Source of the DNA: a virus
Lineage: Duplodnaviria > Caudoviricetes
Reading direction: 5' to 3' (one strand)
IMG/VR virus record: IMGVR_UViG_2517572207_000003
Length of the DNA: 64,000 nt
Part shown: one piece after another, positions 1 through 64,000 of the stretch
Layout: the number at the start of each line of letters is the position of its first letter
Numbering within the stretch: position 1 is the stretch's first letter
Program-made: the position numbers and the translations under genes
Notes under the pieces: model-generated
What the model saw: the letters and a program-made list of their open reading frames with translations, nothing else
Database searches by the model: none
What the model was told of the DNA's origin: nothing

Positions 1-1
1 C

Positions 2-1384
2 TTTACAGGACGAAACGGTCGGGGTAAAACGACGTTCTTAAACCTGCTGCAGGGGAAGTACGAATACAGCGGTACGATCTCCACACCAGTCGCCTTTGAT
101 TATTTTCCGTTTCCCGTCGAACATCCGGAGTATTTGACTTTAGATGTCGTCGAAGAGATCGTGCCAAGCTATGAGAACTGGAAGCTGATGCGTGAACTGA
201 ACCTGCTTAAGGTTTCAGAAGACGTGTTGTACCGACCATTCGAATCGCTGTCCCAAGGAGAACAGACGAAGGTATTGCTGGCTGTGCTATTCATCCAAGA
301 CAATCGATTTCTGCTCATCGACGAGCCGACCAATCATCTCGATTTGCACGCACGCAAGCTTGTCGCCGATTATCTGAATACGAAGCGTGGTTTTATTCTT
401 GTTTCACACGACCGTGCTTTTCTCGACCGCTGCGTGGATCATATTCTGTCGATCAACAAAACGAATATTGAAATCCAAAAAGGCAACTTCTCCAGCTGGT
501 GGACGAACAAAACTCGCCAGGATACATTCGAAATGGCACAAAACGAAAAGCTGTACAAAGACATACAGCGTTTATCAGCTTCCGCTAAACGTACTAGTAG
601 CTGGTCTTTCGAGACCGAAAAATCGAAAAACGGCACACGAAATTCCGGTTCCAAACTTGACAAGGGGTACGTCGGACATAAGGCAGCCAAAATGATGAAA
701 CGCTCAAAATCCATCGAACAGCGGCAACACACTGCTTTAGAGGAAAAATCGAAACTGCTCCGAAATATCGAACAGTCAGAAAGCCTTGCGATCTCTCAGC
801 TCGTGTATCCCAAATCGGAATTGGCGATACTGGATCATGTTACGATTTACTACGGGGAAAGAGCAGTATGCAAGAACGTTAGTCTGATGATTGAACCAGG
901 AGATCGGATTGCAATTTCAGGTCCAAATGGTTCAGGTAAGTCTAGCTTGCTTCACCTGCTCAACGCTGAGGAGCTATACTATACAGGTACGTTTCAACGG
1001 GATCCGCAGCTTCGCGTTTCCTATGTATCCCAGAATACTTCTGATTTGCGAGGTACGCTTTCCGATTATGCAGCAGAGCACAGAATTGACGAAAGCTTAT
1101 TTAAAGCCGTGTTGCGTAAGCTAGATTTCGCCCGCATCCAGTTTGAGAAGGATATATCGGCGTTTAGCGGCGGGCAGAAGAAGAAAGTTCTGATCGCGAG
1201 AAGCCTATGTGAGGAGGCTCATCTGCATATTTGGGACGAACCGCTCAACTTTGTTGACGTGATTTCCCGGATGCAAATTGAGGAGCTGCTGCTTGAATAC
1301 ACGCCCACCATTGTATTCGTAGAGCATGATCGGGAATTTCATGACCGGGTCGCCACGAAAACGATTGAACTCGGTGGGGATTAG
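2..1384 (+). CDS. lsa: Lsa-family ABC-F ribosomal protection protein (5' truncated by window edge)
   Basis: Frame open from base 2 (FTGRNGRGKTT Walker A); two ABC domains (LSQGEQTK/LLIDEPTNHLD; GPNGSGKS/FSGGQKKK/IWDEPLNF), no TM segments, Lsa-like linker DKGYVGHKAAKMMKRSK. Confidence 0.85.
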   Translation, partial: FTGRNGRGKTTFLNLLQGKYEYSGTISTPVAFDYFPFPVEHPEYLTLDVVEEIVPSYENWKLMRELNLLKVSEDVLYRPFESLSQGEQTKVLLAVLFIQDNRFLLIDEPTNHLDLHARKLVADYLNTKRGFILVSHDRAFLDRCVDHILSINKTNIEIQKGNFSSWWTNKTRQDTFEMAQNEKLYKDIQRLSASAKRTSSWSFETEKSKNGTRNSGSKLDKGYVGHKAAKMMKRSKSIEQRQHTALEEKSKLLRNIEQSESLAISQLVYPKSELAILDHVTIYYGERAVCKNVSLMIEPGDRIAISGPNGSGKSSLLHLLNAEELYYTGTFQRDPQLRVSYVSQNTSDLRGTLSDYAAEHRIDESLFKAVLRKLDFARIQFEKDISAFSGGQKKKVLIARSLCEEAHLHIWDEPLNFVDVISRMQIEELLLEYTPTIVFVEHDREFHDRVATKTIELGGD

Positions 1385-1465
1385 AATTTTACAAATTGAA
1401 TTGGATTAAGACATGATTTCAACGATAGAAAGCTTTGTTCAACAACTTTTATGAAAAGGAAAAAG

Positions 1466-1546
1466 ATTGAACTAAAGGCACACGATAGTTCAATCGAACA
1501 TCGGCAGTCTAGGATTTTATTTTTTCGTCCATGGCTGCCGATGGTT
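1466..1546. repeat. Palindromic cassette-boundary site plus conserved hairpin (opposite orientation to the other copies)
   Basis: ATTGAACTAAAGGCACACGATAGTTCAAT followed by ATCGGCAG..CTGCCGAT stem, similar to the reverse complement of 45855-45930. Confidence 0.65.
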
Positions 1547-2019
1547 TTATTGAAGACAGTTTAATAGTTATCTCACTAAGACTAAGAAGCTTATATTATT
1601 TTACAGTGGGTTTTGCTTCTTCTACTCTACTCTCACTGTCCATTATGGGAAATTCCGCTTCAAATGCTATTGCAAAACGGACAACAGGATCAATAAAATT
1701 TGATCAAGGAAGTATAAGCCAACTTGTTTTAGCTGTTTGTGACTTTTACCAGCAACCAAGATTACAATGTCGCCAAAGTAATATAAGTTTGGTAATCCCC
1801 CAATTGAAAGAAAAAATATTGAGTGAGTTGAATTTGTATTTGCTTAAGAGTGTAGAAAACTTATATACAGATATGGAGAAAGATTTATTCGTATCTATTT
1901 ATGCGAACGTAATCTATGAGGCTGGTTATTTATGGGCTTCCGGAAAAGTAAAATTAAACAAAGAAGAAATAGCTAAGAAAATTTCGTTATTCGTATTAGG
2001 TGGGCAGAACTCTCTTTAA
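1531..2019 (+). pseudogene. TetR-family C-terminal domain fragment lacking the HTH
   Basis: C-terminal ...IYEAGYLWASGKVKLNKEEIAKKI pattern resembles Bacillales TetR C-domains; no N-terminal HTH and no clear RBS. Confidence 0.45.
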
Positions 2020-2524
2020 TGCTGCTTTTGCTCACTTTCTTAATATTGCTCATCCTCCTCCCAACAGATAAGAAACAATAAAAAAACACAAGCAATTACG
2101 CTTGTGTTTTGATGCAGCCTATATCAGATCACTCTCAAAGAGACAAGACCCTGAAACTGTACCACGTAAGGCTTCAAGCTCATCCAGAGCTTTCTTTAAA
2201 TCACCGTCCATCGCTCATATCCTATTTTCATTAAGCACATTCCCCTCTGTACAATTCATGATTACTTTAGAATAATCCGCAAAAACGTTGCGCTTGCCAT
2301 GCAGGTCCAGTCGCGAAACAGCCCCGGCAATTTCCGTAACTCACCGTGTGGAAAACGACACCCCCATTGAAAAGGATGCCTCAACACTATGAATAAAGTA
2401 ACAAATTTCAGGATAAAAAATCATAGTTCCTAATGTCAGAAGAAGCCAAAGTATTAGACTGACCTTAGAAATTGAAACAGCGACAACTAAGACGAGGAAA
2501 TAGGGTCCTTGATTGTCGCTATTG

Positions 2525-2555
2525 CATTGAACTAACGTATCCCGTTAGTTCAATG
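2525..2555. repeat. Palindromic cassette-boundary site
   Basis: Perfect 13-bp inverted repeat CATTGAACTAACG-TATCC-CGTTAGTTCAATG, 13 nt past the hydrolase stop codon. Confidence 0.8.
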
Positions 2556-2568
2556 GATTAATATACAA

Positions 2569-3387
2569 CTAAAATCCAAACTCTGTTACTCTTTCAAGCC
2601 ACTCACGCATAAGTGACTCAAATAATAGAGTCTGTTCAATCTGAAGATTATGGCCTGCTCGATCTAGAACGGCAAAGGTTGCTCTAGGATAATTGTCTAA
2701 AATTCTAAAAGCATCTATGTAACCAACAACTGCATCTTGTCGCCCAAGAGTAAATACTGTTGGTTTATCGAAAACTAATTCATCTATATTGGTGGAAAAT
2801 CCATAGTTTCTTTGAATCTTGCTAAGAAAATCGTAGTCAGCGATCTTACAACCTGCCATGATCTCTTCTGAATACCTTTTCCAATTATATTCATTGAGAA
2901 CGACTTGATTTGCGCTAAAATCACTTACTTGCTCTTCACTTAAGGTGTCCATAAACTCGCGATCACTATGAACAACAAAATGCTCGGGAAGTATTCTTCT
3001 TTTGTGTTCAGGAATAATTAATGGGCAAATCAGTGCAGCCCCACCAATACGATCTTTATGTCTATTAATTATTCCTCTTGTAATATATCCACCGTATGAT
3101 TCACCTGCTATGAGATAATCTTGGTTTGGGACAAGAGTTTCAATAAAATTTATAACTGCTTCTAGCATATCATCTGAATTACATATTTGATCGTAATCCT
3201 TTGTTTGTCCCATTCCAGGCAGGTCAAGATAGATACGACGCCAATTGGAATTATCTTCAAATATCGGTTCCATACACCCACTCATTAACCGATGGTCTGG
3301 TGTAAAACCATGGATCATTATAATTGGTTTGCCTTTACCAATTTCCTCGTAATATATATTGGCATTCTTGACTTTACAATATGGCAT
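2569..3387 (-). CDS. Alpha/beta fold hydrolase
   Basis: IHGF oxyanion motif, DLPGMG, GESYGG nucleophile elbow, AGHNLQIE catalytic His. Confidence 0.9.
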   Translation of the reverse strand: MPYCKVKNANIYYEEIGKGKPIIMIHGFTPDHRLMSGCMEPIFEDNSNWRRIYLDLPGMGQTKDYDQICNSDDMLEAVINFIETLVPNQDYLIAGESYGGYITRGIINRHKDRIGGAALICPLIIPEHKRRILPEHFVVHSDREFMDTLSEEQVSDFSANQVVLNEYNWKRYSEEIMAGCKIADYDFLSKIQRNYGFSTNIDELVFDKPTVFTLGRQDAVVGYIDAFRILDNYPRATFAVLDRAGHNLQIEQTLLFESLMREWLERVTEFGF

Positions 3388-3517
3388 ACAGACTCCTCCA
3401 AAATTGAGTTATTATTATAATATTCTTACACTAAAGAAGAATCTACATGTTTTATCAAGCAAACCAGATCTCCTTTCCGTTTCGTTTTGATTATATACGC
3501 ATATATAATATATGTAA

Positions 3518-3531
3518 AGAACACTTGTTCC
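3518..3531. promoter_or_regulatory. LexA/DinR (SOS) box upstream of the hydrolase
   Basis: AGAACACTTGTTCC fits the Bacillota GAAC-N4-GTTC consensus. Confidence 0.55.
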
Positions 3532-3549
3532 CTATTCTTGTTTTCGGAG

Positions 3550-3577
3550 TTAAACTAACCTGCCCGTTACTTCAATG
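3550..3577. repeat. Palindromic cassette-boundary site
   Basis: TTAAACTAACCTGCCCGTTACTTCAATG. Confidence 0.75.
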
Positions 3578-3656
3578 AAAAAAAGCAGCCCCTCATGAAC
3601 TGCCCTACTGCTAGTCACTTCAACAATAGGATGAGTTCATACAAGGGCTACCCCAT

Positions 3657-3926
3657 TTACCAAGTAATCCAACCGCTCGTTCGTTTGTAACTGTGCAGGA
3701 TCTCGTATTCCTCACTACGCATCAGTCGTTTCATTTTTGTTCTATACAGCCGATAATCATCTTTTCTTGCTACTTTACATTCTTTGTTGTAATGAACACT
3801 CTTGATTCCTTTACGGAAATCCTTAAGCTTCTCTTTTCTTGGATCTTTGGGCTTATTATTGATCTCCAGACTACGCTGTTTCTCATCTTCCCAGGATTGA
3901 ATCTCTTCCCGTGTAAACATCTTCAT
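3657..3926 (-). CDS. Hypothetical basic protein (cassette cargo; 5' end possibly damaged)
   Basis: 89-aa ORF between boundary sites; the nearest good RBS/ATG (4009) is out of frame. Confidence 0.55.
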   Translation of the reverse strand: MKMFTREEIQSWEDEKQRSLEINNKPKDPRKEKLKDFRKGIKSVHYNKECKVARKDDYRLYRTKMKRLMRSEEYEILHSYKRTSGWITW

Positions 3927-4050
3927 CCCCGTTGTGCCGGGTTAGATTTTGGCATTTGAAGCCATGACCTTAGACACAACTAATAGAAGAAGATCTTCGG
4001 ATTGAACATTAAATCACCTCTGAATTTATTCGCCCTTATTTTAACATATT

Positions 4051-4069
4051 TATAACTATTCTTCCCGTT
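4051..4069. repeat. Degenerate cassette-boundary site
   Basis: TATAACTATTCTTCCCGTT aligns with the left arm and spacer of 5208-5235; right arm lost. Confidence 0.4.
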
Positions 4070-4193
4070 TTACGCCTTCAATCAGTGTTTAGACAATCAT
4101 TTTACATATTTGAAATTTGCAACTTTCCCCTCTAAACCTTCCTCATCCTGGTCCGTTCCTGTTTCACCATGAGCTCCCTTCTAAAGGGAGTCT

Positions 4194-5111
4194 TTATGCA
4201 TAGGTATACTCCGGTCCCAATCGTTCGATAATTCGATCCAACTGTCTGGTTAGATAAGGCGAAACGTCACCAATGCCAGACACTGCTTCTAACAAGGGAA
4301 AGGATTGCCCACCCCACGGGCCTTGTGGATCAAAGACTTGTCTACCGATTCGCAAGCCTTCTGTTTCCCTGAAGATGTTCAATCGTTCCAATCCTTCAAT
4401 AAGCAGCCCGACCGGCAGCGTTTTGTTCCTACGTCGGGACCATTCTGCCAAGAAGGACATGCCACGTAATATATCATATTCAAAAAACCTCGGAAAACAA
4501 GGCTTCAGCCATTCCATATCGATGACACTTCTATTTTGTTTAGAACATACAAGACGATGCTCAATTAAATAACGTGCGCCTTCATCTAAGAAAACGACTT
4601 CCTGTTCAGTAAATTCACGGTCTGTATGCCATAAGATAGCTTCAAGCGGAGGAAGTGTCGAAACAATAGAGCTCTTTTTAGAATGAATATAAGCTTCAGG
4701 ATCGCAGTTCAGTCCGCCATCAGGTAACTGATGCTTTAAGAGCCATTCGCGAATCCAAGGCAGTTCCTTGTCCAAATCACAGCCATACGCCATTAGAATC
4801 ATATAGTATACGGCAAGTTCACAATGGCAGCAATCCATCTTCATCTTATCACTTTCACTTGTTGGATGGTCATCGGGGAATATGATGAAGGTGGGCCAAA
4901 CCTGAGTTTCGAGTAAATATTTTGCTCCAGTAATAGCAGACTCGGGAATTAGTTTCACCTCACCCATTTCATAAAGAGCAGCCATATGCCACCAAGCTCC
5001 ATCCCATTTTCGACGGCTGCACTCGCCGTGAGTCATCCCCAAATGCGGAGTAGATTCAAGGAACTGTATAGATTCTTCGATTGCTAAACGAATATTTTGA
5101 TTTGCTTCCAT
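4194..5111 (-). CDS. Hypothetical protein, prenyltransferase/squalene-cyclase-like alpha/alpha barrel
   Basis: WLLKHQLPDGGLNC QW-like repeat, FPRFFEYDILRG; RBS AAGGAG. Confidence 0.6.
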   Translation of the reverse strand: MEANQNIRLAIEESIQFLESTPHLGMTHGECSRRKWDGAWWHMAALYEMGEVKLIPESAITGAKYLLETQVWPTFIIFPDDHPTSESDKMKMDCCHCELAVYYMILMAYGCDLDKELPWIREWLLKHQLPDGGLNCDPEAYIHSKKSSIVSTLPPLEAILWHTDREFTEQEVVFLDEGARYLIEHRLVCSKQNRSVIDMEWLKPCFPRFFEYDILRGMSFLAEWSRRRNKTLPVGLLIEGLERLNIFRETEGLRIGRQVFDPQGPWGGQSFPLLEAVSGIGDVSPYLTRQLDRIIERLGPEYTYA

Positions 5112-5207
5112 CTGGGTATCTCCTTTTTGATTACCTCTACTTCACACTTCAGTTAAGCAACGCCTCACCTCGTATACCCTTCCACTCTTAAAAAATTCGA
5201 TATGTTA

Positions 5208-5235
5208 TTAAACTATCCTGCCCGTTAGCTTAATG
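5208..5235. repeat. Palindromic cassette-boundary site
   Basis: TTAAACTATCCTGCCCGTTAGCTTAATG; positionally equivalent to 46479-46506. Confidence 0.75.
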
Positions 5236-5319
5236 AGGCATCGTCAGAATATTACTTTATTTTTCAGTTTAGAACTTTATTTTCTTCTGACACCTATAAT
5301 AAAGACCGCAAAGGCTTAA

Positions 5320-5550
5320 GCCCTTTGCTTCTGGCATTCTAAGTCCAATTTCTCCTTCTTGGTTTCGCCCCCGACCATAGTCGATCATCACAAAATCCAA
5401 TGTTCGGTTGACAGACTTTTTGCTAAATTTTCTTTGACCTTGCGTCTTTTGTCAGCGAATGTTGTGGCTGATATACCATGAATACCTTTTTTATACTCTG
5501 CTCATATACTGTTGAGCTTTTAGATACAAAAGCTTTGCAGCAAGCCTTTC
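5320..5550 (-). pseudogene. Remnant of the late-activator-like gene (homolog of 46593-47225)
   Basis: Encodes ISATTFADKRR and IDYGRGRNQEGEIGLRMPE, as in the intact copy; disrupted. Confidence 0.75.
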
Positions 5551-6355
5551 ATGCACATCTCTAATGTTAGAGATTGCAAAACGGATATTGTTTGTAATGA
5601 GGAAATAGAACTTGTAATGAGCTGTTACTCTTTAGAGCTATCCACATCCAGAATGCCACCCAAGGGTGAGCCATCATCCAATCAGCTTATGGTCATGAGC
5701 GGCCACGCTCCACGGAATCGCTTATACTCTTCTGTTCTTTTAGGCTGTAATAGCTGAGCTCATGTTCAGGTTGCACACACTTTGACCTTTTATTGTCGTG
5801 GTAACCGTAGACCTTCAACAGACTTCTTGAGCCTGGCTATCTCGTTATCCTTTTGTTGCATAAGGGTTTCAACGGCGATTAAATCATCGTTCTAGCCCTT
5901 AGCCACCTGTTGAAATCTCTATACCCCCTTTCTATATCTAGCTGCTGTGGTGGGTCTGGATCAATCCTTCCACTATTGAATGGTTGTTGCTCCACATCTC
6001 ATTTATATGTTTTTCCACACTCATCCGCCGTCTCGGCTCCATCCACTCTTTGCAGCATCAAATGGCATTTTACAGTCATATACAATTAAAAATCCCTTTC
6101 CGCATTACTGTAAGTACACTGTCCGAATGCGTACATGCCTCTTCTTTCATCCGTAGGAGTATTTTTAAAATCGAAATCAACATTTTCAGTGAGGAAGAAA
6201 CCTCTACATCTGGCATCATTACAACGATGCTTCGACAGACATTGTATAAGGCTGTTTTCTCTTTCTTTACTCCCTATGAGCTAAAATATGATATATCCTT
6301 ACTGCCCTCAACAATGAATATGTTCTGCATAAACTATCAAAAAGGAGATGAGAAC

Positions 6356-6665
6356 ATGACTAGATTGTTAGATGCTCGAACATCTCAAAACGCAAGTTAC
6401 GGTAATACGATCTCAATTCCCTTGCCAGCCAATACTGCTGGTGCCATCGCGGAGCTTGGTTTAGATGTAACGGAATGCCCTTTACTCTGTGAGTGTCTCC
6501 GAAACAAACCCAAACGCTGTACAAGTCGTCACCATCAATGCTTCTGATTACAATATCCCTCTACCACCATCAAATGAATTGGTATATACCTTATATATAT
6601 TTTGCACAGCAGATGCTACCCGAATAGGAATAGAAAGTTTTAATGCTGTTGCCTACTCGGATTAA
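6356..6665 (+). pseudogene. Fragmented exosporium/spore-surface-like protein gene
   Basis: RBS AAGGAG; N-terminus MTRLLDARTSQNASY and C-terminus ...IESFNAVAYSD* lie in different frames with the middle deleted. Confidence 0.45.
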
Positions 6666-6782
6666 AATTCACCGTAACACGGAGAACAAAGCCCTCTTAT
6701 TTTTGTTTCATCTGCTCTTGGAGACAATAATTTCTATCTGTCGTTCATTTTTTGGTATAATTTACTTAAAGGGGGTGATCAA

Positions 6783-7004
6783 ATGGGAATTATGCTTATT
6801 CTTATTGCTATTGTTTTTTTCGCGCTTGGTATTTTAAGTAAACGGAAACCCACTTGGGGATGGCGTGCAAACGAAGCCTGGAAAATCAAAGGTGACTCAG
6901 AACCAAGCGACGCTTACATTGATGACATGAAATTTAGGGGCTCTGTATCTATTCTCTTTGGGTTCTTCTTCTTAGCATGTGGACTTTTGGTTATCTTCCT
7001 GTAA
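6783..7004 (+). CDS. Small membrane protein, DUF6199-like (duplicate of 51049-51273)
   Basis: Two TM helices flanking WGWRANEAWKIKGDSEPSDAY. Confidence 0.75.
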   Translation: MGIMLILIAIVFFALGILSKRKPTWGWRANEAWKIKGDSEPSDAYIDDMKFRGSVSILFGFFFLACGLLVIFL

Positions 7005-7290
7005 GCGCACTTCCTTAAACTTCAAAGCTCGACCAGCGAATGTAGTAGTAGTTCCATAACTAGCTTTATAGATTTCATACTTTTCTTTTTTTGTTTCTAA
7101 ACACTTCTTCGCGCCCTGCTGGCGTTTGTATTCTTTCCAGTCTACTTCATGAAACCAAAAGTATTTTCCGTAGCTATCCCTATAGGTCTCTATACAGAAT
7201 TGAAGAAGTTCCTTCATTGATTTGTATGTATCTGCTCATGGCATGGATCGAACATGCCAAGGCATTTATCTTTACACCGTGTCCGCTTCT
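7003..7290 (-). pseudogene. Remnant of the HNH gene (homolog of 51290-51970)
   Basis: ELLQFCIETYRDSYGKYFWFHEVDWKEY versus ELLQFWISAFRDKYGDHFWFDEQDWEEY. Confidence 0.75.
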
Positions 7291-7422
7291 AACTATTTAA
7301 AACCTAATTCAATAATTTTTTGTGGGGAAATTGTGGGGAGTACTGCGTAGTCCAAGAAAATGAAGCATTATCCTCAAACAAAAAAATCCCTCAACGCTTA
7401 GAGCGCCAAGGGATTCCACATT

Positions 7423-7473
7423 TTAGTAAAGCGTCAGATATTGATCACGTTCCCATTGATGTACTTGGGTTCT
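7423..7473 (-). repeat. Prophage att junction: duplicated 3' end of glnA
   Basis: Minus strand translates to RTQVHQWERDQYLTLY*, matching the GS-I C-terminus (B. subtilis RTQVHPWEREQYMSQY); no upstream glnA frame; hairpin at 7385-7415. Confidence 0.85.
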
Positions 7474-7580
7474 GTTTATGTACGAATTTATCACTTCATC
7501 TTTTCCTTTATTAGGATAGCGATTTATAGAACATTTCATCAGAAACGTTGTTCACAATCTATCATAACTTTTCATGAATT

Positions 7581-7610
7581 GGGGGACGTTTGGGGGACAC
7601 TTAGGGGGAC
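7581..7610. repeat. Putative integrase arm-type sites (GGGGGAC x3)
   Basis: GGGGGACGTTTGGGGGACAC nearly identical to 63967-63986 at the integrase 3' end. Confidence 0.65.
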
Positions 7611-7667
7611 GATTTTAAGACCAATGTAGGGCAGATGGGAATGAACCATTCTACCCCGTTTTACATA

Positions 7668-7823
7668 CTACTTTACGAAAGTGAATTCATGAATCCATGA
7701 AGGAGCTTCTACTATTACAACGACCGGCAGAGTAGTCCCAAATACCTGAAGCATAGATAAGGTATAAATTTCAGCATTCTCTTTTTTAATGTCCCATTTA
7801 ATCTTTAATCTGTGTATTTGCAT
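7668..7823 (-). CDS. 51-aa peptide with an SWIH motif
   Basis: RBS AAAGGA then MQIHRLKIKWDIKKENAEIYTLSMLQVFGTTLPVVVIVEAPSWIHEFTFVK; divergent from the XRE gene. Confidence 0.5.
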   Translation of the reverse strand: MQIHRLKIKWDIKKENAEIYTLSMLQVFGTTLPVVVIVEAPSWIHEFTFVK

Positions 7824-7908
7824 TGATGCACGTCCTTTGTCGTATTTACTGGAGTGCCTCTCAGTGATATAATTTGCAACGAATAGATGTCTACTGGAGG
7901 ATCTCTGA

Positions 7909-8121
7909 TTGAAAATCTCCCGTGGGAGATGCCGACTTAAGGAGCTACTCGAAGAACGTCGTATAAAACAAATCGATCTTGCTAGACGCACCGGCTACAG
8001 CAGACATTTGATTTCTAATTGGGCCAACAATCAGGATAAAATGTCTGCTGATGTTATGATTAACATAGCTTATGCCCTCGATTGTAAAATGGAAGACTTA
8101 TACGAACTGATCTTTGAGTGA
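7909..8121 (+). CDS. XRE/Cro-C1 HTH regulator
   Basis: RLKELLEERRIKQIDLARRTGYSRHLISNWAN...IAYALDCKMEDLYE; RBS GGAGG. Confidence 0.9.
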   Translation: MKISRGRCRLKELLEERRIKQIDLARRTGYSRHLISNWANNQDKMSADVMINIAYALDCKMEDLYELIFE

Positions 8122-8143
8122 GCCTGTTGGCTCTCCCTCGGAT

Positions 8144-8168
8144 AAAAGTATGGTTGAACCATACTTTT
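8144..8168. promoter_or_regulatory. 12-bp perfect inverted repeat (candidate operator)
   Basis: AAAAGTATGGTT-G-AACCATACTTTT. Confidence 0.5.
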
Positions 8169-8348
8169 TACAGACAACTGTACTCCCCTCCCTTTTTTAT
8201 TTTCCAAGTCAATTATGTCTATAATCGAACATATCAATTTTTGACATAACTATACTACTATTAAATCCCATTATTAGGGGCTTGGCAACAAAAATTCGGG
8301 CGCTGAATGTCTCTTAATATTCGACATTATAAGACAAAAAAAGAGTCG

Positions 8349-8744
8349 CTATTTTGTAGCAACTCCAGTGAAGATTATTTTCGAATTAATAAAACCCATT
8401 TCTTCAACAACCTCATCAAATCGATGGTAAGCAATTGGACACCTTTTCGATGTTTTTGTTACTTCATCTTCAAAGTAAGCATCTTTAAAGATACCATTAA
8501 CAATCTTTACTTTTTCTACATTAAGAGTGTTGCTTCTATCCACATTTAAAAAACGATATCCGTTACTATTCAAAAAATTCTCCCAATGTCTCAAGGTTCC
8601 TACCATATAGTATGTTTTATCAAATGTATGAACCAGTATCTGGTCTCGCTTTCTCCCCTTAGAGATGAAAAGGACTTTGTCTACTAAAACATTTTCTCCT
8701 CTTTCTATACCTCCAGGATCTGCCGATACGGTTAAACTTAGCAT
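8349..8744 (-). CDS. Stand-alone LytTR DNA-binding protein (no receiver domain)
   Basis: VLFIS..ILVHT..YYMVGTLRHWE..FLNVDRSNTLNVEKV matches the LytTR F-x-R-x-H-R-S-x-x-V-N region; only 131 aa. Confidence 0.85.
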   Translation of the reverse strand: MLSLTVSADPGGIERGENVLVDKVLFISKGRKRDQILVHTFDKTYYMVGTLRHWENFLNSNGYRFLNVDRSNTLNVEKVKIVNGIFKDAYFEDEVTKTSKRCPIAYHRFDEVVEEMGFINSKIIFTGVATK

Positions 8745-8758
8745 TTAACATTCCCCGC

Positions 8759-8905
8759 TTACTTTAACAATTCTTTCGGTGGTTCGGGACTGTGAATCCA
8801 TGACAGACTTGCCGTGCTCACTGATGCAACTGCAAGTATTGTCAACATTGCAGCAATATTGTAATACATACTAGCCTTCACTTTACTCGGTTTGGTTTTC
8901 TTCAT
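8759..8905 (-). CDS. agrD: AgrD-like cyclic lactone autoinducer propeptide (48 aa, not in ORF track)
   Basis: RBS AAGGAGGTG; MKKTKPSKVKASMYYNIAAMLTILAVASVSTASLSWIHSPEPPKELLK; H-x-P-E-x-P-K-x-L tail as in clostridial AgrD; overlaps the agrB 3' end. Confidence 0.9.
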   Translation of the reverse strand: MKKTKPSKVKASMYYNIAAMLTILAVASVSTASLSWIHSPEPPKELLK

Positions 8906-9437
8906 TTTTCACACCTCCTTCTATTAGTGTTAAACTCTGAACAAAAAAACTGGCAGCTACCACTGGAAAAGCCAACCACAGATTTAGAGCAACAATTGCA
9001 ACTCCCATAAACTTTAGCAACGGATAGTGCTTCTTTGATATACGCGTCTTCCCCTCCACCCTCGATGGCGCGTAAATCAAGATAAGCACAATACTTATTA
9101 TCGACGTAATAACGATCCAATTGTAATTAAAACTTGCGAAAGATAAAGCAGTAAGTAGAACTGTAGATACAACAATACACACTATATTGCTCTTTAAATG
9201 TATTCCTCCTACAATTTGGCGCAACATTGAAAAAGATATCATAGCTAGCAAAGCTTCCTGCATTCTGTCCGTAAAAAATGAGATACCTATAGTCAGTAAA
9301 ATAATTGAGACTGTATTGATCGCAACGGATATCCCGTGTTTTAGAACATCTATAGATGAAGGATGATCAGGGACAACTGTTTTGATGTGAGTCGCAATAT
9401 TAAGAGCGATGGTGTCAAGGCTTTTTATAGTAATCAC
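8883..9437 (-). CDS. agrB: AgrB-family peptide-processing membrane protein
   Basis: LRQIVGGIHLKSNIVC retains the catalytic His and Cys; YAPS motif; multi-TM. Confidence 0.92.
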   Translation of the reverse strand: MITIKSLDTIALNIATHIKTVVPDHPSSIDVLKHGISVAINTVSIILLTIGISFFTDRMQEALLAMISFSMLRQIVGGIHLKSNIVCIVVSTVLLTALSFASFNYNWIVITSIISIVLILIYAPSRVEGKTRISKKHYPLLKFMGVAIVALNLWLAFPVVAASFFVQSLTLIEGGVKNEENQTE

Positions 9438-10047
9438 GCTCCGTTTTTAATGCATAATATAAAAACATGGCAGATGCTAAGGCAATAAATAGAATACTCA
9501 AGAAGAAATTATTGACGTAAAACATAAATGCACAAGCTGCCAATACTCCTATTATTAAGATAATAACGAGTACATACTCCCACTTAAAACGTAGATTTTC
9601 ATAATCTGCCGTAAAGCCTATTTTAAATTTATACAGGAACCACGAAATAGCTAACACCCATGCACTAGTTACCGCTTGCGCTAACGATCCTTCTGCTGAG
9701 GTCTGCATTTCTGTTGTCAAGGTACCAAAAAGCATTAATATAACCGCCGCTTGGAATAATGTGTACAAAAAAGTGCCTGTAATGGATATGATGGCTGCCC
9801 AAATAATCGGCATCCTAACAACAGTGGTTATTAATAACGTGAACAATATAATGTTTATGGTTGGAGCAAAGAAAGATAAAGATGTCTCTTCTCTCAAGAT
9901 AAAGCTCTGCAAATTCATTATCAATCCAATAAACAATGCAGGCCATATATAGTCTAAGGCTCTAACTCTAAAAATAGTTAACATTAAAACAAACGCCGCA
10001 AATGTTTCTACAGTCGAGAAAAGCAAGAACCGTACAGGCTCCCACAT
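9415..10047 (-). CDS. Polytopic membrane protein, putative AgrC-like sensor without a kinase domain
   Basis: About 7 hydrophobic segments in 210 aa; no HisKA/HATPase; first gene of the operon, overlapping agrB. Confidence 0.6.
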   Translation of the reverse strand: MWEPVRFLLFSTVETFAAFVLMLTIFRVRALDYIWPALFIGLIMNLQSFILREETSLSFFAPTINIILFTLLITTVVRMPIIWAAIISITGTFLYTLFQAAVILMLFGTLTTEMQTSAEGSLAQAVTSAWVLAISWFLYKFKIGFTADYENLRFKWEYVLVIILIIGVLAACAFMFYVNNFFLSILFIALASAMFLYYALKTERDYYKKP

Positions 10048-10072
10048 AACACATAACCCCTTCTCATAATTG

Positions 10073-10105
10073 GTAACAAATATGCTTTAATTCTATATTT
10101 GTTAC
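10073..10105. promoter_or_regulatory. 11-bp inverted repeat upstream of the agr-like operon
   Basis: GTAACAAATAT-N11-ATATTTGTTAC. Confidence 0.5.
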
Positions 10106-10171
10106 TTGTTAGAGGCAATCCAATTACCATGTTAAATGGAAGTATTTATGTATTATGTGAGGTAATTATTT

Positions 10172-10504
10172 TCAGCCTGCCGATATAATATCCTCAAGCC
10201 TAATCCAACTAAAGTCATCTTCCCCACGAAACAGTTTTACTTCGCGTCTAGCGGTGTTAATTGACGTTACTACACCAGTCATGTCCGTATCGTCAAACGG
10301 GCTAAATACGGTCACGCTGACAGGCTGGCGTGAGTTGTAAGAGTCTATTAAAGCCTGCTCAATCAATTGTACTTCCTGGTCATCCAATTCTGGTTTACCG
10401 CGCCGTTGACGGTCTTTCATAAGTTTTAAGTATCCTTCTTTATGTTCGGGCAAAATGATGCGTGAACTCTCCCATAAACCATTACCCTCAAGTCTCTTTC
10501 CCAT
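10172..10504 (-). CDS. YolD-like protein
   Basis: WESSRIILPEHK...PELDDQE...WIRLEDII signature. Confidence 0.88.
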   Translation of the reverse strand: MGKRLEGNGLWESSRIILPEHKEGYLKLMKDRQRRGKPELDDQEVQLIEQALIDSYNSRQPVSVTVFSPFDDTDMTGVVTSINTARREVKLFRGEDDFSWIRLEDIISAG

Positions 10505-10556
10505 TTATGTAGCCTCCTGTTGTGTTCTCCTGATGTGTTATGTAGAAATTATATTC

Positions 10557-10570
10557 CGAACACTTGTTCC
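10557..10570. promoter_or_regulatory. LexA/DinR box
   Basis: CGAACACTTGTTCC upstream of the yolD-like gene. Confidence 0.75.
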
Positions 10571-10626
10571 TTACAAGGGATATCATTTCCAGTACGCAAA
10601 AAAATAAACCTCAGATTATCCGAGGT

Positions 10627-10899
10627 TTAATATTCCGTAAAATATCTATTCGCATCACCCGGCGACATCGGTCTACTTCGTCCGCGCTCCCAGCCCTCTA
10701 TAATAACGATATGCCGCGTATCTGACTGGTCTTCCCATGTAATATAATTGTCACTCTCCAAGGACAACAGACCCGACTTTATGTCCTCTACACTCCTACC
10801 TGTCTTAATCTCCAATTCCTGCATTGTAGGCATACGCCGCTGTTGTGCAAAAAAATTATAAAGTATCCTTAATAACTTACGTTCGATGTCTGATAACAT
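10627..10899 (-). CDS. Small winged-helix protein resembling a LexA DNA-binding domain
   Basis: LSDIERKLLRIL...RMPTMQELEIKTGRS; SOS-like box CAAACAAGCGTTCG at 10930-10943. Confidence 0.6.
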   Translation of the reverse strand: MLSDIERKLLRILYNFFAQQRRMPTMQELEIKTGRSVEDIKSGLLSLESDNYITWEDQSDTRHIVIIEGWERGRSRPMSPGDANRYFTEY

Positions 10900-11148
10900 G
10901 TATGATCACTCCTCTGCAATTATTATATGCAAACAAGCGTTCGTTATTCAACATAAAAAAATGCTCCGCTGGCAGCCTAATTGCCAGCGGAGCTAGTACT
11001 TTCTTTGGCACTTACGGGCTTAAAATAAACACGCCTACAGAGTGCCATTACATCTTAATCAGCATTTACAATGCGGAAATCAAGTTCAATTCAAACACTC
11101 ACATAGAGTGCAGCTTTACGGTTAGGTTACTAAATAATTTGAGTTTAC

Positions 11149-11565
11149 TTACTTTGCAGTAGGGTAATCTTTAACACCTAGTCTTTCCTTAAGCGCGTGC
11201 TGTAACACCTGTGAAAAGTTAATTTTCTCACGAGTAGCTTCCCGCTCAAGCCAGCGTGGAAGTGTGACATTTTTGGTCACTGCTTTGTTCATCATTTCGT
11301 CCCTGATCGTCCCCATCCTTATCTCGATCAAAGTGATGAAAGAATCGGGTGGCAATTGAATGCTCGCTGGATCAGAAGCTGGCGGAATCACTTCGTTGTC
11401 CTCTTCAAGGCCAAACAATTGCAGCTCTAAGCACTCCTTCGCCATTCGCAAAGCCTCAGACATATCATCGCCTTCTGTTATCGCTCCAGGAAGATCCGGA
11501 AAAGTGACTGTGTAACCTTTCACTTCACCCTTTTCAAATATTGCAGGGTAAATGTATTTATCCAT
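11149..11565 (-). CDS. hicB: HicB antitoxin
   Basis: YTVTFPDLPGAITEGDDMSEALRMAKECL; C-terminal KNVTLPRWL...INFSQVLQ RHH. Confidence 0.93.
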   Translation of the reverse strand: MDKYIYPAIFEKGEVKGYTVTFPDLPGAITEGDDMSEALRMAKECLELQLFGLEEDNEVIPPASDPASIQLPPDSFITLIEIRMGTIRDEMMNKAVTKNVTLPRWLEREATREKINFSQVLQHALKERLGVKDYPTAK

Positions 11566-11591
11566 ATATATGAACCTCCTTTTGAGGGGGG

Positions 11592-11780
11592 CTATTTAAG
11601 CCCCGCCTGTTTGAGTATTGTGTCTGCTGTTTTGGGGTCAAGGTCTTTTCTTGGATGCGGTACTGTGACGAGACCCGACTTAGTAGGATGTTTGAATTGA
11701 TGATGACTCCCTCTAACCCTAGCTAAGTACCACCCATCTGCTTCGATTATCTTTATCATGCTACGTGATGAGTAGTTCAA
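11592..11780 (-). CDS. hicA: HicA mRNA interferase toxin
   Basis: DGWYLARVRGSHHQFKHP...VTVPHPRKDL...ILKQAGL. Confidence 0.93.
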   Translation of the reverse strand: MNYSSRSMIKIIEADGWYLARVRGSHHQFKHPTKSGLVTVPHPRKDLDPKTADTILKQAGLK

Positions 11781-11812
11781 ATCATATCCTCCTCTCTATA
11801 TTTATTATAACA

Positions 11813-11857
11813 CGCATAAAATATGCACGTCAATAAAATACATGCATATTTTATGCG
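11813..11857. promoter_or_regulatory. hicAB operator inverted repeat
   Basis: CGCATAAAATATGCA-N15-TGCATATTTTATGCG. Confidence 0.6.
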
Positions 11858-11968
11858 CATGGCTTTAATAACAAATGATCCTTCTTAATAATTAAGGTTA
11901 GCAGGCCTTTTCCTCTCCAATACTTACCGCCTCACTACTTCATAAATGAGCGTTATAATTAATCTGAG

Positions 11969-12838
11969 GTGGTCTATTTGTTTATTTCTCCAATGTTACT
12001 TGAAACAGCGGCTGCCCCCTTTTCGGATTCGCGCTATATCTTCGAACCGAAAATAGACGGCCACCGCTTAATATATTCGCAACAGAACGGCATTGTACGC
12101 TTATTCACGCGCCATAACAATGACTGCACACGCCAATACCCGGAGATAGCTAGCGTTACATTCCCGCATGACATTGTGTTGGACGGTGAGATTGCGTGCG
12201 TTGATCCGACAACGGGTGTATCGGATTTTGAATCCGTTATGTCCCGCTTCCAGGCGAGGAAAACGGACAAGATTACTAAGCTCGTAGCTGAATTACCGGC
12301 TACTTTCGTTGTCTTCGATGTCTTGAGCTTTAAAGGCGAGGACTTGCGGAGCCTTCCGCTTATGGAACGCAAGTCCATACTCGCTAGTCTAACGCTTCCT
12401 AGCCCTAGTTTCGGGGTTGTTCCGTATATTGAAGGCGCCGGGGAGGCGTTGTTCGAGCAGATAGAAGCGCGCGGCATGGAAGGCCTGGTCGCCAAGCGTA
12501 AGGATAGTATGTATATCAGCCGCCGATCAGCGTCCTGGCAGAAGGTCATTAACTGGTCCTATGCCGATGTGTACATTACGGGTTATCGTAAAGAGGAATT
12601 CGGATGGCTTGTATCAGTGCCTAATGAGCGCGGTAACCTTCGTCCCGCCGGCATTATTGAGCACGGAGCTAGCCCAATGCACAAGAAGGCGTTCTATGGC
12701 GTCGTGGCACCGTTAAAGACCGATGAGGATCGCGAATTTGTTTACGTGGAGCCGCGCATAAGAGCCCGTGTTAAAATGCGAAACTGGACTAAGGCGGGTA
12801 ACTTGCGGATACCAGTATTTACGGAATTTATAGTTTAA
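11969..12838 (+). CDS. ATP-dependent DNA ligase (LigD-type ligase domain)
   Basis: EPKIDGHR (motif I), LDGEI, FDVL, EGLVAKRKDSMY, GNLRIPVF. Confidence 0.92.
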   Translation: MVYLFISPMLLETAAAPFSDSRYIFEPKIDGHRLIYSQQNGIVRLFTRHNNDCTRQYPEIASVTFPHDIVLDGEIACVDPTTGVSDFESVMSRFQARKTDKITKLVAELPATFVVFDVLSFKGEDLRSLPLMERKSILASLTLPSPSFGVVPYIEGAGEALFEQIEARGMEGLVAKRKDSMYISRRSASWQKVINWSYADVYITGYRKEEFGWLVSVPNERGNLRPAGIIEHGASPMHKKAFYGVVAPLKTDEDREFVYVEPRIRARVKMRNWTKAGNLRIPVFTEFIV

Positions 12839-12868
12839 ACAAAAGAAATTCCCGCCGACCAATTAAGG

Positions 12869-13099
12869 TTAGCGGGGATTTTTGTCTACTCTAAATTCAA
12901 ATTGGTTCCGTATGTAATAAGCTCCAGCAATCTTAACCGAATCAGGCGAAAACTTTTCTATAGTGCCACCATAGTCTACAACCGATATAAAATCCTCGCC
13001 TAACGACTGAACAACGTACACCTTTACCTGGCTTAATGCAGCTGCAAATAGTTCTATATCTGACTTTAACACTTTATATGTATGGTTCATGTTGATCAC
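12869..13099 (-). CDS. Hypothetical protein
   Basis: RBS GAGGTG; convergent with the ligase across a hairpin. Confidence 0.65.
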   Translation of the reverse strand: MINMNHTYKVLKSDIELFAAALSQVKVYVVQSLGEDFISVVDYGGTIEKFSPDSVKIAGAYYIRNQFEFRVDKNPR

Positions 13100-13350
13100 C
13101 TCAGAATAGGTTTTATGAGATATTCTTCGTTGTAGGTAATCTGTAACGGCTTTTCCATATTACCGAACATTTTTCTTAACAGCCTCAGAATGTGTACTCA
13201 ATAGTAATTCCTGCTGGCAATTCTGGCCGGTGGTCATCCCATCTTTTCGTAGATCATAACATGGGTATGTTTAATTAATGATTTTACTAGGCTATATAAT
13301 GAGCAGAAGAAAAGCACCTATATAGGTGCTTTTCAAACAGAAAGCAATTC

Positions 13351-13809
13351 TCAACGATCAAAATCCCTCTTAATATTCAAGCTATAACCAAGTCCTTTAC
13401 CGTTACCACCCCAAGCCCCATCATGACCTATGACTTTAAAATAGATCACATCCCCAGGGAGCAGGCCACTAGTGCCACAGACATCATTCTTCCCTTGTCC
13501 ATTGTCTTGAGCTTCAAGCACCTCTTCTTCACCTTTATCAGGATAGTAAGCAACTATATCATAATTGATATATTGTTGACTTTTTAAAGTGGCAATTGCC
13601 GTCATTTCTTTGCTTCTCGAAGTATTTACTACTTTAAACCAATCTACATCATTTTTGTCCAGATATGATCCAAAATTAAAGTTACTACTTTGTACATTTA
13701 AGGCTGTTTCTCTAGTGTCATTCTGACCAGATATTGCGAAAGCACTTTGCGACAATGTCAATGTCAATGTCGCAGCAAAAAGGACTGATAATACCTTTCT
13801 TATTTTCAT
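13351..13809 (-). CDS. Secreted protein, PPC-like beta-sandwich (moron)
   Basis: Signal peptide ending SAFA; NDTRETA and DVDWFK motifs. Confidence 0.65.
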   Translation of the reverse strand: MKIRKVLSVLFAATLTLTLSQSAFAISGQNDTRETALNVQSSNFNFGSYLDKNDVDWFKVVNTSRSKEMTAIATLKSQQYINYDIVAYYPDKGEEEVLEAQDNGQGKNDVCGTSGLLPGDVIYFKVIGHDGAWGGNGKGLGYSLNIKRDFDR

Positions 13810-13931
13810 GTTTATTCCACCTTTCGTCATTATAAAGAATCAGCCGATTCGATTCTATTTTATTACATATCATATTAAGATTTGAGACGCGCTTGATTTA
13901 CAATTATTGATATTTTGTAGATTATTTATTA

Positions 13932-14642
13932 TTATTTGCTTCCCATTTTTAGTCTATAAACTGCATCAAAATCTGACGGTCTCCATTCATAATTAACATT
14001 CCCTTCTTTCCAGGTTGTATGAAGTATGAGTTTTCTTTCCTGGCCAGAGGCATTTTGCTTATAACCAACAATAACTAGAGCATGTCCGCCTTCTATTGAT
14101 CTTCTATCATCTTGGTATCTTTTCATTGTTAGCCAAAGAGGTCTACCTGCATTAATTTCCTCTGTTATCAGATTCCAAGCTTTTTCTTGTGCAGAGTTTG
14201 TGGCAAAACCATAGCCCCCAAATGAATATATGTACCCTACATCATCTAAATATCTAGCAAAGGCATTTACTGCTCGTACGAAGGGCACGCCGCCATCTTT
14301 GTCAGGATGGAAATATTTATCTGCCAAAATATCTTGTAGTTCATCATCTGATACGCCACGGTCAATTAATAATGGATATCCATGACTCTCCCAATACTTG
14401 ATAATCATAGCTGCCGATGATATGGTACATCCTCTTCCCCAATCGAAGTCGGGCACGTCTGAAATTCTTTTCAGTCCAATAATACTTGGGGTAATAACTT
14501 GAGTAATATCTGGAGTAGTAGATTGAGTGGAATAAGTAGAGTCCGTAACAGTGGTTACCTGATCAGCAAAGGCAGCGTTTTCAGGAAGTAAACCTACAAC
14601 AACAGAACCAAGCAAAGCGGGAATCATAATTTTTTTAAGCAT
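13932..14642 (-). CDS. Secreted C39-like/papain-fold peptidase (moron)
   Basis: Signal peptide ending AAFA; GCTISSAAMIIKYW, EINAGRP, GHALVIVGY. Confidence 0.75.
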   Translation of the reverse strand: MLKKIMIPALLGSVVVGLLPENAAFADQVTTVTDSTYSTQSTTPDITQVITPSIIGLKRISDVPDFDWGRGCTISSAAMIIKYWESHGYPLLIDRGVSDDELQDILADKYFHPDKDGGVPFVRAVNAFARYLDDVGYIYSFGGYGFATNSAQEKAWNLITEEINAGRPLWLTMKRYQDDRRSIEGGHALVIVGYKQNASGQERKLILHTTWKEGNVNYEWRPSDFDAVYRLKMGSK

Positions 14643-14816
14643 TTTGATCCTCCATTTTTTTGGTATTATATTCAATACATTTCCATAATATAGAACATTT
14701 CGCGATTCAACTGTGATTGATTTCACACAACACTATAATCTATTTACATCTAACCTAAATTCAAACTGATCAATGAAAAAAGCTCTGCCAACCAATCAAG
14801 GTTAGCTGAGCTTTTG

Positions 14817-15263
14817 CTATTTAACGAAAAATTCAACTTTCGTTCCATCTTTATATTCATCCAATTTGTGACCTACCCACGATCCAGCTCCACGATTATC
14901 CTTTGGACTTATGTACTTAATGTCTGCACCCTTTCCACCTTCGGAACACATTGCCATAGGCCATCCATCTCGATCCTTACCCTTCTTGGTGGGTACACCC
15001 TTTAGGGACAGCTCGCGATTATGGTCGGCTCCTTCACGGTCAATTGTGCATACTGGTGATTTTCCCGCCTGAATGGCTTCCTTGATGTGCTGGGCCGTTT
15101 CTGGGTACTTGGCTGACGGAAACTCCAGCTTGACCGTATCGGCAGATACCTGCGTTACCGGAACGGATACAGGGTCGCTCTTAGTGGTCTTTACAACGTC
15201 TTGTTGTAGGCTGCAGCCAGCTAATAGGATTGTAATTAGTACGGTAAATATCCACCTAAACAT
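14817..15263 (-). CDS. NucA/NucB-family DNase lipoprotein (DRDE changed to DRDG)
   Basis: Lipobox LAGC; [36 protein letters not shown]. Confidence 0.88.
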
Positions 15264-15283
15264 ATGTAAACCTCCCTAAACGT

Positions 15284-15334
15284 AAAACACCCCACCGGCT
15301 TGAGCCAGCAGAGTGCTACCGATGCTTTCGGATT
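15284..15334. repeat. Repeated terminator-like element (also 16757-16808, 17316-17350, 17953-17990)
   Basis: AAAACACCCCACC..GCCAGCAG.GT..ACCGATGCTTTCGGATT shared by the first two copies; shorter matches in the others. Confidence 0.65.
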
Positions 15335-15875
15335 ATAAGATAAGTATAATTGTTTTGGGTGATTTTGTAAATGCAATATGTATGGTTCATACTGAAAGCC
15401 TCTGCAAATATTATATGTAAACAAGTGTTCGTTGTCCAAGGCAAAAAAAGAGCAGTTAGAGTTCTATTCCTCCTGCCCTTTTCTGTTTTCGATCTGGTGC
15501 ATTTCAATTACTCTTGATCCTTTGGATACTTTATTAGGGTGGCTATAGCCACCTTCAAGGCTCAAGCTCCAATTGAATTGAGCTATTTAGCACGGGGCTG
15601 AATGAATGCTGCTAAAAATGTGGATGCGACTCCAAGCTGAAGCCCAAGCATCCGGAACGCGGCAGCTCTCTCCGATTCGAACGAGATCCACGCAGCGCTA
15701 TAGCGCCCACTGGCGTCACATAGGCGTTGTTGACAAAAATCTACAACTCTATTTAATAGAAAGATGAGGTTACAATGATATGGAAAATATAACCTATATG
15801 TTCCATCAATAGTTTACTTCATCCTTATATTTAAGGATTTAGTATAAAAATAATTTGGAAGAGGTGCGTATTAAA

Positions 15876-16382
15876 ATGAGTAAAAAACTGTCGTCTCTAT
15901 TTTTATCCTTTCTAATTTCAGTGATATTAGTTGTCCCGGTATCTGCCCAAAGCGTCACCCCTACTCAAGATCAGTCCTCATCAGTCGAAAATTCTATTCA
16001 AGCTCAGCCCTTATCAGTCGAACCATCTTCTTCACAATTAGCTCCTGATTCCTCAAATTCCAATGAAAGTATCCAATCAATAATAGCGCCTGTGTGGGTA
16101 ACCAAATCGTTTAATGTAACTAAGAATGGAAGAACAGTAACGGTGGAGTGGGGTATTGCAACGGACTCAATTATAAGAGAAGTCAATGCTTCTTTTAAAA
16201 CGGGAGCCGGTTGGACGGAAGCTACCAGTTTTAAAGGGCCGAATACTGGGGGAGTAACTCTCAGTCAAACATGGGAATACAGTCAACCAGGGACTTACAC
16301 AGTCGGCGGAGTTGCTCAACTTTATACAGATAAAGGACCTGCATCTTGCTTTTCGCCTCCAAGAGTAGTAGTTATTAATTAA
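15876..16382 (+). CDS. Secreted protein with a PKD/Ig-like C-terminus (moron)
   Basis: Signal peptide, Ser/Gln-rich linker, WEYSQPGTYTV. Confidence 0.65.
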   Translation: MSKKLSSLFLSFLISVILVVPVSAQSVTPTQDQSSSVENSIQAQPLSVEPSSSQLAPDSSNSNESIQSIIAPVWVTKSFNVTKNGRTVTVEWGIATDSIIREVNASFKTGAGWTEATSFKGPNTGGVTLSQTWEYSQPGTYTVGGVAQLYTDKGPASCFSPPRVVVIN

Positions 16383-16397
16383 AGAGTATTTCTACAC

Positions 16398-16670
16398 TTG
16401 AGAGGTGAGGAATTGAAAGTTATCGAATTAGCAATTGTATTAAATGATAAAGAGGGCTACTACGCTGAAAATTTCGACCTGGTTGCCCTGCCTTTTGTCC
16501 CAAGAAAAGGAGAAATGATTTTATGGAATAATAAACTTTATCGTGTGCTAGATGTTATGTATAGTTTTGATACAAACCCGTACGACTATAATTTTGATGC
16601 TAGCCCAAGCACTCAAAGCTCGGTAGCTCATGATATAACCTATAAAGTTTTTTTGAAACCTGAAGATTAA
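16398..16670 (+). CDS. Hypothetical protein
   Basis: LPFVPRKGE motif; followed by a hairpin at about 16682-16723. Confidence 0.55.
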   Translation: MRGEELKVIELAIVLNDKEGYYAENFDLVALPFVPRKGEMILWNNKLYRVLDVMYSFDTNPYDYNFDASPSTQSSVAHDITYKVFLKPED

Positions 16671-16874
16671 ACAGACATTAAATAAAGTATTTTCTTAGCC
16701 TAAGCACTAAGAAAATACTTTATTTGTTTTTAGCAATAGCACCCCCTATAAAACAGAAAAACACCCCACCAGCGTATGCCAGCAGGGTATCACCGATGCT
16801 TTCGGATTGAAGAGCGTTGTTTTCTTACGTGTGAAATTGTTTATAAACGAAAATAAGAGTTATTAGATACAATA

Positions 16875-17219
16875 TTAGTATTTAATTCTAATCGTTACTG
16901 TTTCCACTTCACCACCAAATCTATCAACAGTCGATATCTCACCAGCATATGCTCCATCTCCAACAGAAATATTTTCTGGGTCTGGATATATTTTAATAAG
17001 CCCTCTTGGGGATACTGTAAAATCATTTGATTTTCCACTCCCCATGTAGTACCAATAACCTGGACCATATCCTAATTGATAAGTCTCATTCGGATGAAGA
17101 GTAACTGTATACCTAAGCGGTTTTGCATCAGCAACTGATGTAAAAGAAGAGAAGCTTGATACAGATAAACCAGTTGTTATAAGCACTCCTAAAAATAATG
17201 AAATAAACATTTTCTTCAT
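16875..17219 (-). CDS. Secreted hypothetical protein (moron)
   Basis: MKKMF signal peptide ending ADA. Confidence 0.65.
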   Translation of the reverse strand: MKKMFISLFLGVLITTGLSVSSFSSFTSVADAKPLRYTVTLHPNETYQLGYGPGYWYYMGSGKSNDFTVSPRGLIKIYPDPENISVGDGAYAGEISTVDRFGGEVETVTIRIKY

Positions 17220-17527
17220 AATAAGTCCCCTTTTCTCAGATATAGGCTTACTATAATTTACCACAGATGAATTTGTCAAGAATTTTCTGGAAAATAAATT
17301 TAAGGCTTCATAAATAAAAGACACCCCACCAACTTGAGTCAGTAAAGTGCCCCTATGGGTTTAAATTGCACAATGGTGCTTCCTTATGTGTTGTTATCAG
17401 TATAATTCGTATGGTCTATATTGTGAATATATATAGAAAAAATTTCCTAGGCCTGATAGACTATATCAAAAACATTGTAATCTATGGATATTAAAAAGGT
17501 TGATTATTTGAGAAAGGAACTGCAAAT

Positions 17528-17953
17528 ATGAACGGTTTATCACTTACTACAATAGTTGGAATTTTTGGTGCTGTTGTTGGAGGAGCTTTAGGTATTTATT
17601 TCAGTTCGTATACTGATGTAGTATGGCTAAGTTACATTATAAGATTGTCACTCGCTGCCCTGTTCGGCTCTCTTTTTTCTTTTCTTGGTTGGTACCTAAA
17701 CAAAGAGGGTCTTTTAGTTAACATATTTCAACTTATAAATTTATTAGTAGGACTATTATTATTCTATTTATTATTTTGTGTAGTTTCTTTTATTGTGTTG
17801 TCTTTTACACCTTTCTCTAAAGAACTTATAAATATTTATGGAACCTATATTCCAATTCCCTTGTCCTTTTTAGCAATAATAATATATATAAAAAAGAAAA
17901 AAATTAGCTTCAAAAAATCGTATGATACAACAGAAGACGATATATATTATTAA
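17528..17953 (+). CDS. 4-TM membrane protein (moron)
   Basis: Four hydrophobic helices, AT-rich, opposite strand to the lysis genes. Confidence 0.65.
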   Translation: MNGLSLTTIVGIFGAVVGGALGIYFSSYTDVVWLSYIIRLSLAALFGSLFSFLGWYLNKEGLLVNIFQLINLLVGLLLFYLLFCVVSFIVLSFTPFSKELINIYGTYIPIPLSFLAIIIYIKKKKISFKKSYDTTEDDIYY

Positions 17954-17997
17954 AAAAGCTACCCTACCAGCAAAAGCGGTAGGGTATTTGCTTTACC

Positions 17998-18558
17998 TTA
18001 CTCCGTAGTTACAGGCATTTGAACAGCTTCTAACGGCGCTGAAATAGGTCCAGGTTCAGATTGCACCTGAGCAGGAACAGTATTGGCTACCTCTGCTGTA
18101 GCTTGAGCCAAAAAATCATTAAGCTTTGCAGCCAGACCAGATACAGCTTCCTTAGCTGCGGCCTGTGCTGCCTTCTCGTTCGGCTGTGCTTCAGTAGCCA
18201 GTATCGCTTTTGTTCTGGCCTTATACTCCAGATATGCTTTCTCAATCGCTGCTTGAAGCTCCGTAGGCGATACCACAATGCCCTGTTCTGTAAGTCTCAA
18301 GGATGCATATTGCAAAGCCTCTTGCATCTTGCGAATCCCGCCAGCATCTTTAAACGTAGTCTGAGCAAGTGCAAAAGCCTCCCCTGCTACTTTATGGATT
18401 ACCTCTCGCTGTGCCGCTGTTGTACGTGCGTCTAACCACACGTTAACCTTAGTCTTGAGTTTGTTCAGACCTCCTAAAACAAACGCTGTAAGCACACCCG
18501 CAGTGGCTGTGACAATGGTATTTACGTAAGGTTGTACAGTTTCGATAATTGTTTGCAT
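17998..18558 (-). CDS. LL-H family holin
   Basis: N-terminal TM; GIRKMQEALQY...LQAAIEKAY pattern; next to the endolysin. Confidence 0.75.
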   Translation of the reverse strand: MQTIIETVQPYVNTIVTATAGVLTAFVLGGLNKLKTKVNVWLDARTTAAQREVIHKVAGEAFALAQTTFKDAGGIRKMQEALQYASLRLTEQGIVVSPTELQAAIEKAYLEYKARTKAILATEAQPNEKAAQAAAKEAVSGLAAKLNDFLAQATAEVANTVPAQVQSEPGPISAPLEAVQMPVTTE

Positions 18559-18560
18559 GA

Positions 18561-19334
18561 TTATTTATCCCCTTTCGTTTCAAAAATCCCTGCTCGATCA
18601 AGCATCGTGACCATGCGGTAAAAGTCATAAGATCCATCATTAGCTGTATCTAGAACACCTACGGCCTTGGCGTTGATGCAGGCTTGTTCAGCCCACGTGG
18701 GTACTTTGGGCTGTTTGGCCGCTGTCTCCAGTGTCTTGATGCGGTCAGCCTGCGCCTGCACTGTTTTTTGTAGTTCCTTCAACGTTGCTTTTTCTTCTAG
18801 TGTCATGGGTTCATCATCTCCTGTTTTGTTAATCCTGGATAAAACTGAATCAATCTGTGCCTTCGTAGGCCGCTTACCTGCTCGATACTGTGCTGTGCTC
18901 AGGCCAAATACTATTTGTAGATGCGGCAAGTCGGTGAACGTTTTCCAATCGCCTCCCCACTCAAAGCCCAGCTCCTTAGCAATAGCCACAACCTGCATCC
19001 AGTCCGCTTTATGGTCTGCATTACCATCTCTTTGAGTATCCCAGCTTACAGACCGTCCGTCAGGCAGCAGTAAGGAAAAATCAATAGCCACACCAAAATT
19101 GTGATAGCTGGTCCCGCCTTTGGCGTTTGTTACTTTTGGTCCCGGCTTGGTCCGTCCCTGTGCGTAAAGCTCATTTTGCTCCGCTATGGTCCGTAGCCCC
19201 TGTGTGATTACGATAGGTATACCTAAAGCAAAGGAACGCTCTATAAGGCACTCCGCGGCTGTGCGGACGACAGGTAAAAGTCCCTGTAAACGCGTTGCAG
19301 ATTTACTCTTTACCAACTCCAGTGTTATTGTCAC
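18561..19334 (-). CDS. Endolysin, M15 L-Ala-D-Glu peptidase
   Basis: QGLRTIAEQNELYAQGRT, SYHNFGVAID, WGGDW...DLPHLQ. Confidence 0.93.
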   Translation of the reverse strand: MTITLELVKSKSATRLQGLLPVVRTAAECLIERSFALGIPIVITQGLRTIAEQNELYAQGRTKPGPKVTNAKGGTSYHNFGVAIDFSLLLPDGRSVSWDTQRDGNADHKADWMQVVAIAKELGFEWGGDWKTFTDLPHLQIVFGLSTAQYRAGKRPTKAQIDSVLSRINKTGDDEPMTLEEKATLKELQKTVQAQADRIKTLETAAKQPKVPTWAEQACINAKAVGVLDTANDGSYDFYRMVTMLDRAGIFETKGDK

Positions 19335-19752
19335 TACCGTTTCCCCCTTTTCCTTTCAATACCTCAACCGCTTGTCGGATCACTGGTGGAATTGGCGCTC
19401 CAAGCCTGCCCCCGTTTTCCAGAATCGAAAGCAGCTCATTTGCCATATAAAAATAGGCGACCGCATCCCGGAATAGGTGCGAATCGCCTAAAACTCCATC
19501 AATCAGATGGGATACTGCTACCATTGCAAAAATAAATACCTTTCGAGCGATACCGATAAGACCAATCTTACTTTTCAAACCGGGTCCGGTTCCCTTCTTA
19601 CCTTCAGCACCAGCAGCAAATAATCCGGTCACATAATCAATAATGACCAGAGCAAGTAACACCCCCAATACTCCCGACCACCCACCGTAAAAATACGTCA
19701 CAGCGCTACTTCCTAAAGCAGTGCTGAACTTAAAAACCTCCCACTTATCCAC
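19303..19752 (-). CDS. Holin (toxin secretion/phage lysis family)
   Basis: IIDYVTG, LKSKIGLIGIARK, NELLSILEN...PIPP. Confidence 0.9.
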   Translation of the reverse strand: MDKWEVFKFSTALGSSAVTYFYGGWSGVLGVLLALVIIDYVTGLFAAGAEGKKGTGPGLKSKIGLIGIARKVFIFAMVAVSHLIDGVLGDSHLFRDAVAYFYMANELLSILENGGRLGAPIPPVIRQAVEVLKGKGGNGSDNNTGVGKE

Positions 19753-19774
19753 CTTGCTTCCCCCGTCTCTCCGT

Positions 19775-19996
19775 TCAGGAAACTTTTCCTGAGCTATCAT
19801 CGTCTACTTTCTGTTCCTTTTCTTCCTGGGCCTGTATCTCTGCTAATGCATTTCCTACTGCCATATCCAAACCTTTAAGTATTTCCTTCCGGCGCGCTGG
19901 TTGCGAAGCAATAACAGCAGAAATGACCTCGGTCAATTCTTCAATCGGCCTCGTTAAATCCAATTGTATATCCAATGCGGATTTTATCTTTGCCAT
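19775..19996 (-). CDS. Hypothetical phage protein
   Basis: 73-aa ORF with RBS GAGGGGG. Confidence 0.65.
   Translation of the reverse strand: MAKIKSALDIQLDLTRPIEELTEVISAVIASQPARRKEILKGLDMAVGNALAEIQAQEEKEQKVDDDSSGKVS
19777..19790. repeat. Dispersed palindrome AGGAAA-NN-TTTCCT (also 23811, 31863, 40141, 43790, 52480; one mismatch at 61019)
   Basis: Six perfect copies read directly, mostly at gene junctions. Confidence 0.8.
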
Positions 19997-20316
19997 GGTT
20001 TCGTCCCCCCCTCAAGACGCAAAATAAGCCCCTGATTTATCAGAGGCTTTCATACTTATATCTTAAATTGCTTCTATTGCTGTAGTGCTACGGATTTATC
20101 CGCAAGCATACTGTCAATTTCATTAATGTATTCTGTTTGCATTAAGGTGCAATTGGTGGTAGCCTTCTTTCGCTTTGTCTAATATAAGCAAGGCTGTACC
20201 GACCGTGCAGCTTTGCTCACCCAAATAGCTGAGTATATGTTTACACAATCTGCCTTTATAAAGAGTAAAAGCCTATCCCAAAATTAGGACAGGCTTTTCT
20301 ATATCTCTATTTTATT

Positions 20317-20937
20317 TTACGTATAGTACTGTGACACTACGGATTTTAATTTCAGTGAAGCTATAGCTTTATTTATTTCTTCTAGTTCAGTCTTATATTT
20401 AGCTATATTAGTTTCAGCTTCTTGTAATACTTCTTCCGTACCTTTTGTCTCGGAATCCAGATTGTCCAACATCTTCTTATTCCCTGAGTATTCTTCTCTA
20501 AGTTTGTTGTATTTTTCAAGAGATTTTTGTAGGTTCTCTTTATCTTTTTCAGTATCACTTACAAATTTTTCGAGTTCTGATTTTCTCTCTTCCAATTTGG
20601 AAACAGGCCATCCCTGGTATTTACCTGAATAAGTTTTCACTTCAGTATTTGTTTGTTTTGAAGAAGAATTATCCGACGATTCAATTTGAATTGTTTTACC
20701 ATCCACTTTTAAACTCGCCCCTAAAGAGTCGGTGACAGCGCGAAGCGGAACATGTGCTTTTCCATCAACGACTATCGCGTTTTCAGACAGGGAATTACCA
20801 TTAACCTTTACACTATACTCTCCTGCCACTGTCTGCCCAACCATAGATTTAATTTGATCCGCAAATGCGTTTCCAGTCGTAGCAAAAACCACACCGATCA
20901 ACAGACCAATGAGCAAATATGACCATTTTTTCATCAT
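20317..20937 (-). CDS. Secreted protein, copper-amine-oxidase-N/stalk-like domain plus coiled coil
   Basis: Signal peptide; VDGKAHVPLRAVTDSLGA. Confidence 0.7.
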   Translation of the reverse strand: MMKKWSYLLIGLLIGVVFATTGNAFADQIKSMVGQTVAGEYSVKVNGNSLSENAIVVDGKAHVPLRAVTDSLGASLKVDGKTIQIESSDNSSSKQTNTEVKTYSGKYQGWPVSKLEERKSELEKFVSDTEKDKENLQKSLEKYNKLREEYSGNKKMLDNLDSETKGTEEVLQEAETNIAKYKTELEEINKAIASLKLKSVVSQYYT

Positions 20938-20998
20938 TAGAACCTCCTATGTAGTATATATGTCCTAATATTACCATCGGTAGGAGGTGCAGTAAACA

Positions 20999-23149
20999 TT
21001 ATGTTGACGAGCTACTTGAACTTCCACCAGCGGGAATGTTAACTGTAGCCACAGTTTTTCCTCGGCTGAACAATTTTAGATTCCTGGAACCGGGGTCGAA
21101 TGTTGCATTAACGATTAAACCATTAAACAAATCACCACGTATTTCAGCAATATCATTACGGAAATCTCTGAGAGTGTTATCAAGACCTTTAATGCTCTCT
21201 ACTCCTAAAGCCAGTCCACTTATTGTAGCTTCTGAAAAATCTACAGGACCTTTTAAATAAGTGGCATCATCTATAGATCGGATAATAATAGGTCCCATGT
21301 TGCCTAAATGAAACCCTTCTCTATCTCCGTAGACGCTTCCTCTTGGCGAACCATCATCCATAAACAATAAGCCGCCACCATCATTATACTGACCTAATGA
21401 GACAGCTTCTCCGCCACGAGAATTATAAGCAGTAAGACCATTAGAATTTATTTCTATGCGCCTACCCTCTTTGGCTGTACGGAATAAGGCCCCTGTAATA
21501 ATACCGCCTTCTATTTCATTGCCGATCAGTTTACTGCCACGTATTGTACTTGCATTAACTGTACTTGCCCTAATATCTGAAGCATTCATTTCTGAGTTAT
21601 CAATTTGGCCCGTAAGCTTGATTGACCTGGCAACAACATTCCCCTGCATGTCTACCCGGAATGGCGCAATGGTATAGTCGTCATTCCCTGCACTGATTCC
21701 GTTCGTATTAATTTTGGTTACGTTATTGCCACTACCAATAACCAAGGATACAAAGTTTCCGAGCTGTCCGACAATCTGTTCAGCAACAACGCCACGTGCT
21801 GTAATTGCTGTTCTTGCTGTTTTACCTCCGTCCGTTGTTAAAACAACCCCGTTTGAAGTCATAATAACTTGGTTCTGAGCATTGGTCTTGTCCTGTAGGA
21901 TTATGCCACGTTGATCGTACTTGATTTCCGTTTTGGAATTATCAATGTCGATCACGGCTTGCTTGGCAAAGGACTCAAATACTTCCGTTCGGATCTTCCC
22001 GTTACTGAACAGATTATTGATAATATTCTTGTTCCGCTCCAGGTCAGAAATGATATCTGCATAGTCCCGTAAATTGACATTTGATATGGTAGGCTCACTG
22101 TGTTTGTCTCGGCTATACGGATACTCTGTAAGCTCTGTGATTCGGGCTTTAAGTTTGTTCATGTCCATAGCCGGGTCAATGCACATTACATTGTCGCCCA
22201 AAGCTGGTTTAGGTTCAGTATTGTCTATTTTGAACAGGTCCGCCGTCGATACGGTTACCTCCAGCGTCACGTTTTCCTGTTCAGCAAGCCCCTTACGTGT
22301 GGCCTTTAGCAAGTCCTCCGGTTCCTCTATGTCCTGTTCAATGATTTCCCCATCGTAAAAAGGAACCGACTCGCTGGCCCAATACTGAGCATAAGGTGAA
22401 ATCAAGTAGTTCACCGCCAGCTTTCCATGCACAATCGTTCCTGGTATGCCTGACAGCAAACTCCGCTCCTCTTCGGTCAGTTTGGACGCATCCATTCCGA
22501 TAAAGGTACGTCCATCCTTCATCTGAGCGAACATGCGTGTGACCAAAGATTCACCCTTATCTTTAAAGCTGCTGGATACGATATTCTTTTTAAGTCGGTA
22601 CTGTAATCCGCTGTCGGTTCCAATCTTCTTCCTCAGGTTAATAGTGAAGTTGTCCGGTTCAACCTCACACTCATACATTTGGATGATCTTGTTGAGAGCT
22701 TCCAAGCACGTCCCACGCCCGAAGTCTTTGACATCATGCAAATCGAATGTGTCGTGGATAACGAATTTGAATCTCCCGCCTGTAGCAGCTGTAATCAGAT
22801 CCGTGAGTTGATTGAGATGAATTCCATATGCTTCTGCAATGTATGAAGCATATGGAAACTTGTAATCGTTAAGCTTGAACATGATGTGATTGCAATAGAT
22901 ATTTGCAGTCAGCTTTTTTCCCTCTCGTGATCGGCTACGAGACTGAATAACATAAAATTGGCCACGCTCATCCTGAACGTGGCCCTTGATTGCTATCTTT
23001 TCCCTATAGTCTTCGCTGGTCATCGGGACCATGAAGGTTAATTCATAGTCACTGTTAATCCTGCGCCGCCGCTGAATGTCATAAGAGTCTACTAGCGTTC
23101 CAACACGCCGCATATTCTTATCAAACACTTGCATAGTTGGAGTAGGCAT
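20999..23149 (-). CDS. Tail spike/Tal (prophage tail endopeptidase family)
   Basis: YRLKKNI, LVTRMFA; C-terminal beta-helix-like repeats; position after Dit. Confidence 0.85.
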   Translation of the reverse strand: MPTPTMQVFDKNMRRVGTLVDSYDIQRRRRINSDYELTFMVPMTSEDYREKIAIKGHVQDERGQFYVIQSRSRSREGKKLTANIYCNHIMFKLNDYKFPYASYIAEAYGIHLNQLTDLITAATGGRFKFVIHDTFDLHDVKDFGRGTCLEALNKIIQMYECEVEPDNFTINLRKKIGTDSGLQYRLKKNIVSSSFKDKGESLVTRMFAQMKDGRTFIGMDASKLTEEERSLLSGIPGTIVHGKLAVNYLISPYAQYWASESVPFYDGEIIEQDIEEPEDLLKATRKGLAEQENVTLEVTVSTADLFKIDNTEPKPALGDNVMCIDPAMDMNKLKARITELTEYPYSRDKHSEPTISNVNLRDYADIISDLERNKNIINNLFSNGKIRTEVFESFAKQAVIDIDNSKTEIKYDQRGIILQDKTNAQNQVIMTSNGVVLTTDGGKTARTAITARGVVAEQIVGQLGNFVSLVIGSGNNVTKINTNGISAGNDDYTIAPFRVDMQGNVVARSIKLTGQIDNSEMNASDIRASTVNASTIRGSKLIGNEIEGGIITGALFRTAKEGRRIEINSNGLTAYNSRGGEAVSLGQYNDGGGLLFMDDGSPRGSVYGDREGFHLGNMGPIIIRSIDDATYLKGPVDFSEATISGLALGVESIKGLDNTLRDFRNDIAEIRGDLFNGLIVNATFDPGSRNLKLFSRGKTVATVNIPAGGSSSSSST

Positions 23150-23161
23150 AGTCCACCTCAC

Positions 23162-23791
23162 TTAATATAAGAATTTATCTCGGTGTGTAATACGGAACAA
23201 AACTGTCCGGCCTGTCTCTGGATCTGTCCAGGTAAGATTGTTATTGCCGAGATTTAAGTCAAAGAAATCACCATTATACAAGTGAGAAACGTTCTGCCCA
23301 TTGCGAGTGATCTTGAACTTACCTGAGTCAATCACAATAACTTCTCCCGGTCGGAACACATCTGTAAACTCAATGTAGTCGGTATGGAATTTTGACAGTT
23401 CCGCCGATATCCTTCCTTCCCCAGACATGGGTACTGCTTGCATCAGAATTTCTCGAACGTATTCTGCGTTAGTTATGCGTCCCTCGCCAGACATAGGAAC
23501 GGCTTCCAAGGCATATTCACGGACAAAATCAGCCTGCGCCTGACCTTCCCCGGACAACTCCGCAGCGGCAGTCATATCCAAAACAAATTCCAAAATGTAT
23601 TCCGTTACGGTATCAGGTTCGTCAACATTAAACGACATGAGATTAAACGCATTATCGTTTTCTGCTCCAGCTGTCTCCACCTTCCGTGAGTACATTTGCC
23701 CGGAACCAGAAAGAGATGCAGAAAGGTCAATAATGTTCCCTTCTACATCTCCTGTATTAAAACCAAGGCTATTAAATCCACCATTAAACAT
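23162..23791 (-). CDS. Minor tail protein with a Dit-like C-terminus
   Basis: GEVIVIDS...NGDFFDLNLGNNNL...RDKFLY. Confidence 0.7.
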   Translation of the reverse strand: MFNGGFNSLGFNTGDVEGNIIDLSASLSGSGQMYSRKVETAGAENDNAFNLMSFNVDEPDTVTEYILEFVLDMTAAAELSGEGQAQADFVREYALEAVPMSGEGRITNAEYVREILMQAVPMSGEGRISAELSKFHTDYIEFTDVFRPGEVIVIDSGKFKITRNGQNVSHLYNGDFFDLNLGNNNLTWTDPETGRTVLFRITHRDKFLY

Positions 23792-23823
23792 AGCGTCCTC
23801 CTATCAGGCAAGGAAAATTTTCC

Positions 23824-23964
23824 TTACTGGAAGTCCACGCCTGTAATGGTCTTGTATTCTTCCGGTGTGATTTCACCAAACCGATTGGTTTCCGTCTTCA
23901 CAGCACCTTTGAGTTGTTCCGCAGTCACCCAACGTTGATTAAATGCAAGCGTCCAAAATCTCAT
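23824..23964 (-). CDS. XkdX-family protein (46 aa, not in ORF track)
   Basis: MRFWTLAFNQRWVTAEQLKGAV...ITPEEYKTITG. Confidence 0.85.
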   Translation of the reverse strand: MRFWTLAFNQRWVTAEQLKGAVKTETNRFGEITPEEYKTITGVDFQ

Positions 23965-24341
23965 GATCCACTCTCTCCCTTCAATGAAATAATTTCTAAC
24001 CGCGCCGCTGCCAACTCCGCGCCCATATTGCTGAGTAATTCCTGCTGCTGCATCGACTGGAGTTTAATTTGTGCAAGCTCTTGCCCAAGAAGTTCATCAC
24101 TGGTCGGTTGTGCAGAACCCTTTACAATCAGACCGCCATCTGGTGCAACTTCAATTTCCCGTTCTTCGATAGTTGCCCCTTCAGGTAAAGGATTCATGGT
24201 CTGTTCTTCGTACACAGCTTCTTTCGTGGTCTTTCCCTCGTCGTTATATTCCGCTGGTGACACCAAGACTTGCTGGAGCTTATAATCCCAAGGCCCGATG
24301 TTGATTACCTCGTCATTTAGCACTATACATTCTTTTATCAT
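23961..24341 (-). CDS. Tail fiber chaperone-like protein
   Basis: Lies between the fiber and xkdX; C-terminal coiled coil. Confidence 0.6.
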   Translation of the reverse strand: MIKECIVLNDEVINIGPWDYKLQQVLVSPAEYNDEGKTTKEAVYEEQTMNPLPEGATIEEREIEVAPDGGLIVKGSAQPTSDELLGQELAQIKLQSMQQQELLSNMGAELAAARLEIISLKGESGS

Positions 24342-25447
24342 TTAACAGCCCTCCATCCCGTGTTTCCTGTTCCAGATTCTTTGATATACAGAGTCTCCCC
24401 TGCATATCCATCCAGCCTTCGATATAGCGATCCTACTGGAGCAGACACGGCTCCTTCAGGACTTCCGTTCCCACTGAAAAGATTTGCAGAGGAAGCTTTT
24501 AAACTGTTCAGGTCCCCGCCTTGCCAGCCTATATTACCCTCTTCTATCCATAACCCATTACCAAAATTCCAGTCAGTACCATCTATCGTGTTAGATGGAG
24601 ATATATATACTCGGCCATTATCCGATTTGTGTAATGCCCATGATTTATACCCTGGACGATAGATGGCTAACGGAATGGCGTTCTTGCTATCTATCGTTCC
24701 CCACACAGAACCGCCGCGAGTCATGAAAATTTCCGTCCACTCTCTCCAGTCAGCACCAGCAAAAGCAATTCGTGTATAGACACGACCTGGATTATCATGT
24801 GAAAAGTACATTTGAACAATAGCACCGCTGTCGTAATTCACCACAAGTTTGCCATAGGTATAGGCTCCGGGTGGATAGTTCGAAAAACCTGTCCATGCGG
24901 AAAGAGCCACATTGTAGCTACCCGATAGGGTGGCATCATTACAGTTTGCTGGTGCATTGCCTCGATTGCGATATGCGTTATTTGCTAGGCCATACGCAGA
25001 ACTTACTGCACTCTCTGTAGCCGCTATATCATCCCGTGTACCGTTAACGGCCTTAGAGAGTTGGGTAACGCCCTTTTTAGTTAAAGATGCATTCTGAGTC
25101 TTCTCGGCTACCGTAGCGGACAAGTCTGTTACCTTTTCATCAATCTCAGTAACATTTCCCTGTACTGCCCGGAAGTCCGCTGCCGTGAAATTGCGTGCAA
25201 TCCGTGTACTGACAGGCCAAGCACGGGCAACACCCTCATAGCCACGTACACAGCCTTTCAGAATGTTTTCCTCTACGCTTGTATACGTAATGGTTTCTGC
25301 TACATCCCCATTGCCTAAAACAGCAATACCCTCGCCCTGTAAAAGCACAGCGGCGTTGGCGACTGTAATTTCGGTTTGACTGTCTGTGATCAGTTCTGCA
25401 AGCTCAGTTTTAGGAGAGTTCACCACTGGTGGATACATTTTTTCCAC
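24338..25447 (-). CDS. Tail fiber/receptor-binding protein
   Basis: ASLTKKGVTQLS fiber repeat, pyocin-knob-like segment, GSPEGAVSAPVGSLY C-terminus. Confidence 0.85.
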   Translation of the reverse strand: MEKMYPPVVNSPKTELAELITDSQTEITVANAAVLLQGEGIAVLGNGDVAETITYTSVEENILKGCVRGYEGVARAWPVSTRIARNFTAADFRAVQGNVTEIDEKVTDLSATVAEKTQNASLTKKGVTQLSKAVNGTRDDIAATESAVSSAYGLANNAYRNRGNAPANCNDATLSGSYNVALSAWTGFSNYPPGAYTYGKLVVNYDSGAIVQMYFSHDNPGRVYTRIAFAGADWREWTEIFMTRGGSVWGTIDSKNAIPLAIYRPGYKSWALHKSDNGRVYISPSNTIDGTDWNFGNGLWIEEGNIGWQGGDLNSLKASSANLFSGNGSPEGAVSAPVGSLYRRLDGYAGETLYIKESGTGNTGWRAVK

Positions 25448-25456
25448 GTTTCACAC

Positions 25457-25867
25457 CTACCCTTCGTCTACTTTTATTTGCCCGGCCAGAAACCGAAGTG
25501 TGTCATTCGTCTGGACCGTGCGTGGTGTTTTGACTGCACCGTGATAGACAAGATTGCCCCCGGTTGCTGCTGTCCGAATGCCTATGTGTGTTATCAATCC
25601 CCAATCTGCTCCAGCGATAGGAAAAGAGACATCCCCCACGCTGGAAGTAACAGCTCTACGATCTGCTATAACTGGTTCTGAGAACGCCACAGCACGGCGC
25701 GTATAGCCTCCACCGCTTACTTCCTGCCCTGTATCCGCATCTGTTGGATTACTGGTGTATAGGGCAATGTAAAGCGTTTGAGGAGAAGCAAAGTTAACTC
25801 CACGCAAAGCCGCATTAATACAGGCTGTTTTCCACCAGTTCGACTTACTTAGTAATATGTCTGCCAA
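25457..25867 (-). CDS. Minor tail/baseplate protein
   Basis: LYIALYTSNPTD...EVSGGGYTR...ATGGNL. Confidence 0.75.
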   Translation of the reverse strand: MADILLSKSNWWKTACINAALRGVNFASPQTLYIALYTSNPTDADTGQEVSGGGYTRRAVAFSEPVIADRRAVTSSVGDVSFPIAGADWGLITHIGIRTAATGGNLVYHGAVKTPRTVQTNDTLRFLAGQIKVDEG

Positions 25868-25879
25868 TATAAAGACCTC

Positions 25880-26434
25880 CTATTCTACTTGATACTCATT
25901 TGCGATACGGAAATTCCGTATGTCGTTATTACCGATGTTAGTCAGGACGATAATAGGACTGGCTCTTTCATCTCCTGTAGAAATGACCGACACTGTTTGT
26001 GGCGATTGAGTAATGATAACTTCTTTGATATTCTCATCGCTTTCTGGAAACGGATGCTCACCCATCTTAATCGGGATAGTCAGTTCTCCATCCCAAAGTA
26101 TTTTTTCGATATCTAATGTTCCAGCATAGCGCCCGATATATCGCCTTCCTGGTAAGTCTGAAAACGTAAATACAATATCCCCTTTTTTGGCATTAAAAAG
26201 AGCCGCCACTTGGGCGACTCTCCTATGGTAATCAAGGGTAGTATCATCAGCCATTAGGACGCATTCGAGATTGATTAACCGCGCTCCATACGTGCTGCCA
26301 AAATCCAACTCTCCATCCCTCTCAGCTATCTCAAGGCTATGGTCTTTTGTTGGTGGTAACACAGGTATATTGTGAGTTTTAAGCCCTAATCCAATGGATT
26401 TAAAGGATTTCCCATCCACCGTAGCGTCTATCAC
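25880..26434 (-). CDS. Distal tail protein (Dit, N-terminal part)
   Basis: Follows the TMP; RDGELDFGSTYGARLI; GTG start overlaps the TMP stop. Confidence 0.8.
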   Translation of the reverse strand: MIDATVDGKSFKSIGLGLKTHNIPVLPPTKDHSLEIAERDGELDFGSTYGARLINLECVLMADDTTLDYHRRVAQVAALFNAKKGDIVFTFSDLPGRRYIGRYAGTLDIEKILWDGELTIPIKMGEHPFPESDENIKEVIITQSPQTVSVISTGDERASPIIVLTNIGNNDIRNFRIANEYQVE

Positions 26435-29400
26435 TAAGACTTGCCTCCCCTCGTTTGCAACCTCCGTACAAAGTTGTCCCTTTCGCTCCAAAACACCTTT
26501 GCTGCGGATTCGTCTTCAATATAAGTATCACCTGATTTTATTACGAACTGGTTGCTGATTTGCTGCGGATTTGAACTGCCCGAAGCCATTGGCATTGAAA
26601 AATCAGGCATAGAGAAATTAAGTTTCGGCATCTTAAAATTGATAATTTTCCACAAGTTGCTCTGTTGTTGACCATTCAAATACATTTCCCCTTCACGGGC
26701 AATGACGGGTACCTCTGCTCCCTTCTGGCCTTGAACGATCCCGCCAGAATGGAATTTTTGAAGTTTCCCTGTATCCTTCTTAATGCCATACTTATTCCGC
26801 AGAGCGGCATTTTCCTCGTGCAGTTTGGTCTTCTCAGCAGCACCTGCTGAATACCATTTATCAATATTGGAATTATATCGTGCCAGGTCACTGTCTTTTT
26901 CAGAGATTGAGGAACCTGTATCAAAGGATGCAGACAATGAGGTGGCATTGATTTCAGCCATTTTAGCCTGATAGTCAGCAATAAACTGATCCAACTGACG
27001 CAAAATTTCCGCGTTCTTCTCGGTTTCTTTTGAGATTTGAGTATTTTTCAAATCTTCAGCTTTAGATTCAACGCCGTCTGAATATTCATCGTACTTCTCA
27101 GCAAGCCGATCATAATGCTGCTTGGCAGCTTCAATCTGGTCATTGTAATCCTTTTCTCGCTCAGTCTTCTCATCTTGAAGCTTTTTCTTTTGATCCTCCA
27201 AGCCGCGCTTCGCCAGCGTCCGGTTATGTTCCCGTTGCATATCCTCAATGTCTTTTTCAGTCTGCTTACGTTCGGCAATACCTTCAGGACCGACAGCAGA
27301 TTGTAACAGGGAAAGACGCACTTGCTTCTCCGCCATAGCACGATCATAGTCCTCGTCTTCATTAGCTGTCTGCATCTTGGCTAACAAGTCGTCTATGGCC
27401 TTAATTTTAGCGTCCTGAGCCTCAATAAAAGCATCACGTTCCGCCTCAATACGCTTTACTTCCTCATCCCGAGTCTTTTCGAGTGCTTCCTTTTCCTTCT
27501 TAGCAGCTTCGGCAGTAACCTTCTTCTGATCTTCGAGGAGCTGCTTTTTAAGGTCATGGACCTGTACATCAATCTCCATTCGCTGTTCTGTTCCTTCTTT
27601 ATAAAGAGCCTGCATTTTTGTCCATAAATTGAGCTGATCGGAAACAGATACGGCTTCCATACTCTTTTGGTAATTGATTCGTTTTTGGAAGTCGGACAGG
27701 AACTCATCTTCCAGAGCTTTACGTTTCTCATAAATCTTCTGCTGCAACTCAAAACTTTGTTCAGCAGTACGATCCTTTGCCTTACTCATACGCATATAAG
27801 CGTCATATTCCATTTTGAGGATAGCAATTTGGGTTTGCCCCGCCATTTCCATTTTGGAAGTTTCTTTATCAATCCATTTTTCCGAGTTTTGGTATCGAAG
27901 CTCGTTATACTTCACGGACAGATCATAAATTTGCTTTTGGATTTCACGCCTATTTGCTGGTAGCAAGTAAGATTTAGATTGTTCCTTCTTGTAAAAATCC
28001 AAGCTGGTTTTTACCATCTCAATTTCTTGTTTGTTGGCCTGCCGCATACGCTCGGTTCTTCGCTCAAGATTCTCCACGTCTTCCTGAAATCTTGAATCAT
28101 TCAGTTTCTGAACATCGCGGCTCCATTGCTTCATTGCATCCTTATCTTCCAAAAGGTACTGCTTATGTCGTTGAGCCAGTCGTTTGTACCCAGCTATTTG
28201 CTGGTCTATAGACCATTCATTACGTTCTGCGATGTATTTGAAGTTGTCCATATCATCGCTGTAGGAATCCTTACGAGCATCCGCAGCTTCTTTAGCAGCT
28301 TTTTTAGCCGATTTTTCTGCATCACTTTTTCCTTTTCTTCCTTTTTTCTCTTTGCTTGATGAACCGCTAACTCCAAATTTAGGGTCTTTGTATAGCTTCG
28401 ATAAAGCGTTAATCCGAGTATCAAAGGATTTTGCTTGATTTTCATATTCAGTGTATATTTCATCAAGCTTTTTTTTGTTATCCAGTTTTTTCTTATCAAC
28501 ATCAAGTTGATTCTTAAAAGGAGCGTTTAAAACTGATCTAATGCCAGTCATGCTATTAAGTTCAGTTTGTCTTTTCGCAACCTCCAAGGAACTCTGAGCC
28601 ATTACACCATTGAGAGCAGCTTTTAATTGAGCTAAATTTCTAATAGCTTCTGCTTCAATGCTATAAGCTTTTAAACGTTCATCAGTAGACACTTTTGTGT
28701 TGAATGCTGAAGCTTTCTCGGATTTCAAATCGTCGATTGCTTTCTGAATTTTTGCTTTTCGGAGAACTTCCACAGCGTCTTTTTCAAATTTCCATCCATC
28801 ACTTGTCTTATATATTTCTGCTGCCAGTTGAGGATATTTTAGTATTAGGTCCGTGGCAGCAGCGGCGTTGAGAGACTGTCCTTTTGAAAGGTCGCTCAAG
28901 AGATTATTCATCTCAGATACAGCAGTGCCATTTCCTTGAATTTGCTCCCTTAAATCTGCTAATGCTTCCGCTTGAGCTTTGGCACTTTCAGCTGCTGTAC
29001 CCGACTTACCTGCGAATTGATCAACCGCATCAACTGCAACTTGGCCAAGCTGCACTGCGACTTCAGCGGCAGAGGCGGAAAGTTTATGGTTCTCCTTCTC
29101 TAAGCCATTTACTTCGTCTTGGAGAAGCTGAACGGAGTTAGAAGCTTCGTCCAAACTCTTTCCGGTAAAAACGTTTTTAAAGAACTCTCCCATTTGTGAA
29201 GCTAAGCTGTCTTTAACTTTAAGGAGTTTCTCTTTTGTTTGCTCTAGCTCTTCGGTATTCTTTTTCAGCTGATTGTTAATCTCGCTTTGTTGATCAGTAA
29301 GCATATTCTTTCGTGCTTCATTTTGCTTTGCTATCAGTGTGTTCAAAGCATCAACCTGTATTCGTACAGCCTTTTCACTAAAGTTGGCGGATTCAAGCTG

Positions 29401-31848
29401 TTTAGCCCCATCCTTACCTACTGTTATAATTAATGCTTTTGTGACCTCTTCCAGTTGTTTCTTTATTTGAGTTTGTCTTTCAATAGAGGTACCGCTAATT
29501 TTAAGTGAATCAGAAAGCGATTTATGAGCATTAACGAGTTTGGGAAGTAAGTCGATTTGTCGTTGATACTGACTTATCATTTGTTGAGCAGCCGAATCAG
29601 CATCTTTCAAGTTTTGTGCTCTTTCACGCGCTGCTTTTTCTTCTTTTCCACTTTCCCAAATGACAAGAGCAATTGCCCCAGCCAGCAAAGTCAAACCTGC
29701 TGTAGCAGCAGCCATCGTTACAGTGGATAACGCTTGCGCCCTAGTCATAGCTGTAGTTGCAATTGTTGCCTCTGCTGTTGCAGCAGTAGATGCCTGAGTT
29801 GCTGCGCTACGTTGGATGGTAGACAATGTTGCTCCTTGAGAAGAAACAATATTCACTTCATTGGCTGTAGTGTTTGCAGCAACAGCCACCGTTTCTGCAA
29901 CCTTAGCTGTTGTAAGTACTTTCACAGCAGCTACTACATTCATAATTGGCCCGCTGAGGGCTTTATAAGCTAGAAGTAAACCCCCAATAGCTGCTGTACC
30001 CTCAAACACACCAGATGGTACTTTGGTAAGGCCAATAAGCAGTTGGTCAATCGCGTCCAAGACGTTCTTGATCATTCTTCTTAGCCCGTCGTCGCCCGCA
30101 TTGTTAAATATCTCAAGCAAAGATGCCTTGGTTTGTGCTGCTTTACGCTGAATAGTATCCATTTGAACTTTCAGGTATTCCATTGTCGATCCGGTTGAGC
30201 CTATAGAGGCTGCTGTACCAAGTAAAATATCCCCGGCATTAAGGGAAGCTGCCAATTTTGCATACTGATACACGCCCCGAGAGATATCTGCATATGACTT
30301 TGTAAGGTCATAGTTTTTGTCGATTACTTTAGTAGAAAGATCCAACAAGATATCTTCTGCTTTTCTCCATTGCTCTGATCCATTAACAACTTCCTTGGTT
30401 GCAACGCCCAAGCGTTCAATTTCTCCCACAGCTTTGTCGGTACGAATTGTACCCAATACTGTTTTCCACATGTTACCGAGATTTTCACCAGAGAGCGCTG
30501 TGTTACGTACACCGGCTGAAATAAGACCGTTCATGAAGTCGAAACTTACGCCTGTTTCAGCAGCAATCTTACCTGTACGCTCGAAGGCTGCTCCCAAGTC
30601 TTTAGCTGGTGCCATCGTATCATGGGCAACCTTGGACCAAGAATCCAGAACGCGCCCACCCAGCACCATAGCGTCATTACTGTTCTTGATTTGCACGCCA
30701 TACTGAGCAAATGTAGACTCCATTGATTTTGTCGCATCTTCCAAGGATACAAGGTCAACGGTACTGAGCATCGTTGACTTACGTACCATCTCCTGAACAA
30801 CACCTGCATCCTTATACATCCGTCCCCATAAACGAGCAGACTCGGTGACGTCCATAATCTCACTTCCCAGGTCATGGGCCGTGCGAATGAATTTGGTCGT
30901 CTGGTCATGTAACTTTTCAGTGTTCATGACCATTTCTTTCGTGCCTTCGTTATACTCTAAAAAGTAATGCTCGTTTGTTTGGATATACCCTGCCATATTG
31001 GATTCAATATCGACTAATCCCTCTTTAAGGACTTCCTGTGTTTTATGCAGAGCTGCATATGCTGTATTAAATACAAGGGCATGGGTAGCCATATCACCTA
31101 CTCGGCTAATCCAGTTAGGAGTTGTATTAAAAGTCTGCTTCATTTGCGCTTCGGTTTGGCTTAAAGAGCGCCGGATCTTCTGTTCTTCCTGAAGTACTTT
31201 CTCACGGACTTGTGCCTCTTTTTGCTCCCTGGCACGTAATGCATTCACCCAAAACTTTTCGTAGTCTTGTGCGTTCTTACGTGCCTGCTGTGCTTCTTTC
31301 TCTGCCAGTTGAGATATCTTCATCCGTATGGACTGTTCTTCCATTAAGACACGTTCACGTGTCCTGTCGTCAGTCCCAGCCCCTGAGACCTTTGCCGATC
31401 TCTGACCCGTCAATGAAGCTTTATTCTGCAAAGCCTCCATACGCTTCAGGTGTTCACGTTCCTGCTGTTCAATTGCATCCTCACGCTTTTTTACAATGGC
31501 CTGTTGTGCCCTTAGCTTCTCATCTGTAATTTTGTTAGCTTGGTCTAGTTGGTTCTTTCGTGCAGCATTTAATTCTGCCTGTGCAGTGCGTTGCTTAACA
31601 AGAGCTTCGGATTCAGCAAGGATCTTCTTCCGTCTGTCATCTGCTGAAAGAGCAAACTTGTCTGCGCTACTGGCAAGAGATTTGAAATTCTTCTCACTTA
31701 GTCCGAGTTCCGAATTTAAAACCTTAAAAGATTCAGCATTCGCCCTTGCTCCGTTGTCGATCACCTTGAAAGCGGGTAGTATCTTGGTTGTATCCAAGTT
31801 TATCCGCGCACCTACTACATCTTTACTTAAGTCCGCCAATTCGCTCAC
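26434..31848 (-). CDS. Tape measure protein
   Basis: 1804 aa, helical; TP901-like core; KFHSGGIV...EVPVIAREGE C-terminus. Confidence 0.95.
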   Translation of the reverse strand: MSELADLSKDVVGARINLDTTKILPAFKVIDNGARANAESFKVLNSELGLSEKNFKSLASSADKFALSADDRRKKILAESEALVKQRTAQAELNAARKNQLDQANKITDEKLRAQQAIVKKREDAIEQQEREHLKRMEALQNKASLTGQRSAKVSGAGTDDRTRERVLMEEQSIRMKISQLAEKEAQQARKNAQDYEKFWVNALRAREQKEAQVREKVLQEEQKIRRSLSQTEAQMKQTFNTTPNWISRVGDMATHALVFNTAYAALHKTQEVLKEGLVDIESNMAGYIQTNEHYFLEYNEGTKEMVMNTEKLHDQTTKFIRTAHDLGSEIMDVTESARLWGRMYKDAGVVQEMVRKSTMLSTVDLVSLEDATKSMESTFAQYGVQIKNSNDAMVLGGRVLDSWSKVAHDTMAPAKDLGAAFERTGKIAAETGVSFDFMNGLISAGVRNTALSGENLGNMWKTVLGTIRTDKAVGEIERLGVATKEVVNGSEQWRKAEDILLDLSTKVIDKNYDLTKSYADISRGVYQYAKLAASLNAGDILLGTAASIGSTGSTMEYLKVQMDTIQRKAAQTKASLLEIFNNAGDDGLRRMIKNVLDAIDQLLIGLTKVPSGVFEGTAAIGGLLLAYKALSGPIMNVVAAVKVLTTAKVAETVAVAANTTANEVNIVSSQGATLSTIQRSAATQASTAATAEATIATTAMTRAQALSTVTMAAATAGLTLLAGAIALVIWESGKEEKAARERAQNLKDADSAAQQMISQYQRQIDLLPKLVNAHKSLSDSLKISGTSIERQTQIKKQLEEVTKALIITVGKDGAKQLESANFSEKAVRIQVDALNTLIAKQNEARKNMLTDQQSEINNQLKKNTEELEQTKEKLLKVKDSLASQMGEFFKNVFTGKSLDEASNSVQLLQDEVNGLEKENHKLSASAAEVAVQLGQVAVDAVDQFAGKSGTAAESAKAQAEALADLREQIQGNGTAVSEMNNLLSDLSKGQSLNAAAATDLILKYPQLAAEIYKTSDGWKFEKDAVEVLRKAKIQKAIDDLKSEKASAFNTKVSTDERLKAYSIEAEAIRNLAQLKAALNGVMAQSSLEVAKRQTELNSMTGIRSVLNAPFKNQLDVDKKKLDNKKKLDEIYTEYENQAKSFDTRINALSKLYKDPKFGVSGSSSKEKKGRKGKSDAEKSAKKAAKEAADARKDSYSDDMDNFKYIAERNEWSIDQQIAGYKRLAQRHKQYLLEDKDAMKQWSRDVQKLNDSRFQEDVENLERRTERMRQANKQEIEMVKTSLDFYKKEQSKSYLLPANRREIQKQIYDLSVKYNELRYQNSEKWIDKETSKMEMAGQTQIAILKMEYDAYMRMSKAKDRTAEQSFELQQKIYEKRKALEDEFLSDFQKRINYQKSMEAVSVSDQLNLWTKMQALYKEGTEQRMEIDVQVHDLKKQLLEDQKKVTAEAAKKEKEALEKTRDEEVKRIEAERDAFIEAQDAKIKAIDDLLAKMQTANEDEDYDRAMAEKQVRLSLLQSAVGPEGIAERKQTEKDIEDMQREHNRTLAKRGLEDQKKKLQDEKTEREKDYNDQIEAAKQHYDRLAEKYDEYSDGVESKAEDLKNTQISKETEKNAEILRQLDQFIADYQAKMAEINATSLSASFDTGSSISEKDSDLARYNSNIDKWYSAGAAEKTKLHEENAALRNKYGIKKDTGKLQKFHSGGIVQGQKGAEVPVIAREGEMYLNGQQQSNLWKIINFKMPKLNFSMPDFSMPMASGSSNPQQISNQFVIKSGDTYIEDESAAKVFWSERDNFVRRLQTRGGKS

Positions 31849-31928
31849 CTCTCATAGGGTTCAGGAAACTTTTCCTGCCCTGAATACAGAAAAAGAGGCA
31901 TCCTGCATGATTGCGGATGCCTCTTAAT

Positions 31929-32225
31929 TTACTTGGCGAAGAAACCAAGATCAGATAATGTCTTAACCTTCTTTGGCTTTTTGTTTTCAACATTGCCACC
32001 GTGAAGAATGATTTCAAATTCCCGGTTTCTGTTCTTAGCCTTCATGAGCGCTCTAATTTTTGGAATAGTCATATTAGGCCACTCCGAATCAGAAATACCA
32101 TTGCTCACACATAAAGCCCAAAGTTCTAACCAGTCCGTTTCATGCTCATCCTCGACAGGGTTAGACTCCTCCTGTTCATCTTCCTCATCTGACTCTTCAT
32201 CTGGAGGAAACGACTCAGAATAGAA
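31929..32225 (-). CDS. Tail assembly chaperone frameshift extension (gpT-like)
   Basis: Frame with no start codon at its 5' end: FYSESFPPDEE...EWPNMTIPKIRALMK...GFFAK*, +1 relative to the chaperone. Confidence 0.75.
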   Translation of the reverse strand, partial: FYSESFPPDEESDEEDEQEESNPVEDEHETDWLELWALCVSNGISDSEWPNMTIPKIRALMKAKNRNREFEIILHGGNVENKKPKKVKTLSDLGFFAK

Positions 32226-32556
32226 ATCGGTCTAACAAATCATCCAGTACTGCAATACCGTCCTGGTCAATCAGTTCGTACTCTTTTTCCGTTATTTCCT
32301 CAACCAGCACGAGATTAAACACCTTTTTGTACATTTCCTCCACTTTAGGCCAGTCAACTGCTTCCCGGTCTTCGGTAGCCTCCCATTTTTTCCGGCCTAT
32401 CGAAAAGGAAAACTTGTGTACTACACCATCCATTTCTTCACGAACCTGACGGATCAATGCAATAGTCCCGATCTTCACATGCTTTTTGATGCCCTCTGCC
32501 AACCGAATTTCTGAACCTATATTAAGAGTTTTATCCAACTGTTTGTCTGTACTCAT
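32215..32556 (-). CDS. Tail assembly chaperone (gpG-like)
   Basis: Position between the major tail protein and the TMP. Confidence 0.75.
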   Translation of the reverse strand: MSTDKQLDKTLNIGSEIRLAEGIKKHVKIGTIALIRQVREEMDGVVHKFSFSIGRKKWEATEDREAVDWPKVEEMYKKVFNLVLVEEITEKEYELIDQDGIAVLDDLLDRFLF

Positions 32557-32620
32557 TAAATTTCCTCCTCAATGTATGTAACCCCCTATCGCTCTGGTAG
32601 GGGGTTGGGTTAGTGATTAA

Positions 32621-33409
32621 TTAGATACCGAAAATGATTTCCACTGCATATCCGTTAGGGTTTTCCGGCGTGATATCCGGTTCCATAATCTCCAGCGCCA
32701 ATGTATTAGTGGTTGGCTTTTTTCGTTCTTGGGACACGTCCAATGTCCCACCCCCGAGAGCCTTCCAAATAGTGAGCTGGCAGGGGACTTCTTTACCGTT
32801 CCGATCATCGGTTAATGAAAAACGATGCACCAGTTTAAATGGTTTCGGACGGCGTTTACCACTTAAACTGCTTCTTGTGGCATTCTCTTTTGACCATTTG
32901 AACGTAACAGTGATTAACTTCCCTTCGTTTGCAACATCAGATGTAATTTTCCCATCAGCTGTAATTACGTACTGTTCTGCTGTTGGAGTAGACGCAACAC
33001 GAGTCAGTTCAGTAAGTTCTCCTGTGTCAGTGTCTTTTAAGTAAACACGGTCACTCTTATCTACAAAGGTTCCGTTAAACTTCGTTGGAGCCTTTAATTT
33101 ATAGCCATCAGTAGCGGTCAAAAATCCTTGCTCTACCTCATCAAATTGAACTGTGCCTTTTTCTGATTCAGCCCCTTGAGACAACTCAGCCAAAATATCA
33201 GAGTAACGAGGAACTTCCATCGAGGCCTTATCCCCTAAATCCTTAGCAGTATAGTGGAATGCATATCCACTATCGCCGCCCATTACTTTGTCCCAATCAA
33301 ACTGCAATTGCAAAGTTACTTTTGTGATTTTATCATCAAGAAACTTTAGCCTTCCGCCTTCTTCATAAACCTGCGCTGACCCCACACCATCAAATACTAA
33401 AGGTTGCAT
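32621..33409 (-). CDS. Major tail tube protein
   Basis: Position, size, beta-rich sequence, own downstream terminator. Confidence 0.75.
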   Translation of the reverse strand: MQPLVFDGVGSAQVYEEGGRLKFLDDKITKVTLQLQFDWDKVMGGDSGYAFHYTAKDLGDKASMEVPRYSDILAELSQGAESEKGTVQFDEVEQGFLTATDGYKLKAPTKFNGTFVDKSDRVYLKDTDTGELTELTRVASTPTAEQYVITADGKITSDVANEGKLITVTFKWSKENATRSSLSGKRRPKPFKLVHRFSLTDDRNGKEVPCQLTIWKALGGGTLDVSQERKKPTTNTLALEIMEPDITPENPNGYAVEIIFGI

Positions 33410-33454
33410 ATAGTTTCATCCTCCTTATATGTGAACATAAAAAAACTGGTCATC

Positions 33455-33910
33455 TTATTTGACCAGTTCCCATAGACGCTTATCAATTTCTGCAATGCGA
33501 CTGTACTCTTTGGTTAGCTTGTAACCCTGTTTTGGATTCCAGATTCCCATGATACCCAATCCTTTAGCAAGCGCGATTTTTTCAGCAATCAGCGTTTCCC
33601 ACTCGGTAGGTTCTGGTTTAGGAGGATTAGGTTGAGTCCAATTCAATTCGGCTTCATAAGTTGTACCAGCAAGAGTAACAACATTAAATTTGTACTTCTT
33701 GGTTGCATTTGCTTCACTAAACCATAGAGTTTCCTGATCATCCGGTTCAATTTTAACTCCATCTTTTTCAATACTGGATACGCTGGTTTTAGCCAAAGAA
33801 ACTCGCTTTTGTGCTGAATCCAGCAGCTCATATTCAACGTGGTTAACACCATTGTGATCACCGGATCTCCCGGTTGATTTCCATACAGCTGCTTCTGCCA
33901 TTCTGCCCAC
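33455..33910 (-). CDS. Hypothetical virion-module protein
   Basis: 151-aa ORF in the head-tail operon. Confidence 0.6.
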   Translation of the reverse strand: MGRMAEAAVWKSTGRSGDHNGVNHVEYELLDSAQKRVSLAKTSVSSIEKDGVKIEPDDQETLWFSEANATKKYKFNVVTLAGTTYEAELNWTQPNPPKPEPTEWETLIAEKIALAKGLGIMGIWNPKQGYKLTKEYSRIAEIDKRLWELVK

Positions 33911-33911
33911 C

Positions 33912-34346
33912 TCAATTCATTCTCAAGTAATCAACATCGAAAATTGCTTTATACCCCTTAACCCCTTGGATGCCAGTAGCAAAATCTGAGTCATAGGACA
34001 GTACACAAAGATAGGACATAAATCCCTGTGCAAACAACCTTTTTTCGTGCAAGGTTTTGAATGCTCTTTCAAATAGAAGCTTTGCTTCATATGCTGTCTT
34101 ACCGTAAAAGTCGATACAGAACTTGCCTTCGAACACCAGTGGATTAGTGGCATATCGTCCCGGCATGACATATTGGCAGATATGTGGAACTGTATCCTTA
34201 GAAACCGTTATCTCAGGCTCCATGCCTTTCGTAAATCGCTTTACGACATCAGCAGAGGATGATGAAGGAGTAAGCTTCAGCATGCTCATAAATTCCGAAT
34301 CTTCTTTCAAAGCATTTTGAACAGCATCAATAAGTTGTAGGCTCAC
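33912..34346 (-). CDS. Tail terminator/completion protein
   Basis: Position; FCIDFYGKT pattern. Confidence 0.6.
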   Translation of the reverse strand: MSLQLIDAVQNALKEDSEFMSMLKLTPSSSSADVVKRFTKGMEPEITVSKDTVPHICQYVMPGRYATNPLVFEGKFCIDFYGKTAYEAKLLFERAFKTLHEKRLFAQGFMSYLCVLSYDSDFATGIQGVKGYKAIFDVDYLRMN

Positions 34347-34921
34347 TCCCGTACCTCCTTGAAGTATCTGTGATACGGAAACTCAGTTATTACACGGCTA
34401 ATGCCATCCAAAATACGTTTCCGGTTAGACTGAATTGCAATACGCAGGAAGTAAGTTGGTGGTGTGGCCTTAAATGAAGGATCAATATCACCGCGCTCCG
34501 CAAGCTCCTCCAAATCTACTCCAGCATATCCTCCACCTGATTCCTTCATGGTACCATCAATCGCTCGGTACTTTCCGCGGGAACGACCTACAATGATACG
34601 ATCACCTTTGGACCTCAGTCGGTTCCATGCTTCACTATTCATGTAGGTTATTAAACCGGGATTTTGGCTGCTGTCTGCCATCTTAGAACCTTTACCGAAT
34701 TGTTCAAGCCACGCCTGCCAGTAATCCGCTGTAATGTCGCCTGAAATCATTTGATTAGCAAGCACGAACATGTGCATCTCCAAATGGTCCCGAACTGCTG
34801 GGTAGTACCGTATGCCGCTTTTGGCTGTCAGCATGACCAGTTTCGTTAACCCAGTAATTTCAACAGCGAGCTTATTCTCCAGATCCTTCGCCGCTTTCAC
34901 TGAATCATACCCTGTAATCAT
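34343..34921 (-). CDS. Neck protein (HK97 gp10-like)
   Basis: WLEQFGKGS...PPTYFLRIA. Confidence 0.6.
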   Translation of the reverse strand: MITGYDSVKAAKDLENKLAVEITGLTKLVMLTAKSGIRYYPAVRDHLEMHMFVLANQMISGDITADYWQAWLEQFGKGSKMADSSQNPGLITYMNSEAWNRLRSKGDRIIVGRSRGKYRAIDGTMKESGGGYAGVDLEELAERGDIDPSFKATPPTYFLRIAIQSNRKRILDGISRVITEFPYHRYFKEVRE

Positions 34922-35493
34922 CGGCGGTCCTCTGAAAGCTGGACATGCAGTAGATTAGGATACTTCATCCTATCAACTTCATCTACCTGGTATGTCTTCC
35001 CGCCCATAACGATTCGGTCAGGAATAGCAGTAGTTGTCTCCTCTGGTTTCTTTACATCAACAGTCGTTTGCATCTGCAAAACAAATACGGTACTCGATAG
35101 TAATCCCGGTTCCTGCTGCCGAAGTTGCGCTGTAACATACTGTGCAAAGCAAACAACATCAGCAGCGACCGATGTAAATTCAGCATCGCCCACCGGATTA
35201 TCGTTTACGTCATAAGCTTGCTGGTATCTTTGCACCTCTACCACAGCATTTGTTTTAACAAATGAACAGTAGTTGTCCTGATCTACTGTTTTTCTTAAGG
35301 TAAGAACCAAGAATGTGTCCTCAGTCTGCACCAAAGAACCACGATTAATGAGTGATTCGGGCGAGAATACACCGTTATAGACGTATTCTTTGCCCATTAC
35401 AGTCGTCGCTTTGGTTTCCCTTGATAGAATCACTACATCTTCGTTTCCATCCACCACACACGGCGTATGGCGGTGTGAGAACTCATAGAACAA
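34918..35493 (-). CDS. Head closure/stopper protein
   Basis: Position; DRIVMGGKTYQVDEVD. Confidence 0.6.
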   Translation of the reverse strand: MFYEFSHRHTPCVVDGNEDVVILSRETKATTVMGKEYVYNGVFSPESLINRGSLVQTEDTFLVLTLRKTVDQDNYCSFVKTNAVVEVQRYQQAYDVNDNPVGDAEFTSVAADVVCFAQYVTAQLRQQEPGLLSSTVFVLQMQTTVDVKKPEETTTAIPDRIVMGGKTYQVDEVDRMKYPNLLHVQLSEDRR

Positions 35494-35503
35494 CTTGCAT
35501 CAC

Positions 35504-36070
35504 CTACCTAAATGACCTATGTTCAAACTCAGACAGAAGATCGGCTATCTCTGGAGTAATCATGCTGTTTCCAAAGTATTCAATGCTATAATCGAAATCC
35601 TTTTTGGATTTCACATTTGAATTTGGATTAGCAGCAAGTTGTCCGATGATTAGTCCACATGCCACCTTGACCTTATCAGGTGTCGTTTCCCAGCCGCTGG
35701 TATACGTCACTTCCAATTCTGAGTAAGCTGAACCAAAAGGAGAGAAGCCACACCAGACTGTGCCAATATCCTTGTCGATATCAATGGTGCTGGTGTCAGT
35801 GATTGTTTCGAATCCCGGCGGACCAAAGAAATTACCCATCAATCCCTGCTTCGGCCTGCCCTTTACCTCCTTCACCTCTACAACTGGGTAATAAGACAAA
35901 TGCCCTCTCTGCTGATCGGTAAGCGGTATACGCTCGGTATACGTTGTAACTCCGATCTCACGTTTGCACCGTCCATCAATTACGGCTGATGCTCTGAGAA
36001 TAAGTGGAGTAGTTAATTTTATCCCTACCGGAACGAAGTCAGAGTCCGTTAACTCAAGATACTGACTCAT
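35504..36070 (-). CDS. Head-tail adaptor
   Basis: RASAVIDGRCKR...VTYTSGW..PDKVKVAC...DYSIEY. Confidence 0.75.
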   Translation of the reverse strand: MSQYLELTDSDFVPVGIKLTTPLILRASAVIDGRCKREIGVTTYTERIPLTDQQRGHLSYYPVVEVKEVKGRPKQGLMGNFFGPPGFETITDTSTIDIDKDIGTVWCGFSPFGSAYSELEVTYTSGWETTPDKVKVACGLIIGQLAANPNSNVKSKKDFDYSIEYFGNSMITPEIADLLSEFEHRSFR

Positions 36071-36474
36071 TCTACATATCCAGCATCGGCAAGCTCGTCT
36101 GCCAGTTCATCCGGTAACTGTGCTTCGCCATCCACGAAGTTAACGACCCCATTTTTTAAATGAATCGTGTGAGGACCCTTGCGCTGGCTTGGTGTACCGC
36201 GAAGCGTAACTTTTCGGACTGCTGGAATCCTAGCAGCCAGAAAAGAACTGCGCGCATCATTCAACACCGTTGTTTGAGCATCGAACTGGCTTGGTTCTGC
36301 TCCTTCAGCGCCAACCAATGTCTCTGCCGCTGTAACGGCCTCCTTGAATGCATCTGCCGATTGTTGAGGATATTGCCCTCCATTTTCACCAATCTCAGCC
36401 TGCGCTAACAATGCTGCGCTTTCAGCAATCGCATCTTTCAGCTTATCCAGATTCGATTTTGCCAACTGAATCAT
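36067..36474 (-). CDS. Head-associated protein with a FIVAR-like domain
   Basis: LKDAIAES...GQYPQQSADAFKEAVTAAE...LNDARSSF. Confidence 0.55.
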   Translation of the reverse strand: MIQLAKSNLDKLKDAIAESAALLAQAEIGENGGQYPQQSADAFKEAVTAAETLVGAEGAEPSQFDAQTTVLNDARSSFLAARIPAVRKVTLRGTPSQRKGPHTIHLKNGVVNFVDGEAQLPDELADELADAGYVE

Positions 36475-36532
36475 CTCCTCTCAACATTAAGAGAGACGGT
36501 CACATTAACCGCCCCCTTAGTCTTAAAATTTA

Positions 36533-37534
36533 TTAGCCTACCGCCGTAATCGTTGGACGCTCAATTGTCCCGTAAGCATGAGCGTAACTTGGTCCTTTAG
36601 CTACTGGAGCACCGTATTTAATGCCCACATACTGTTCTTGCAGGCTTGATGTTGTACCCAATTGGAACAAGTAGATCCCCTTTTCTCCAACGTAGTGATA
36701 TTCAATCATCGGTTCGGTTATAATCGCAATACCATAGTCAGTATTCGATGCTGTCGTCGCATTTACAGACGATGTAATAAACGGTTCTGGAATAATCGGC
36801 AAGAGTCCAGCAGCAGTCATAATAGCCAGTACTTCCAAACCTGCGACAGTTGTCTTCTTGATGTTGCTGACTTGCGTTTGATTGTTGGCTGCGGTTCTCT
36901 CTTCTTCTTCTAAGTAGTGATGCGCAATAGGATGAATATAGATAGCGGTTGGCATAAGCTCGTACAACTCACTTGCTACCATTGCAGCAACTTTCGCCCG
37001 AATACCCGATACAATAGATGCAGTTGGTCCAACAGTGAAAGTGTTTGTGATTTGATTGGCAAGGCCCACATATTGAAGAGTTGTAGGGACTGTCAATCCT
37101 GTGTCTGTACCTCTCCAAAGAGCTTTACCGTGGGCAAGACCAATGCCATTAAGCATATCATTCAAATCCTTCGCCTTAAGCTCAGGAAAGTTGTTTTGTT
37201 GTTGTCCTAAAGTGATATCGTAATGTCCAAAATTAACTTGGTTGGTCAGGGCCTTAATCTTCACCCCATGAGGTGTGCGCTGATTGCTAGTGGAAGCAGC
37301 CGATGGATTACGTGGATCGACGAATTCACCGCCTTTAACAGTGTTTTGTTCATAGTAAGTTGAAATATCTCCTGTAGCAGGTACGTAATTTAGTCGTCCA
37401 TCCAATATAGATGTTCGGCGCAATACATCTGTAATTTCTTTTTGGAAATCGTCTGTAATGATTGCCCCCGGTCCTTGAAATTGCGTTGCTGCTGCCATTG
37501 TGACGAATTCAGCTGTTCCTACACGGTTATTCAT
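36533..37534 (-). CDS. Major capsid protein
   Basis: 333 aa after the scaffold; HK97-fold-like features; downstream terminator. Confidence 0.8.
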   Translation of the reverse strand: MNNRVGTAEFVTMAAATQFQGPGAIITDDFQKEITDVLRRTSILDGRLNYVPATGDISTYYEQNTVKGGEFVDPRNPSAASTSNQRTPHGVKIKALTNQVNFGHYDITLGQQQNNFPELKAKDLNDMLNGIGLAHGKALWRGTDTGLTVPTTLQYVGLANQITNTFTVGPTASIVSGIRAKVAAMVASELYELMPTAIYIHPIAHHYLEEEERTAANNQTQVSNIKKTTVAGLEVLAIMTAAGLLPIIPEPFITSSVNATTASNTDYGIAIITEPMIEYHYVGEKGIYLFQLGTTSSLQEQYVGIKYGAPVAKGPSYAHAYGTIERPTITAVG

Positions 37535-37537
37535 ATA

Positions 37538-38593
37538 TTACACACTCTCCTTGTCAGCAAATTGTGCTTTTGCCTGCATTTTAAGTTTGAAAGATTCGGA
37601 AGTTGGAAGATTAAGAGCATCGACGGAAGCACAGAAGGTTTTGTAATCATTCACTTCCGCTCCAGCTGCAAGATTGGCATTACTGCCATACTTGGACAAT
37701 AGAGCGGATGCGCTGAATGTTTTGCGTTCCGGCTCTGCTGGAGGCGCACCCGCTGCTTTTAACTCTTTCAATTCTTTTTCTAAAGCATCCGCTTTATCTT
37801 GAGCTGCCTTTAGAAAAGCAGCAGCTTGTTCTTCAGCAGTTTTATGTTCGGCTTCTTCACTTGCAGCTTTCATAGTGGTGATATCTGTTTTAATTGCTCC
37901 CATCTCTGTGACCACGCTTTGTACACTCGCAGTGATAGCGGACATACCATCTTGCAGCGCCTTCATGGAGTCTTCCATCGCTTTGATTTGTTCCGGTGTC
38001 ATATTGACATCCTCCTTGTTATGTTTCGTATTACGAGCAGCAAAACTCGTTGTTTTATAGGCAGCGGCATCAGCGAACAGAATAGCTGCTCCTGTACCAC
38101 AAAACTCAATCACGTCTAATACATTTTCTAAATCCGTTGCATCCTGTACAGAAGCTTCCATTTCGAGTGATGCACCAAACTGATACTCGCTCCAGTTATA
38201 CTCAGCCGCTAAACCGTTGTAGTAACGAATAGTCGCAACCACATCAGGAAAATCTTTTGCGTAAATGTATCCGTCAATCCATGCATACCCATCAAGTGAA
38301 CGGTAAGCCTTATCAATTACAGCGACTTTAAAGCGCGGGTCATGGTCCGCCATACCGTTGGCATAGTCAATATTCAAGGCCATACCCACGAAGGTTTGAA
38401 GATATTGGTCGCAAACATTTGATGAAATACGAATACGTTTCCCGCCAGCACCATGAGGTGAGCCATCACTTGGTTGATCAACTGCGAAAAGAGCACATTT
38501 GAAAGGAACCTTGTTTGGATGTCCTCCTTCTTCGGATAACTTGAAGTCCTGAACGCGCATCCGCTGGTTGCTCATTTTCAACGTTTTAAGCAT
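37538..38593 (-). CDS. Prohead protease/scaffold protein
   Basis: N-terminal His and GASLE Ser domain; C-terminal Ala/Glu/Lys coiled coil. Confidence 0.7.
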   Translation of the reverse strand: MLKTLKMSNQRMRVQDFKLSEEGGHPNKVPFKCALFAVDQPSDGSPHGAGGKRIRISSNVCDQYLQTFVGMALNIDYANGMADHDPRFKVAVIDKAYRSLDGYAWIDGYIYAKDFPDVVATIRYYNGLAAEYNWSEYQFGASLEMEASVQDATDLENVLDVIEFCGTGAAILFADAAAYKTTSFAARNTKHNKEDVNMTPEQIKAMEDSMKALQDGMSAITASVQSVVTEMGAIKTDITTMKAASEEAEHKTAEEQAAAFLKAAQDKADALEKELKELKAAGAPPAEPERKTFSASALLSKYGSNANLAAGAEVNDYKTFCASVDALNLPTSESFKLKMQAKAQFADKESV

Positions 38594-38746
38594 TTAGATT
38601 CTCACCTCCCTCCGTGATATTTCTGTTGTCTGCGCTCTGCTCGGTTTCTCGGTGTTGGCAATGACCTGGGATATGTCAGTCTCACAACACTGCAAACAAA
38701 CCTTGTAAACACGTCCTCACCGCCTCTCAGGGCAAAATAAAAACAC

Positions 38747-40129
38747 CTACTCTTCAGCGGTGTCAGATTCATCCTTTTCTGTTTTGTCCTTATCATTCAG
38801 CGGATCATCTTCAGGAAGATTGCTTAACAGTTTGTCTTTCTCTCCTTGTAATTCTTCCTGAGTTTTATTTAAATCGATAGCTGCGGTATTACCTGGTTGT
38901 AATAATACTTCGCCATGTTTATTAGGCAATGCTTTACGCGCCAGACCATCACGTACTTCATCTGGTGTTACAGTTCTTCTGTCAAGGTAAATTGCATCAA
39001 TATCGGCTTTTAATTTCTGGTCCTTCAACGAAGTAGCATAGTGGAACTTAAACTCAATTACCCCACCCATCTTGAAGATCCCGTCAATAATGTGATTGTT
39101 GATATGCTCCACAATGTTTTCAGCAATAGACTGGATAGATTCATTCGTGTCATCGTCTTCACTGTCTGCGGTGCTTCGGTTCACATCTTTCGTTTGGCCC
39201 AGCTTTTTTGGTGAGATATCAAAAGCGATAGCCACGATCTCGATCAAGAACCGTTGCCAATCAAGAAACAGCGCCTTATCGTCCGTAGCTCCCAAATCAA
39301 GCACACTTGGGTTCTCTCCTCCGATAATTGGGTTCATTCCCCGTCCCAACACTTCGTTCTCCCAATACGCTCGAAAAGCAGCCACCGCCTTGCTATCAGC
39401 ACTCTTACCAAGATTAATCAGCTTCCTAATCACAGTATTTGAAGCCTGTTTCCCAGCAGATCGATGCGCTGATATAAAGCTTTCAACTGATTCCCAAACC
39501 GTTTCTAGCGGTGAAAGTCCGAATGGTGTGTTAGTTCTCGGATTCATTCGTATATACATTAGGTCAGAAGACTTTAAATGAACATATTGCCCGTGAACTC
39601 GTTGTGCATAGCGATAAGAATTCTCTTTTCCATCCCAATCGGGATACAAGTCAACAGAGAAAGAATCTACAGGGTACATCCTAAATGGCCTGAGAGGGTC
39701 ACCAGCTTTTAATACTTCCGATGAACCCGCGCTACATACAAGCATATCTTCAACAATTTGCTCAATCCATGAACGGAACGAGTCACCAGGATTCGGCTTC
39801 AGTAATGATCGTTCGATAATCTTACATATTTCCCGGTACTTCTCAGTATCATTTTCGTCAATAGCAGATACGGACCAGTTCAGTTTTGTGATTCCGTTCT
39901 TGATGACGTTAATTGCTCTACGCGGAATCGGGGATTCTGATAACGTTCGTAAGTTTGTCGGCGTTCGCTTTGGAGCTGGCTGGTTACTTCCCTTACTCAT
40001 CATGATACCAAACGGGAATGGGTAACTTTCCGTCTGTCGTTCAGGTTCATTCTTCGGCCTTCCCGCCGCTAGCCAGTTAATTATCCACTGTCGTACACCC
40101 AAATCTGTACCTCCCTTCTGACGCAACAA
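38747..40129 (-). CDS. Portal protein
   Basis: LLKPNP, FGLSPLE, IAFDISPKKLG, TPDEVR. Confidence 0.92.
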   Translation of the reverse strand: MLRQKGGTDLGVRQWIINWLAAGRPKNEPERQTESYPFPFGIMMSKGSNQPAPKRTPTNLRTLSESPIPRRAINVIKNGITKLNWSVSAIDENDTEKYREICKIIERSLLKPNPGDSFRSWIEQIVEDMLVCSAGSSEVLKAGDPLRPFRMYPVDSFSVDLYPDWDGKENSYRYAQRVHGQYVHLKSSDLMYIRMNPRTNTPFGLSPLETVWESVESFISAHRSAGKQASNTVIRKLINLGKSADSKAVAAFRAYWENEVLGRGMNPIIGGENPSVLDLGATDDKALFLDWQRFLIEIVAIAFDISPKKLGQTKDVNRSTADSEDDDTNESIQSIAENIVEHINNHIIDGIFKMGGVIEFKFHYATSLKDQKLKADIDAIYLDRRTVTPDEVRDGLARKALPNKHGEVLLQPGNTAAIDLNKTQEELQGEKDKLLSNLPEDDPLNDKDKTEKDESDTAEE

Positions 40130-40271
40130 AAAAGGAGGTCAGGAAATTTTTCCTGCCTCCGTATTCGTTCATATTTCTATGTCTAAATAATATCATTGAG
40201 TTGATTCGTTATCACTACGGATTTCAATCAAAATAATATATAATATAAAGTACTGAAAATATATACATGAG

Positions 40272-41090
40272 GTGATGATAATGCAAAATAAAAACATAAA
40301 AAGACTTACTCCAACGCCCGAAACAATTAGGAAGTTGTATCTTCTATCTGGTAATGAGTGCGCTTTTCCAAAGTGTAATGCGAGAATGATTGATGGTAAT
40401 GGAAATTTCATTGGTCAAGTATGTCACATTGAAGCTGCTATGCCTGGAGGAGAAAGATTTAATCCAAAGCAAACAAATGAAGATAGAAGAGAGTTTAGCA
40501 ATCTTATGTTAATGTGCTACGAACATCACATAGTCACGAATGATGTTTCTAACTATACTGTGAAAAAATTAAAAAATATTAAAAAGAATCATGAGGAAAA
40601 GTACTTGTCTGCTGTTAATAATATATTAAATTCAGTTACTGACAAGACCAAATCAAACAAATTTACATACGCTAATTCTTGCACAAAGCTAGTAAATGCT
40701 TGGGGCTGGAACCTCAGTGTTGAAGAACAAAAAGCACTTGTAGATGATTTGAACGAAACCTTGAATAATAGTCTTAATAAATTACCCCAAGAAACAAGGG
40801 AATTGCTGGTGGTAATGATAGAGCGATGCAGAGAACAAAAGGTTTATTTACACGAAATATCCAAGGTTACTGGTATAAGCCTCAGCAAGATGAAAGAAGA
40901 TATCGATTTACTTATTAGATATAAGATTATTGACGAACCAGAAAGTGACGAATACAGCAATTATTACATTACATTCAAACTCATCAAAAAGGAATGGGAA
41001 TTTTGGGATGATTTAAATGATACATGTAATAATTGCAATATTTCTTTGGAAGAATTGATTATTGGGCTTGATTTTAGTTTACTTGATTAG
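40272..41090 (+). CDS. HNH-type nuclease domain protein (moron, candidate defence gene)
   Basis: SGNECAFPKC..VCHIEA..GERF..NLMLMCYEHH; AT-rich; antisense between terL and portal. Confidence 0.75.
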   Translation: MMIMQNKNIKRLTPTPETIRKLYLLSGNECAFPKCNARMIDGNGNFIGQVCHIEAAMPGGERFNPKQTNEDRREFSNLMLMCYEHHIVTNDVSNYTVKKLKNIKKNHEEKYLSAVNNILNSVTDKTKSNKFTYANSCTKLVNAWGWNLSVEEQKALVDDLNETLNNSLNKLPQETRELLVVMIERCREQKVYLHEISKVTGISLSKMKEDIDLLIRYKIIDEPESDEYSNYYITFKLIKKEWEFWDDLNDTCNNCNISLEELIIGLDFSLLD

Positions 41091-41105
41091 CCTTTCTTAC
41101 GCTTG

Positions 41106-42536
41106 TCAACCAAATGAAAATACATTTTTGAATTTAATATTTGCAAAAGATAATACAAATGCGTCGGCCCTATCCGGTGAGGGTAGGCCGCGCTTTTTCA
41201 TATCCTCTTTTCGTTCTAAAAATATCTTTCCGTTGCTACCCATCCGCCATTTTCGGGAAGTGAGCTGCGTTATAAGTTTCTCGTCATCTGGCAATTGCAG
41301 TTCACCCGGCTTGCCAAGCACATAGTTGCTCATATTAGCCTCAAGCATTTCTTTGACATGTCCCCACTGTTCAGCCCCTAGATTCCCATAATGACCGTCT
41401 TCCGCTGCTGATCCATTGTTAACTGGAATGATGGTGTAGCCTAGACTTTTCTCCTCATTAATCTCATTCAATCTATCTGTTACAGCTCCACCTATTCCAC
41501 TATCATCAATTCTTATTTCTACTTCGTCCATTTCTGTACGCTCTGCCTTTACATCATCAACCAGGCGTAATACCCAGCCTGTGGTTGTCATAGTGTCCTG
41601 CTTGTGGTGGAAATGAGTCTTTACCACCTTGCCTCCCATACGTGCGTACATGGTTGTCTCATCGTCTCCAAAACGTGCAACGTCAACACCTACAAATAGC
41701 TTTGTTCCAGAAGGTTCAATTTTAACTTCATCTTTGGCAAATTCCGCAGCTTCCAGAGAGATGAATGTATCAGATTCACCACGGGGAAACTCGCCTTCTA
41801 CACGAACGCGCCATACATCGCTTCCCTCTCCATATTTCCGTTTAAGCATAGCGATGTTTTCTTTACTCGTTCTCGGACTGTCCAAACAGGATACCTTACG
41901 TGTTTTATAATCAGATCTATCCTTATTGTGCGAATCATAAAAAACACCCGACGTTTTTGTCGGGTTTCCACACATCAGTATTTTATTGAACTCACCCGAC
42001 AACGTACCTAAAATGGCTTCCATGATTGGATCAGCAACACCCGATGCCTCATCCACAACAAATAGCATGTAGTCCTCATGAAAGCCTTGCATATTTTCAG
42101 GCTTGGTTGCTGTCCGAGCTGTAGCGAACCATCGTTCCTCATAATTTTTCATGTATATTTTGGTCTTAGTCCACTTAAGGATTCGTTTCAGCACCGGACT
42201 TTTAGATTGCCATTTATTTATCTCAGCCCATAACACGTCATGTAGTTGCTGCCTTGTAGGAGCTGTACAAATTACCTTTGGATATGGGAAACACGACAAG
42301 AACCATAGAGCTGTTGCCGCTTCTAATCCTGTTTTTCCTACGCCTTGACCTGAACGTACTGAAACACGAGGATTATTAGCTAAATCCATTAGAGTGCTTG
42401 CCTGCCAATCATCAGGATAGAACTTAAGCATCTCTTGACAGAACAATGTGGGATTCTTGCGATACTCAGGAATCCTTTTCTTGAATGCTTGAAGTCTCCG
42501 TTTCGTCTCCGGTGAGTCCTTCGTCTTCATCGCCAA
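41106..42536 (-). CDS. terL: Terminase large subunit
   Basis: SGQGVGKT Walker A, VVDEASG Walker B, GVDVARFGDD nuclease, SPDRADA. Confidence 0.95.
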   Translation of the reverse strand: MAMKTKDSPETKRRLQAFKKRIPEYRKNPTLFCQEMLKFYPDDWQASTLMDLANNPRVSVRSGQGVGKTGLEAATALWFLSCFPYPKVICTAPTRQQLHDVLWAEINKWQSKSPVLKRILKWTKTKIYMKNYEERWFATARTATKPENMQGFHEDYMLFVVDEASGVADPIMEAILGTLSGEFNKILMCGNPTKTSGVFYDSHNKDRSDYKTRKVSCLDSPRTSKENIAMLKRKYGEGSDVWRVRVEGEFPRGESDTFISLEAAEFAKDEVKIEPSGTKLFVGVDVARFGDDETTMYARMGGKVVKTHFHHKQDTMTTTGWVLRLVDDVKAERTEMDEVEIRIDDSGIGGAVTDRLNEINEEKSLGYTIIPVNNGSAAEDGHYGNLGAEQWGHVKEMLEANMSNYVLGKPGELQLPDDEKLITQLTSRKWRMGSNGKIFLERKEDMKKRGLPSPDRADAFVLSFANIKFKNVFSFG

Positions 42537-43749
42537 CCACCGCCTCTACCCAATCGTCAATTAAATCGTCTTCTGAATTTCCTTCTCCAGTGACCTTTGC
42601 CCTTTCAAGCTCAAGTTTCTCACGTTGCATCTTAAGTTTCTCGTCTTCAACCATCCGTTTATGTTTGTCTGGAAGCAGATCCATGTATTTAGTTAGCACG
42701 TCCAATGCCTTGGTTTTGTCGTGTAGCTTTACGCTCACTCCATCCTTACCCTGCTTGACTTCTGAAACCAGAGTTCCATCAATTTCATCGCTGTTTTTAA
42801 AAGAGACATAATTGTATCTGTACTTCTTCGTTTCTCCAGTGTCAGGATCAAACACAGGATCTCCTTCTAAGCCAAGAACATCTTCTTCCTTTTGACCGAA
42901 TTCTACGTAATCCGTAATGTCTGCGAAAGCAATCTTCATGTACTCCATTAGAACTCGCTGAGCATTTAAACCCACCTCGTCGATCATTGTTTCCTTGTGC
43001 TGCCGAATAATGTTTTGGATTTCAACTTTCTTCAACAGAGCGAAACCAATCTGATAGGCAGTTTTCTTACTGTATCCCGCCGCAATCGCTGACCTGGTAG
43101 CGTTGAAGTCTCGAAGGTATTCATAAGTGAATATCCTTTGCTTAGGCGTTAATCCATCCTCATCGGGAATTTCCGGTTCAGGTTCTTCAACAACCGTTGG
43201 AGCACTCTGTACTTTTTTGGAACGTTCCATATTACCGGAGCGTTCCGGTACTTTTTTCGGAGCGCTCCGTATTTTTGGAGTTTCCCCCAGCTCTTTTGAT
43301 AGTGCATCAACAGTAAGCAGAGTAGCATATACTTCCCTCGGCTTATCACCTTGATATGTACCAATGAATTTGCGCCGCTCCATTTCATCAATCAGTCGGG
43401 CCGCTCTGCTATAACCTATCCTCATTCTTCTCTGTAATAAAGAAACCGAGGCTTGTTTGGCCTCGGCTACAATTTGGACAGCTTTTAGAAAAAGATCGTC
43501 TGGATATGATGTTGTATCTTCATCTTTCTTTGCAGGTTCATTTTTTTTATCAGTTTCATCTTCATCGGAACGTTCCGTATGTTTCGCTTCTCCAATCAAA
43601 CTCTCCCACTTATCTTTAGCCTTCCATCCTCTTACCGTACCTTCAGATACACTAAGCTGAGATGCTATATCTGTGAGACGTATGTTGCCGGAACTGGCTT
43701 TGTATAAATCAAATGCTTCGTCCCGTTTAGGATCTCTCTTTCGTCCCAT
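42466..43749 (-). CDS. terS: Terminase small subunit with N-terminal HTH and an inserted FtsK-gamma domain
   Basis: TVRGWKAKDKW HTH; ASVSLLQRRMRIGYSRAARLIDEME gamma; LTPKQRIF..DFNATRSAIAAGYSKKTA TerS core. Confidence 0.9.
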   Translation of the reverse strand: MGRKRDPKRDEAFDLYKASSGNIRLTDIASQLSVSEGTVRGWKAKDKWESLIGEAKHTERSDEDETDKKNEPAKKDEDTTSYPDDLFLKAVQIVAEAKQASVSLLQRRMRIGYSRAARLIDEMERRKFIGTYQGDKPREVYATLLTVDALSKELGETPKIRSAPKKVPERSGNMERSKKVQSAPTVVEEPEPEIPDEDGLTPKQRIFTYEYLRDFNATRSAIAAGYSKKTAYQIGFALLKKVEIQNIIRQHKETMIDEVGLNAQRVLMEYMKIAFADITDYVEFGQKEEDVLGLEGDPVFDPDTGETKKYRYNYVSFKNSDEIDGTLVSEVKQGKDGVSVKLHDKTKALDVLTKYMDLLPDKHKRMVEDEKLKMQREKLELERAKVTGEGNSEDDLIDDWVEAVVGDEDEGLTGDETETSSIQEKDS

Positions 43750-44004
43750 ATCTTATTATTCACCCCTTTTGATAATGTATCTGAAGCTAAGGAAAAGTTT
43801 CCTGAACAAATAAAAAAGCACCTATTAAGGTGCTAGGTGCTAAATCTAGCTTTATCGCATCATTGAAATCACGTAAAAATAATTTTTTATATCGACATTT
43901 CTTTACATATTTCCCGAGTTTTTTAATTTTGATAGTTGTATAATCCTCTTAATGGTAGCTGGAAACTATCCGGCTATCAAAAAAGTGAGAGGAGATTTTT
44001 AAGA

Positions 44005-44508
44005 ATGAAAAAGTTGGTTTCTATTTTGCTCACATTTGCCCTTTTGTTATCCGTGTCCGTAACAGCATTTGCAGAAGAAGCAACACCTACTAACCAGCAA
44101 GATGCAAAATACTCCATCAGTGTTGGTGATTCCGACATCGAATTGGCTAAAGGAGAAACTGTTGAAATACCTCTTACATTAATCCCTAAAGAAGGAACGG
44201 TTCATCCCAATGTTGATTTCCCTGGCACTGGGGGAATCCTTTCCTTAACTGCTGGGGCCAATTATGTCTTTTACAGAATAACTCCGTCGGTTCCAATAGA
44301 TAATTTCACTGGAATAATGAGTATCACAGATTTGACTTCTGGATTAAGTAATGGGAATGCAATTGTATCTGGATTAGCAGGTCAAGTTGCTTATTCTGGT
44401 TATAGGAATCATACGTACCGCGCTTCTTTGGACGGTACAGGCACTTTACTTGGAATCCCTTATATTAATACTAACCCAAATGGGATTACTTGGACACATA
44501 ATTGGTAA
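44005..44508 (+). CDS. Secreted hypothetical protein (moron)
   Basis: MKKLV signal peptide ending AFA. Confidence 0.7.
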   Translation: MKKLVSILLTFALLLSVSVTAFAEEATPTNQQDAKYSISVGDSDIELAKGETVEIPLTLIPKEGTVHPNVDFPGTGGILSLTAGANYVFYRITPSVPIDNFTGIMSITDLTSGLSNGNAIVSGLAGQVAYSGYRNHTYRASLDGTGTLLGIPYINTNPNGITWTHNW

Positions 44509-44564
44509 TATTAGTTGAATTATATAAAGAAGCTTACAGTCATTGACTATAAGCTTCTTTTCTA

Positions 44565-45017
44565 TTATAGAGTTGGTTTAAACAAATAGTGTAAGAAAAG
44601 ACTTGTAACAGTTAAACTATATTTTTTGTCTATTGAGATCGACTTTGGGTCTTTCATAAATTGCTGTACATCATTCGTGTCTAACTTGGCATACAGTGCT
44701 ATGGTTTCATATGAAATACCCCAATGCTGATTCAAAATATCAATAACGCCCTTTACTCGCTCACTTTCGTCTATCATTTGGATTCCATTAGCGAGCATAA
44801 AAAGCAAACTATCGAAATTCAGTTTAGAATGCGAATTACCTAATTCAGAAAAATCATTCTTGCCATTTAAATATCCCAAAATTACGTCTTCTTCAATTCC
44901 AGAAATTTTACTTAGGGTATCTGTAGTTATCTTGTAGACTTCCAAAACTCGTTTTAACAGCGCTCTAGGCCCATCTTCACCTTCGGACCCGTTGCTTGTG
45001 TCCCCATATAATTTCAT
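44565..45017 (-). CDS. Double-HTH domain protein
   Basis: ITTDTLSKISGIEEDVI and ISYETIALYAKL helix-turn-helix-like repeats. Confidence 0.6.
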   Translation of the reverse strand: MKLYGDTSNGSEGEDGPRALLKRVLEVYKITTDTLSKISGIEEDVILGYLNGKNDFSELGNSHSKLNFDSLLFMLANGIQMIDESERVKGVIDILNQHWGISYETIALYAKLDTNDVQQFMKDPKSISIDKKYSLTVTSLFLHYLFKPTL

Positions 45018-45464
45018 TAAAGAAAACCCCTTTCATATAAATTCTTCTCCGACACGATGTACGCTAACTGATATATCATCCTTTTATTCCAGTTCCATAC
45101 CTCCACTTCCAAATGAATAATTATATATATCATTATAACCAAAAGATGGGGATTTTTGTTGCATTGATTCATTTCATCTAATCATACAAATTTAGAAAAT
45201 TGTCCTGATTTAACTTAGCAAAAAGAAGGAAATAGATTCCCATCTGCCTCGTTATTATAGATTGATGAGGTTGAGGAAAAGCTTCCCGAACAAATAAAAG
45301 AGCAACGATTTCACGCTGCTCTACTGTAGTGATCAGTAATTTATAAAATGCGGTTACCGCTAATCCGCCATGCCTGGAATAGGCCTTCAATGGACATCCT
45401 TCTTGCTCCGGGTTTATATTACCCTCTGAGTCCTGTCTCCGATTTAGTTTTAGTTTTGGAAAAA

Positions 45465-45719
45465 TTACAGAAGTTGATCAGCTAGCGCTTTAAGGCCACT
45501 TGGTACAGCAATTTGTTTGCCGTCATGTTCATTGCCGTTTACATAAGCTGTGTCTTTGTCTGCATAGTAAACTACACCTTTACCGCCGATAATCGGGAAG
45601 ACGCTTTCGTCGTAATCCAGATTTGTACCCACATACTTGCCATGCTTAGCTGCTTCACTTTCCGATGGATGGAGATGAAGAATTTTTGTGTTGTCCAAGT
45701 AAGCGTAACTATGTGCCAT
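45465..45719 (-). CDS. Hypothetical protein
   Basis: 84-aa ORF with RBS AGGAGG. Confidence 0.65.
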   Translation of the reverse strand: MAHSYAYLDNTKILHLHPSESEAAKHGKYVGTNLDYDESVFPIIGGKGVVYYADKDTAYVNGNEHDGKQIAVPSGLKALADQLL

Positions 45720-45901
45720 GTTTATTGCCTCCTAAAATAGTTTTAATTTGTTCCTGAATAAAGTGTAAATCCTTTCTACTCCGTACCTACTACGGATTTG
45801 CTAGTTCCTACTATCAGCAGAAAATAAAGTGGTAGACTGAGCCTAGAAATTGAAAACAGCGACAACCAAGGACGAAAAAAAGTCCTAGACTGTCGCTGTT
45901 C

Positions 45902-45930
45902 CATTGAACTAACGTTCCCCGTTAGCTTAA
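45902..45930. repeat. Palindromic cassette-boundary site overlapping the NUDIX stop codon
   Basis: CATTGAACTAACGTTCCCCGTTAGCTTAA; adjacent hairpin at 45855-45900. Confidence 0.8.
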
Positions 45931-46391
45931 ACCATATTCTCCAGATACTTGTTGAATAAGGCTAATGAGTATTGCTTTTGAGAGATCAAATTTTCTGTAA
46001 TCTGTTTAATTACTTCTTTATCGCGTAGCTCAAGTGAATCTGGAATCAACAGATCCGTAGGTGCTATCCATTTCGAATCAATGATCTCCGTTGTATCTAA
46101 CTGAAGAGAACCACCGATGATTTCACCAATAAAATGAAATAAAATAACCTGGTGATTTGTACTACTAATGAAGTTATAAATACCTGTAGTGGCTGTAAGT
46201 TTAACGTCGTAGCCGGTTTCTTCTTTTGCTTCTCTACGTGCCGCCTCTAGAATATCTTCATCATATTCGATTCTCCCTGACGGGAAGTTCCATGTATTCT
46301 TAACAGATGCTTTGTTTTCTTTGATCATAAGCAGCTTATCTTCATGTATTATCGAAACACTCACAACCAATACAATCCCGTTTTGAGTCAC
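45927..46391 (-). CDS. NUDIX hydrolase
   Basis: Nudix box GRIEYDEDILEAARREAKEETG; SOS-like box AGAACATATGTTCC at 46435-46448. Confidence 0.93.
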   Translation of the reverse strand: MTQNGIVLVVSVSIIHEDKLLMIKENKASVKNTWNFPSGRIEYDEDILEAARREAKEETGYDVKLTATTGIYNFISSTNHQVILFHFIGEIIGGSLQLDTTEIIDSKWIAPTDLLIPDSLELRDKEVIKQITENLISQKQYSLALFNKYLENMV

Positions 46392-46478
46392 GCTAAAAAA
46401 CCTCCATAGTTAGAAAATTAACGTCACTATTATTAGAACATATGTTCCGATTTTTGTAAATGACTGGATCACCGCTCA

Positions 46479-46506
46479 TTATACTAACCTGCCCGTTAGC
46501 TTTATG
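46479..46506. repeat. Palindromic cassette-boundary site
   Basis: TTATACTAACCTGCCCGTTAGCTTTATG. Confidence 0.75.
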
Positions 46507-46592
46507 AAGCATCGTCAAGACTATTACTTTATTTTCAGTCTAGAACTTTAGACACCTAAAATTAAGACCGCAAAGGCTTAAGCCCTTACGGT

Positions 46593-47225
46593 CTAATTTA
46601 CTTCTGGCATCCTCAGTCCAATTTCACCTTCCTTGTTTCGTCCCCGACCATAGTCGATGGTGACAAAATCCAATGTACGGTTTGTCTTTAGGCTGTTTGC
46701 TATATTAACAATAACCCTACGTCGTTTATCTGCAAATGTAGTCGCTGAGATAGGAGGAATGTCCTTGCGATAACCTTTTTCCAAATATTGTTGAGCTTTG
46801 AGATATTTCATACCATCCATAAATAACAGCTTTGCTATCAATCCCTCGTGCTTATCACGCATATTGTTTATTGCAAACTTAATGTTATTCGTAAGAAATT
46901 GATAGAATTTGTAATTCACATGGCGCTGGTCTTTGAGCAGAACGGCGTTAGCTGTCACATCTGCTGTCAGTTCTTGTCCAGAAACTCGCTTGGCAACCGA
47001 GCCTTCCGCAGAAAGTAGATCATATGCAGCCATTCCGTTTTCAATCTGCTGAAGAGCAAACTCATAGTTCTTGATCACGTCTACCATATCGGTATACTTA
47101 CCAAGTAGCCATTTTGTTTTACGGATATCTTCTTGTTCTAACTCATCAAAAAAGTTAATTTGAATAATTTTTATATTATCTTCCGTTTCTTCTTTTAACA
47201 ACAATATAGAGTTGGTTGAAGTCAT
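46593..47225 (-). CDS. Putative late transcriptional activator (ArpU/RinA-like)
   Basis: Last early gene before packaging; sigma-4-like C-terminus ISATTFADKRRRVIVNIA. Confidence 0.55.
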   Translation of the reverse strand: MTSTNSILLLKEETEDNIKIIQINFFDELEQEDIRKTKWLLGKYTDMVDVIKNYEFALQQIENGMAAYDLLSAEGSVAKRVSGQELTADVTANAVLLKDQRHVNYKFYQFLTNNIKFAINNMRDKHEGLIAKLLFMDGMKYLKAQQYLEKGYRKDIPPISATTFADKRRRVIVNIANSLKTNRTLDFVTIDYGRGRNKEGEIGLRMPEVN

Positions 47226-47340
47226 AAATACACCCCTTATTAATATTAATTGTTAATATATGTCGGAAAATTAGACATCATTTAAACTGTGTAATATTGT
47301 AGGGAGGAATAAAAAAATATAAACACAGGGAGCGATCAGT

Positions 47341-48018
47341 TTGTCTTCAAATCCAGCTATTGAATTTATTAAAAACGCACACGTATTAGAACACTATTTC
47401 AAGAAAAATCTATCGATCTCAAGGGTAATGATCAGAACTGAATCTCTCATTTTTCTTTTAGCATCAGTAATCTCAGTTCTGGTAACAGCAATATGTTCCT
47501 ATTTTACAGACAGCAAAATTTCATTCATGTTTGTTTTATTATTTGGTGGTTTAACTATTTTCCTTGTAAATCGATCAGTTCGAAGCTCTCATAAATTTGT
47601 CTTTGAAAAATATCCCCGTTTTAGAGCAATTATTAATAATCGAATATTTGTTTTCAACTATGACACAAATTTTTTGTTTGCCTTTAGATGTGACAAAATA
47701 AAAAGAAAAGTTCGCAATTTAGGATTTCAATCTGCTCAGATTGACCTACTGATCGAATATTACACAAGTAAAAGCGCAGCTATTAAAATTAATCGTTGGT
47801 GGCCAATACCTCTTATTGGTCTGATACTTTTCCCTTTATGGAGTGAGTATGTTGGAAATGGAATTAGCTCGACTCCTTTCTCGGTTTTGCTTATTCTAGC
47901 AATAATTTTGATATTTTTAACTTTATATATTAACTTTACATTAAAGACTTTCTTACTTTTGAAAGCCAACAGGTACGATGAACTTGTAAATATATTAAAA
48001 ACTATAAAAACACTGTAG
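47341..48018 (+). CDS. 4-TM membrane protein (moron)
   Basis: AT-rich, antisense, two TM hairpins. Confidence 0.65.
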   Translation: MSSNPAIEFIKNAHVLEHYFKKNLSISRVMIRTESLIFLLASVISVLVTAICSYFTDSKISFMFVLLFGGLTIFLVNRSVRSSHKFVFEKYPRFRAIINNRIFVFNYDTNFLFAFRCDKIKRKVRNLGFQSAQIDLLIEYYTSKSAAIKINRWWPIPLIGLILFPLWSEYVGNGISSTPFSVLLILAIILIFLTLYINFTLKTFLLLKANRYDELVNILKTIKTL

Positions 48019-48344
48019 TCATTAGACTATTTTTACTCTTTACTCCCTTTTCGGAGCTTGGATTGTCGCATTAGTTAAACCTATTACTCATGCAAAACTA
48101 TACTTCATCATTAATTTCATAATGCGCCGTTTCTGGCGGCAGGTCTGTCTTGCAGTTGTAGCAAACTCTTGCCTTAACGTTGCTATCGACAATATGGGGG
48201 GCCACTATCTGCCCCTGAATTGGTTTAATCATCACAAGTGTCGATTTAAAACTTCGTCTCTCATATTGTCTACAACTTCATTTAACATATTGTTAACCTC
48301 TATTAGATCTGATAAAATTAAATTCAAAAAATTAGGAGAACAAC

Positions 48345-48545
48345 ATGGACTTTTTAACAGTACTTCTCATGTGTATTCCGCTTTATGCTGCATTCAGAGC
48401 TTTTATAATCACTCGTGATCCAGAAGCAAAAAAAAGAATCCCAAAAACGACACTAAAAGCTCTAACTTTTTTTGCTTACTTTATATTTATCGTTTTGGGA
48501 TTTTTTATAATTACAGAAGCTATAGAATACCTCTCTCAGTTATAA
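48345..48545 (+). CDS. Small 2-TM protein
   Basis: RBS AGGAG; hydrophobic. Confidence 0.6.
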   Translation: MDFLTVLLMCIPLYAAFRAFIITRDPEAKKRIPKTTLKALTFFAYFIFIVLGFFIITEAIEYLSQL

Positions 48546-48610
48546 TTGAATTGGTAGTTGCAAGTAGTTTTATAAATCTGAAGGGATTTAGAGTACGGGG
48601 GTAAAGGCTG

Positions 48611-48811
48611 CTATGCCTCAACCCTCCTCAAATATTTCGTAGCAAATCCTCCGATGTACCCTTCAAGCCGCACAACCTCCGAACCGCACAAGTCCCAAGG
48701 CTCTGATTTTACTGTCCATACCTTATCCTTGTACTTCTCCTTACGGGCCTCATAGCAACCGTGCATTACAACCTGATCGCCTTTTTGTAGCTTATATGTC
48801 CGTTCATTCAC
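48611..48811 (-). CDS. Hypothetical phage protein
   Basis: Translationally coupled to the YopX gene. Confidence 0.7.
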   Translation of the reverse strand: MNERTYKLQKGDQVVMHGCYEARKEKYKDKVWTVKSEPWDLCGSEVVRLEGYIGGFATKYLRRVEA

Positions 48812-49244
48812 CTTTACCGCCTCCTTGGGGCTGTAGCAGCTCCGGGTTATCGTGTATGTTGCCTATTACCTCAGACTCCCTCTCCAGATACTCCCAATCG
48901 TCGTAAGCAATATCTCCGCCTATCAGAAAGCTTCCATTCTCGTAACTGACTTGAGCAAAATTATATGTTGGTTCCGTATTTTCAGGTGTTTCGTAAAAAT
49001 TAGGGATTTTCAGAACATCACCATCGTAGATTTCCTCCCCATTCTTATCCGCCGAACCCGTGAACCTTAACCAGACTACATCCATTTCCCAATCCCAACC
49101 GTCTTCGTCTTGACGAGAAGTGTCTGTCAAGAATAATGCTCCTTTTGAAGCGATTTCTATTTCAAAGTTGTCATCCAACTCAGGACCGAGCATCACTTTA
49201 TCTTCTTTATCCCACCATTTGAACTTAATTTTTGTATCACTCAT
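48804..49244 (-). CDS. YopX-family protein
   Basis: IKFKWWDK, FTGSADKNGEEIYDGDV, EVIGNIHDNPELL. Confidence 0.92.
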   Translation of the reverse strand: MSDTKIKFKWWDKEDKVMLGPELDDNFEIEIASKGALFLTDTSRQDEDGWDWEMDVVWLRFTGSADKNGEEIYDGDVLKIPNFYETPENTEPTYNFAQVSYENGSFLIGGDIAYDDWEYLERESEVIGNIHDNPELLQPQGGGKGE

Positions 49245-49482
49245 TTATCCATTCACTCTCCTTGAAGGTGGTATATAGGGGTATAGGGTAAGAGGCCAGA
49301 AGGCCCCCTGTTTAAGCGTTGTATGGCAACTCCGTAACCTCTGCTTCACAATCTTCATCTGTCATGGTAGCAAGCAGGCTTTCTTCGTATCCGATCTCAC
49401 GCAGCAGTTTACGGTCATTGGTTTCAGTGTTCATTTTCATTCGCTCCTTTGATATTTATATTGGGTATAGGGTAAGAGGCTG

Positions 49483-49806
49483 TTATGCCTCCATAATTGC
49501 AATTTCTCTTTCATAGCGTTCCCAGTCATCTTCATCGAAACAATTCTTGTAATCCGACAATTCATTGCCGAAATACCCTATAACATCGTTAATTTCAATG
49601 CAGACGGAAGTCGGGCAAATCTTTGCATCATAGCCGCCTTCACATAAAAAATCATATCCCATCAAGTCTACAAAACCAGCAACGTCACTGTAGTCTAAAT
49701 GAACATATGCGAATACTGTTTGGTTTTTTTCAAAGTTTTGCGTGTACAGTCCAGTTTCACGCTCTCTCAAAAGATCATATAAATCCGGGTTCACTTGTCT
49801 GGACAT
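49483..49806 (-). CDS. Hypothetical acidic protein
   Basis: RBS AAGGAG; 107 aa. Confidence 0.65.
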   Translation of the reverse strand: MSRQVNPDLYDLLRERETGLYTQNFEKNQTVFAYVHLDYSDVAGFVDLMGYDFLCEGGYDAKICPTSVCIEINDVIGYFGNELSDYKNCFDEDDWERYEREIAIMEA

Positions 49807-49839
49807 GTATATCTCTCCTTTATAGGTAGTAGGGGGAAA

Positions 49840-50037
49840 CTATTTAATGTGAATTTCGCGCGGCTTATCCCCTCGGTACGGCCCGATTAGGTCCTCTTGT
49901 TCCATCCGGTCGATGATTTTAGCAGCCCATACATATCCAATACGCATTTTCCGCTGGAGGAACGTAACCGATGCTTTACGGTTGGCCTTCACTACCTCCA
50001 ATGCTTCCTCGTAACGTTCCAGCTTTTCTATGTTCAT
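49840..50037 (-). CDS. Stand-alone FtsK/SpoIIIE gamma domain protein
   Basis: YEEALEVV...ASVTFLQRKMRIGYVWAAKIIDRMEQEDLIGPYRGDKPREI; RBS AGGAG. Confidence 0.9.
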   Translation of the reverse strand: MNIEKLERYEEALEVVKANRKASVTFLQRKMRIGYVWAAKIIDRMEQEDLIGPYRGDKPREIHIK

Positions 50038-50079
50038 TTTTTATATCTCTCCTTTGGTGTAGTAGGGGGTGTATCCCCC

Positions 50080-50760
50080 TTAAAATAGGGTTAGTTGCAC
50101 CGAACGCCTTGGCTCGGCTGGCATCCATTGCTTGCCGTATTCCTGCATCCACTCCGCTACAGTCTTGCGCCGATTCCATTCGCTCCGGGGAATCCAGCTT
50201 GTATTGTCTCCCTGTACAGCAGCGTTGTACGGGGCAAACCATTTAGGTAGCATCATTCCTAACAGATGCACGCGAGCTCTGACAGGGCCACACAGCAAGC
50301 CATCAAGGTAACGAATTCGTTCTTCCTCAGACATTCGCACGGTCCCACCGATAAATACCAGTTGTTCCGTTTGCAGTAACCTCGTATCTCCCCCAGGTTG
50401 CAAAATGGGAACCGGATTGTATCCGCGCCGCCTCATATCCTGCAAATACCATGCTGTAGCTTCTGGGTTGCCAATCTCGTCATACTGCATGTACTGGTGA
50501 CGGGATTTAACATTACGGTCAATATAGGCCCGATAGCCTTGATAAGATATGCAATCCTCAGTAAACGTCCCAGGGTCCCATATCACCGCCCGATTCCGCA
50601 TGTATGGCTCAAGCCAACTGGGGTACTTTCGCAGCAGGGTCGCACTCAGGAGCCAGTACGGTACGCTGCTGGCCTGCTCTGCCAGGTGCTTCCGGTTTAC
50701 CCCGGCGACGTAGATAATCCGTTCCATGTTCATCGCCCTTTCTGCCGAGCTGCTTTCCAT
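50080..50760 (-). CDS. TGT/DpdA-like TIM-barrel protein
   Basis: VIWDPGTFT, YDEIGN, PVPILQ, FIGG, VHLLG, GDNTSW echo the TGT-like motif order; true start probably near 50733. Confidence 0.55.
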   Translation of the reverse strand: MESSSAERAMNMERIIYVAGVNRKHLAEQASSVPYWLLSATLLRKYPSWLEPYMRNRAVIWDPGTFTEDCISYQGYRAYIDRNVKSRHQYMQYDEIGNPEATAWYLQDMRRRGYNPVPILQPGGDTRLLQTEQLVFIGGTVRMSEEERIRYLDGLLCGPVRARVHLLGMMLPKWFAPYNAAVQGDNTSWIPRSEWNRRKTVAEWMQEYGKQWMPAEPRRSVQLTLF

Positions 50761-50923
50761 AGTCTTGTAATTGGCGACCTACAGGGCAATTCATTTTGCA
50801 GTGCTTATCCAACTTGGATGTAACACTGCCGTACTTACGATTAAATTCGTCCCGCGTTGGGCAACCGGAACATTTTTGCTCTAGTAGATCACCAATCGCT
50901 ATAACTGCATCTATCCGGTTCAT
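50609..50923 (-). CDS. Zinc-finger domain protein
   Basis: CSGC...HCKMNCPVGRQLQDYGKQL. Confidence 0.7.
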   Translation of the reverse strand: MNRIDAVIAIGDLLEQKCSGCPTRDEFNRKYGSVTSKLDKHCKMNCPVGRQLQDYGKQLGRKGDEHGTDYLRRRGKPEAPGRAGQQRTVLAPECDPAAKVPQLA

Positions 50924-51048
50924 GCTTGAACCCCCCTTATGGAGGGCTGTTCCCTCCTTCTTATCCACTGGGCCTATCCTCTCTACCCTTGGGGGCTATA
51001 CTTTTCATCGTTATTTTTTGGTATAATTTAATTAAAGGAGTTGATAAA

Positions 51049-51273
51049 ATGCTTGGTTTCGTACTTATACTTTTTGCAATTATTTTTTTCGCGCTTGGTA
51101 TTTTAAGTAAACGAAATCCCACTTGGGGATGGCGTGCAAACGAAGCCTGGAAGATCAAAGGTGACTCAGAACCAAGTGATGCATACATTAATGACATGAA
51201 ATTTAGAGGATCTGTATCTATACTCTTTGGGTCCTTCTTTTTAGTATGTGGACTTTTAGTTATATTCCTGTAA
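51049..51273 (+). CDS. Small membrane protein, DUF6199-like
   Basis: Near-identical to 6783-7004; RBS AAGGAG; TATAAT upstream. Confidence 0.75.
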   Translation: MLGFVLILFAIIFFALGILSKRNPTWGWRANEAWKIKGDSEPSDAYINDMKFRGSVSILFGSFFLVCGLLVIFL

Positions 51274-51289
51274 GTTCCACTTCCTATTC

Positions 51290-51970
51290 TCAATCATCAA
51301 AATACCCATATCCAAAAGGCACTTGCTGTTTAGCTGAAGCTCCTAAAATATCGTTTAGCATGTTTTCAAAAACACAAATCTGTTTTTCATCCATAGCTTC
51401 CAGCAAGCGCACTTCCTTAACCTTCAAAGATCGGCCTGCCGCTGTAGTAAGCAGTTCCATCACTGGCTTAATAGATTCTAGACGTTCCTTTTTCTCGTCT
51501 TCTACGCGCTTCCTTGCCGCCTGTTTACGGTTGTACTCTTCCCAATCTTGTTCATCAAACCAAAAATGATCGCCATATTTATCGCGAAATGCAGATATCC
51601 AGAATTGTAGCAACTCCTCATTTGTTTGTATCCGATCATGGCAAGGCCAGCAGAGCCGCAGGCCGTTTGTCTTGACTCCTCGTCCTTTTCTCCCGCGCGG
51701 ATAAACGTGATGAGTAGTCGTGGCTTCGGCGGCTTTGCAACATTCACAGATTCCGTTTGAATCAGCAATCAGTTCCGCAATTACATCCTTCGGGAATTCT
51801 CCACGCTCCTTGGTATTAGGCCGTGACTGGTGGTGAGAGAGAATATCTTTTTTCCATTCAGGAACAGGTTTTTTATCCTTTTTCCGTTGTTCAAGTCTGC
51901 TGTAAGCCTTCTTTTGCTTTGGCTTTTTCTCCGGCTTCCAAAATGTTTGATGGGACATTCCCCTCGCCAC
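51290..51970 (-). CDS. HNH endonuclease domain protein
   Basis: CECC...HHVYPR...NGLRLCWPCH. Confidence 0.8.
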   Translation of the reverse strand: MARGMSHQTFWKPEKKPKQKKAYSRLEQRKKDKKPVPEWKKDILSHHQSRPNTKERGEFPKDVIAELIADSNGICECCKAAEATTTHHVYPRGRKGRGVKTNGLRLCWPCHDRIQTNEELLQFWISAFRDKYGDHFWFDEQDWEEYNRKQAARKRVEDEKKERLESIKPVMELLTTAAGRSLKVKEVRLLEAMDEKQICVFENMLNDILGASAKQQVPFGYGYFDD

Positions 51971-52030
51971 CTTTCCGACAATTTAAATTCGTTTTTCCTT
52001 TGCTTATGCTTATATTTTGAGCCTAAACCA

Positions 52031-52213
52031 CTACGGCTCCACTACGGATTTTAGAGGTTCAAGCAAGCCAGCTTCCTCTAAAATGGAATAATAATTATAT
52101 CTTTCTTCCGTTGTTACACGCACTTTATTTATCGTATGGGATGCGTAGAAGGCCACGGCCTGCTGTACTTCAATAGGTTCTTCATCAAGCTTGTTCAAGT
52201 CGAGCTTTTTCAC
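52031..52213 (-). CDS. Hypothetical protein
   Basis: Coupled 60-aa ORF. Confidence 0.6.
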   Translation of the reverse strand: MKKLDLNKLDEEPIEVQQAVAFYASHTINKVRVTTEERYNYYSILEEAGLLEPLKSVVEP

Positions 52214-52398
52214 GAACTACTCTCCCTTACAAGGTGATCGTATTTTTCTTCAAACACACTCTTTAAATTTGATGGTAAGGTTTCAATAACTTCTTCCCAC
52301 AAACTCAGCAATTCATTGTTATGAGAGTTATATTTCTGAATCTGAGCGTATCGTTCCGACAAAGCTGTGGTAAATTCGTCAGCCTCTTGTTTCGTCAT
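52210..52398 (-). CDS. Hypothetical protein
   Basis: RBS GGAGG; 62 aa. Confidence 0.6.
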   Translation of the reverse strand: MTKQEADEFTTALSERYAQIQKYNSHNNELLSLWEEVIETLPSNLKSVFEEKYDHLVRESSS

Positions 52399-52710
52399 AT
52401 CCGCCCTCCTATATGTTTTCGGTTCCTATACAAGGTTGCTCGTTCGGATACAGTGTTGCGTAATCGAATCATTCAGCGTAGGAAAAGTTTCCTTAACTGA
52501 TCTTGGCTTGTGCCAACCTCACCGCATGATCCCGGTGAACGCTCTGAGCTTAATGACCTGTTTATACTCGCTCAGACGAGTTTTTAATTCTTTGATCCAA
52601 ATTGTAAGTAGGATGAAGTTCCACTCGAATTCCCAAAACCCGTCTTGCAGAATACCCATTGCTTGTATGTTTTTCTCATAATCAGCGCCTCCATTTTATA
52701 TGCAATATAC

Positions 52711-52765
52711 AATATGCAAACTCGTATATTTGTTTGTAAACCAATAATATACGAGTTTGCATATT
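52711..52765. promoter_or_regulatory. 20-bp perfect inverted repeat upstream of an XRE gene
   Basis: AATATGCAAACTCGTATATT-N15-AATATACGAGTTTGCATATT. Confidence 0.6.
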
Positions 52766-52828
52766 CAGTCAATAGATATTGATAAAAAATATACAACATC
52801 GTATAATGCATTGTATTGAGGTGATATC

Positions 52829-53047
52829 ATGGCTAAGGTTGTTAGGGTGCGTCCCAATTTGACAAACATTTTGAAAGAAAGGGATATGACCCAAAATCAA
52901 CTATCTGAACTTAGTGGAGTTCCGCAAGCTTCTATCAGTCGATTCGACAAAAACGAGCGTCACGAAGCAAATATTTTATTCTCGATCTCAAAAGCACTTA
53001 ATATTTCCATTGAAGATTTATTTGTTGAGGAGCAAGAGGAAGTATGA
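52829..53047 (+). CDS. XRE HTH regulator
   Basis: MTQNQLSELSGVPQASISRF...ISKALNISIEDLF. Confidence 0.9.
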   Translation: MAKVVRVRPNLTNILKERDMTQNQLSELSGVPQASISRFDKNERHEANILFSISKALNISIEDLFVEEQEEV

Positions 53048-53071
53048 CCTCTGTGCTCCTTTTATTTATCC

Positions 53072-53299
53072 TCAGATTGGGGTAAGCAGCCTTTCGAGTC
53101 GCATGATTTCTTTCTGCTGGTACTGAATAAGATCAATTGCCTCCTCCAGCGCCATAAGCTTCCAGTCATAGGCCATATCTGATACCTGGTCTATAGTTGT
53201 TCCGTATTTCTTAAGACCTTTCTCATTTTGCTTGTCCAGCAATTCTATGATCCGCTGTGTTACTTCCGGACGTTTAATTTCATTTTGAGAGCGCTTCAT
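53072..53299 (-). CDS. Hypothetical phage protein
   Basis: KGLKKYGTT...ALEEAIDLIQY motif common in phage proteins. Confidence 0.7.
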   Translation of the reverse strand: MKRSQNEIKRPEVTQRIIELLDKQNEKGLKKYGTTIDQVSDMAYDWKLMALEEAIDLIQYQQKEIMRLERLLTPI

Positions 53300-53610
53300 T
53301 TAATTTCCTCCTCCGTTCTCGGTAGAATAAGCGTACCACCGTAATACTCCATCTCTGCCTGATTAGGATCACTCACCGGACCCCAATGGTTATTGGTTTG
53401 CATGATACGAACAATATCAGTGGCATATGGTTCGTCTGTGTTAACTACCAGATACGTATTAAGTGGAGGCTTTCCATCCAGAAGCCGCAGCTCCTGAACC
53501 TTCCACAAAATCCGAGATAGATCACTTTTCTCACGTTCATCAAGGTATTTATTGATATCCTCATTTTTTAATACGGTGAATTTTACTTGCATTCCGGCTA
53601 GTCCTGACAT
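53296..53610 (-). CDS. Hypothetical phage protein
   Basis: YLVVNTDEPYA motif. Confidence 0.7.
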   Translation of the reverse strand: MSGLAGMQVKFTVLKNEDINKYLDEREKSDLSRILWKVQELRLLDGKPPLNTYLVVNTDEPYATDIVRIMQTNNHWGPVSDPNQAEMEYYGGTLILPRTEEEIK

Positions 53611-54079
53611 TTTTCCTCTCTCCTTCTGCTTGTTTTAAAAGTTTATTGATAGCTCGTTTCCGATCCGCTTTTTCTTTCTTGAACTGCTTGATCGGAATGA
53701 ATTCTCCTCGTTTTTTAGTGAGTATATCTATAGGTAAAGTCGGATATTTTGCTTGGAATAATTTCAATTTGACACGGAATGTCGATGTCTCTACACCCTT
53801 GATATCTATTACTCGCTGAGTATCGTCCAGATTAGTGACCAGAAAATCAGCAATGTAGGTCACTTTAGGTTTCTCCTGTAGTATAAATACAGGGTGGCAC
53901 TTGAAGTCTTTGATTTCTCCATACTTGCGCTGACGAAGGAGTTCTTGGCAATACTCTCCCTCTGCTTTGCTATCAAAGAGTGTGCCTATCACATCTAATT
54001 CGTACCTTTTTACAATCCATTCCTCGAATAGTGTTCCATCGGCTGTAACAATCACTTTTTTGGCATTGTATTTACTCAT
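53561..54079 (-). CDS. DUF1064 PD-(D/E)xK nuclease-like protein
   Basis: MSKYNAKK, FDSKAE, YIADF, DIKG. Confidence 0.88.
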   Translation of the reverse strand: MSKYNAKKVIVTADGTLFEEWIVKRYELDVIGTLFDSKAEGEYCQELLRQRKYGEIKDFKCHPVFILQEKPKVTYIADFLVTNLDDTQRVIDIKGVETSTFRVKLKLFQAKYPTLPIDILTKKRGEFIPIKQFKKEKADRKRAINKLLKQAEGERKNVRTSRNASKIHRIKK

Positions 54080-55198
54080 CTATCCAGCCACCCTATAAGG
54101 GAGAACAATGTAGAAACTGGACTCGTCACTCCGAAGAGTGAGAGGCTTTAAAGAACCAGTGTACCCGAGTGTAATTACATCGTTTTCTAAGACCTTCAAT
54201 GCATCCAACACATATTTTGCATTCAACGTCAGGTTGAAATTTTCTCCATTGAAACTAATTGGTGTTATACTTTCTGTTGCCTTGCCCGTTTCCTTCCCCT
54301 TACCTCGAATGTTAATTTCTTTTTCTGAAACAGAGAATGTGACAGCGTTATTTTTTTCTTCTTTCGCCAATGTAAAAATAAGCTCTAATGATTCGATCAG
54401 TTCTTTCCGGTTCACGGTTATTTCGGTAACTGCTTTAATAGCCATAGCATGGGTTGTATCAGGATAAATTCCTTCTAAAACACGGGAATAAAATATAAAT
54501 CTTTCTGTTCGTGCGAACGCATTTATTACATCTCCGCCAGAAGACTTGGAAAAACCGAATTCTACTTCATCGTTGTCATTAACGATCTTCTGTAACTCAA
54601 TTATTCCTCTGGCTTCAATAACAGCCGTGCCGATATTTCCAATATCAAATTCTCTTTCAGCATGGGCCAATCGGTGTCGGTTCGTTGCCACCATTTGAAT
54701 TTTCCCGGTCTGAAGAATAACGTTTACCCCTGTAATGATAGGCAATGATTTTCCGTCTATATCTGCCGCGAAAACTGTCTTTTTGATCAGATTTTTTAAG
54801 TCTTTTCCCTTAATCTCAACAAACTCATTTTCATGTATCTCTGGAGGAGCAGGATATTCTTCTGGAGGCATTCCAGTTATCTCAATCTCCTTATTCCGTG
54901 ACTTTATGGTGACTTGATTCCCATTTTTAACTTGCAGTTCTATTTTCCCATTGATCTTTTGAAGAATATCCAATAGAACTTTAGGCAGTGCCGCCGAACC
55001 AGTCTCTTTGATGTCTATGTTTTCCTCGACAAATGATTGGATAGTTGCTCGGTCATCGGTACCAGTAACGGTTACCCTGTCCTCCGTTGCTTCGATCAAA
55101 AAGCAACTCAATATGGGGATTATTACTTTTGTTGAAATTGCCTTGCTGGCATCTTCTAAAGCCTCAGCTAATAGAGCGCTGTCCACTACTATATTCAT
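54080..55198 (-). CDS. dnaN: DNA polymerase III beta sliding clamp (phage copy)
   Basis: IPILSCFLI, VATNRHRLA, SRVLEGIYPD, NAKYVLDAL, IVLPYR. Confidence 0.92.
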   Translation of the reverse strand: MNIVVDSALLAEALEDASKAISTKVIIPILSCFLIEATEDRVTVTGTDDRATIQSFVEENIDIKETGSAALPKVLLDILQKINGKIELQVKNGNQVTIKSRNKEIEITGMPPEEYPAPPEIHENEFVEIKGKDLKNLIKKTVFAADIDGKSLPIITGVNVILQTGKIQMVATNRHRLAHAEREFDIGNIGTAVIEARGIIELQKIVNDNDEVEFGFSKSSGGDVINAFARTERFIFYSRVLEGIYPDTTHAMAIKAVTEITVNRKELIESLELIFTLAKEEKNNAVTFSVSEKEINIRGKGKETGKATESITPISFNGENFNLTLNAKYVLDALKVLENDVITLGYTGSLKPLTLRSDESSFYIVLPYRVAG

Positions 55199-55326
55199 AT
55201 GGTCCGTCCTCCTTTACCGTGTCCTTCTTGGCATTTGGGTTACATTCTGGGCATGGACCTAGTATCATCATGGAGCCAATGAAACTGTATGCAACCTTTG
55301 TGTCTTCGCATGCTCTACACATACCG

Positions 55327-56283
55327 TTAATCCCTCCGTCTATTTCTACCACCCACCGGCAGTATCTTTACAAATGGTTCTATTCGCTCAAAGATCCGGG
55401 CCGCTTTTTTGTCATTCTGTTTCTGTTCGCTCGGCTTGCTGTCTTTCACATTCACCAAATGCTGTTTCAGCTCACTCATGGTTAAATTCGATGTGTAGAT
55501 CGTCGTTAGGCGTTCCATCCGCCGCTGAAGTATTGGTCCCAGGACTTCATCCCTTGTCCAAGTCGTTAATGACTCGGCCCCGATATCGTCCAATATCAAC
55601 ACAGGAACAGTTCTCAAAGCATCAAGTTTGCTTTCAACAGTCTCTGTCTTTGAGCCAATTGCATCCTTGACCTCCAGTAGAAAATCAGGGACATAGACCA
55701 TCAGTACGCTTACGTCACGCTTAGCCAACTCTTGGGCAATGGCTCCAACAATACGACTTTTGCCTACACCCATTTGACCGTAAAAGTACAAACCTTTTGT
55801 TGTTTCACCTGGTACAAATTCATCACAAAAGTTTATTGCCGCCGCAATTGCAGATATTCGCTGCGGGTCAGGTTCAATGTCCTCAAAAGTTGCATTTAGG
55901 ATGTGATCCGGGATGTAATGACTCTTTATCCTCTGACCTATTCCTTGTTCTCTTTCGTGAGCGACCAGCAATGGGCATTTTTGAAGTCGGAAGACTAGTT
56001 CATCACCTTTAGTCGGACTAGGTTCCGCAACGCTTGTATGCCCCTTCTGTTCGTTCTGGCAAGCCAGTAACCCCGGACACTCGCTGCATTTATCGCAATA
56101 GGATATATGCTGTGATAGATCTCTATATCGTTTGGGTTCTGTCAAATCGTCCGTTCTGTCTGGAAACTCAGCTTTCAGCCGATGAACCTCAGGATGGTTT
56201 GCTAGACGTTCCAGCACCGCAGCCTGTCTCTTGGCAAAACCAGCGGGTATTAATGCCTTTAGTTCTTTTCCGAAGCTCTCCAT
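55327..56283 (-). CDS. dnaI: DnaI-like helicase loader
   Basis: Cys cluster; GQMGVGKS; LILDDIGAE; WTRDEVLGPILQRRM; YTSN. Confidence 0.9.
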   Translation of the reverse strand: MESFGKELKALIPAGFAKRQAAVLERLANHPEVHRLKAEFPDRTDDLTEPKRYRDLSQHISYCDKCSECPGLLACQNEQKGHTSVAEPSPTKGDELVFRLQKCPLLVAHEREQGIGQRIKSHYIPDHILNATFEDIEPDPQRISAIAAAINFCDEFVPGETTKGLYFYGQMGVGKSRIVGAIAQELAKRDVSVLMVYVPDFLLEVKDAIGSKTETVESKLDALRTVPVLILDDIGAESLTTWTRDEVLGPILQRRMERLTTIYTSNLTMSELKQHLVNVKDSKPSEQKQNDKKAARIFERIEPFVKILPVGGRNRRRD

Positions 56284-56289
56284 GTGGCA

Positions 56290-57300
56290 TCAACCTCCCT
56301 GTTTAGCCCTCAATTTTACAAGCATGTTCTGAATGTCCACTTGGGTATATTCGCTTGTTGGGACTTCTATTTCCGGTTCCACCTCATCCAGTGGCGTTTC
56401 ATCCTCTTTGCTCTTGCTATCAACTTCTCGCAATGCATGCAAGGAGAAAATAATTGTCGCACAATAACTCAGACTCCGTATCCCATCGCGCTTATGCTTA
56501 GGTTTAAATTTGTCAAAGGATTGATCAATTCCGTCCAAGGCGGTTTGAAGCGGTACACTAGCAGCTAGCAATTCATCAATGCTCGTTTCGTCGGCTGCTG
56601 TAATGTGTAGTCCTTTTCCCCTGCGCTGCAAGTACTTGTTGGCAATGGCGTTGCGATAGTCAATATCCGAAGATGATATTTCATCCTGTCCAGAGTCGGC
56701 ATCTGTTTCAGGAGTGACAGGAACGGCATCCTGTCGGGTGAACGGTATCCCCTCATCTTCGGATTTGATTTCAGTCTCGGGCGTCAAACACCAACAACTA
56801 TCTTTTTCTAGTTCTAAATCTAATTCTTTATCTGTTTCGTTACCGATCGTTACTGTAACGTTACTAGTAGCGTTTCCTGTAACAGGAGAATTTGCTTCAC
56901 CTGAACCAAGCTGCTTCTGCTTATCCCGATATTTTTGAACTCTCTTTTTAGTTTGTTCTCTGACCTTCTCCATACCGTCTACATTCTGATGCTTCTCCCA
57001 GTTAGGCAGAAAGAAAGCTCCTTGCTCAGATACTTCCAGCATCCCAAATCTTTCAAAGATGGATAGAGCCATTTTTATAACTGGCAGCGGCCTCTTGATC
57101 ACTGAAATCAACATGTCCTCTGTATATGGAATAGTTTCGGTCAGCATGATGTAACCGCCCATATTTGATCTTCCTGTCATAGTCATTAGCTTAAGCCATA
57201 TAACAATGATCGTGTCAGCTTCGGGCATATCTTCGATGATTTTAATTTTTTCGTCGTCAAACATGCCAGTACTGAGCTTGATCCATTTAATTTCTGCCAT
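56290..57300 (-). CDS. Phage replisome organizer (replication initiator)
   Basis: IKWIKLSTGMFDDEKIK...NWEKHQN N-terminal domain. Confidence 0.9.
   Translation of the reverse strand: MAEIKWIKLSTGMFDDEKIKIIEDMPEADTIIVIWLKLMTMTGRSNMGGYIMLTETIPYTEDMLISVIKRPLPVIKMALSIFERFGMLEVSEQGAFFLPNWEKHQNVDGMEKVREQTKKRVQKYRDKQKQLGSGEANSPVTGNATSNVTVTIGNETDKELDLELEKDSCWCLTPETEIKSEDEGIPFTRQDAVPVTPETDADSGQDEISSSDIDYRNAIANKYLQRRGKGLHITAADETSIDELLAASVPLQTALDGIDQSFDKFKPKHKRDGIRSLSYCATIIFSLHALREVDSKSKEDETPLDEVEPEIEVPTSEYTQVDIQNMLVKLRAKQGG
56832..56886. other. Candidate replication origin iterons inside the initiator gene
   Basis: Clustered CGTTAC/GTAAC repeats, including GTAACGTTAC. Confidence 0.5.
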
Positions 57301-57334
57301 GTTTCAACCTCTTCTCAGCTTTTGAATCATAAAT

Positions 57335-57742
57335 CTACCTGTTTGCGCTGGCGTTGTTACCAAACTCCGCTAGCAGAACCTTGAGGCTGTATTTTAAAGA
57401 GTTTATTACCTGATCATTACTTTCTACAGCATTGCTCCAGCGGACCTTATCGGCTTCCGCATCTGCTTCTTGGGTGCGAAGATCAATGACCGCCAATTCC
57501 GCTCGCTGCTCCCTAAGATTCTCTGCCGCTATATATGCTTCAGCATAAACACGCTTTCTCTCAGCATATTTCTTCTTATAATCCCTTACGGCCTCAGCTG
57601 CCTTGCGCCCCAGGAGAATCTGGACTTCGGTCAACAATTCAATCTTACGTGCCAGTGTAGCAGGGTAATCATGGCTGCATTGATCCGCAAGACTATAAAG
57701 CTCTCCGAGCGTATATTGTTTTTGTAGAGACAATGCAGCCAC
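57335..57742 (-). CDS. Hypothetical coiled-coil protein
   Basis: 135-aa ORF with RBS. Confidence 0.65.
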   Translation of the reverse strand: MAALSLQKQYTLGELYSLADQCSHDYPATLARKIELLTEVQILLGRKAAEAVRDYKKKYAERKRVYAEAYIAAENLREQRAELAVIDLRTQEADAEADKVRWSNAVESNDQVINSLKYSLKVLLAEFGNNASANR

Positions 57743-57750
57743 TCCTTTTT

Positions 57751-58911
57751 TTATACATGTGCTCCTATATGGAGCAGTCGTTCCCTAACTTCAGGCCAAA
57801 GGTATGCCTGCCTGCCTTCTCCGTTTCCATCCCGGCAGAACCATTTTGAGATAGTTGGCTTACCACCTGTAACATAATCCCTTAAGCCTTTAACCCAGGA
57901 CGATTCTGTACCAGACATAGCCAATGAACGAGTGTAGAGAGACATAATTCGAGGCGGATCATACTTTTTCTCACCCAGTCTGTGGCCCAAGAAATATGGG
58001 TTCCCTTCGGTTTCCATCAGACCAAGTCGGCCATTATCTTTTTTAAAGAACTGGAATTTACGAGAGGTCCAGTTGATTTCATATAAGTAATCCAGCACAC
58101 TATTTGCTAGCTTAATCCTTCCGTCTTTTCCGGCTTTTTTAGCCGCTGTACTCCACTCCTTTAAATTAGCCTCACTAGGAATGAATCTGGATTTTGGGTT
58201 GTGATGACCTGATCTCTTCGTCAGTTTTCTAAGTCTGTTTTCGGGTTTTATAGCAAGGTCAAACAATTCGAAACTTGCCAAGTTGGTATAGTAATCTTTA
58301 TTAACTATGACCCACCACATATTATTGATATTGTGGTAGACGGTCCCGCGCATCAACGTTCCCTTTCTACCTCTGAAATATTTCACTTCGCCGTTATTTA
58401 TCCGTATCCCATCTTTATCGAGAGCGTTATAATCAGGAAGATTTTCTGAACTCCAGTGTCTGCTTGGCGAATTAAGCTTATTAAATACCTTATCGTATGA
58501 CGTTTTTAGTACTGGTTCAGAGTCACAAGTAAATCCTTCCTTCAGTAAAAATTGTTCCATATACCTGACTTCAACTAGAAACCGCTTTTGGAGTAGATAA
58601 GGCATCTTTTCAAATTTGTTAAAGTCATATCTACCGCCGTTTGGGTTCTCTACATTAATTTCTTGATAGAATTCAAGTTTTGCACCACAATTATATTTTT
58701 CACCAACAAACAGAAGCTCTCCCTTGTTGCCAGCAAAACGGTCCTTCGAAAGGATAGGATAGTCACGGTCTATTCGTGGATCAGATCCAATGACAAAACC
58801 TCTATTCCTCATCATGTCTAACATCCGTAAAAAGGTAGGATGGGATATTTCTTTATCGCCTCTTACAGCTATGCTTGTATTCCAAATGCTAAAATCCTTG
58901 TCTCCTCTCAC
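57751..58911 (-). CDS. Hypothetical phage protein
   Basis: 386 aa; NPNGGRYDF and YHNINNMWW motifs. Confidence 0.7.
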   Translation of the reverse strand: MRGDKDFSIWNTSIAVRGDKEISHPTFLRMLDMMRNRGFVIGSDPRIDRDYPILSKDRFAGNKGELLFVGEKYNCGAKLEFYQEINVENPNGGRYDFNKFEKMPYLLQKRFLVEVRYMEQFLLKEGFTCDSEPVLKTSYDKVFNKLNSPSRHWSSENLPDYNALDKDGIRINNGEVKYFRGRKGTLMRGTVYHNINNMWWVIVNKDYYTNLASFELFDLAIKPENRLRKLTKRSGHHNPKSRFIPSEANLKEWSTAAKKAGKDGRIKLANSVLDYLYEINWTSRKFQFFKKDNGRLGLMETEGNPYFLGHRLGEKKYDPPRIMSLYTRSLAMSGTESSWVKGLRDYVTGGKPTISKWFCRDGNGEGRQAYLWPEVRERLLHIGAHV

Positions 58912-58971
58912 AAGACAGGCCTCCTGTTTTCATTTTCAAAATCTTGTGTTATACTTCCGTTGAATTGTTTC

Positions 58972-59370
58972 TTAAATGATCGTGTTGGTAGCACGATTGT
59001 TTTTCTGGACTTTTCTGTCTTTTCTTTTGCGGTATAACTTACGGCAATAGTAATTACAGAAAAGTCCTTCTTCTTTTGGATTGGGAATTTTTTGTCCTTC
59101 AAAGACTTCTTTTTCACAATGCTTGCAGCATCCTATTTTTTTACCAGATATCTTGTATCCTGATGACTTAGGAGCCTCTAGCCCTTCATATTCTTCATTT
59201 TTAAATTCCTCAAGTTCACTTAATTCAGCAGTAAGCAAATCTATTTGAGCATGAATTTCGTCAGTCGGTAATCCGAATTTGACAGCGTCAATGCTGTCCT
59301 CATATAATTCACGTAATTGCGCTCTAAGCACCCTAGATCGTTTATGATCGTCCAACTCTCTCAGCTCCAT
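58972..59370 (-). CDS. Hypothetical protein with a Cys motif
   Basis: CKHCEK...FCNYYC. Confidence 0.6.
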   Translation of the reverse strand: MELRELDDHKRSRVLRAQLRELYEDSIDAVKFGLPTDEIHAQIDLLTAELSELEEFKNEEYEGLEAPKSSGYKISGKKIGCCKHCEKEVFEGQKIPNPKEEGLFCNYYCRKLYRKRKDRKVQKNNRATNTII

Positions 59371-59729
59371 ATCTCCGCCTCAAGTTCGGATATTTTAGCC
59401 TTCAATTGCCTTTCTTGTTCCTTCAAAGGTTTCATCTTCTGAATACAAACGTGATTAGGCCATGGACTATCTGTAATAGCATATTGAGTTTTATAAATGG
59501 CCTGAAGCTTTTGTTCAGTAAGTTCTTTTTCCTTTTGAAGAGAAAGCTTTTTCTTATCCTGCTCTGTCAGCTCTAGCAGCTCAATATCTACTGAATGTTG
59601 ACAATTCAACCAGCGACGCATGAGTAATACAGCGGCTATAAGTGAGTCTGCTGGTTGATCTAATGTAAATTTGAATCCTTCATCATCCACAATAGGAATA
59701 GAGTAAATAGTTTGCATTTTGCTATTCAT
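59361..59729 (-). CDS. Hypothetical protein
   Basis: 122-aa ORF in the early operon. Confidence 0.6.
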   Translation of the reverse strand: MNSKMQTIYSIPIVDDEGFKFTLDQPADSLIAAVLLMRRWLNCQHSVDIELLELTEQDKKKLSLQKEKELTEQKLQAIYKTQYAITDSPWPNHVCIQKMKPLKEQERQLKAKISELEAEIWS

Positions 59730-59834
59730 TTTGCCTTGTCCTTACGCCGGATATTACGAACGATAATGGCATGCTGTAATTCGTTTTCGAACCAGATACG
59801 AGCCAATTCCGGTAGAGTCATAATCATTCACCCC

Positions 59835-60266
59835 TTAGATATAGTCTTCTGGACGAAAGTCTTTAACGAAGTAAATGGAATCATCAAAATCAATGCGCCG
59901 GATGTGACTGTACTTCGCGACTGAGAACAAAACTTTCAACTTACTCCAAATCATGCGGCGATATTTTCCGACCGTTTCGTTAAATTTTCCATCTGTCTCC
60001 TTGTAACGATCTTTTGTGAGAGTAATGGACCTAATTCTTACTGCATCCTGTAACTGATAGCATTCAGCATCCGTCAGCGTTACACTGTCCCGAACCTCTT
60101 GAACCATCATCTGAACTTCTTCCACTTTTTCAGTTACATCCAAATGCATTTGCTTAATACCGTCTACGAGGCCTCTAATTGCCATGCCTTGGGCTTCTGT
60201 CAGTTGCATTTGCTTTTCAACTACAGACAAAAAATCTGGCTGCTGATTAGGATTAATTAGTGTCAT
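59835..60266 (-). CDS. ORF6C-domain protein
   Basis: IWSKLKVLFSVAKYSHIRRIDFDDSIYFV. Confidence 0.8.
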   Translation of the reverse strand: MTLINPNQQPDFLSVVEKQMQLTEAQGMAIRGLVDGIKQMHLDVTEKVEEVQMMVQEVRDSVTLTDAECYQLQDAVRIRSITLTKDRYKETDGKFNETVGKYRRMIWSKLKVLFSVAKYSHIRRIDFDDSIYFVKDFRPEDYI

Positions 60267-61384
60267 TTTTCTACCACCTTTCTACCGTTAACGGCTGGAC
60301 GAAGTTGTTCAATGAAGGCTTCCAACATATCCAAACTTTCAGACAACCGTTTCTTTTCAGAGCTACTTGCACTGCCTATTGCCCCCAACATGAACGAAGT
60401 AATTCCAACCTTTTGCAGAAACTGTTTCACATGGATACTCACTTGGATCGTGTTGCTGTCCGCTTCAAAGCGAAGCCTCTTCATTTGAGCAGCGGCCTCC
60501 TGTTCGTTGAAGTCGTCTGGCTTCTGGAGTTTGATACTCTCAAGTTCTTCTTTAGCTCTTTGGTAGCCACTCTTCAATTGTTCAACTTTTAAACGTTCTT
60601 TTTCCAAATCATCATTGAGTTTGTTTTTCCAATATTCATCGCGTTGCTTGAGCTGTGCTTCTGCCTCTTTTTCCTTTTGACGAATGAAAATGCCCGTTTC
60701 TTCCTCATGACGCTCAACAGCCGCAGATATGGCATCCTCAAGTTGATCCGCAGGAATGGCATCTTTGTACTGTCTTTGTAACTCAATCTTGTCCCGCTCT
60801 GCCAGCTCTGCTCTTTCCTCTGCCTCACGCACAGCAGCTTCGAGCCGAGCTTTGGTTTCTACAAATGCCTTGTGAGTGCTGATCAAACCTTCATCAAGCT
60901 GTTGAATGATTTCAGGAGTAGCATTTTCCGCAATAAACTTCGCTTTGTCATACTGCCTACCGGAACCAAAGCCTGCTTGATCCGCTACAATGTCCCGTAC
61001 TTGTCCGGTTGGTTGGTCAGGTAAATTTTCCTTGCCGCCAACCATCCGTTCTCTGGCCTTTAGACGTTCAACCTCCTCCAATCTCCGCGCCCACTCGACT
61101 CGCTCGCTAAACGTGAATTCCTTGCGATGTTCGTTTTCGCTGATCTCAAGCTGTAGTTGATGTTCAAAATCCTTTATTTCCATAACTCTTACCGTCACTT
61201 CTGAGCGTCCAAGGAACTGGTGCGCTCTCAACCGCCGTTCTCCAGCAATCAACTGATAATCCGGTGTTACTACAATAGGATTAATAAGTCCGTTTTGTTC
61301 TATATCCTGGGCCAATTCTTCTATTCCCCCAAAGTCCTTGCGGATACGATCACTGACTTTGATTTTGCTGATACCAATTTGCAA
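60263..61384 (-). CDS. ParB-like protein (ParB N-domain, HTH, coiled coil)
   Basis: GLINPIVV, LIAGERRLRA, EISENEHRK; HTH RDIVADQAGFGSGRQYDKA. Confidence 0.88.
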   Translation of the reverse strand: MQIGISKIKVSDRIRKDFGGIEELAQDIEQNGLINPIVVTPDYQLIAGERRLRAHQFLGRSEVTVRVMEIKDFEHQLQLEISENEHRKEFTFSERVEWARRLEEVERLKARERMVGGKENLPDQPTGQVRDIVADQAGFGSGRQYDKAKFIAENATPEIIQQLDEGLISTHKAFVETKARLEAAVREAEERAELAERDKIELQRQYKDAIPADQLEDAISAAVERHEEETGIFIRQKEKEAEAQLKQRDEYWKNKLNDDLEKERLKVEQLKSGYQRAKEELESIKLQKPDDFNEQEAAAQMKRLRFEADSNTIQVSIHVKQFLQKVGITSFMLGAIGSASSSEKKRLSESLDMLEAFIEQLRPAVNGRKVVEK

Positions 61385-61591
61385 GTTGATTCTCCTTTCT
61401 TTACATCCCCTCTGTGATAAAATGTAAGTTGTTGTAGCTTTATCAATTCATTAAAGAAAAGAGATGCTATCTTGTAAAGATACTCTCGCTATTTTTTTAA
61501 TAGAGTAGAATGCTTACATTCTTTAAATCATGCAGTCAGTTATCCAGTTGTTCTATATTGGGTGTAGTCATTTAGTTTTGTTCTCCTTTCT

Positions 61592-61858
61592 TTAATAAGA
61601 TTGTTCCAATAACCAATTTTCCAAGAACTCACGCGTTTCTCTCGCAGGAAAATACCATTTGCTCCCTACTTTCCGTTTCGGAAATCCTGGATGATAGAAA
61701 AATTGTTCTTGTATAAAGTTCCAACTCATACATGTACGACGCTTTAATTCAGCCGCATCCCAAAATACGTACTCCACATCAGCTTCTTTTAAAACCTCCG
61801 CTATCTTCGATTTGACCAGTTGAAAGGCTTCTTTTTCGTCAACGCTGACTGACAACAT
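61592..61858 (-). CDS. Putative excisionase (wHTH)
   Basis: WDAAELKRRTCMSWNFI...KVGSKWYF; follows cro. Confidence 0.7.
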   Translation of the reverse strand: MLSVSVDEKEAFQLVKSKIAEVLKEADVEYVFWDAAELKRRTCMSWNFIQEQFFYHPGFPKRKVGSKWYFPARETREFLENWLLEQSY

Positions 61859-61870
61859 GTTTATCCCTCC

Positions 61871-62083
61871 TTAATTGTTGTTTTCTTTTAATTTCTTAGG
61901 AACCAGCTTGATCTCTAATCCCAAAGCATCGCAGGCTTTTCTAAGCGTGGTTTCGTTCCACCGACGACTTCCATTTAGCAAATTGTGCATGTACTGCGGG
62001 GAACACCCAACTAAATGAGCTAAATCAGAAGGATTTAATCCTTTTTCATTTATAAGTGGCCTCATTTGTTCAGAAACCTTCAT
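61871..62083 (-). CDS. Cro-like HTH protein
   Basis: LNPSDLAHLVGCSPQYMHNLLNG; divergent from CI. Confidence 0.85.
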   Translation of the reverse strand: MKVSEQMRPLINEKGLNPSDLAHLVGCSPQYMHNLLNGSRRWNETTLRKACDALGLEIKLVPKKLKENNN

Positions 62084-62099
62084 TTCATCACCTCCGTTG

Positions 62100-62285
62100 A
62101 AATAATATTAATCCATTTGATTAATTAAATCAAACGTAAAATTAATCAAATAGATTCAAATAGAAGCATTTTAGATTATTATCCATATAGTTTAATATAT
62201 ATGCTCAATTTTTCGCCTATTTGCTTCTTTTTAATCTATTTGCTGTTTGTATTTTAATCTATTTGTTGATATCATTAATTCATCA
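62100..62285. promoter_or_regulatory. Lysis/lysogeny switch with repeated operators
   Basis: TAATCYATTTG copies near 62110, 62232 and 62255, and inverted CAAATAGATT near 62147. Confidence 0.55.
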
Positions 62286-62313
62286 ATTAGTTTAAAAGGA
62301 GCGGTCACAGGAC

Positions 62314-62703
62314 ATGTCTAGTTATCCTAACCGGATAAGAGAGATTAGAAAATCACAAAAGAAATCAGGAGTACAAGTAGCTGAATTTTTAGGAATTACC
62401 CCTCAATTTCTATACAATATCGAAAAAGGAAGCCGAACTTTAAATACTGAGGTAGCTTCAAAATTAGCCGAGTATTTTGATGTAACCGTAGATTACCTTC
62501 TTGGCCGTACAGAAGCCGAAAAAGATGATCGCCAATATCCAGAGTGGGCCACGTCAAAGGACATTCGGGATTTTAAAACAATACTTGAAGAAGATGCGCC
62601 GGTAATGTTCGATGGCGTACCAATCTCAGAAGACGACAAAGAAAAAATTAAACGGGTCATGGAAGCTATGTTCTGGGATGCTAAAAAGAACAAAAAAGAT
62701 TAA
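62314..62703 (+). CDS. CI/ImmR-like repressor (no S24 peptidase domain)
   Basis: XRE HTH ending FDVTVDYLLGRT; 129 aa. Confidence 0.88.
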   Translation: MSSYPNRIREIRKSQKKSGVQVAEFLGITPQFLYNIEKGSRTLNTEVASKLAEYFDVTVDYLLGRTEAEKDDRQYPEWATSKDIRDFKTILEEDAPVMFDGVPISEDDKEKIKRVMEAMFWDAKKNKKD

Positions 62704-62783
62704 TTGTTTTGAATGAAATAGCTTTCCTAAATATTCACTTTGCGCTTTCACCGCTGCGAGGCGGTTTCACATACACAAAAAAC

Positions 62784-62797
62784 GGAACATTTGTTCT
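62784..62797. promoter_or_regulatory. LexA/DinR box upstream of the integrase
   Basis: GGAACATTTGTTCT next to RBS GGAGG. Confidence 0.6.
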
Positions 62798-62812
62798 ATT
62801 GGAGGAATAATC

Positions 62813-64000
62813 ATGGCAAACTTTAAAAGATTAAAGAGTGGTTGGCGGTATCGGTTAAAGTACACCGATCCGTTTACACAGCAACAAAAGGAGAAGTCAG
62901 AACGGGGATTCCGTACAAAACCGGAAGCAGAGTTAGCTGCAGCAGAATTTTTAAAGAGAATAAAACAAGGTTACGAACAGATTGACATGCCTCTCGTCGA
63001 TTATATAGAAAGTTGGATCATCAACTATAAAAAAGGAGATGTTAGAAAAAACACACTTAAACAACATATGAACAATCTAAAAACACACATTAAGCCTTAT
63101 TTTAAACAATTAATGATAAAAGATTTAAAACCAGATATGTACCAAAAATTTTTAGATGCTTGTTTAGAAAAAGGCTTAAGCCGAAGAACAGTCGAAATAA
63201 TTAACTCAACAGTTTACAGTGCTTTAGAACTCGCAGTAATTCAAGGAAAGTTAGAACGTAATCCTTGCATAGGATCAATTATTAAGGGAGAGAGGAAACA
63301 AAAAACTATTGATTTCATTGATTCTGAGGATATTCCTCGTTTTCTTTATACAGCAAGAGGATATGGTTATATATACTGGATATTTTTCAAAGTGCTGTTG
63401 GAGACTGGCATGCGTAAAGGTGAAGCCGCTGCTTTAAAGTGGTCTGATATTAATTTTAAGGAGAAAAAAATTCACATTAATGAAACTTTGGATTTCCAAC
63501 CTGATAACGAGGACGAGCTATTCGGGGAAACAAAAACATTCAAATCAAAACGAACAATCAGTGTAAGTACATCTCTAATCAACGATCTAAAGTATCATGC
63601 TAGTTGGCAGAACCAGAATAAAATTAATCTCGGAGAAACAATGTACCGACATGATTTAAATCTCGTTCTATGTAGAAATGACGGACGTCCTATGCCGAAG
63701 TCAACACTATTTAACGCATTTAAGCGTATCTTGAAGCGCGCTAGTCTCGATGGAGTTTTACGTATCCATTCTCTTCGTCACACTTACGCAGTGCTCATGC
63801 TTGAAGCTGGAGCCGATATAAAGTTTGTCCAGGAGCAGCTTGGTCATGGTAGTGTGCAGATTACATCTGATGTATACGCACACATTTCTAAAAAGTTAGA
63901 GAAACGTAACATAGACAGATATGAGGAATACACAAGCAAAATTCTCGACTCAAACAATTTTAAGTCGGGGGACATTTGGGGGACACCCCAGAAGAATTAA
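62813..64000 (+). CDS. int: Tyrosine integrase
   Basis: Arm-binding N-terminus; TGMRKGE, HSLRHT, LGH, DVYAH catalytic motifs. Confidence 0.96.
   Translation: MANFKRLKSGWRYRLKYTDPFTQQQKEKSERGFRTKPEAELAAAEFLKRIKQGYEQIDMPLVDYIESWIINYKKGDVRKNTLKQHMNNLKTHIKPYFKQLMIKDLKPDMYQKFLDACLEKGLSRRTVEIINSTVYSALELAVIQGKLERNPCIGSIIKGERKQKTIDFIDSEDIPRFLYTARGYGYIYWIFFKVLLETGMRKGEAAALKWSDINFKEKKIHINETLDFQPDNEDELFGETKTFKSKRTISVSTSLINDLKYHASWQNQNKINLGETMYRHDLNLVLCRNDGRPMPKSTLFNAFKRILKRASLDGVLRIHSLRHTYAVLMLEAGADIKFVQEQLGHGSVQITSDVYAHISKKLEKRNIDRYEEYTSKILDSNNFKSGDIWGTPQKN

Follow-up and report, generated by a model that had tools for sequence, protein, structure and literature searches.

Accessory-gene slot and its cargo

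The window, i.e. the whole analysed stretch of 64,000 nucleotides (Caudoviricetes, IMG/VR record IMGVR_UViG_2517572207_000003), contains a prophage remnant and an intact prophage. Coordinates are given for the plus strand; the element itself reads on the minus strand. In the remnant, every interval between short palindromic sites holds one minus-strand ORF, which confirms the single co-oriented accessory gene per interval reported in a preliminary description of the sequence. The three cassette genes encode an alpha/beta hydrolase of 272 aa recognized by Pfam (2569-3387), an 89-aa protein of no family (3657-3926) and a 305-aa protein with no Pfam family (4194-5111), the latter two being ORFs submitted to a Pfam search. 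For the 305-aa protein, a weak Atlas lead pointed to terpene-cyclase-like clusters. The single cassette of the intact prophage is a NUDIX hydrolase gene (45927-46391, minus strand), whose stop codon (45927-45929) lies inside the adjoining site E.

Upstream, the slot is anchored by the last early gene, which encodes a 210-aa phage protein of unknown function (phrog_21810; 46593-47225, minus strand) and has a terminator at 46565-46594. The downstream anchor is an 84-aa phage gene (45465-45719, minus strand), 3' of which an HTH_60 gene (44565-45017) and the small terminase gene (42466-43749) follow. In the remnant, the conserved upstream flank (5236-5540, minus strand) comprises a remnant of the 210-aa gene and a terminator (5308-5328) and is homologous to 46507-46840. 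The claimed homology of the outer flanks to those of the NUDIX gene was borne out by self-comparison and blastn, at about 76-90% identity: 2424-2553 is about 80% identical to 45802-45930 and 5207-5409 is 79-90% identical to 46478-46682, while in blastn 5207-5526 and 2424-2548 matched the intact-prophage flanks at 76% and 81%, respectively. The conserved flanks reach through sites A/E and D/F, and the cargo between them is unrelated. Site A, the last of the array, is part of the conserved downstream flank, and site D, the first, part of the upstream flank. The slot for accessory genes of this Paenibacillus prophage is located between its last early gene and the late operon leading into the terminase; the array found there has three cassettes in the remnant and one in the intact prophage. 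A weak type-1-like site (1465-1501, plus strand, 9.3 bits) lies 81 nt behind a plus-strand ABC-F-like gene (2-1384). The array extends leftwards beyond the window edge.

Sequence and geometry of the sites

Six sites of 29-31 bp were read directly from the window sequence at the places given in the preliminary description, whose palindromes at 2525, 3550, 4051 (degenerate) and 5208 correspond to sites A to D. They are composed of two 11-12 bp arms with the inner ends CTAAC...GWTAG and an asymmetric spacer of 6-7 bp. All six sites are direct repeats on the minus strand, as are the sites in the arrays of relatives. Two spacer classes were distinguished, type 2 with GGGCAG and type 1 with GGGAAAC-like spacers. 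Type 1 is represented by site A (2525-2555; 12-7-12, minus-strand spacer GGGATAC, 34.2 bits) and by site E of the intact prophage (45902-45931; GGGGAAC, 30.6 bits). Type 2 is represented by site B (3549-3577; 29.4 bits), site D (5207-5235; 39.0 bits) and site F of the intact prophage (46477-46506; 32.0 bits), all with the spacer GGGCAG. Site C (4050-4083) is degenerate and type-2-like, with the spacer GGGAAGA and an insertion in the 5' arm. In the intact prophage there are just two sites, which bracket its single variable gene. A loose motif pattern gave five matches in the window, corresponding to four sites, one of them counted on both strands; in dinucleotide shuffles (n = 100) the mean was 0.09 matches and none of the 100 reached five.

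The arms assort independently among sites. Pairing of an arm with its own partner gave 7.41 Watson-Crick pairs of 12, compared to 7.22 with shuffled partners, i.e. no covariation, and G.T and A.C mismatches between the arms had the same frequency. The folds of sites B and D are weak (-6.3 and -6.8 kcal/mol). Apart from a chance-level snoRNA match, no Rfam family was found in the region 2300-5600. A function as RNA or folded hairpin was rejected due to the missing arm covariation and the weak folds of B and D.

Promoter and terminator calls for the cassettes were made by consensus scans only, which gave no promoter-like or terminator-like call on any site; such calls adjoin the sites. A terminator-like hairpin with a U-rich tail (2462-2524, minus strand; -19.5 kcal/mol, z -4.45) directly follows site A and is homologous to 45839-45901 behind site E (-27.1 kcal/mol, z -5.86). 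The 89-aa cassette ends with another terminator-like hairpin with a T run (3582-3606, minus strand), immediately upstream of site B. A sigma-70-type promoter-like site with 11/12 matches (3490-3518, minus strand) is located between site B and the hydrolase gene; the hydrolase cassette is thus predicted to carry its own promoter. That the sites are themselves promoters or terminators was rejected, since separate ones flank them; the concern that they might prove to be terminators only was thereby settled.

Due to the absence of arm covariation and the promoters and terminators beside them, the sites are read as double-stranded core sites of a tyrosine recombinase. They have the generic features of candidate cores of this kind, namely inverted arms of ~11 bp, an asymmetric spacer within the usual range of 6-8 bp and homology breaks at the spacer. 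Alternatively, the sites could terminate small non-autonomous transposable elements (MITE, PATE or REPIN-like), which would be mobilized via their hairpins by a transposase of the HUH or Y1 type. The sequences are hairpin-capable, doublets of them lie between genes, and one Y1 transposase gene, with an internal stop, is present on the plasmid (C2:24844-25155). This single gene is far from all arrays, however, no covariation preserves the hairpins, the breaks fall inside the sites and not beside them, and the different contexts have in common the gene between the sites, not a repeat unit. We give such an origin hardly any credence.

Distribution of the sites

Genome counts were made with a model built from the sites. 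At a threshold of at least 9 bits with core, 50 sites were found in the genome, compared to 4, 4 and 8 in three shuffles; at a threshold of at least 13 bits, 32 sites remained and the shuffles gave 0. Altogether, 277 sites were obtained in the 7.2 Mb examined, the spacer being 6 nt long in 131 and 7 nt in 116. The genome sites are intergenic in 41/50 cases, compared to 42/300 random positions, and in 33/41 the upstream ORF is co-oriented with the site. At the other loci, 203 of 227 sites are intergenic and 160 of 197 co-oriented. The scan proposed in the preliminary description thus revealed sites of one family across the genome and the class, which lie at gene boundaries and have the same orientation as the genes.

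At C1:2292926-2297596, seven sites occur with one gene between successive sites, and in relative G054 single loci comprise dozens of units. The sites are found in many Bacilli, on plasmids and in chromosomal arrays of many genera; a pattern search of 401 Bacilli genomes gave no match in 303. In relatives, a junction is often a doublet of about 100 nt, in which sites of two types flank a GC hairpin. The cargo of the arrays includes hydrolases, NUDIX enzymes, transporters, restriction and abortive-infection genes and an ABC-F protein. IS110-family insertions were observed within arrays. At the ends of the G054 arrays ordinary genes are located, and no integrase, attI or common promoter was found at array ends.

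Operators of a DNA-binding regulator, e.g. stoperator-like sites of a prophage repressor, might produce a similar picture if the coincidence with gene boundaries were due to chance or to selection for insulated units. Mycobacteriophage stoperators are intergenic, oriented and sequence-conserved, as are the sites described here, and independent evolution of the arms fits protein-binding half-sites. No regulator gene shared by the arrays was found, no neighbour family being common to more than six genomes. The pair of sites around the one variable gene of the intact prophage, the occurrence of the same sites on plasmids and in chromosomal arrays across many genera, and inter-locus homology which breaks inside the sites also speak against operators, which we regard as very unlikely.

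Cassette sharing and breakpoints

The 89-aa cassette (window 3555-4069) is also present on the plasmid of the same strain (C2:342408-341896), with 94.2% identity over 515 bp. Homology begins at the AAC-GGG junction of site C and stops at site B; upstream, the copies differ in their 5' arms, and downstream they diverge right after the core. As the two copies are 6% diverged, the exchange is not recent. The 305-aa cassette is 86% identical over 1107 bp to a sequence of relative G007. Three loci (L034, L035 and L038) have a cassette in common, with breaks within type-1 spacers. Positions 8744-10593 of L036 correspond to 2166-317 of L046, a locus of a different species, at 98% over 1852 bp, and both ends are at sites in both loci. 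At a syntenic locus, G020 and G016 have different cassettes between the same flanks. As anticipated, the same cassettes were thus encountered at different loci, and the homology ended within the site.

Of 528 HSP ends, 101 are at most 20 nt from a site centre, such windows making up ~1% of the DNA compared, and of 132 distinct shared blocks, 83 do not terminate at any detected site; these counts are qualified by the fact that BLAST ends are drawn to conserved sites under any mechanism. Relative to the spacer start, blocks begin at -13 to -3 and end at +1 to +13.

Slot alleles have the 5' arm and spacer in common at the type-2 site and the 3' arm at the type-1 site, and differ on the cargo side of both. 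The claim that cargo switches at the palindromes holds for the remnant and the intact prophage, whose flanks are conserved through the outer sites, but not for three empty slot alleles (L023, L025 and L029), which have their breakpoints ~75 and 130 nt outside the palindromes. Alleles with an empty site had been predicted; these three carry no site at all. Likewise, a relative of the 210-aa gene is present at six other loci, none of which showed sites.

Breakpoints at conserved repeats would also be expected if general or phage-encoded homologous recombination (RecA, single-strand annealing proteins) shuffled the modules at short conserved sequences and no dedicated enzyme were involved. The conserved doublets of ~100 nt in relatives are long enough for such exchange, and the candidate recombinase REC described below was not found in this genome or in G054. 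The window sites, however, are single, 29-31 bp long and only about 70-85% alike, and short, imperfectly matching sequences are a poor substrate for RecA. Furthermore, homologous recombination gives no reason for sequence conservation across Bacilli families in a site which is neither promoter nor terminator, and it leaves unexplained the geometry of two arms and an asymmetric 6-7 bp spacer, the existence of two spacer classes, the strictly direct orientation and a site-bounded recombinase gene. Shuffling at promoter-stem-loop motifs (PeSL) is documented for T4-type phages in the available parts of two reports (PMC2839356, PMC4122927); for the arrays analysed here, we consider an explanation by homologous recombination unlikely.

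Candidate recombinase

A co-occurring tyrosine recombinase, which the preliminary description had proposed to look for, was found in other genomes in the form of REC, a family of 280-aa Xer-type tyrosine recombinases. REC matches the XerD, XerC and XerA models with about 187-196 bits (XerD and XerC about 195), below every equivalog cut-off, and its best solved relative is E. coli XerD (structure 1a0p, E 1.5e-32). The protein is short, with two domains and without an arm-binding domain or IntI insert, and shares no more than about 27-32% identity with the housekeeping Xer genes in these genomes. In 8/8 REC copies with an intact 5' end, a type-1-like site precedes the ATG by ~72 nt, and homology among REC loci extends from this site to a terminator plus the 5' arm and spacer of a type-2 site. 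In other Bacilli genomes, REC is itself a site-bounded unit. Copies with 78-100% identity occur in 10/36 same-genus genomes, and a partial copy with 90% identity is present in another family. The gene is sporadic, horizontally spread (86-100% identity between species), often decayed and located inside cassette arrays.

REC and the sites are linked. In hand counts of the 401 Bacilli genomes, at least three pattern matches were found in 12 of 34 genomes with REC and in 20 of 367 without, and outside the family of the window in 7/27 and 6/340, respectively, p-values for these comparisons being overstated because related genomes are not independent. Within the family of the window, the association is not significant (5/7 with REC, 14/27 without). 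A reversed control pattern gave at least three matches in roughly 6% of genomes (counted by eye), which equals the rate among REC-less genomes. On REC-bearing plasmids of other genera, sites are no denser beside REC: nine REC regions contained 15 matches, compared to 13 in seven arbitrary regions of these plasmids, five of which had none.

The preliminary description had found no recombinase identifiable in the window. This extends to the whole genome, in which tblastn did not find REC; the best match, with 27% identity, was to housekeeping Xer genes. A search of G054, the bearer of the largest arrays, with the same query did not find REC either. In this genome, the only trace of REC is a match of 41 nt, located on the plasmid. 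As any cassette gene has a site before it, REC could be mere cargo.

The sites might also be used by XerC/XerD (CodV/RipX) of the host, as proposed for the pdif modules of Acinetobacter, REC being a passenger or variant helper. Arms of 11-12 bp and a spacer of 6-7 bp are the geometry of Xer sites, arrays without a linked recombinase exist, two Xer-like genes are present in this genome, and REC itself belongs to the Xer family. The dif-like sites of the genome near the terminus, located with a short dif arm motif, have the inner ends ATAA/TTAT and an AT-rich spacer, however, compared to TAAC/GWTA and a GC-rich spacer in the sites analysed here. The sites of pdif modules resemble chromosomal dif and alternate in orientation, whereas direct repeats are found here. 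Finally, 303 of 401 Bacilli genomes had no pattern match, although Xer is generally regarded as near-universal. Use of the sites by the host enzymes is, in our view, distinctly improbable.

Proposed mechanism

The observations support the site-specific cassette capture suggested in the preliminary description; the site-specific catalysis is what we infer. It is reasonably probable that the palindromes are double-stranded core-type recombination sites bounding mobile single-gene cassettes and that the window holds such an array, an orphan for which REC is the likeliest enzyme. The two 11-12 bp arms would bind the recombinase, and the asymmetric 6-7 bp spacer would be the crossover region, with exchange presumably at the spacer edge. 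In this model, a cassette would start with the 3' arm of a site, in many cases followed by a promoter of its own; the gene and a terminator would come next, and the 5' arm and spacer of the following site would complete it. Two sites of the same class in direct repeat would recombine to excise the cassette as a circle with one site, and by reversal of this reaction it would be inserted at any such site, whether in a phage, a plasmid or a chromosome. Neither cassette circles nor excision junctions were seen in the sequence analysis. REC is the most likely enzyme, and since it was not found in this genome, the window array is probably an orphan, assembled when REC was supplied in trans.

Whether this extends to soil Bacilli in general (Paenibacillus, Bacillus, Peribacillus, Sporosarcina and others) we regard as evenly balanced. 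These bacteria would then have their own integron-like gene capture independent of IntI/attC. Single-gene cassettes with promoters of their own would be moved by a small recombinase of the Xer type, which would be a mobile unit as well, and the double-stranded 30-bp sites between which they move would belong to two spacer classes and lie in chromosomes, megaplasmids and temperate phages. A published description of such a cassette system was not found in the literature. Integrons are the textbook route by which bacteria stockpile and shuffle single genes, and Firmicutes are reported, in the available parts of the literature, to be almost without them; the proposed system would fill this long-noted gap. 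It would also explain the exchange of small accessory genes among chromosome, plasmids and phages in large-genome soil Bacilli, and would provide a concrete mechanism behind the variable accessory-gene slots of temperate phages, prophage slots being docking points for a cell-wide cassette pool. A short double-stranded site combined with a small recombinase could become a genetic tool in Gram-positive bacteria.

Comparison with known systems

The sites differ from REP/REPIN or IS200/IS605 elements, as compensatory change is missing and the sole Y1 gene, with its internal stop, is remote from the arrays. With XerD, XerC and XerA, REC shares model matches and the short two-domain build; it differs from housekeeping Xer proteins in its sporadic, horizontal and often decayed occurrence within cassette arrays.

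The PeSL of T4-type phages are also short conserved motifs which border single accessory genes in hyperplastic genome regions and are tied to gene insertion, deletion and replacement (PMC2839356, PMC4122927, as far as the available parts of these papers go). PeSL motifs are functional promoter-terminator units thought to act via homologous recombination; the sites described here are neither promoters nor terminators, have the geometry of a recombinase core and are not confined to phages.

The pdif modules of Acinetobacter plasmids are discrete accessory-gene units bounded by sites of ~28 bp, in which arms of 11 bp enclose a spacer of 6 bp; they mostly have no adjacent recombinase gene and are shuffled among replicons, as described in the available parts of three papers (PMC6449649, PMC7399989, PMC13141974). 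The pdif-module literature, to the extent available, deals almost entirely with Acinetobacter, and none on Bacilli was found in it. In contrast to pdif, the window sites are unlike the dif-like sites of their own genome, and they form direct repeats of two spacer classes which also occur in chromosomes and prophages.

As in integrons and CALIN, arrays of mostly single, co-oriented accessory genes are parted by recombination sites, the same cassette was found in different arrays with junctions inside the site, and defence and resistance-like genes are among the cargo. At their inner ends (AAC ... GTT or GAT), the arms are similar to the core consensus of attC R'' and R'. The 59-base element was formerly described as two simple sites around a variable hairpin, and the doublet junctions of relatives are built in the same way. 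The claim that the sites are much shorter than attC holds for the window, whose sequence-conserved sites of 29-31 bp contrast with the 57-141 nt of attC, which is variable in sequence, conserved in structure and recombined as a folded single strand; it does not hold for the doublets of about 100 nt in relatives, which leave some room for attC likeness. No IntI-type integrase was found: none of five genomes (this genome and four relatives) exceeded the 265-bit cut-off of TIGR02249, the best match in this genome being a 96-bit fragment (C1:4134250-4134498) beside a different repeat array. Instead of a common Pc, the hydrolase cassette has its own promoter-like site and the 89-aa cassette its own predicted terminator. 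The candidate enzyme REC, of the Xer type, lacks the insert of IntI and forms one of the array units itself.

Two prophage loci with different genes between shared sites

The stretch 2424-5540 lies inside the prophage remnant and every gene in it is on the minus strand. In that orientation, what is left of a 210-aa phage gene comes first, together with its terminator (5308-5328). Site D (5207-5235) and a 305-aa gene (5111-4194) follow, and then the degenerate site C (4083-4050), behind which lies an 89-aa gene (3926-3657) that is followed by a terminator-like hairpin (3606-3582). Next come site B (3577-3549) and an alpha/beta hydrolase gene (3387-2569), with a promoter-like site (3518-3490) between them. 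Site A (2555-2525) is the last site, and behind it is a strong hairpin whose tail is U-rich. In the intact prophage, also on the minus strand, the 210-aa gene (47225-46593) and its own terminator precede site F (46506-46477) and a NUDIX gene (46391-45927) whose stop codon is inside site E (45931-45902). Site E is followed by the same hairpin as site A and then by genes for an 84-aa protein, an HTH_60 protein and the small terminase, in this order.

The preliminary description had reported palindromic sites between the genes of 2424-5240, one co-oriented gene per interval, and the same phage locus with different cargo. All three observations hold: sites A-D were read in place and a loose site pattern matched five times in the window (0.09 expected), the three intervals hold the hydrolase, 89-aa and 305-aa genes, and the flanks of the remnant and intact slots are 76-90% identical with the outer sites included, whereas the cargo is unrelated to NUDIX. 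A search of phage records in distant mode, using 44500-47300 as query, gave 0 matches.

Public sequencing runs were searched as contigs, and holes and contig ends were excluded as evidence. RNA-library contigs cover the stretch and some span sites B and C. In one public contig, copies of sites A and D enclose 2219 other letters; this contig probably represents another locus of the organism and does not count as a sign of excision. In RNA-library contigs of two studies, the depth over the 89-aa gene (3657-3926, minus strand) was far above that of its neighbours, which is only a hint of strong expression since contig depth cannot rank genes.

Two further features of the intact prophage were recorded. 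In the small terminase subunit (42466-43749, minus strand), an FtsK gamma domain (PF09397, 88 bits) separates the N-terminal HTH from Terminase_2, and a Pistol ribozyme is present in the early region (52512-52581, minus strand; Rfam RF02679, 70.8 bits at a gathering score of 34.5).

Structure and nature of the sites

Each site consists of two arms of 11-12 bp, which are imperfect inverted repeats with the inner ends CTAAC and GTTAG or GATAG, around an asymmetric spacer whose sense strand begins with GGG in every case. The type 2 spacer has 6 nt (GGGCAG; sites B, D, F and the degenerate C). The type 1 spacer has 7 nt, for example GGGATAC, GGGGAAC or GGGAAAC; sites A and E are of this type, and a hairpin lies behind the site. 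Among 277 collected sites, the spacers GGGCAG, GGGAAAC and GGGACAC occurred 101, 44 and 21 times, respectively. The type 2 spacer, read as GGGCAGG, resembles the FtsK-orienting octamer (KOPS), a possible parallel to the FtsK gamma domain of the small terminase.

The palindromes were also considered as RNA elements, terminators, promoters or folded attC-like substrates. Site A folds well, whereas sites B and D fold poorly. Paired with their own partners, the arms form 7.41 Watson-Crick pairs of 12, versus 7.22 with shuffled partners; the commonest variant has an A.A mismatch, and G.T and A.C mismatches are equally frequent between the arms. The reading as an RNA hairpin or RNase site was dropped for this lack of both arm covariation and G.U bias, and an Rfam search found no family at the sites. 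Regarding transcription signals, the promoter-like site and the terminator-like hairpins adjoin the sites and none lies inside. When the site itself was read by eye as a -35/-10 promoter, the spacing was wrong, and the promoter scan called none. The missing covariation, the weak folds of B and D and the separate terminators and promoter together speak against RNA elements, terminators and folded substrates of the attC kind. They fit double-stranded sites with two protein-binding arms. The independent assortment of the arms is also the outcome expected from exchange within the spacer.

Distribution of the sites and their arrays

A profile built from 12 sites, combined with a core filter, was used as the site model. 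It detected 50 sites in the window's own genome (43 on the chromosome, seven on the 367-kb second contig) versus 4, 4 and 8 in three shuffled genomes; at ≥ 13 bits the numbers were 32 and 0. The sites fall in about seven clusters, one of which (chromosome, C1:2292926-2297596) comprises seven sites in the same orientation, most neighbours being separated by a single small ORF. Intergenic positions were found for 41 of the 50 sites, compared to 42 of 300 random positions, and the ORF upstream of the site was co-oriented in 33 of 41 cases. The family expected from the preliminary description is thus present genome-wide. In other genomes, 203/227 sites were intergenic and 160/197 co-oriented. A strict pattern matched 23 of the 36 genomes of the genus, and a broader pattern matched 98 of the 401 genomes of the class, several families being well represented.

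Arrays of dozens of cassettes over many contigs were found in G054, a genome from another family of the same order. The junction between ORFs there is a doublet of ~100 nt, in which a short linker and then a GC-rich hairpin separate a type 1 site from the type 2 site behind it, and the same doublet occurs within the genus (locus L036). The initial claim that the sites are much shorter than attC therefore applies to the single sites of the window, but not to these doublets. The cargo comprises phosphotransferases, Mrr-type and McrBC-like restriction systems, HNH nucleases, a DNA polymerase beta clamp, transporters and many genes of no assigned function.

IS110-family transposase genes were observed in or beside arrays of several genera (L035:4309-5595, C1:2294256-2294642, L110, L111, L116, L118 and L122), and one full-length copy sits immediately after a site. 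This recalls IS1111-type elements, which target attC or REP sites.

To the left of the window's array, the island continues (window 2-1384, plus strand; C1:3176000-3194240) with genes for an ABC-F-type two-ATPase protein, an MFS transporter, a SLATT-domain protein, a holin and a 262-aa tyrosine recombinase. Weak sites are present there in both orientations.

Breakpoints of shared segments

The 89-aa cassette (window 3555-4069) has a copy on the plasmid contig with 94.2% identity over 515 bp. On the upstream side, the 5' arms are unrelated and the homology sets in where AAC meets GGG in the site; on the downstream side, it spans the 5' arm and the spacer and ends just past the conserved core. 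In G054, one cassette is present in three copies with breaks in type 1 spacers. A block of 1852 bp shared by two species at 98% identity has sites at both ends in both partners. At a syntenic chromosomal locus of two other species, 1.0 kb versus 3.2 kb of different cassettes lie between shared flanks; one joint is at a site, the opposite one at a half-site. Alleles of the phage slot, the variable place between the 210-aa and 84-aa genes, divide within the sites as well: at the type 2 site, the 5' arm and spacer stay with the phage and the 3' arm varies with the cargo, while at the type 1 site the 3' arm stays with the phage and the 5' arm and spacer vary.

In the pooled comparisons, 101 of 528 block ends were no more than 20 nt from a site centre, and windows of this size around the centres make up ~1% of the compared DNA, with the caveat that alignment ends are drawn to conserved sites whatever the mechanism. 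Blocks start at -13 to -3 and end at +1 to +13 relative to the site, a pattern predicted for a true joint within the spacer, with BLAST extending into the conserved arm. Neither end was at a detected site in 83 of 132 distinct shared blocks, which counts against site-bound exchange.

Further loci with the phage slot were collected by a search with the 210-aa protein (13 loci). A module with sites was present in four (L021 and L022, two copies in one genome, L024 and L030). No site was found in the slot of three others (L023, L025 and L029), in which the terminator of the 210-aa gene is followed by the 84-aa gene with ~23 unrelated bases between them; the remaining six also had no site and were arranged differently. 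Besides the sites, the module includes its own flanks of ~75 and ~130 nt and a subterminal inverted repeat of ~24 bp near its outer ends (window 5236-5284 and 2424-2480; 46507-46555 and 45802-45860). The left-hand stretch also occurs upstream of at least six other type 2 sites in the same genome. According to the three site-less alleles, the whole module is present or absent as a block with edges outside the palindromes.

Of the checks named in the preliminary description, the one for the same cassette at different loci with breaks in the site came out as predicted, whereas the empty alleles of the phage slot break outside the palindromes. The sites are probably recombination joints of mobile cassettes.

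Candidate recombinase

ORFs of ≥ 120 aa within 8 kb of sites were clustered, and no family of them was found in more than six genomes; an earlier, smaller clustering of linked genes was also negative. In G054, the array ends adjoin ordinary genes. Tyrosine recombinases near three clusters of the own genome (C1:3188727-3189515, C1:608865-609146 and, on the plasmid contig, C2:346514-347611) were rejected, as they are related neither to one another nor to REC, the candidate described below; the 262-aa enzyme of the left island is likewise unrelated to it.

REC is an Xer-type tyrosine recombinase of 280 aa (e.g. L076:12618-13460) found in four array loci of three genomes. Its scores of ~195 bits against the models for XerD and XerC are under their cut-offs, and its nearest solved structure is XerD. 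Copies with 78-100% identity occur in 10 of the 36 genomes of the genus; truncations or stop codons affect many of these copies. A partial copy with 90% identity is present in another family. A type-1-like site is located ~72 nt before the start codon in all eight copies with an intact 5' end. Homology between REC loci begins at this site and ends after a terminator, a type 2 5' arm and the spacer; REC, flanked by a type-1-like site and a type 2 half, hence occupies the place of the GC-rich hairpin in an ordinary junction. Homologues with ~50% identity were found on large plasmids of Bacillus mycoides, Peribacillus, Sporosarcina, Cytobacillus and others. The Sporosarcina homologue is inside an array of at least eight local-variant sites, and on a plasmid of Bacillus bombysepticus a stretch of 6 kb contains nine sites.

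At least three pattern matches were present in 12/34 Bacilli genomes with REC versus 20/367 without (401 genomes, counted by hand), and outside the window's family in 7/27 versus 6/340, related genomes not being independent in these counts. A reversed control pattern reached three matches in ~6% of genomes (counted by eye). Inside the window's family the association was not significant. On plasmids of other genera, the site density near REC was no higher than in arbitrary regions of the same plasmids. That every cassette gene is preceded by a site also counts against REC as the enzyme. REC was not found in G054 with this query and is absent from the window's genome, where the only trace is on the plasmid contig (C2:309638-309677), a 41-nt stretch that matches the central part of the REC gene at 93%. 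A co-occurring tyrosine recombinase, as anticipated earlier, was accordingly seen at arrays of other genomes, but in neither of these two. Movement of the cassettes by a site-specific tyrosine recombinase is likely; for REC as the enzyme acting on the sites, the case is evenly balanced.

Other arrays in the same genome

A second, unrelated array outside the window (C1:4114583-4133541) contains ~17 copies of a GC-rich repeat of ~70 nt, each directly 3' of a minus-strand ORF. Beside it, a fragment at C1:4134250-4134681 is the genome's best match to the integron integrase model (96 bits, below the cut-off). The whole resembles a decayed integron of the classical type, or a CALIN, in a Paenibacillus genome. 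In addition, six dif-like palindromes lie in 45 kb (C1:2999009-3044666), somewhat past the GC-skew maximum (~2.84 Mb), and two of them flank an Xer-like recombinase gene (C1:3008278-3009114).

Comparison with known systems

A description of such a system was not found in the papers searched on Paenibacillus integrons, integron-like, CALIN and Xer-like systems and dif modules. The IntegronFinder papers describe Firmicutes as nearly without integrons. The locus in the window is probably an orphan array of a cassette system. No integron integrase was found in this genome. The cassette system would act in the manner of integrons or dif modules but belongs to neither family.

Follow-up and report, generated by a model that had tools for sequence, protein, structure and literature searches.

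To our knowledge, all characterised agr systems relay their peptide signal by phosphotransfer. In the available text of the respective sources, the Paenibacillus polymyxa peptide Pp-AIP, for which agrBD was expressed in Bacillus subtilis, is given as ICFGLF and AIPs are defined as cyclic thiodepsipeptides (PMC12180512), and a canonical agrABCD locus is described in PMC13700820. The agrABCD locus of the P. polymyxa paenibacillin cluster also counts as canonical. For the LytTR regulatory systems (LRS), more than 4600 operons are listed, and the membrane protein is stated to inhibit the regulator (PMC6193735, available sections). Loci of the kind treated here may be among these operons, or among those in the AgrB/AgrD mining tables of PMC12180512.

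In phages, Hargreaves et al. (2014) remarked on the combination of a membrane protein, AgrB and AgrD in Davies, Emery and Abouo, in the available passage without the LytTR gene (PMC3901668), so that the cassette covered by the preliminary description of the present locus is not unprecedented. In the available parts of the genome papers of the Abouo- and Harrison-type phages, AgrB appears in tables only. Apart from the passage in PMC3901668, a seven-helix protein with AgrBD and LytTR was not found described as a signalling system in the literature, as far as its text was available.

Here, such a cassette is analysed in the window, i.e., the whole 64,000-nucleotide stretch of a Caudoviricetes virus record (IMGVR_UViG_2517572207_000003). 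It contains the signal-making half of agr, yet its putative sensor is kinase-less and its DNA-binding protein receiver-less.

Genomic location and operon structure

The cassette is located 0.9 kb from attL of a 56.7 kb Paenibacillus-type prophage that has integrated into glnA at its 3′ end (Table 1). The 29-bp att repeat comprises the last glnA codons and the stop codon; the attL match was also obtained as 33 bp at 97%. Between the two att repeats, genes for terminase, portal, tape measure, endolysin and holin are found. Many genomes of the genus share a conserved stretch of about 85 bp here (7371-7455). The att site is not an RNA gene, given that Rfam had no match in 5500-11000 and ARAGORN predicted no tRNA anywhere in the window. 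The position at the phage end, and the placement beside attP and int after excision, had both been proposed from the letters alone and are borne out by the att repeats, the integrase and the glnA 3′ end. The best explanation is that the cassette represents an accessory unit ("moron") that brings along transcription signals of its own and lies at the attL end of a temperate phage integrated in glnA.

Four minus-strand genes form one unit in the region 8349-10105, encoding the seven-helix membrane protein, AgrB, AgrD and a LytTR-only protein. The first two genes overlap by 23 nt, as do those of AgrB and AgrD, and the gap between AgrD and LytTR is 14 nt according to the gene coordinates; these short distances indicate tight coupling, and the four genes likely share one operon. 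The preliminary description had identified an AgrB with intact His/Cys, a 48-aa AgrD at 8759-8905 and a 131-aa LytTR protein without receiver domain. All three identifications withstood the HMM searches that it had suggested, with matches to PF04647, TIGR04223 and PF04397, respectively.

Table 1. Features of the cassette and its surroundings in the window
Feature	Position	Strand	Remarks
Terminator-like hairpin belonging to the displaced 3′ end of glnA, on the host side of attL	7383..7417	-	16-pair stem and T run
attL core	7427..7455	.	29-bp exact direct repeat; second copy next to int, window-equivalent 64072-64100
Promoter-like site of the HTH gene	7845-7873		Sequence pattern
Small Cro/C1-type HTH gene (HTH_26), convergent with the operon	7909..8121	+	Pfam HTH_26, E 8.4e-15
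Terminator-like hairpin closing the operon	8342..8366	-	Sequence pattern
Stand-alone LytTR DNA-binding protein	8349..8744	-	131 aa; Pfam, structure model and superposition on the AgrA LytTR domain
AgrD-type precursor	8759..8905	-	48 aa; TIGR04223
AgrB peptidase/cyclase	8883..9437	-	184 aa; PF04647; His80 and Cys87 invariant
Seven-helix membrane protein	9415..10047	-	210 aa; kinase-less; homologous to the sensor domain found in histidine kinases linked to AgrBD
Promoter-like site of the operon	10090..10118	-	TTGCCT-17-TAGAAT; sequence pattern
YolD-like gene directly upstream of the operon	10172..10504	-	Pfam YolD, E 3.8e-23
Tyrosine integrase of the same prophage	62813..64000	+	72 bp from the attR core

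The region upstream of the operon, which carries the promoter-like site, is kept in close relatives. RNA-library contigs over the cassette were present in four of four runs (with partial cover of the region in runs X1 and X11), which is a hint of expression, as such contigs cannot tell strand, ends or level and may derive from DNA. A single contig covers 8358-10017 and thereby the operon span, and a separate one lies over the HTH gene.

The convergent HTH_26 gene is a frequent fifth member of the module: a homologue in this orientation at a distance of up to 900 bp was found in 17 of the 56 loci with LytTR and in none of the 24 loci without it (the loci are described below). The YolD-like gene is a recurrent neighbour in prophage copies of the cassette; in nine of the 80 loci it lies no more than 3 kb from the membrane-protein gene, eight of these loci having LytTR, and gp40 of phage Abouo is likewise YolD-like. 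A 14-nt motif kept upstream in close relatives has four copies in the window (up to two mismatches), a count reached in 4 of 100 shuffles. A reading as a defence system was dropped, PADLOC having no match for the membrane protein, AgrB or LytTR.

Distribution of the cassette

Within the bacterial family, 188 of 401 genomes matched the membrane-protein family. At the level of the order, 154 of 301 genomes matched, and these are spread over 42 of the 60 genera and 16 of the 20 families. A phylum sample yielded 5 matching genomes out of 401, with only one further genome outside the bacterial family. In total, 80 loci were examined. All four genes lie in line in 51 of these and also in the phages Abouo and Harrison, in agreement with the co-occurrence expected in the preliminary description. 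Another 22 loci consist of membrane protein, AgrB and AgrD with no LytTR, two of membrane protein and LytTR alone, and one of membrane protein, AgrD and LytTR without AgrB. AgrB adjoins the membrane-protein gene in 75 loci (51 + 22 + 2), and LytTR stands in line in 56.

Many copies are located amid housekeeping genes in ordinary chromosomal surroundings, and a phage-specific role is therefore not indicated. The cassette is a module common across the order and no phage invention.

That it is merely the non-functional relic of a former kinase-based agr system, decayed and carried along in the prophage, for which the existence of kinase-bearing relatives and the lack of a known phenotype could be cited, is hardly credible: the frames are intact, the invariant residues are kept in 75-80 diverged copies, the family spans most families of the order, the promoter and terminator signals are retained and the RNA-library contigs cover the cassette.

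AgrB, AgrD and the predicted peptide

The AgrB match to PF04647 has an E value of 5.9e-19, and His80 and Cys87, which we take to be the catalytic pair on the model of S. aureus AgrB, are invariant in all 75 aligned relatives. The 48-aa ORF scores 32.1 bits (E 8.9e-8) with TIGR04223, the model for the AgrD family cyclic lactone autoinducer peptide, the cut-off being 19 bits.

Among the 72 precursors possessing a P-x-E-L-L anchor, the residue ten positions before the anchor is Ser (70) or Cys (2) without exception, and 51 different ring sequences occur. The five-residue Ser-lactone ring c(SLSWI) predicted in the preliminary description is thus supported. As judged from the protein family and the conserved residues, AgrB would very probably cut the AgrD tail and close this lactone, leaving a short N-terminal tail.

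Co-variation of the ring with the membrane protein, which had been suggested as a check of the receptor, turned out to be weak and non-specific, the distance correlation (Spearman 0.27) being no better than that of ring and AgrB (0.29).

A 51-aa ORF at 7668-7823 shows 90-100% identity in the loci of close relatives and 30% in one other locus. It has four residues in common with AgrD and no family match, and was not taken for a second AgrD precursor.

Seven-helix membrane protein

The 210-aa protein had been described as a seven-TM protein with no kinase domain, and both parts hold: the AlphaFold2 model (mean pLDDT 82.1) contains seven long helices, and the searches of Pfam and NCBIfam gave no kinase, protease or transporter family match, nor any Pfam match at all. 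The NCBIfam AgrC models did not match either, and a comparison with the two HPK10-type kinases encoded in this genome revealed no similarity (hhalign probability 0.1). Structural searches with the model were unspecific, with nothing at E 0.001 or better in the PDB by Foldseek and a best Z of 7.8 by VIA-align wide, which is in the range common for helical bundles; a profile search of PDB sequences returned an ORM1-like protein alone (E 0.02).

By the order-level genome search alone, kinase-fused relatives were found in three genomes of one sister family (loci L144-L146). These are six ORFs of 452-469 aa, in which the module takes up residues 1-205 (hhalign probability 98.8%, E 1.3e-16) and, in the three scanned L144 ORFs, HATPase_c is detected at E about 1e-20. 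Next to them are encoded a REC+GerE regulator, an AgrD that shows the Ser motif as well, and an AgrB assigned to the same family by profile search (E 1e-41 to 1e-52). The occurrence of the seven-helix module as a kinase N-terminal domain beside AgrB/AgrD is a new finding, and we know of no publication on AgrBD-linked histidine kinases with such an input domain. Kinase-fused forms are rare, since in a library of 1.84 billion proteins the best 150 of 499 matches are all at most 248 aa long and a search for longer proteins carrying the module found no fused form.

Because histidine kinases adjacent to AgrB/AgrD carry this module at their N terminus, the seven-helix protein is most likely a peptide sensor, and the sensor role proposed in the preliminary description gains support. 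From this homology, it would probably bind the peptide from outside. According to the positive-inside rule, the N terminus would lie outside and the C terminus inside. With this topology, variability is highest in the putative outer loops (mean entropy 2.42) and lowest in the cytoplasmic loops (1.55), a pattern that appears receptor-like, and the invariant polar residues Ser11, Glu14, Arg52, Gln99 and Gln124 are placed in the outer membrane half.

These intramembrane residues could equally form a transport or catalytic site. The seven-helix protein might thus aid peptide production together with AgrB (leader removal, export or self-protection of the producer), and LytTR might be an independent one-component regulator linked by chance. 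The overlap of the membrane-protein and AgrB genes and their adjacency in 75 of 80 loci, the tightest linkage that the membrane-protein gene shows, would fit this explanation, as would the lack of LytTR in 22 loci and throughout the five genomes discussed below. We regard it as unlikely, as the module occupies a sensor's place in the AgrB/AgrD-adjacent kinases, two loci lack AgrB and AgrD yet have retained the membrane protein together with LytTR, and the window protein contains no histidine and matches no protease or transporter family.

LytTR protein and its possible link to the sensor

The sole Pfam match of the 131-aa protein is the LytTR domain (PF04397, E 1.6e-5, residues 18-90). Its model (pLDDT 92.5) superposes on the LytTR domain of AgrA (4xqn_A, E 2.8e-6, TM 0.84 on the target), and AgrA is its nearest solved relative.

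The sensor and the LytTR protein may be functionally linked; the two loci with membrane protein and LytTR alone, and the one that has AgrD in addition, speak for this. In its divergence, LytTR follows the membrane protein more closely than it follows AgrB (partial Spearman 0.57 vs. 0.35 for 49 loci, the pairs being non-independent). From the gene linkage, it can tentatively be proposed that the signal is passed by protein contact, via the conserved cytoplasmic loops, such as residues 141-157, and the tail, to LytTR, which may then bind or leave DNA by analogy to the streptococcal LytTR regulatory systems. LytTR-type direct repeats upstream of the operons were not enriched over shuffles (mean best match 6.98 vs. 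6.94 of 9); this search covered the best 9-mers at 18-24 bp spacing upstream of 80 operons, with the comparison made over 56 loci, and may miss diverged or distant sites.

LytTR is no obligate partner, as it is absent from 22 of 80 loci and no LytTR of this family could be found anywhere in five of five genomes with LytTR-less loci (positive control 5/5). These numbers weaken the proposal that the sensor would hold or release LytTR. They would fit a sensor that signals via a partner encoded elsewhere, such as a sensor-less host kinase or another regulator, with LytTR as an optional add-on and signalling dependent on the host. In line with this, an AraC-type regulator takes the LytTR slot of one locus (L046), and four kinase/LytTR-regulator-type pairs or relatives are encoded elsewhere in this genome. 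Still, we consider such a partner improbable, given that LytTR-less loci have neither a regular substitute regulator nor a recurrent alternative partner gene adjoining, that LytTR is in line in 56 loci, and that it is included in all cassettes of three unrelated phage types.

Relatives in phages

The same layout, beside the integrase, is formed by gp44-47 of Abouo and genes 38-41 of Harrison. The fourth gene is annotated there as "peptidase" and was assigned to LytTR by Pfam (E about 1e-6). PHROGs families exist for the membrane protein, AgrB and LytTR.

In the window, a phage copy would let lysogens signal to one another or to relatives. The preliminary description went further and proposed a phage communication system distinct from arbitrium. 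The module is not phage-specific, being present in about half of the order's sampled genomes and often at chromosomal sites. In an extended form, the proposal would add a third route to arbitrium and the eavesdropping on host autoinducers, in which the phage's own Ser-lactone acts without phosphorylation, the sensor directly holds or releases LytTR, and lysogens gauge one another's numbers and tune lysogeny, induction or host behaviour accordingly. This extended proposal appears improbable.

Significance

An agr-type cyclic-peptide cassette of a kinase-free kind is the reading we favour on balance; it comprises the production of the lactone, its sensing by the seven-helix protein and the placing in the family, but this preference does not extend to the transfer of the signal to LytTR. 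The layout is no rarity, with the sensor family in about half of the order's sampled genomes and cassettes in three temperate phage types beside the integrase. The kinase-fused relatives make the sensor assignment directly testable, and the LytTR partner offers a simple readout. If the cassette works through LytTR, agr peptide signalling would be joined to LytTR regulatory systems, and it would become clear if cyclic peptides serve the phages of soil bacilli alongside arbitrium peptides; the extended phage communication proposal would also give LRS their first defined ligand.

Comparison with known systems

With the canonical agr system (agrBDCA, Staphylococcus aureus), the cassette shares the His/Cys pair of AgrB, a five-residue ring, the acidic AgrD tail, a polytopic membrane sensor and a LytTR DNA-binding output. 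It differs in the ring residue, which is Ser (lactone) instead of Cys. AgrC is a sensor fused to an HPK10 kinase and AgrA combines receiver and LytTR, whereas here a 210-aa protein with no kinase domain and a 131-aa protein with the LytTR domain only are present. With neither a histidine kinase nor a receiver domain, there is no phosphotransfer and the signal, if the cassette works, must take another route. The arbitrium system (AimR/AimP/AimX) uses an intracellular TPR receptor and a linear secreted hexapeptide; family searches with the cassette's own proteins found no arbitrium-type domains in them.

The kinase systems of L144-L146 share with the cassette a homologous sensor module, the AgrB family and the Ser motif of AgrD, but their sensors carry a kinase domain and their REC+GerE regulator (NarL/GerE-type) is neither AgrA nor LytTR. 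The agr3 locus of phiCDHM1 (Clostridioides difficile) likewise belongs to a temperate phage and places agrB, agrD and a sensor gene after the lysis genes and near int, but according to the available text it encodes a complete AgrC kinase of 445-453 aa and lacks a regulator, in contrast to the kinase-less sensor and LytTR found here (PMC3901668).

The Brevibacillus phages Abouo, Davies and Emery and the Paenibacillus larvae phages Harrison and Paisley are temperate and show the same gene order near the integrase, with a membrane protein of about 222 aa followed by AgrB, a small peptide and a LytTR-only protein. The window profiles match those of Abouo gp44 (membrane protein) and gp47 (LytTR) with hhalign probabilities of 90% and 79%, the AgrB identity to these phages is 27-36%, and tblastn of the window membrane protein matched no phage record. 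The Harrison peptide has neither Ser nor Cys at the ring position, unlike the window precursor. By sequence, the Abouo/Harrison cassettes form a distant subfamily.

Finally, LRS (HdrRM and BrsRM of Streptococcus mutans) also combine a receiver-less LytTR with a membrane protein in an operon with no kinase. LRS operons open with the regulator, which the membrane protein follows directly; in the cassette the two genes stand the other way round, with agrBD in between. Paired direct repeats lie upstream of the -35 region in LRS, whereas the window's family has no excess over shuffles. The membrane proteins of LRS belong to other families (e.g., DUF2154) and their signals are unknown; in the cassette described here, unlike LRS, the predicted peptide ligand is encoded in the operon itself.

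Gene content and transcription of the cassette

The cassette comprises four minus-strand genes (8349-10047) arranged head to tail, with two overlaps of 23 nt each and then a 14-nt gap, bracketed by a promoter-like site and a terminator-like hairpin. The product of the first gene matches no named family in sequence or fold searches, and neither a family nor a kinase domain was detected in it with Pfam and NCBIfam. Its AlphaFold2 model, computed with 25 relatives as input, consists of seven long helices (mean pLDDT 82.1, pTM 0.81). All 75 aligned relatives of AgrB keep His80 and Cys87, and the AgrD precursor scores above the cut-off of TIGR04223, the AgrD family of cyclic lactone autoinducer peptides. 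In the fourth protein, LytTR is the sole domain found by Pfam. Structurally, its model (pLDDT 92.5) fits first the LytTR domain of S. aureus AgrA bound to DNA (4xqn_A, E 2.8e-6, rmsd 2.6, 109 columns) and then ComE, and AgrA was the top match of the LytTR family profile among solved structures (E 7.9e-4). The four genes named in the preliminary description were confirmed on all points by family matches, models and coordinates.

Features of the cassette and the surrounding prophage
Feature	Position	Strand	Remarks
Membrane protein	9415-10047	-	Gene 1, 210 aa
AgrB	8883-9437	-	Gene 2; PF04647, E 5.9e-19
AgrD	8759-8905	-	Gene 3, 48 aa; TIGR04223, E 8.9e-8
LytTR-only protein	8349-8744	-	Gene 4, 131 aa; PF04397, E 1.6e-5
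Promoter-like site	10118-10090	-	5′ bracket of cassette
Terminator-like hairpin	8366-8342	-	3′ bracket of cassette
HTH_26 gene	7909-8121		Convergent
51-aa ORF	7668-7823	-	Divergent from HTH gene
29-bp repeat, left copy	7427-7455		
29-bp repeat, right copy	64072-64100		Window-equivalent, just past right end
Displaced frame end and hairpin	7383-7455		
442-aa frame	64068-65396		Window-equivalent, past right end
HicB/HicA	11149-11780		Accessory stretch
ATP-dependent DNA ligase	11969-12838		Accessory stretch
Lysis genes	17998-19800		
Integrase	62813-64000		Right end of prophage

RNA-library contigs from four studies extend over the cassette. A 1660-nt contig from one run matches 8358-10017, i.e., the operon from the terminator to the first gene, and the HTH gene has a contig of its own there (349 nt); in another run, a 1002-nt contig (>99% identity) reaches from LytTR to AgrB. 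These contigs are a hint that the cassette is transcribed, and a hint only, because strand, ends and level are invisible in them and DNA may be present.

Homology of the membrane protein to sensor kinases

Among the 150 matches listed in an order-level search with the membrane protein, five fall in open frames of 456-477 aa. In three genomes of one family (L144-L146), the module occupies residues 1-205 of six ORFs, each 452-469 aa long (small search, E 1e-17 to 1e-25), and the three L144 ORFs scanned contain HATPase_c (E ~1e-20). The membrane-protein family profile aligned with one kinase ORF at a probability of 98.8% (hhalign, E 1.3e-16, 151 columns). Next to these kinases lie a REC+GerE regulator, an AgrB from the same family and an AgrD that shares the serine motif and the anchor; a LytTR gene was not found at the three kinase-fused loci. 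The two HPK10-type kinases of the window's own genome, compared directly, show no likeness to the membrane protein.

By all precedent, the N-terminal polytopic domain of an agrBD-adjacent kinase is the peptide sensor. Since the module forms this domain in the fused relatives, the 210-aa protein would be the sensor domain alone, and it is probably the peptide sensor of the cassette. Its putative topology, based on the positive-inside rule, places the N terminus outside. Variability is highest in the putative outer loops and lowest in the cytoplasmic loops, while invariant polar residues lie in the outer half of the bundle, a pattern that agrees with the sensor reading. Judged by sequence, the cassette is a kinase-free agr variant, and the sensor role first proposed for the membrane protein gains homology support from the kinase-fused relatives beside AgrB and AgrD.

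Distribution and gene content of the module

A word-indexed search with the membrane protein yielded 28 protein matches of 193-217 aa, and all source-named proteins among them are from Paenibacillus. Of 401 genomes of the bacterial family, 188 (15 of 19 genera) contain it by a tblastn-type search; for the order, a profile search matched 154 of 301 genomes, distributed over 42 of 60 genera and 16 of 20 families. In a phylum-wide sample, five of 401 genomes matched, four of them from the same bacterial family. Copies in the same genus often adjoin relatives of this prophage's YolD, holin, ligase or integrase genes, and copies in other genera lie amid housekeeping genes (aconitase-family, AdhE-type, citrate synthase, transport proteins). 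The cassette is a conserved module and not a phage invention. The gene identities of the preliminary description are supported, and so is its sensor role as the probable one; a phage-specific system is not, as the module is common across the order.

In total, 80 loci, drawn from the listed family-level matches and therefore biased to better scores, with several orthologous copies in sister species, were scored with purpose-built profiles (20 with 8-kb and 60 with 3-kb flanks). All four genes are present in 51 loci, and membrane protein, AgrB and AgrD in 22. The remainder consists of membrane protein with AgrB and LytTR (two), with LytTR (two), with AgrD and LytTR (one), or alone (two). Downstream of the operon, 17 of the 56 loci with LytTR have a small convergent HTH_26 gene like that of the prophage, against none of the 24 without LytTR.

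Several loci deviate in arrangement. L054 (G207:C3:152306-168929) contains two complete cassettes separated by 3 kb, in one of which AgrB precedes the membrane-protein gene; a YolD-like gene, with a 429-aa ORF behind it, is nearby. In a prophage-type relative (L046:9315-10370, +), the LytTR slot after AgrD is filled by a cupin-containing AraC-family regulator. Directly upstream of the membrane protein and LytTR of L059, which has only these two, a Peptidase_M50B-like membrane protease is encoded on the same strand (8693-9385, -), which hints at regulated proteolysis; at the corresponding position, L024 and L028 have ORFs of 230-246 aa, and L076 was grouped with them by position.

Predicted peptide

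AgrD was found in 74 of the 80 loci, and the anchor P-x-E-L-L could be placed in 72 of these; in the other two precursors, no anchor was found by the pattern used. Ten places before the anchor, the residue is serine in 70 and cysteine in two precursors, and the five residues from this position follow S-x-x-(Y/F/W)-(V/I) in 51 different sequences. Replacement of serine by cysteine at exactly this position is expected of a ring-closing nucleophile. In staphylococcal AgrD, the spacing from the ring end to the conserved proline is the same. Given the fixed position and the ring pattern, the predicted lactone c(SLSWI), as first put forward, is well founded.

The 51-aa ORF shares SWIH with AgrD and has a hydrophobic stretch at its end. 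It gave no family hit and recurs in close relatives (90-100%) and downstream of LytTR in L063 (30%).

Other agr-type loci in the same genome

The window's own genome (G000) has three AgrB loci, none beside a kinase: the prophage cassette, a chromosomal trio and a divergent set. The trio (L033, G000:C1:2117505-2118836) consists of membrane protein (47% identity to that of the prophage), AgrB and AgrD without LytTR, is followed by an RsmD-type methyltransferase gene and is conserved in seven sister species (L065-L071). Cross-talk between the two is possible because the prophage supplies the only LytTR of its family in this genome.

The divergent paralogous cassette (L031, G000:C1:3036624-3039165) lies ~155 kb left of the window and encodes a 237-aa seven-helix protein (related to the membrane-protein family with a probability of 95%, hhalign), AgrB, a 43-aa peptide, a 244-aa LytTR protein and a convergent HTH_26 gene. 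The peptide ends in a P-x-E-L tail and has neither serine nor cysteine at the ring position. Phage Harrison has a peptide of the same type, so the chemistry of this subfamily may differ. A further convergent HTH_26 and LytTR-domain ORF (118-aa frame) at G000:C1:3142126-3142856, without AgrB or membrane protein, may be the remnant of another cassette.

Possible signal path from the membrane protein to LytTR

The membrane protein may pass the signal straight to the LytTR-only protein, a tentative reading to which we give somewhat less than an even chance. Both are encoded in one operon in 56 of the 80 loci, two of which retain just this pair; all phage versions carry LytTR, and its divergence tracks that of the sensor more than that of AgrB, the pairs being non-independent. 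A precedent is described in the literature on streptococcal LytTR regulatory systems, in which a membrane protein keeps a receiver-less LytTR regulator inactive (PMC6193735). However, the 22 loci without LytTR argue against direct coupling: no LytTR of this family was found anywhere in five of five genomes with such loci (positive control run), and no regular substitute gene follows them. Furthermore, LytTR-type direct repeats were not found upstream of the operons in the loci examined.

Prophage and integration site

The prophage (~56.7 kb) is delimited by a 29-bp exact repeat, in which a 442-aa open frame (-) has its final codons and its stop. This frame was taken to be glnA (glutamine synthetase) because of its sequence and the MerR-type gene upstream. 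The displaced glnA end and its terminator hairpin remain at the left end, and the prophage provides a substitute for the last codons. Many genomes of the genus hold several conserved copies of the ~85-bp glnA end with its terminator (7371-7455), suggesting that phages have integrated here repeatedly or in tandem. Left of attL, 6700-7006 is 87% identical to 51008-51285 within the prophage, suggesting that an older, related phage left a remnant at this site.

Between the prophage ends, both terminase subunits (small and large), the portal, tail proteins with a 1804-aa tape measure, holins and endolysin are encoded; the right end carries the integrase and a cI-like repressor. The cassette lies in an accessory stretch between the lysis genes and attL that also carries a YolD-like gene, the HicB/HicA toxin-antitoxin pair and the ligase. 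According to the repeat and the gene coordinates, it would, as first described, lie ~0.9 kb from attP after excision, with int on the other side.

Comparison with phages and known systems

A tblastn search with AgrB against 50,697 phage records yielded eight records, representing five phages: Abouo, Davies and Emery of Brevibacillus, and Harrison and Paisley of Paenibacillus larvae. Abouo gp44-47 and Harrison genes 38-41 encode, in that order, a membrane protein, AgrB, a small peptide and a 118-122-aa 'peptidase', the same layout as here. Both sets adjoin an integrase, the 'peptidase' is LytTR by Pfam (E ~1e-6), and the membrane protein is distantly related to this family (probability 90%). 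PHROGs families exist for three of the four cassette proteins. The cassette is another member of a widespread family, often next to the integrase in phages of this order.

Hargreaves et al. (2014) noted a putative agr cassette in three of these phages, Davies, Emery and Abouo, whose membrane proteins they regarded as possible AgrC homologues lacking the ATPase domain; the passage on this cassette does not mention a LytTR gene (PMC3901668). The accessible text of the phage genome papers mentions AgrB in tables only, and a passage of a 2025 review says again that agr sets of phages come without a regulator (PMC11945551). For Paenibacillus polymyxa, the signal ICFGLF is reported from another locus, a canonical agrABCD set (PMC12180512, PMC13700820).

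Follow-up and report, generated by a model that had tools for sequence, protein, structure and literature searches.

A NUDIX gene between two palindromic sites on an apparently transposase-less Tn7-family element in a Bacillales prophage: a possible integron-independent cassette system

Integrons are the textbook route by which accessory genes are collected and reshuffled; Tn7 carries a class 2 integron, and class 1 integrons lie inside Tn402-type transposons. In the pdif modules of Acinetobacter plasmids and in Xer-exploiting integrative elements (IMEX), gene modules lie between Xer-type sites of 11-6-11 geometry, with no dedicated integrase linked to them; the pdif sites take alternating orientations and are similar to the host dif. 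The MIC231 elements of the Bacillus cereus group are mobile insertion cassettes with IS231/IS4-type ends, whereas the PeSL (promoter-early stem-loop) cassettes of T4-type phages are promoter/terminator units shuffled by homologous recombination within phages. The IS1111-attC group of the IS110 family inserts at one fixed position inside attC. Firmicutes genomes yielded no complete integrons, according to an excerpt of PMC4889954. For a Tn7-family element that bears a site of dif geometry together with a tyrosine recombinase of the Xer type, recombination between elements that diversifies their cargo was both proposed and shown, as stated in an excerpt of PMC11014353 (2024).

The window analysed here, a 64,000-nucleotide stretch of the Caudoviricetes record IMGVR_UViG_2517572207_000003 belonging to the genome that we call G000, carries a NUDIX hydrolase gene on its minus strand (45927..46391; 154 aa, GTG start, with a GGAGG ribosome-binding site upstream). 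The protein scored 71.1 bits against Pfam NUDIX (PF00293, cut-off 21.1), and a Nudix box is visible in its translation (G-RIEYD-E-DILEAAR-REAKEETGY, fitting GX5EX7REUXEEXGU). The first-pass annotation had described this gene as bracketed by sites at 45902-45930 and 46479-46506, and both sites were present at those places. The right or 'type 1' site, downstream of NUDIX (45901..45933, core 45908-45924, minus strand), reads GGTTTAAGC TAAC GGGGAAC GTTAGTTCAATGG on the minus strand and has a 7-nt centre, GGGGAAC; the left or 'type 2' site, upstream of the gene (46478..46508, core 46483-46498, minus strand), reads CATAAAGC TAAC GGGCAG GTTAGTATAATG on the same strand, with inverted arms of 11-12 bp around a GGGCAG centre. 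The arms of the two types are the same. The NUDIX cassette, whose limits were taken from homology to copies in other genomes, spans 45921..46497 on the minus strand. As had also been claimed, the NUDIX TAA (45927-45929) lies inside a site, in the outer left arm of the downstream one, an overlap that carries little weight because one frame of the arm consensus (..TTAAGC) already reads TAA; the stops of other cargo genes come before their own site, by 12 nt for the hydrolase and 78 nt for p89 (both counted by hand). A sigma-70 promoter scan of 45400-47300 yielded no minus-strand promoter, its sole flag falling on the terminator of the late-activator-like gene. The left site was considered as a promoter and dropped, its TATAAT being peculiar to the NUDIX-element copy.

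Upstream of the cassette is a late-activator-like gene (46593..47225, minus strand) that matched no Pfam or NCBIfam family and corresponds to PHROG 21810, of unknown function. Its terminator occupies 46565-46594, and the element that carries NUDIX was inserted just past it. In empty alleles the late-activator-like gene is directly followed by a conserved phage gene of 84 aa (p84; 45465..45719 in the window, minus strand). Eleven loci shared this layout, seven of them occupied, by the same platform with differing cargo, and four empty. The occupied slots held NUDIX, a 61-aa ORF (twice), a CPT-like kinase, a DUF2975 protein with an HTH protein, an AAA_21 ATPase and, in one locus, two cassettes; NUDIX itself was in none of the ten other loci, which removes the objection that related phages might always carry it here. 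When the window was compared with G026, the ends were shared and homology broke at the two sites. The four empty prophage alleles had no site at all and a single TATGG-like pentamer. The platform was present or absent as a whole, up to the transposon tips, which lie beyond the cores of the left and right sites by about 55 and about 95 nt, respectively, and a 5-bp duplication accompanied it. The proposal of a dedicated cassette landing site of the phage holds in so far as the slot receives different cargo in relatives; the site itself was brought in by a Tn7-family mini-transposon and is not a dedicated phage feature, since the empty alleles lack it and the platform ends at the duplicated target. 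The GenBank phage collection contained no match for the DNA of the locus or for the late-activator-like protein, and the small terminase matched only distant Bacillus and Clostridium phages in it.

The element, 743 bp long, extends over 45812..46554 on the minus strand, as delimited by the empty and occupied alleles, its end sequences and a printed Tn7 end. The left copy of the 5-bp target duplication is TTAGG (46555..46559, minus strand) and the right copy GTAGG (45807-45811), a match at 4/5 positions. A repeat search placed two tandem TnsB-type left-end repeats of the AAATAAAGTnnTAGACTG family at 46516..46553 (minus strand) and an outer right-end repeat, inverted relative to them, at 45822..45839 (plus strand). 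The right end also contains a long terminator-like hairpin followed by a T-run (45857..45898, minus strand; z = -5.2 to -6.7), in which an inverted end repeat is embedded (45875-45892) and which shows compensatory changes among its three copies in the window. In this family the 21-bp repeats number two to three in direct orientation at the left end and two to three in inverted orientation at the right end, an arrangement of TnsB type, and the tips, TGTCAGAAG-AAAATAAAGTTCTAAACTGAA, are of the TGT/ACA type. In an excerpt of PMC1475584 the Tn7 end is printed as tgtgggcgg-acaataaagtcttaaactgaa, and the element tip was identical to it at 23/30 positions in the same register (counted by hand). The tips of the NUDIX element are slightly decayed, its outer left repeat lacking about 9 nt and its right tip being TAT, not TGT. 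Among five end pairs checked for 5-bp duplications, two were perfect (GTTGC/GTTGC and TCAGA/TCAGA), two matched at 4/5 positions and one had unlike flanks (TAGGG and TTATA); the empty site contains the target pentamer in single copy.

The 743 bp hold only NUDIX, with neither tnsA, tnsB and tnsC nor a target selector, and the element is non-autonomous because no transposase gene is encoded within it. Sister elements were found by the dozen on the chromosome and on a second replicon of G000, where a Tn7-type end with AATAAAGT repeats also lies about 40 bp from glmS and where TnsA is represented just by a 98-aa fragment at attTn7. An autonomous partner with matching ends was not found; the search of G000 gave none for Mu-transpos_C and TniQ and a non-specific match only for TniB. 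TnsA-bearing elements were present in G054, G022 and G001, and the tnsABC element of G054 (contig C8), considered as the partner, was discarded because its ends differ. The termini, repeats and target duplications together argue strongly that the vehicle of NUDIX is a transposase-less Tn7-family transposon inserted in the prophage.

Two more elements of this family occur in the window. The second (2434..5292, minus strand, flanked by the pentamers ATAGG and TTAGG) lies in a prophage remnant and contains three cassettes, with genes for p305 (4194-5111), p89 (3657-3926) and an alpha/beta hydrolase (2569-3387), and minus-strand sites at 5208-37, about 4055-69 (degenerate), 3550-79 and 2526-57. 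The array that the first-pass annotation had seen at 2.5-5.2 kb is real, and shows the same kind of platform as the NUDIX locus, here holding three cassettes. Of the third element, the window includes the right end, with site, hairpin and repeats (1459..1591, plus strand; site 1466-97); its left end is at G000:C1:3191205, beyond the window, and an ABC-F ATPase gene (window 2-1384) is part of its cargo.

The pattern CTAACGGG-N3-5-GWTAGT was found ten times in G000, where the reversed control gave none, and 30 of 61 related genomes also contained it (0-2 control matches per genome); the site match is not due to chance. An 11-mer test confined to the window was weak by comparison (4 matches against 0.89 expected, a number reached by 2 of 100 shuffles). 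The site family was present in 24/36 genomes of the same genus as well as in other Bacillales, and the exact site 18-mer was recovered from at least 123 stretches of several Bacillales genera and from only 2 of 2.9 million viral contigs, so the sites are mainly a feature of chromosomes and plasmids. Their arms (..ATTAAGCTAAC / GTTAGTTNAAT..) were conserved, and no left-right covariation was seen among 81 distinct sites. The geometry is 11-12 / 6 / 11-12 in the upstream type and 11-12 / 7 / 11-12 in the last site: each cassette is preceded by a 6-nt GGGCAG centre, and the last site has a 7-nt GGGNNAC centre and is followed by the terminator hairpin. Same-strand arrays comprised up to eight sites, with integron-type cargo (GNAT, glyoxalase, NUDIX, SUKH and APH genes), and further cargo across arrays included a kinase, immunity-type genes, an ABC-F ATPase and resistance-like families. 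Most sites are co-oriented with the replichore, as are most genes, so that this orientation has no evidential use. Searches of the literature turned up no account of these sites or elements.

Copies of the NUDIX unit with 86-93% identity were found in nine other species. In five of the nine the alignment stopped exactly at ..GCTAAC, and in three the copy was flanked by recognisable sites; the remaining six lacked a recognisable upstream site, and a plain chromosomal context is common to four of them. The p89 unit recurred on contig C2 with 94% identity over 515 bp, the match starting within one site and stopping within the next, and the p305 unit recurred in G081 with 95% identity, stopping at the degenerate site. 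NUDIX, p89 and p305 all having copies elsewhere whose homology ends in sites, the earlier view of NUDIX as one exchangeable unit is supported. In two relatives (L072 and L074) an IS110-family element was located exactly inside a site, at GCTA^ACGGGCAGG, and the predicted empty platforms, made up of a left-end repeat, a site with a 7-nt centre, and a terminator or right repeat, were present in G005, G077 and G110. None of the public sequencing runs, which were kept as contigs, contained more than 0.18 of the sampled words. We consider it very probable that the sites are points of cassette exchange.

Such exchange could be ordinary homologous recombination between short shared linkers, as at the module boundaries of phage mosaics, with the sites conserved for some other purpose. 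The junctions do consist of 30-90 bp of shared sequence, the end-points of homology can be placed only within conserved bases, and the sites of G000 have no linked recombinase. However, this explanation leaves unaccounted for an exact 18-mer with dif-like geometry in several Bacillales genera, and it agrees poorly with sites whose two arms derive from different cassettes, each arm still being consensus, and with the recovery of the predicted hybrid empty sites. A shared core of no more than about 16-30 bp is also short for exchange that depends on RecA. We regard shuffling by homologous recombination as rather unlikely.

That the sites fold as hairpins, with the first one just past the late-activator-like gene and the right-hand type invariably followed by a terminator hairpin about 15 nt downstream, would also fit a role in RNA or transcription, either as nut-like sequences bound by an antiterminator or as a stabilising stem-loop paired with the terminator; the loop, GGNNA, is presumably reminiscent of boxB-type pentaloops. 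This role seems improbable, given that the arms show no covariation, that cargo genes occur on either strand between the sites (for example SDR versus HxlR), and that most copies are non-phage and are found also at loci without a late-activator-like homologue. No Rfam family matched at the sites, whether the whole window was searched at gathering scores or 45700-46700 with E values up to 5.

The palindromes might instead be a part of the transposon end that binds an accessory protein, the arrays then arising by tandem or nested transposition followed by deletion of end repeats. Nearly every site in G000 does keep a constant distance to a Tn7-type end, on its inner side, and the two ends are alike over their inner approximately 55 nt. 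Against this, both loops begin with GGG on the same strand, which makes the sites direct repeats and not mirror images of a terminal inverted repeat; internal sites of arrays lack end repeats, and G004 has 20 sites with no end repeat at up to one mismatch. Target immunity in the Tn7 family, as described in an excerpt of PMC11014353, would in addition disfavour close insertions, and we give this alternative little chance.

The best candidate for an enzyme acting on the sites is a Xer-like recombinase of 282 aa (L012:6476-7324, with intact orthologues in G008, G014 and G030), which in other species occurs within arrays as a cassette of its own. Xer-like genes lay between sites in three arrays, with mutual identities of 79-89%. 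Orthologues or fragments were detected in 11 of 24 site-positive genomes of the same genus and in none of 12 site-negative ones; the candidate was absent from the other 13 site-positive genomes, and its association with the sites could be passive, since it travels as a cassette. In G000, no recombinase linked to the sites and no orthologue of the candidate was found. The sites resemble the core sites of tyrosine recombinases. They fit the layout of Xer/dif modules, two arms of about 11 bp around a central region of 6-8 bp, and differ from these modules in that neither half-site matches the XerD arm of the candidate host dif: the putative dif of G000, assigned by inference near the GC-skew maximum at G000:C1:3000649, reads AGTTAACACAA TATATA TTATGTTAACT, and its arm differs from GTTAGTTTAAT. 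This dif was sought with the E. coli consensus printed in PMC3325230. The unequal length of the centres, 6 versus 7 nt, is awkward for classical two-strand exchange, and neither a circular intermediate nor a junction left by excision was seen. The chances that a tyrosine recombinase acts on the sites seem to us evenly balanced.

Although co-oriented arrays of exchangeable cassettes with typical integron cargo were found, a true integron or CALIN, with attC sites recombined by IntI, can hardly be what these are, because the only recombinase lineage in the arrays reached 89.5 bits against the integron-integrase model TIGR02249 (cut-off 265), no IntI-type integrase, attI or accompanying promoter was found in the window, the sites of about 30 bp have a centre and arms conserved in sequence, without covariation, where the description of attC has hairpins of 57-141 bp, and the hosts are Firmicutes, in whose genomes an excerpt of PMC4889954 places no complete integrons.

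In the reading that we favour, the locus has an outer and an inner part. The outer part is very probably a transposase-less Tn7-family element that inserted just after the terminator of the late-activator-like gene, duplicating 5 bp; in the inner part, the sites of about 30 bp just inside each transposon end make a cargo bay in which the genes between them behave as cassettes. We propose that a tyrosine recombinase would bind the arms as double-stranded DNA, with strand exchange where the centre begins and ends (TAAC^GGGNAG^), and a circular cassette with one reconstituted GGGCAG site could then enter or leave any resident site, the predicted circle junction being ..CATTNANC-TAAC-GGGCAG-GTTAGT... 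The class of the recombinase, the exchange points and the circle are what we infer; the anatomy, the marks of transposition, the empty and occupied alleles, the replaced cargo and the copies ending in sites were observed. Because the candidate is absent from G000, the cassettes of that genome are probably frozen unless the enzyme is supplied in trans. The scheme as a whole, two nested layers of mobility in which a Tn7-type vehicle surrounds a site-bounded cargo bay, is in our opinion an even bet.

It is possible, at somewhat less than even chances, that the Bacillales have a cassette system of their own, independent of integrons, in which a small cassette-borne Xer-like recombinase recognises a site of about 30 bp and moves cassettes of one or a few genes from array to array, while Tn7-family elements without a transposase seed the arrays into prophages, plasmids and chromosomes. 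If so, it would be a functional Gram-positive counterpart of the integrons on Tn7 or Tn402, and a separate system in Paenibacillus, Neobacillus and relatives of Bacillus would help to explain the trade in small accessory genes among these soil bacteria. With cassettes in a Tn7-family element that lies in a prophage, a single small unit has access to chromosomes, plasmids and viruses alike. The 30-bp site and the 282-aa candidate form a defined pair that can be tested, and for annotation, the signature of end repeats and palindrome marks bays of accessory genes that gene callers do not see.

Like PeSL cassettes, the locus presents small accessory genes in hyperplastic regions of a phage between repeated stem-loop units, although its units belong mainly to chromosomes and are carried by a transposon. 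As with the IS1111-attC group, an IS110-family element occupies a fixed position in the cassette site, which here is a Bacillales site and not attC. With MIC231 and mini-Tn7 elements it shares transposon ends around passenger genes, the lack of a transposase, the target duplication and a presumed mobilisation in trans; it differs from MIC231 in having Tn7-type ends and its own cassette-exchange sites inside them. Discrete modules between Xer-type sites, without a linked dedicated integrase, are common to it and to pdif modules and IMEX, but its sites are in direct orientation and unlike the putative dif. The Tn6022-type system, as described in an excerpt of PMC11014353, is also a Tn7-family element carrying a dif-geometry site; there, one half-site perfectly matches the XerD arm of the host, the recombinase adjoins it and each element has one site, whereas here the arms are alike and unlike the putative host dif, direct-repeat sites bracket every cassette, transposase genes are missing and the recombinase is absent from G000.

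The likeness to integrons extends to co-oriented and mostly promoterless accessory cassettes with an imperfect palindrome at each boundary, to single cassettes recurring in different arrays, to the cargo (GNAT, glyoxalase, NUDIX and immunity-type genes), to a platform on a Tn7-family transposon and to an IS110-family element that targets the cassette site. In contrast to integrons, IntI, attI and an adjacent integrase are lacking; the sites of about 30 bp are conserved in sequence, whereas attC sites of 57-141 bp are conserved in structure and have R''/L'' and L'/R' boxes around a variable centre; cassettes carry the site along mainly at their 5' end; and they may contain two or three genes, on either strand. 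The arrangement is integron-like, yet it is not an integron.

Following phage late transcription, which runs along the minus strand, the NUDIX locus begins with the late-activator-like gene (46593-47225), whose sole match was PHROG 21810 (function unknown), without any Pfam or NCBIfam family, and with its terminator (46565-46594). The left site (CATAAAGC-TAAC-GGGCAG-GTTAGTATAATG, 46478-46508) lies 3' of this terminator and is followed on the same strand by the NUDIX gene (45927-46391; Pfam 71.1 bits, cut-off 21.1), the right site (GGTTTAAGC-TAAC-GGGGAAC-GTTAGTTCAATGG, 45901-45933) and a long hairpin resembling a terminator (45857-45898; folding z = -5.2). The two sites that the first-pass annotation had placed here around NUDIX are real, and it was also correct that the TAA of the gene falls inside one of them, namely in the left arm of the right site. 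We give this overlap little weight, because the arm consensus has TAA in one frame and the remaining cargo of the window ends ahead of its sites, at distances of 12 and 78 nt (manual count).

Homologues of the late-activator-like protein were found in 23 of 92 other same-genus genomes (E <= 1e-10), and alleles were compared in 20 homologue regions and one IMG/VR relative. The late-activator-like gene was followed by a conserved 84-aa gene (45465-45719, minus strand, in the window) at 11 loci including the window. Four of these (L058, L060, L069 and L071) were empty: about 22 nt that include a single TATGG-like pentamer separated the terminator from the conserved leader preceding the 84-aa gene, and none of the four contained a site or an end repeat. 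The remaining seven were occupied by the same platform (45812-46554 in the window) with differing cargo: NUDIX in the window, a 61-aa ORF in two prophages of G026, a chloramphenicol-phosphotransferase-like kinase in G081, DUF2975 and an HTH protein in G068, an AAA_21 ATPase in G082, and two cassettes in the IMG/VR phage. The dedicated landing site owned by the phage does not stand, the four empty alleles having no site at all, and is replaced by a cassette bay borne on a transposon. The platform ends of the window and G026 were the same down to their tip defects and homology broke at both sites; the platform was therefore inherited and its cargo replaced later. Sites were absent from a further eight loci that lack the 84-aa gene and are more distant, their late-activator-like proteins being 71-76% identical. 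Where the late-activator-like gene is degraded, the platform left end was present in three remnants, namely the second element of the window (2434-5292, minus strand), L072 and L074; a fourth such remnant (L073) lacked end repeats and any convincing site.

Repeats of 21 bp (AAATAAAGTnnTAGACTG) lie outside each site, two in tandem before the left one and two inverted after the right one, one of the latter embedded in the terminator hairpin. The element tips read 5'-TGT(N6)AAAATAAAGT...ACA-3', and the remnant element's left end (TGTCAGAAGAAAATAAAGTTCTAAACTGAA), whose tip is the best preserved in the window, equalled the Tn7 end, as given by a primer in PMC1475584, at 23 of 30 bases in register (manual count). 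In the window's own genome (G000), a further end with AATAAAGT repeats lies at the classical attTn7 position, about 40 bp away from glmS and close to a fragment of TnsA. Flanking 5-bp duplications were perfect in two of five end pairs (GTTGC/GTTGC and TCAGA/TCAGA) and matched at four of five bases in the two window elements (TTAGG/GTAGG and ATAGG/TTAGG); the fifth pair had unlike flanks (TAGGG/TTATA) and may be the ends of two elements joined. The tips, the Tn7 match, the attTn7-type end and the target duplications together indicated that the element is a Tn7-family mini-transposon. Profile searches from five seeds each, seeds counted, gave 14 left-end matches (E < 0.01) and about 30 right-end matches in G000, some of the latter being reverse-strand echoes of the same places. 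None of the inspected elements encoded a transposase, and these are thus non-autonomous; an autonomous partner with matching ends was looked for and not found. Both tips of the NUDIX copy are slightly decayed, so that this element has probably lost its mobility.

Downstream of glmS (L076, G000:C1:5098000-5117999) there is also a decayed Tn7-type element that lacks transposase genes; its cargo includes genes of the beta-lactamase and erythromycin-esterase families, and a 98-aa TnsA fragment lies immediately outside the element. The gene of an ABC-F type ATPase (2-1384, plus strand), with two ABC domains visible in its translation, is apparently carried as transposon cargo, since it is flanked by a left end (G000:C1:3191205, outside the window) and a right end (1459-1591) of one Tn7-type element family. 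A 64-nt inverted repeat (1466-1547, plus; 2491-2554, minus) corresponds to the facing right ends of two different elements, and the 162-aa ORF between them had no Pfam or PHROG match.

The sites clearly form a family and are no chance pair, although the test within the window was weak (four matches of an 11-mer against 0.89 expected, with 2 of 100 shuffles reaching four). The expression CTAACGGG-N3-5-GWTAGT had 10 copies in the whole of G000 (reversed control, 0) and was present in 24 of 36 other same-genus genomes and in 5 of 24 genomes from other genera of the order, with up to 34 copies per genome against 0-2 for controls; a looser expression matched 15 times in G000, one match being apparently spurious. 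Species-representative genomes contained at least 123 stretches with the exact 18-mer GCTAACGGGCAGGWTAGT; among the matches listed, Paenibacillus predominated by record title, accompanied by Neobacillus, Bacillus, Halobacillus, Rossellomorea, Halalkalibacter, Cohnella and Aneurinibacillus. In IMG/VR the 18-mer was present in only 2 of 2.9 million viral contigs. Sites with the 6-nt centre GGGCAG are placed ahead of cassettes, and those with the 7-nt centre GGGNNAC mark the array end, always with a terminator hairpin about 15 nt further on; in other species, a unit of about 90 nt (GGGNNAC site, terminator, T-run, GGGCAG site) separates adjacent cassettes.

Several cassettes recurred elsewhere. 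The p89 unit of the remnant element had a 515-bp, 94% identical copy on contig C2, whose two ends fall within neighbouring sites, and the p305 unit of the same array was 95% identical in G081, starting at the site core and ending at the degenerate site, beyond which the loci diverged. Copies of the NUDIX unit were found in nine other species (86-93% identical); five of the nine alignments stopped exactly at ..GCTAAC, two continued into their own right-hand site and two stopped earlier. Recognisable sites flanked three copies on both sides; one of these belongs to another Tn7-type element, whose flanks differ, and the other two lie within arrays. The proposal that NUDIX is an exchangeable cassette is supported. 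The other six had no upstream site, and four of these lay in the same plain chromosomal setting, with a GNAT gene on one side and an HTH regulator on the other, a setting that may be the source of the gene or a decayed array. Arrays of other species had up to eight same-strand sites and carried NUDIX, SUKH, DUF4279, nucleotidyltransferase, GNAT, SnoaL, APH and glyoxalase genes, as well as APS kinase with sulfotransferase, a cargo typical of integron cassettes. Non-phage site pairs in G000 bracket SDR and HxlR genes (families from translations), both confirmed by Pfam in arrays of another species. Loci in G005, G077 and G110 (left repeat, 7-nt-centre site, then terminator or right repeat) are possible cargo-less platforms.

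In each site, a centre of 6 or 7 nt separates two inverted arms of 11-12 bp, a geometry shared with tyrosine-recombinase core sites such as dif, and we infer a recombination mechanism. In 81 distinct sites the outer arms were conserved and left-right covariation was absent, pairing equalling that of shuffled partners at all 10 positions; this argues for recognition of the arms by a protein as double-stranded DNA, as opposed to hairpin selection, and fits arms drawn from different cassettes. Homology junctions fell within TAAC-GGGNAG, and the variant centre had moved with the upstream unit in the p305/p89 case and with the downstream unit in the NUDIX case, as would be expected if strands were exchanged at either edge of the central region. 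IS110-family elements were inserted exactly at GCTA^ACGGGCAGG in two prophage remnants (L072 in G067 and L074 in G081) and just after a site in G054 (L009:5310-6596), suggesting a site-specific target preference. These insertions recall the IS1111-attC elements of integrons.

Borrowing of a host recombinase, as a passage of PMC11014353 describes for Tn6022 (host XerD, via a perfect half-site), was not evident here, because the candidate host dif (AGTTAACACAA-TATATA-TTATGTTAACT, near the GC-skew maximum) has arms unlike the cassette sites. Xer-like tyrosine recombinase genes (79-89% mutual identity) were found in three arrays, all between sites like other cassettes, one full-length (282 aa) and two truncated; the 282-aa protein scored 186 bits as XerC (cut-off 335) and 89.5 bits as integron integrase (cut-off 265) against NCBIfam. 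Orthologues or fragments (>=60% identity) were present in 11 of 24 site-positive and 0 of 12 site-negative same-genus genomes, which as relatives are not independent, and such co-occurrence would be expected anyway of a cassette-borne gene. This candidate was absent from the other 13 site-positive genomes and from G000. Two other Xer-like lineages lie within 0.2-4 kb of sites. Separately, dif-like 28-mers cluster within 46 kb of G000 (C1:2999009-3044677; for example at 2999009, 3000649, 3003252 and 3044677), about 160 kb from the GC-skew maximum, and may represent stacked elements whose integration depended on Xer.

Other features of the prophage were also observed. A second palindromic repeat family (..AGGAAAnnTTTCCT.., families D4 and D20), unrelated to the cassette sites, is scattered through it (19773, 23806, 31859, 40137, 43785, 45269 and 52475) and could be an operator or terminator. 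The sequence at 52512-52581 (minus) matches the Pistol ribozyme (Rfam RF02679; 70.8 bits, gathering score 34.5). In an unusual fusion, the 427-aa small terminase subunit (42466-43749, minus) carries an FtsK-gamma winged-helix domain (88 bits) that separates its N-terminal part from Terminase_2.

Literature searches yielded no account of the sites or of the elements, most subscription journals being outside the coverage, so that their novelty is unproven. A passage in PMC4889954 states that complete integrons were not found in Firmicutes, and a true integron was rejected here on both integrase and attC. The XerC-like/dif-like system of Tn6022 likewise combines a Tn7-family element with a Xer-type site and a Xer-type enzyme; the present elements differ from it in having neither transposase genes nor a linked recombinase, in sites that bracket every cassette and in two arms that are alike. 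As a whole, the arrangement functions in the manner of an integron carried by a Tn7-family transposon.
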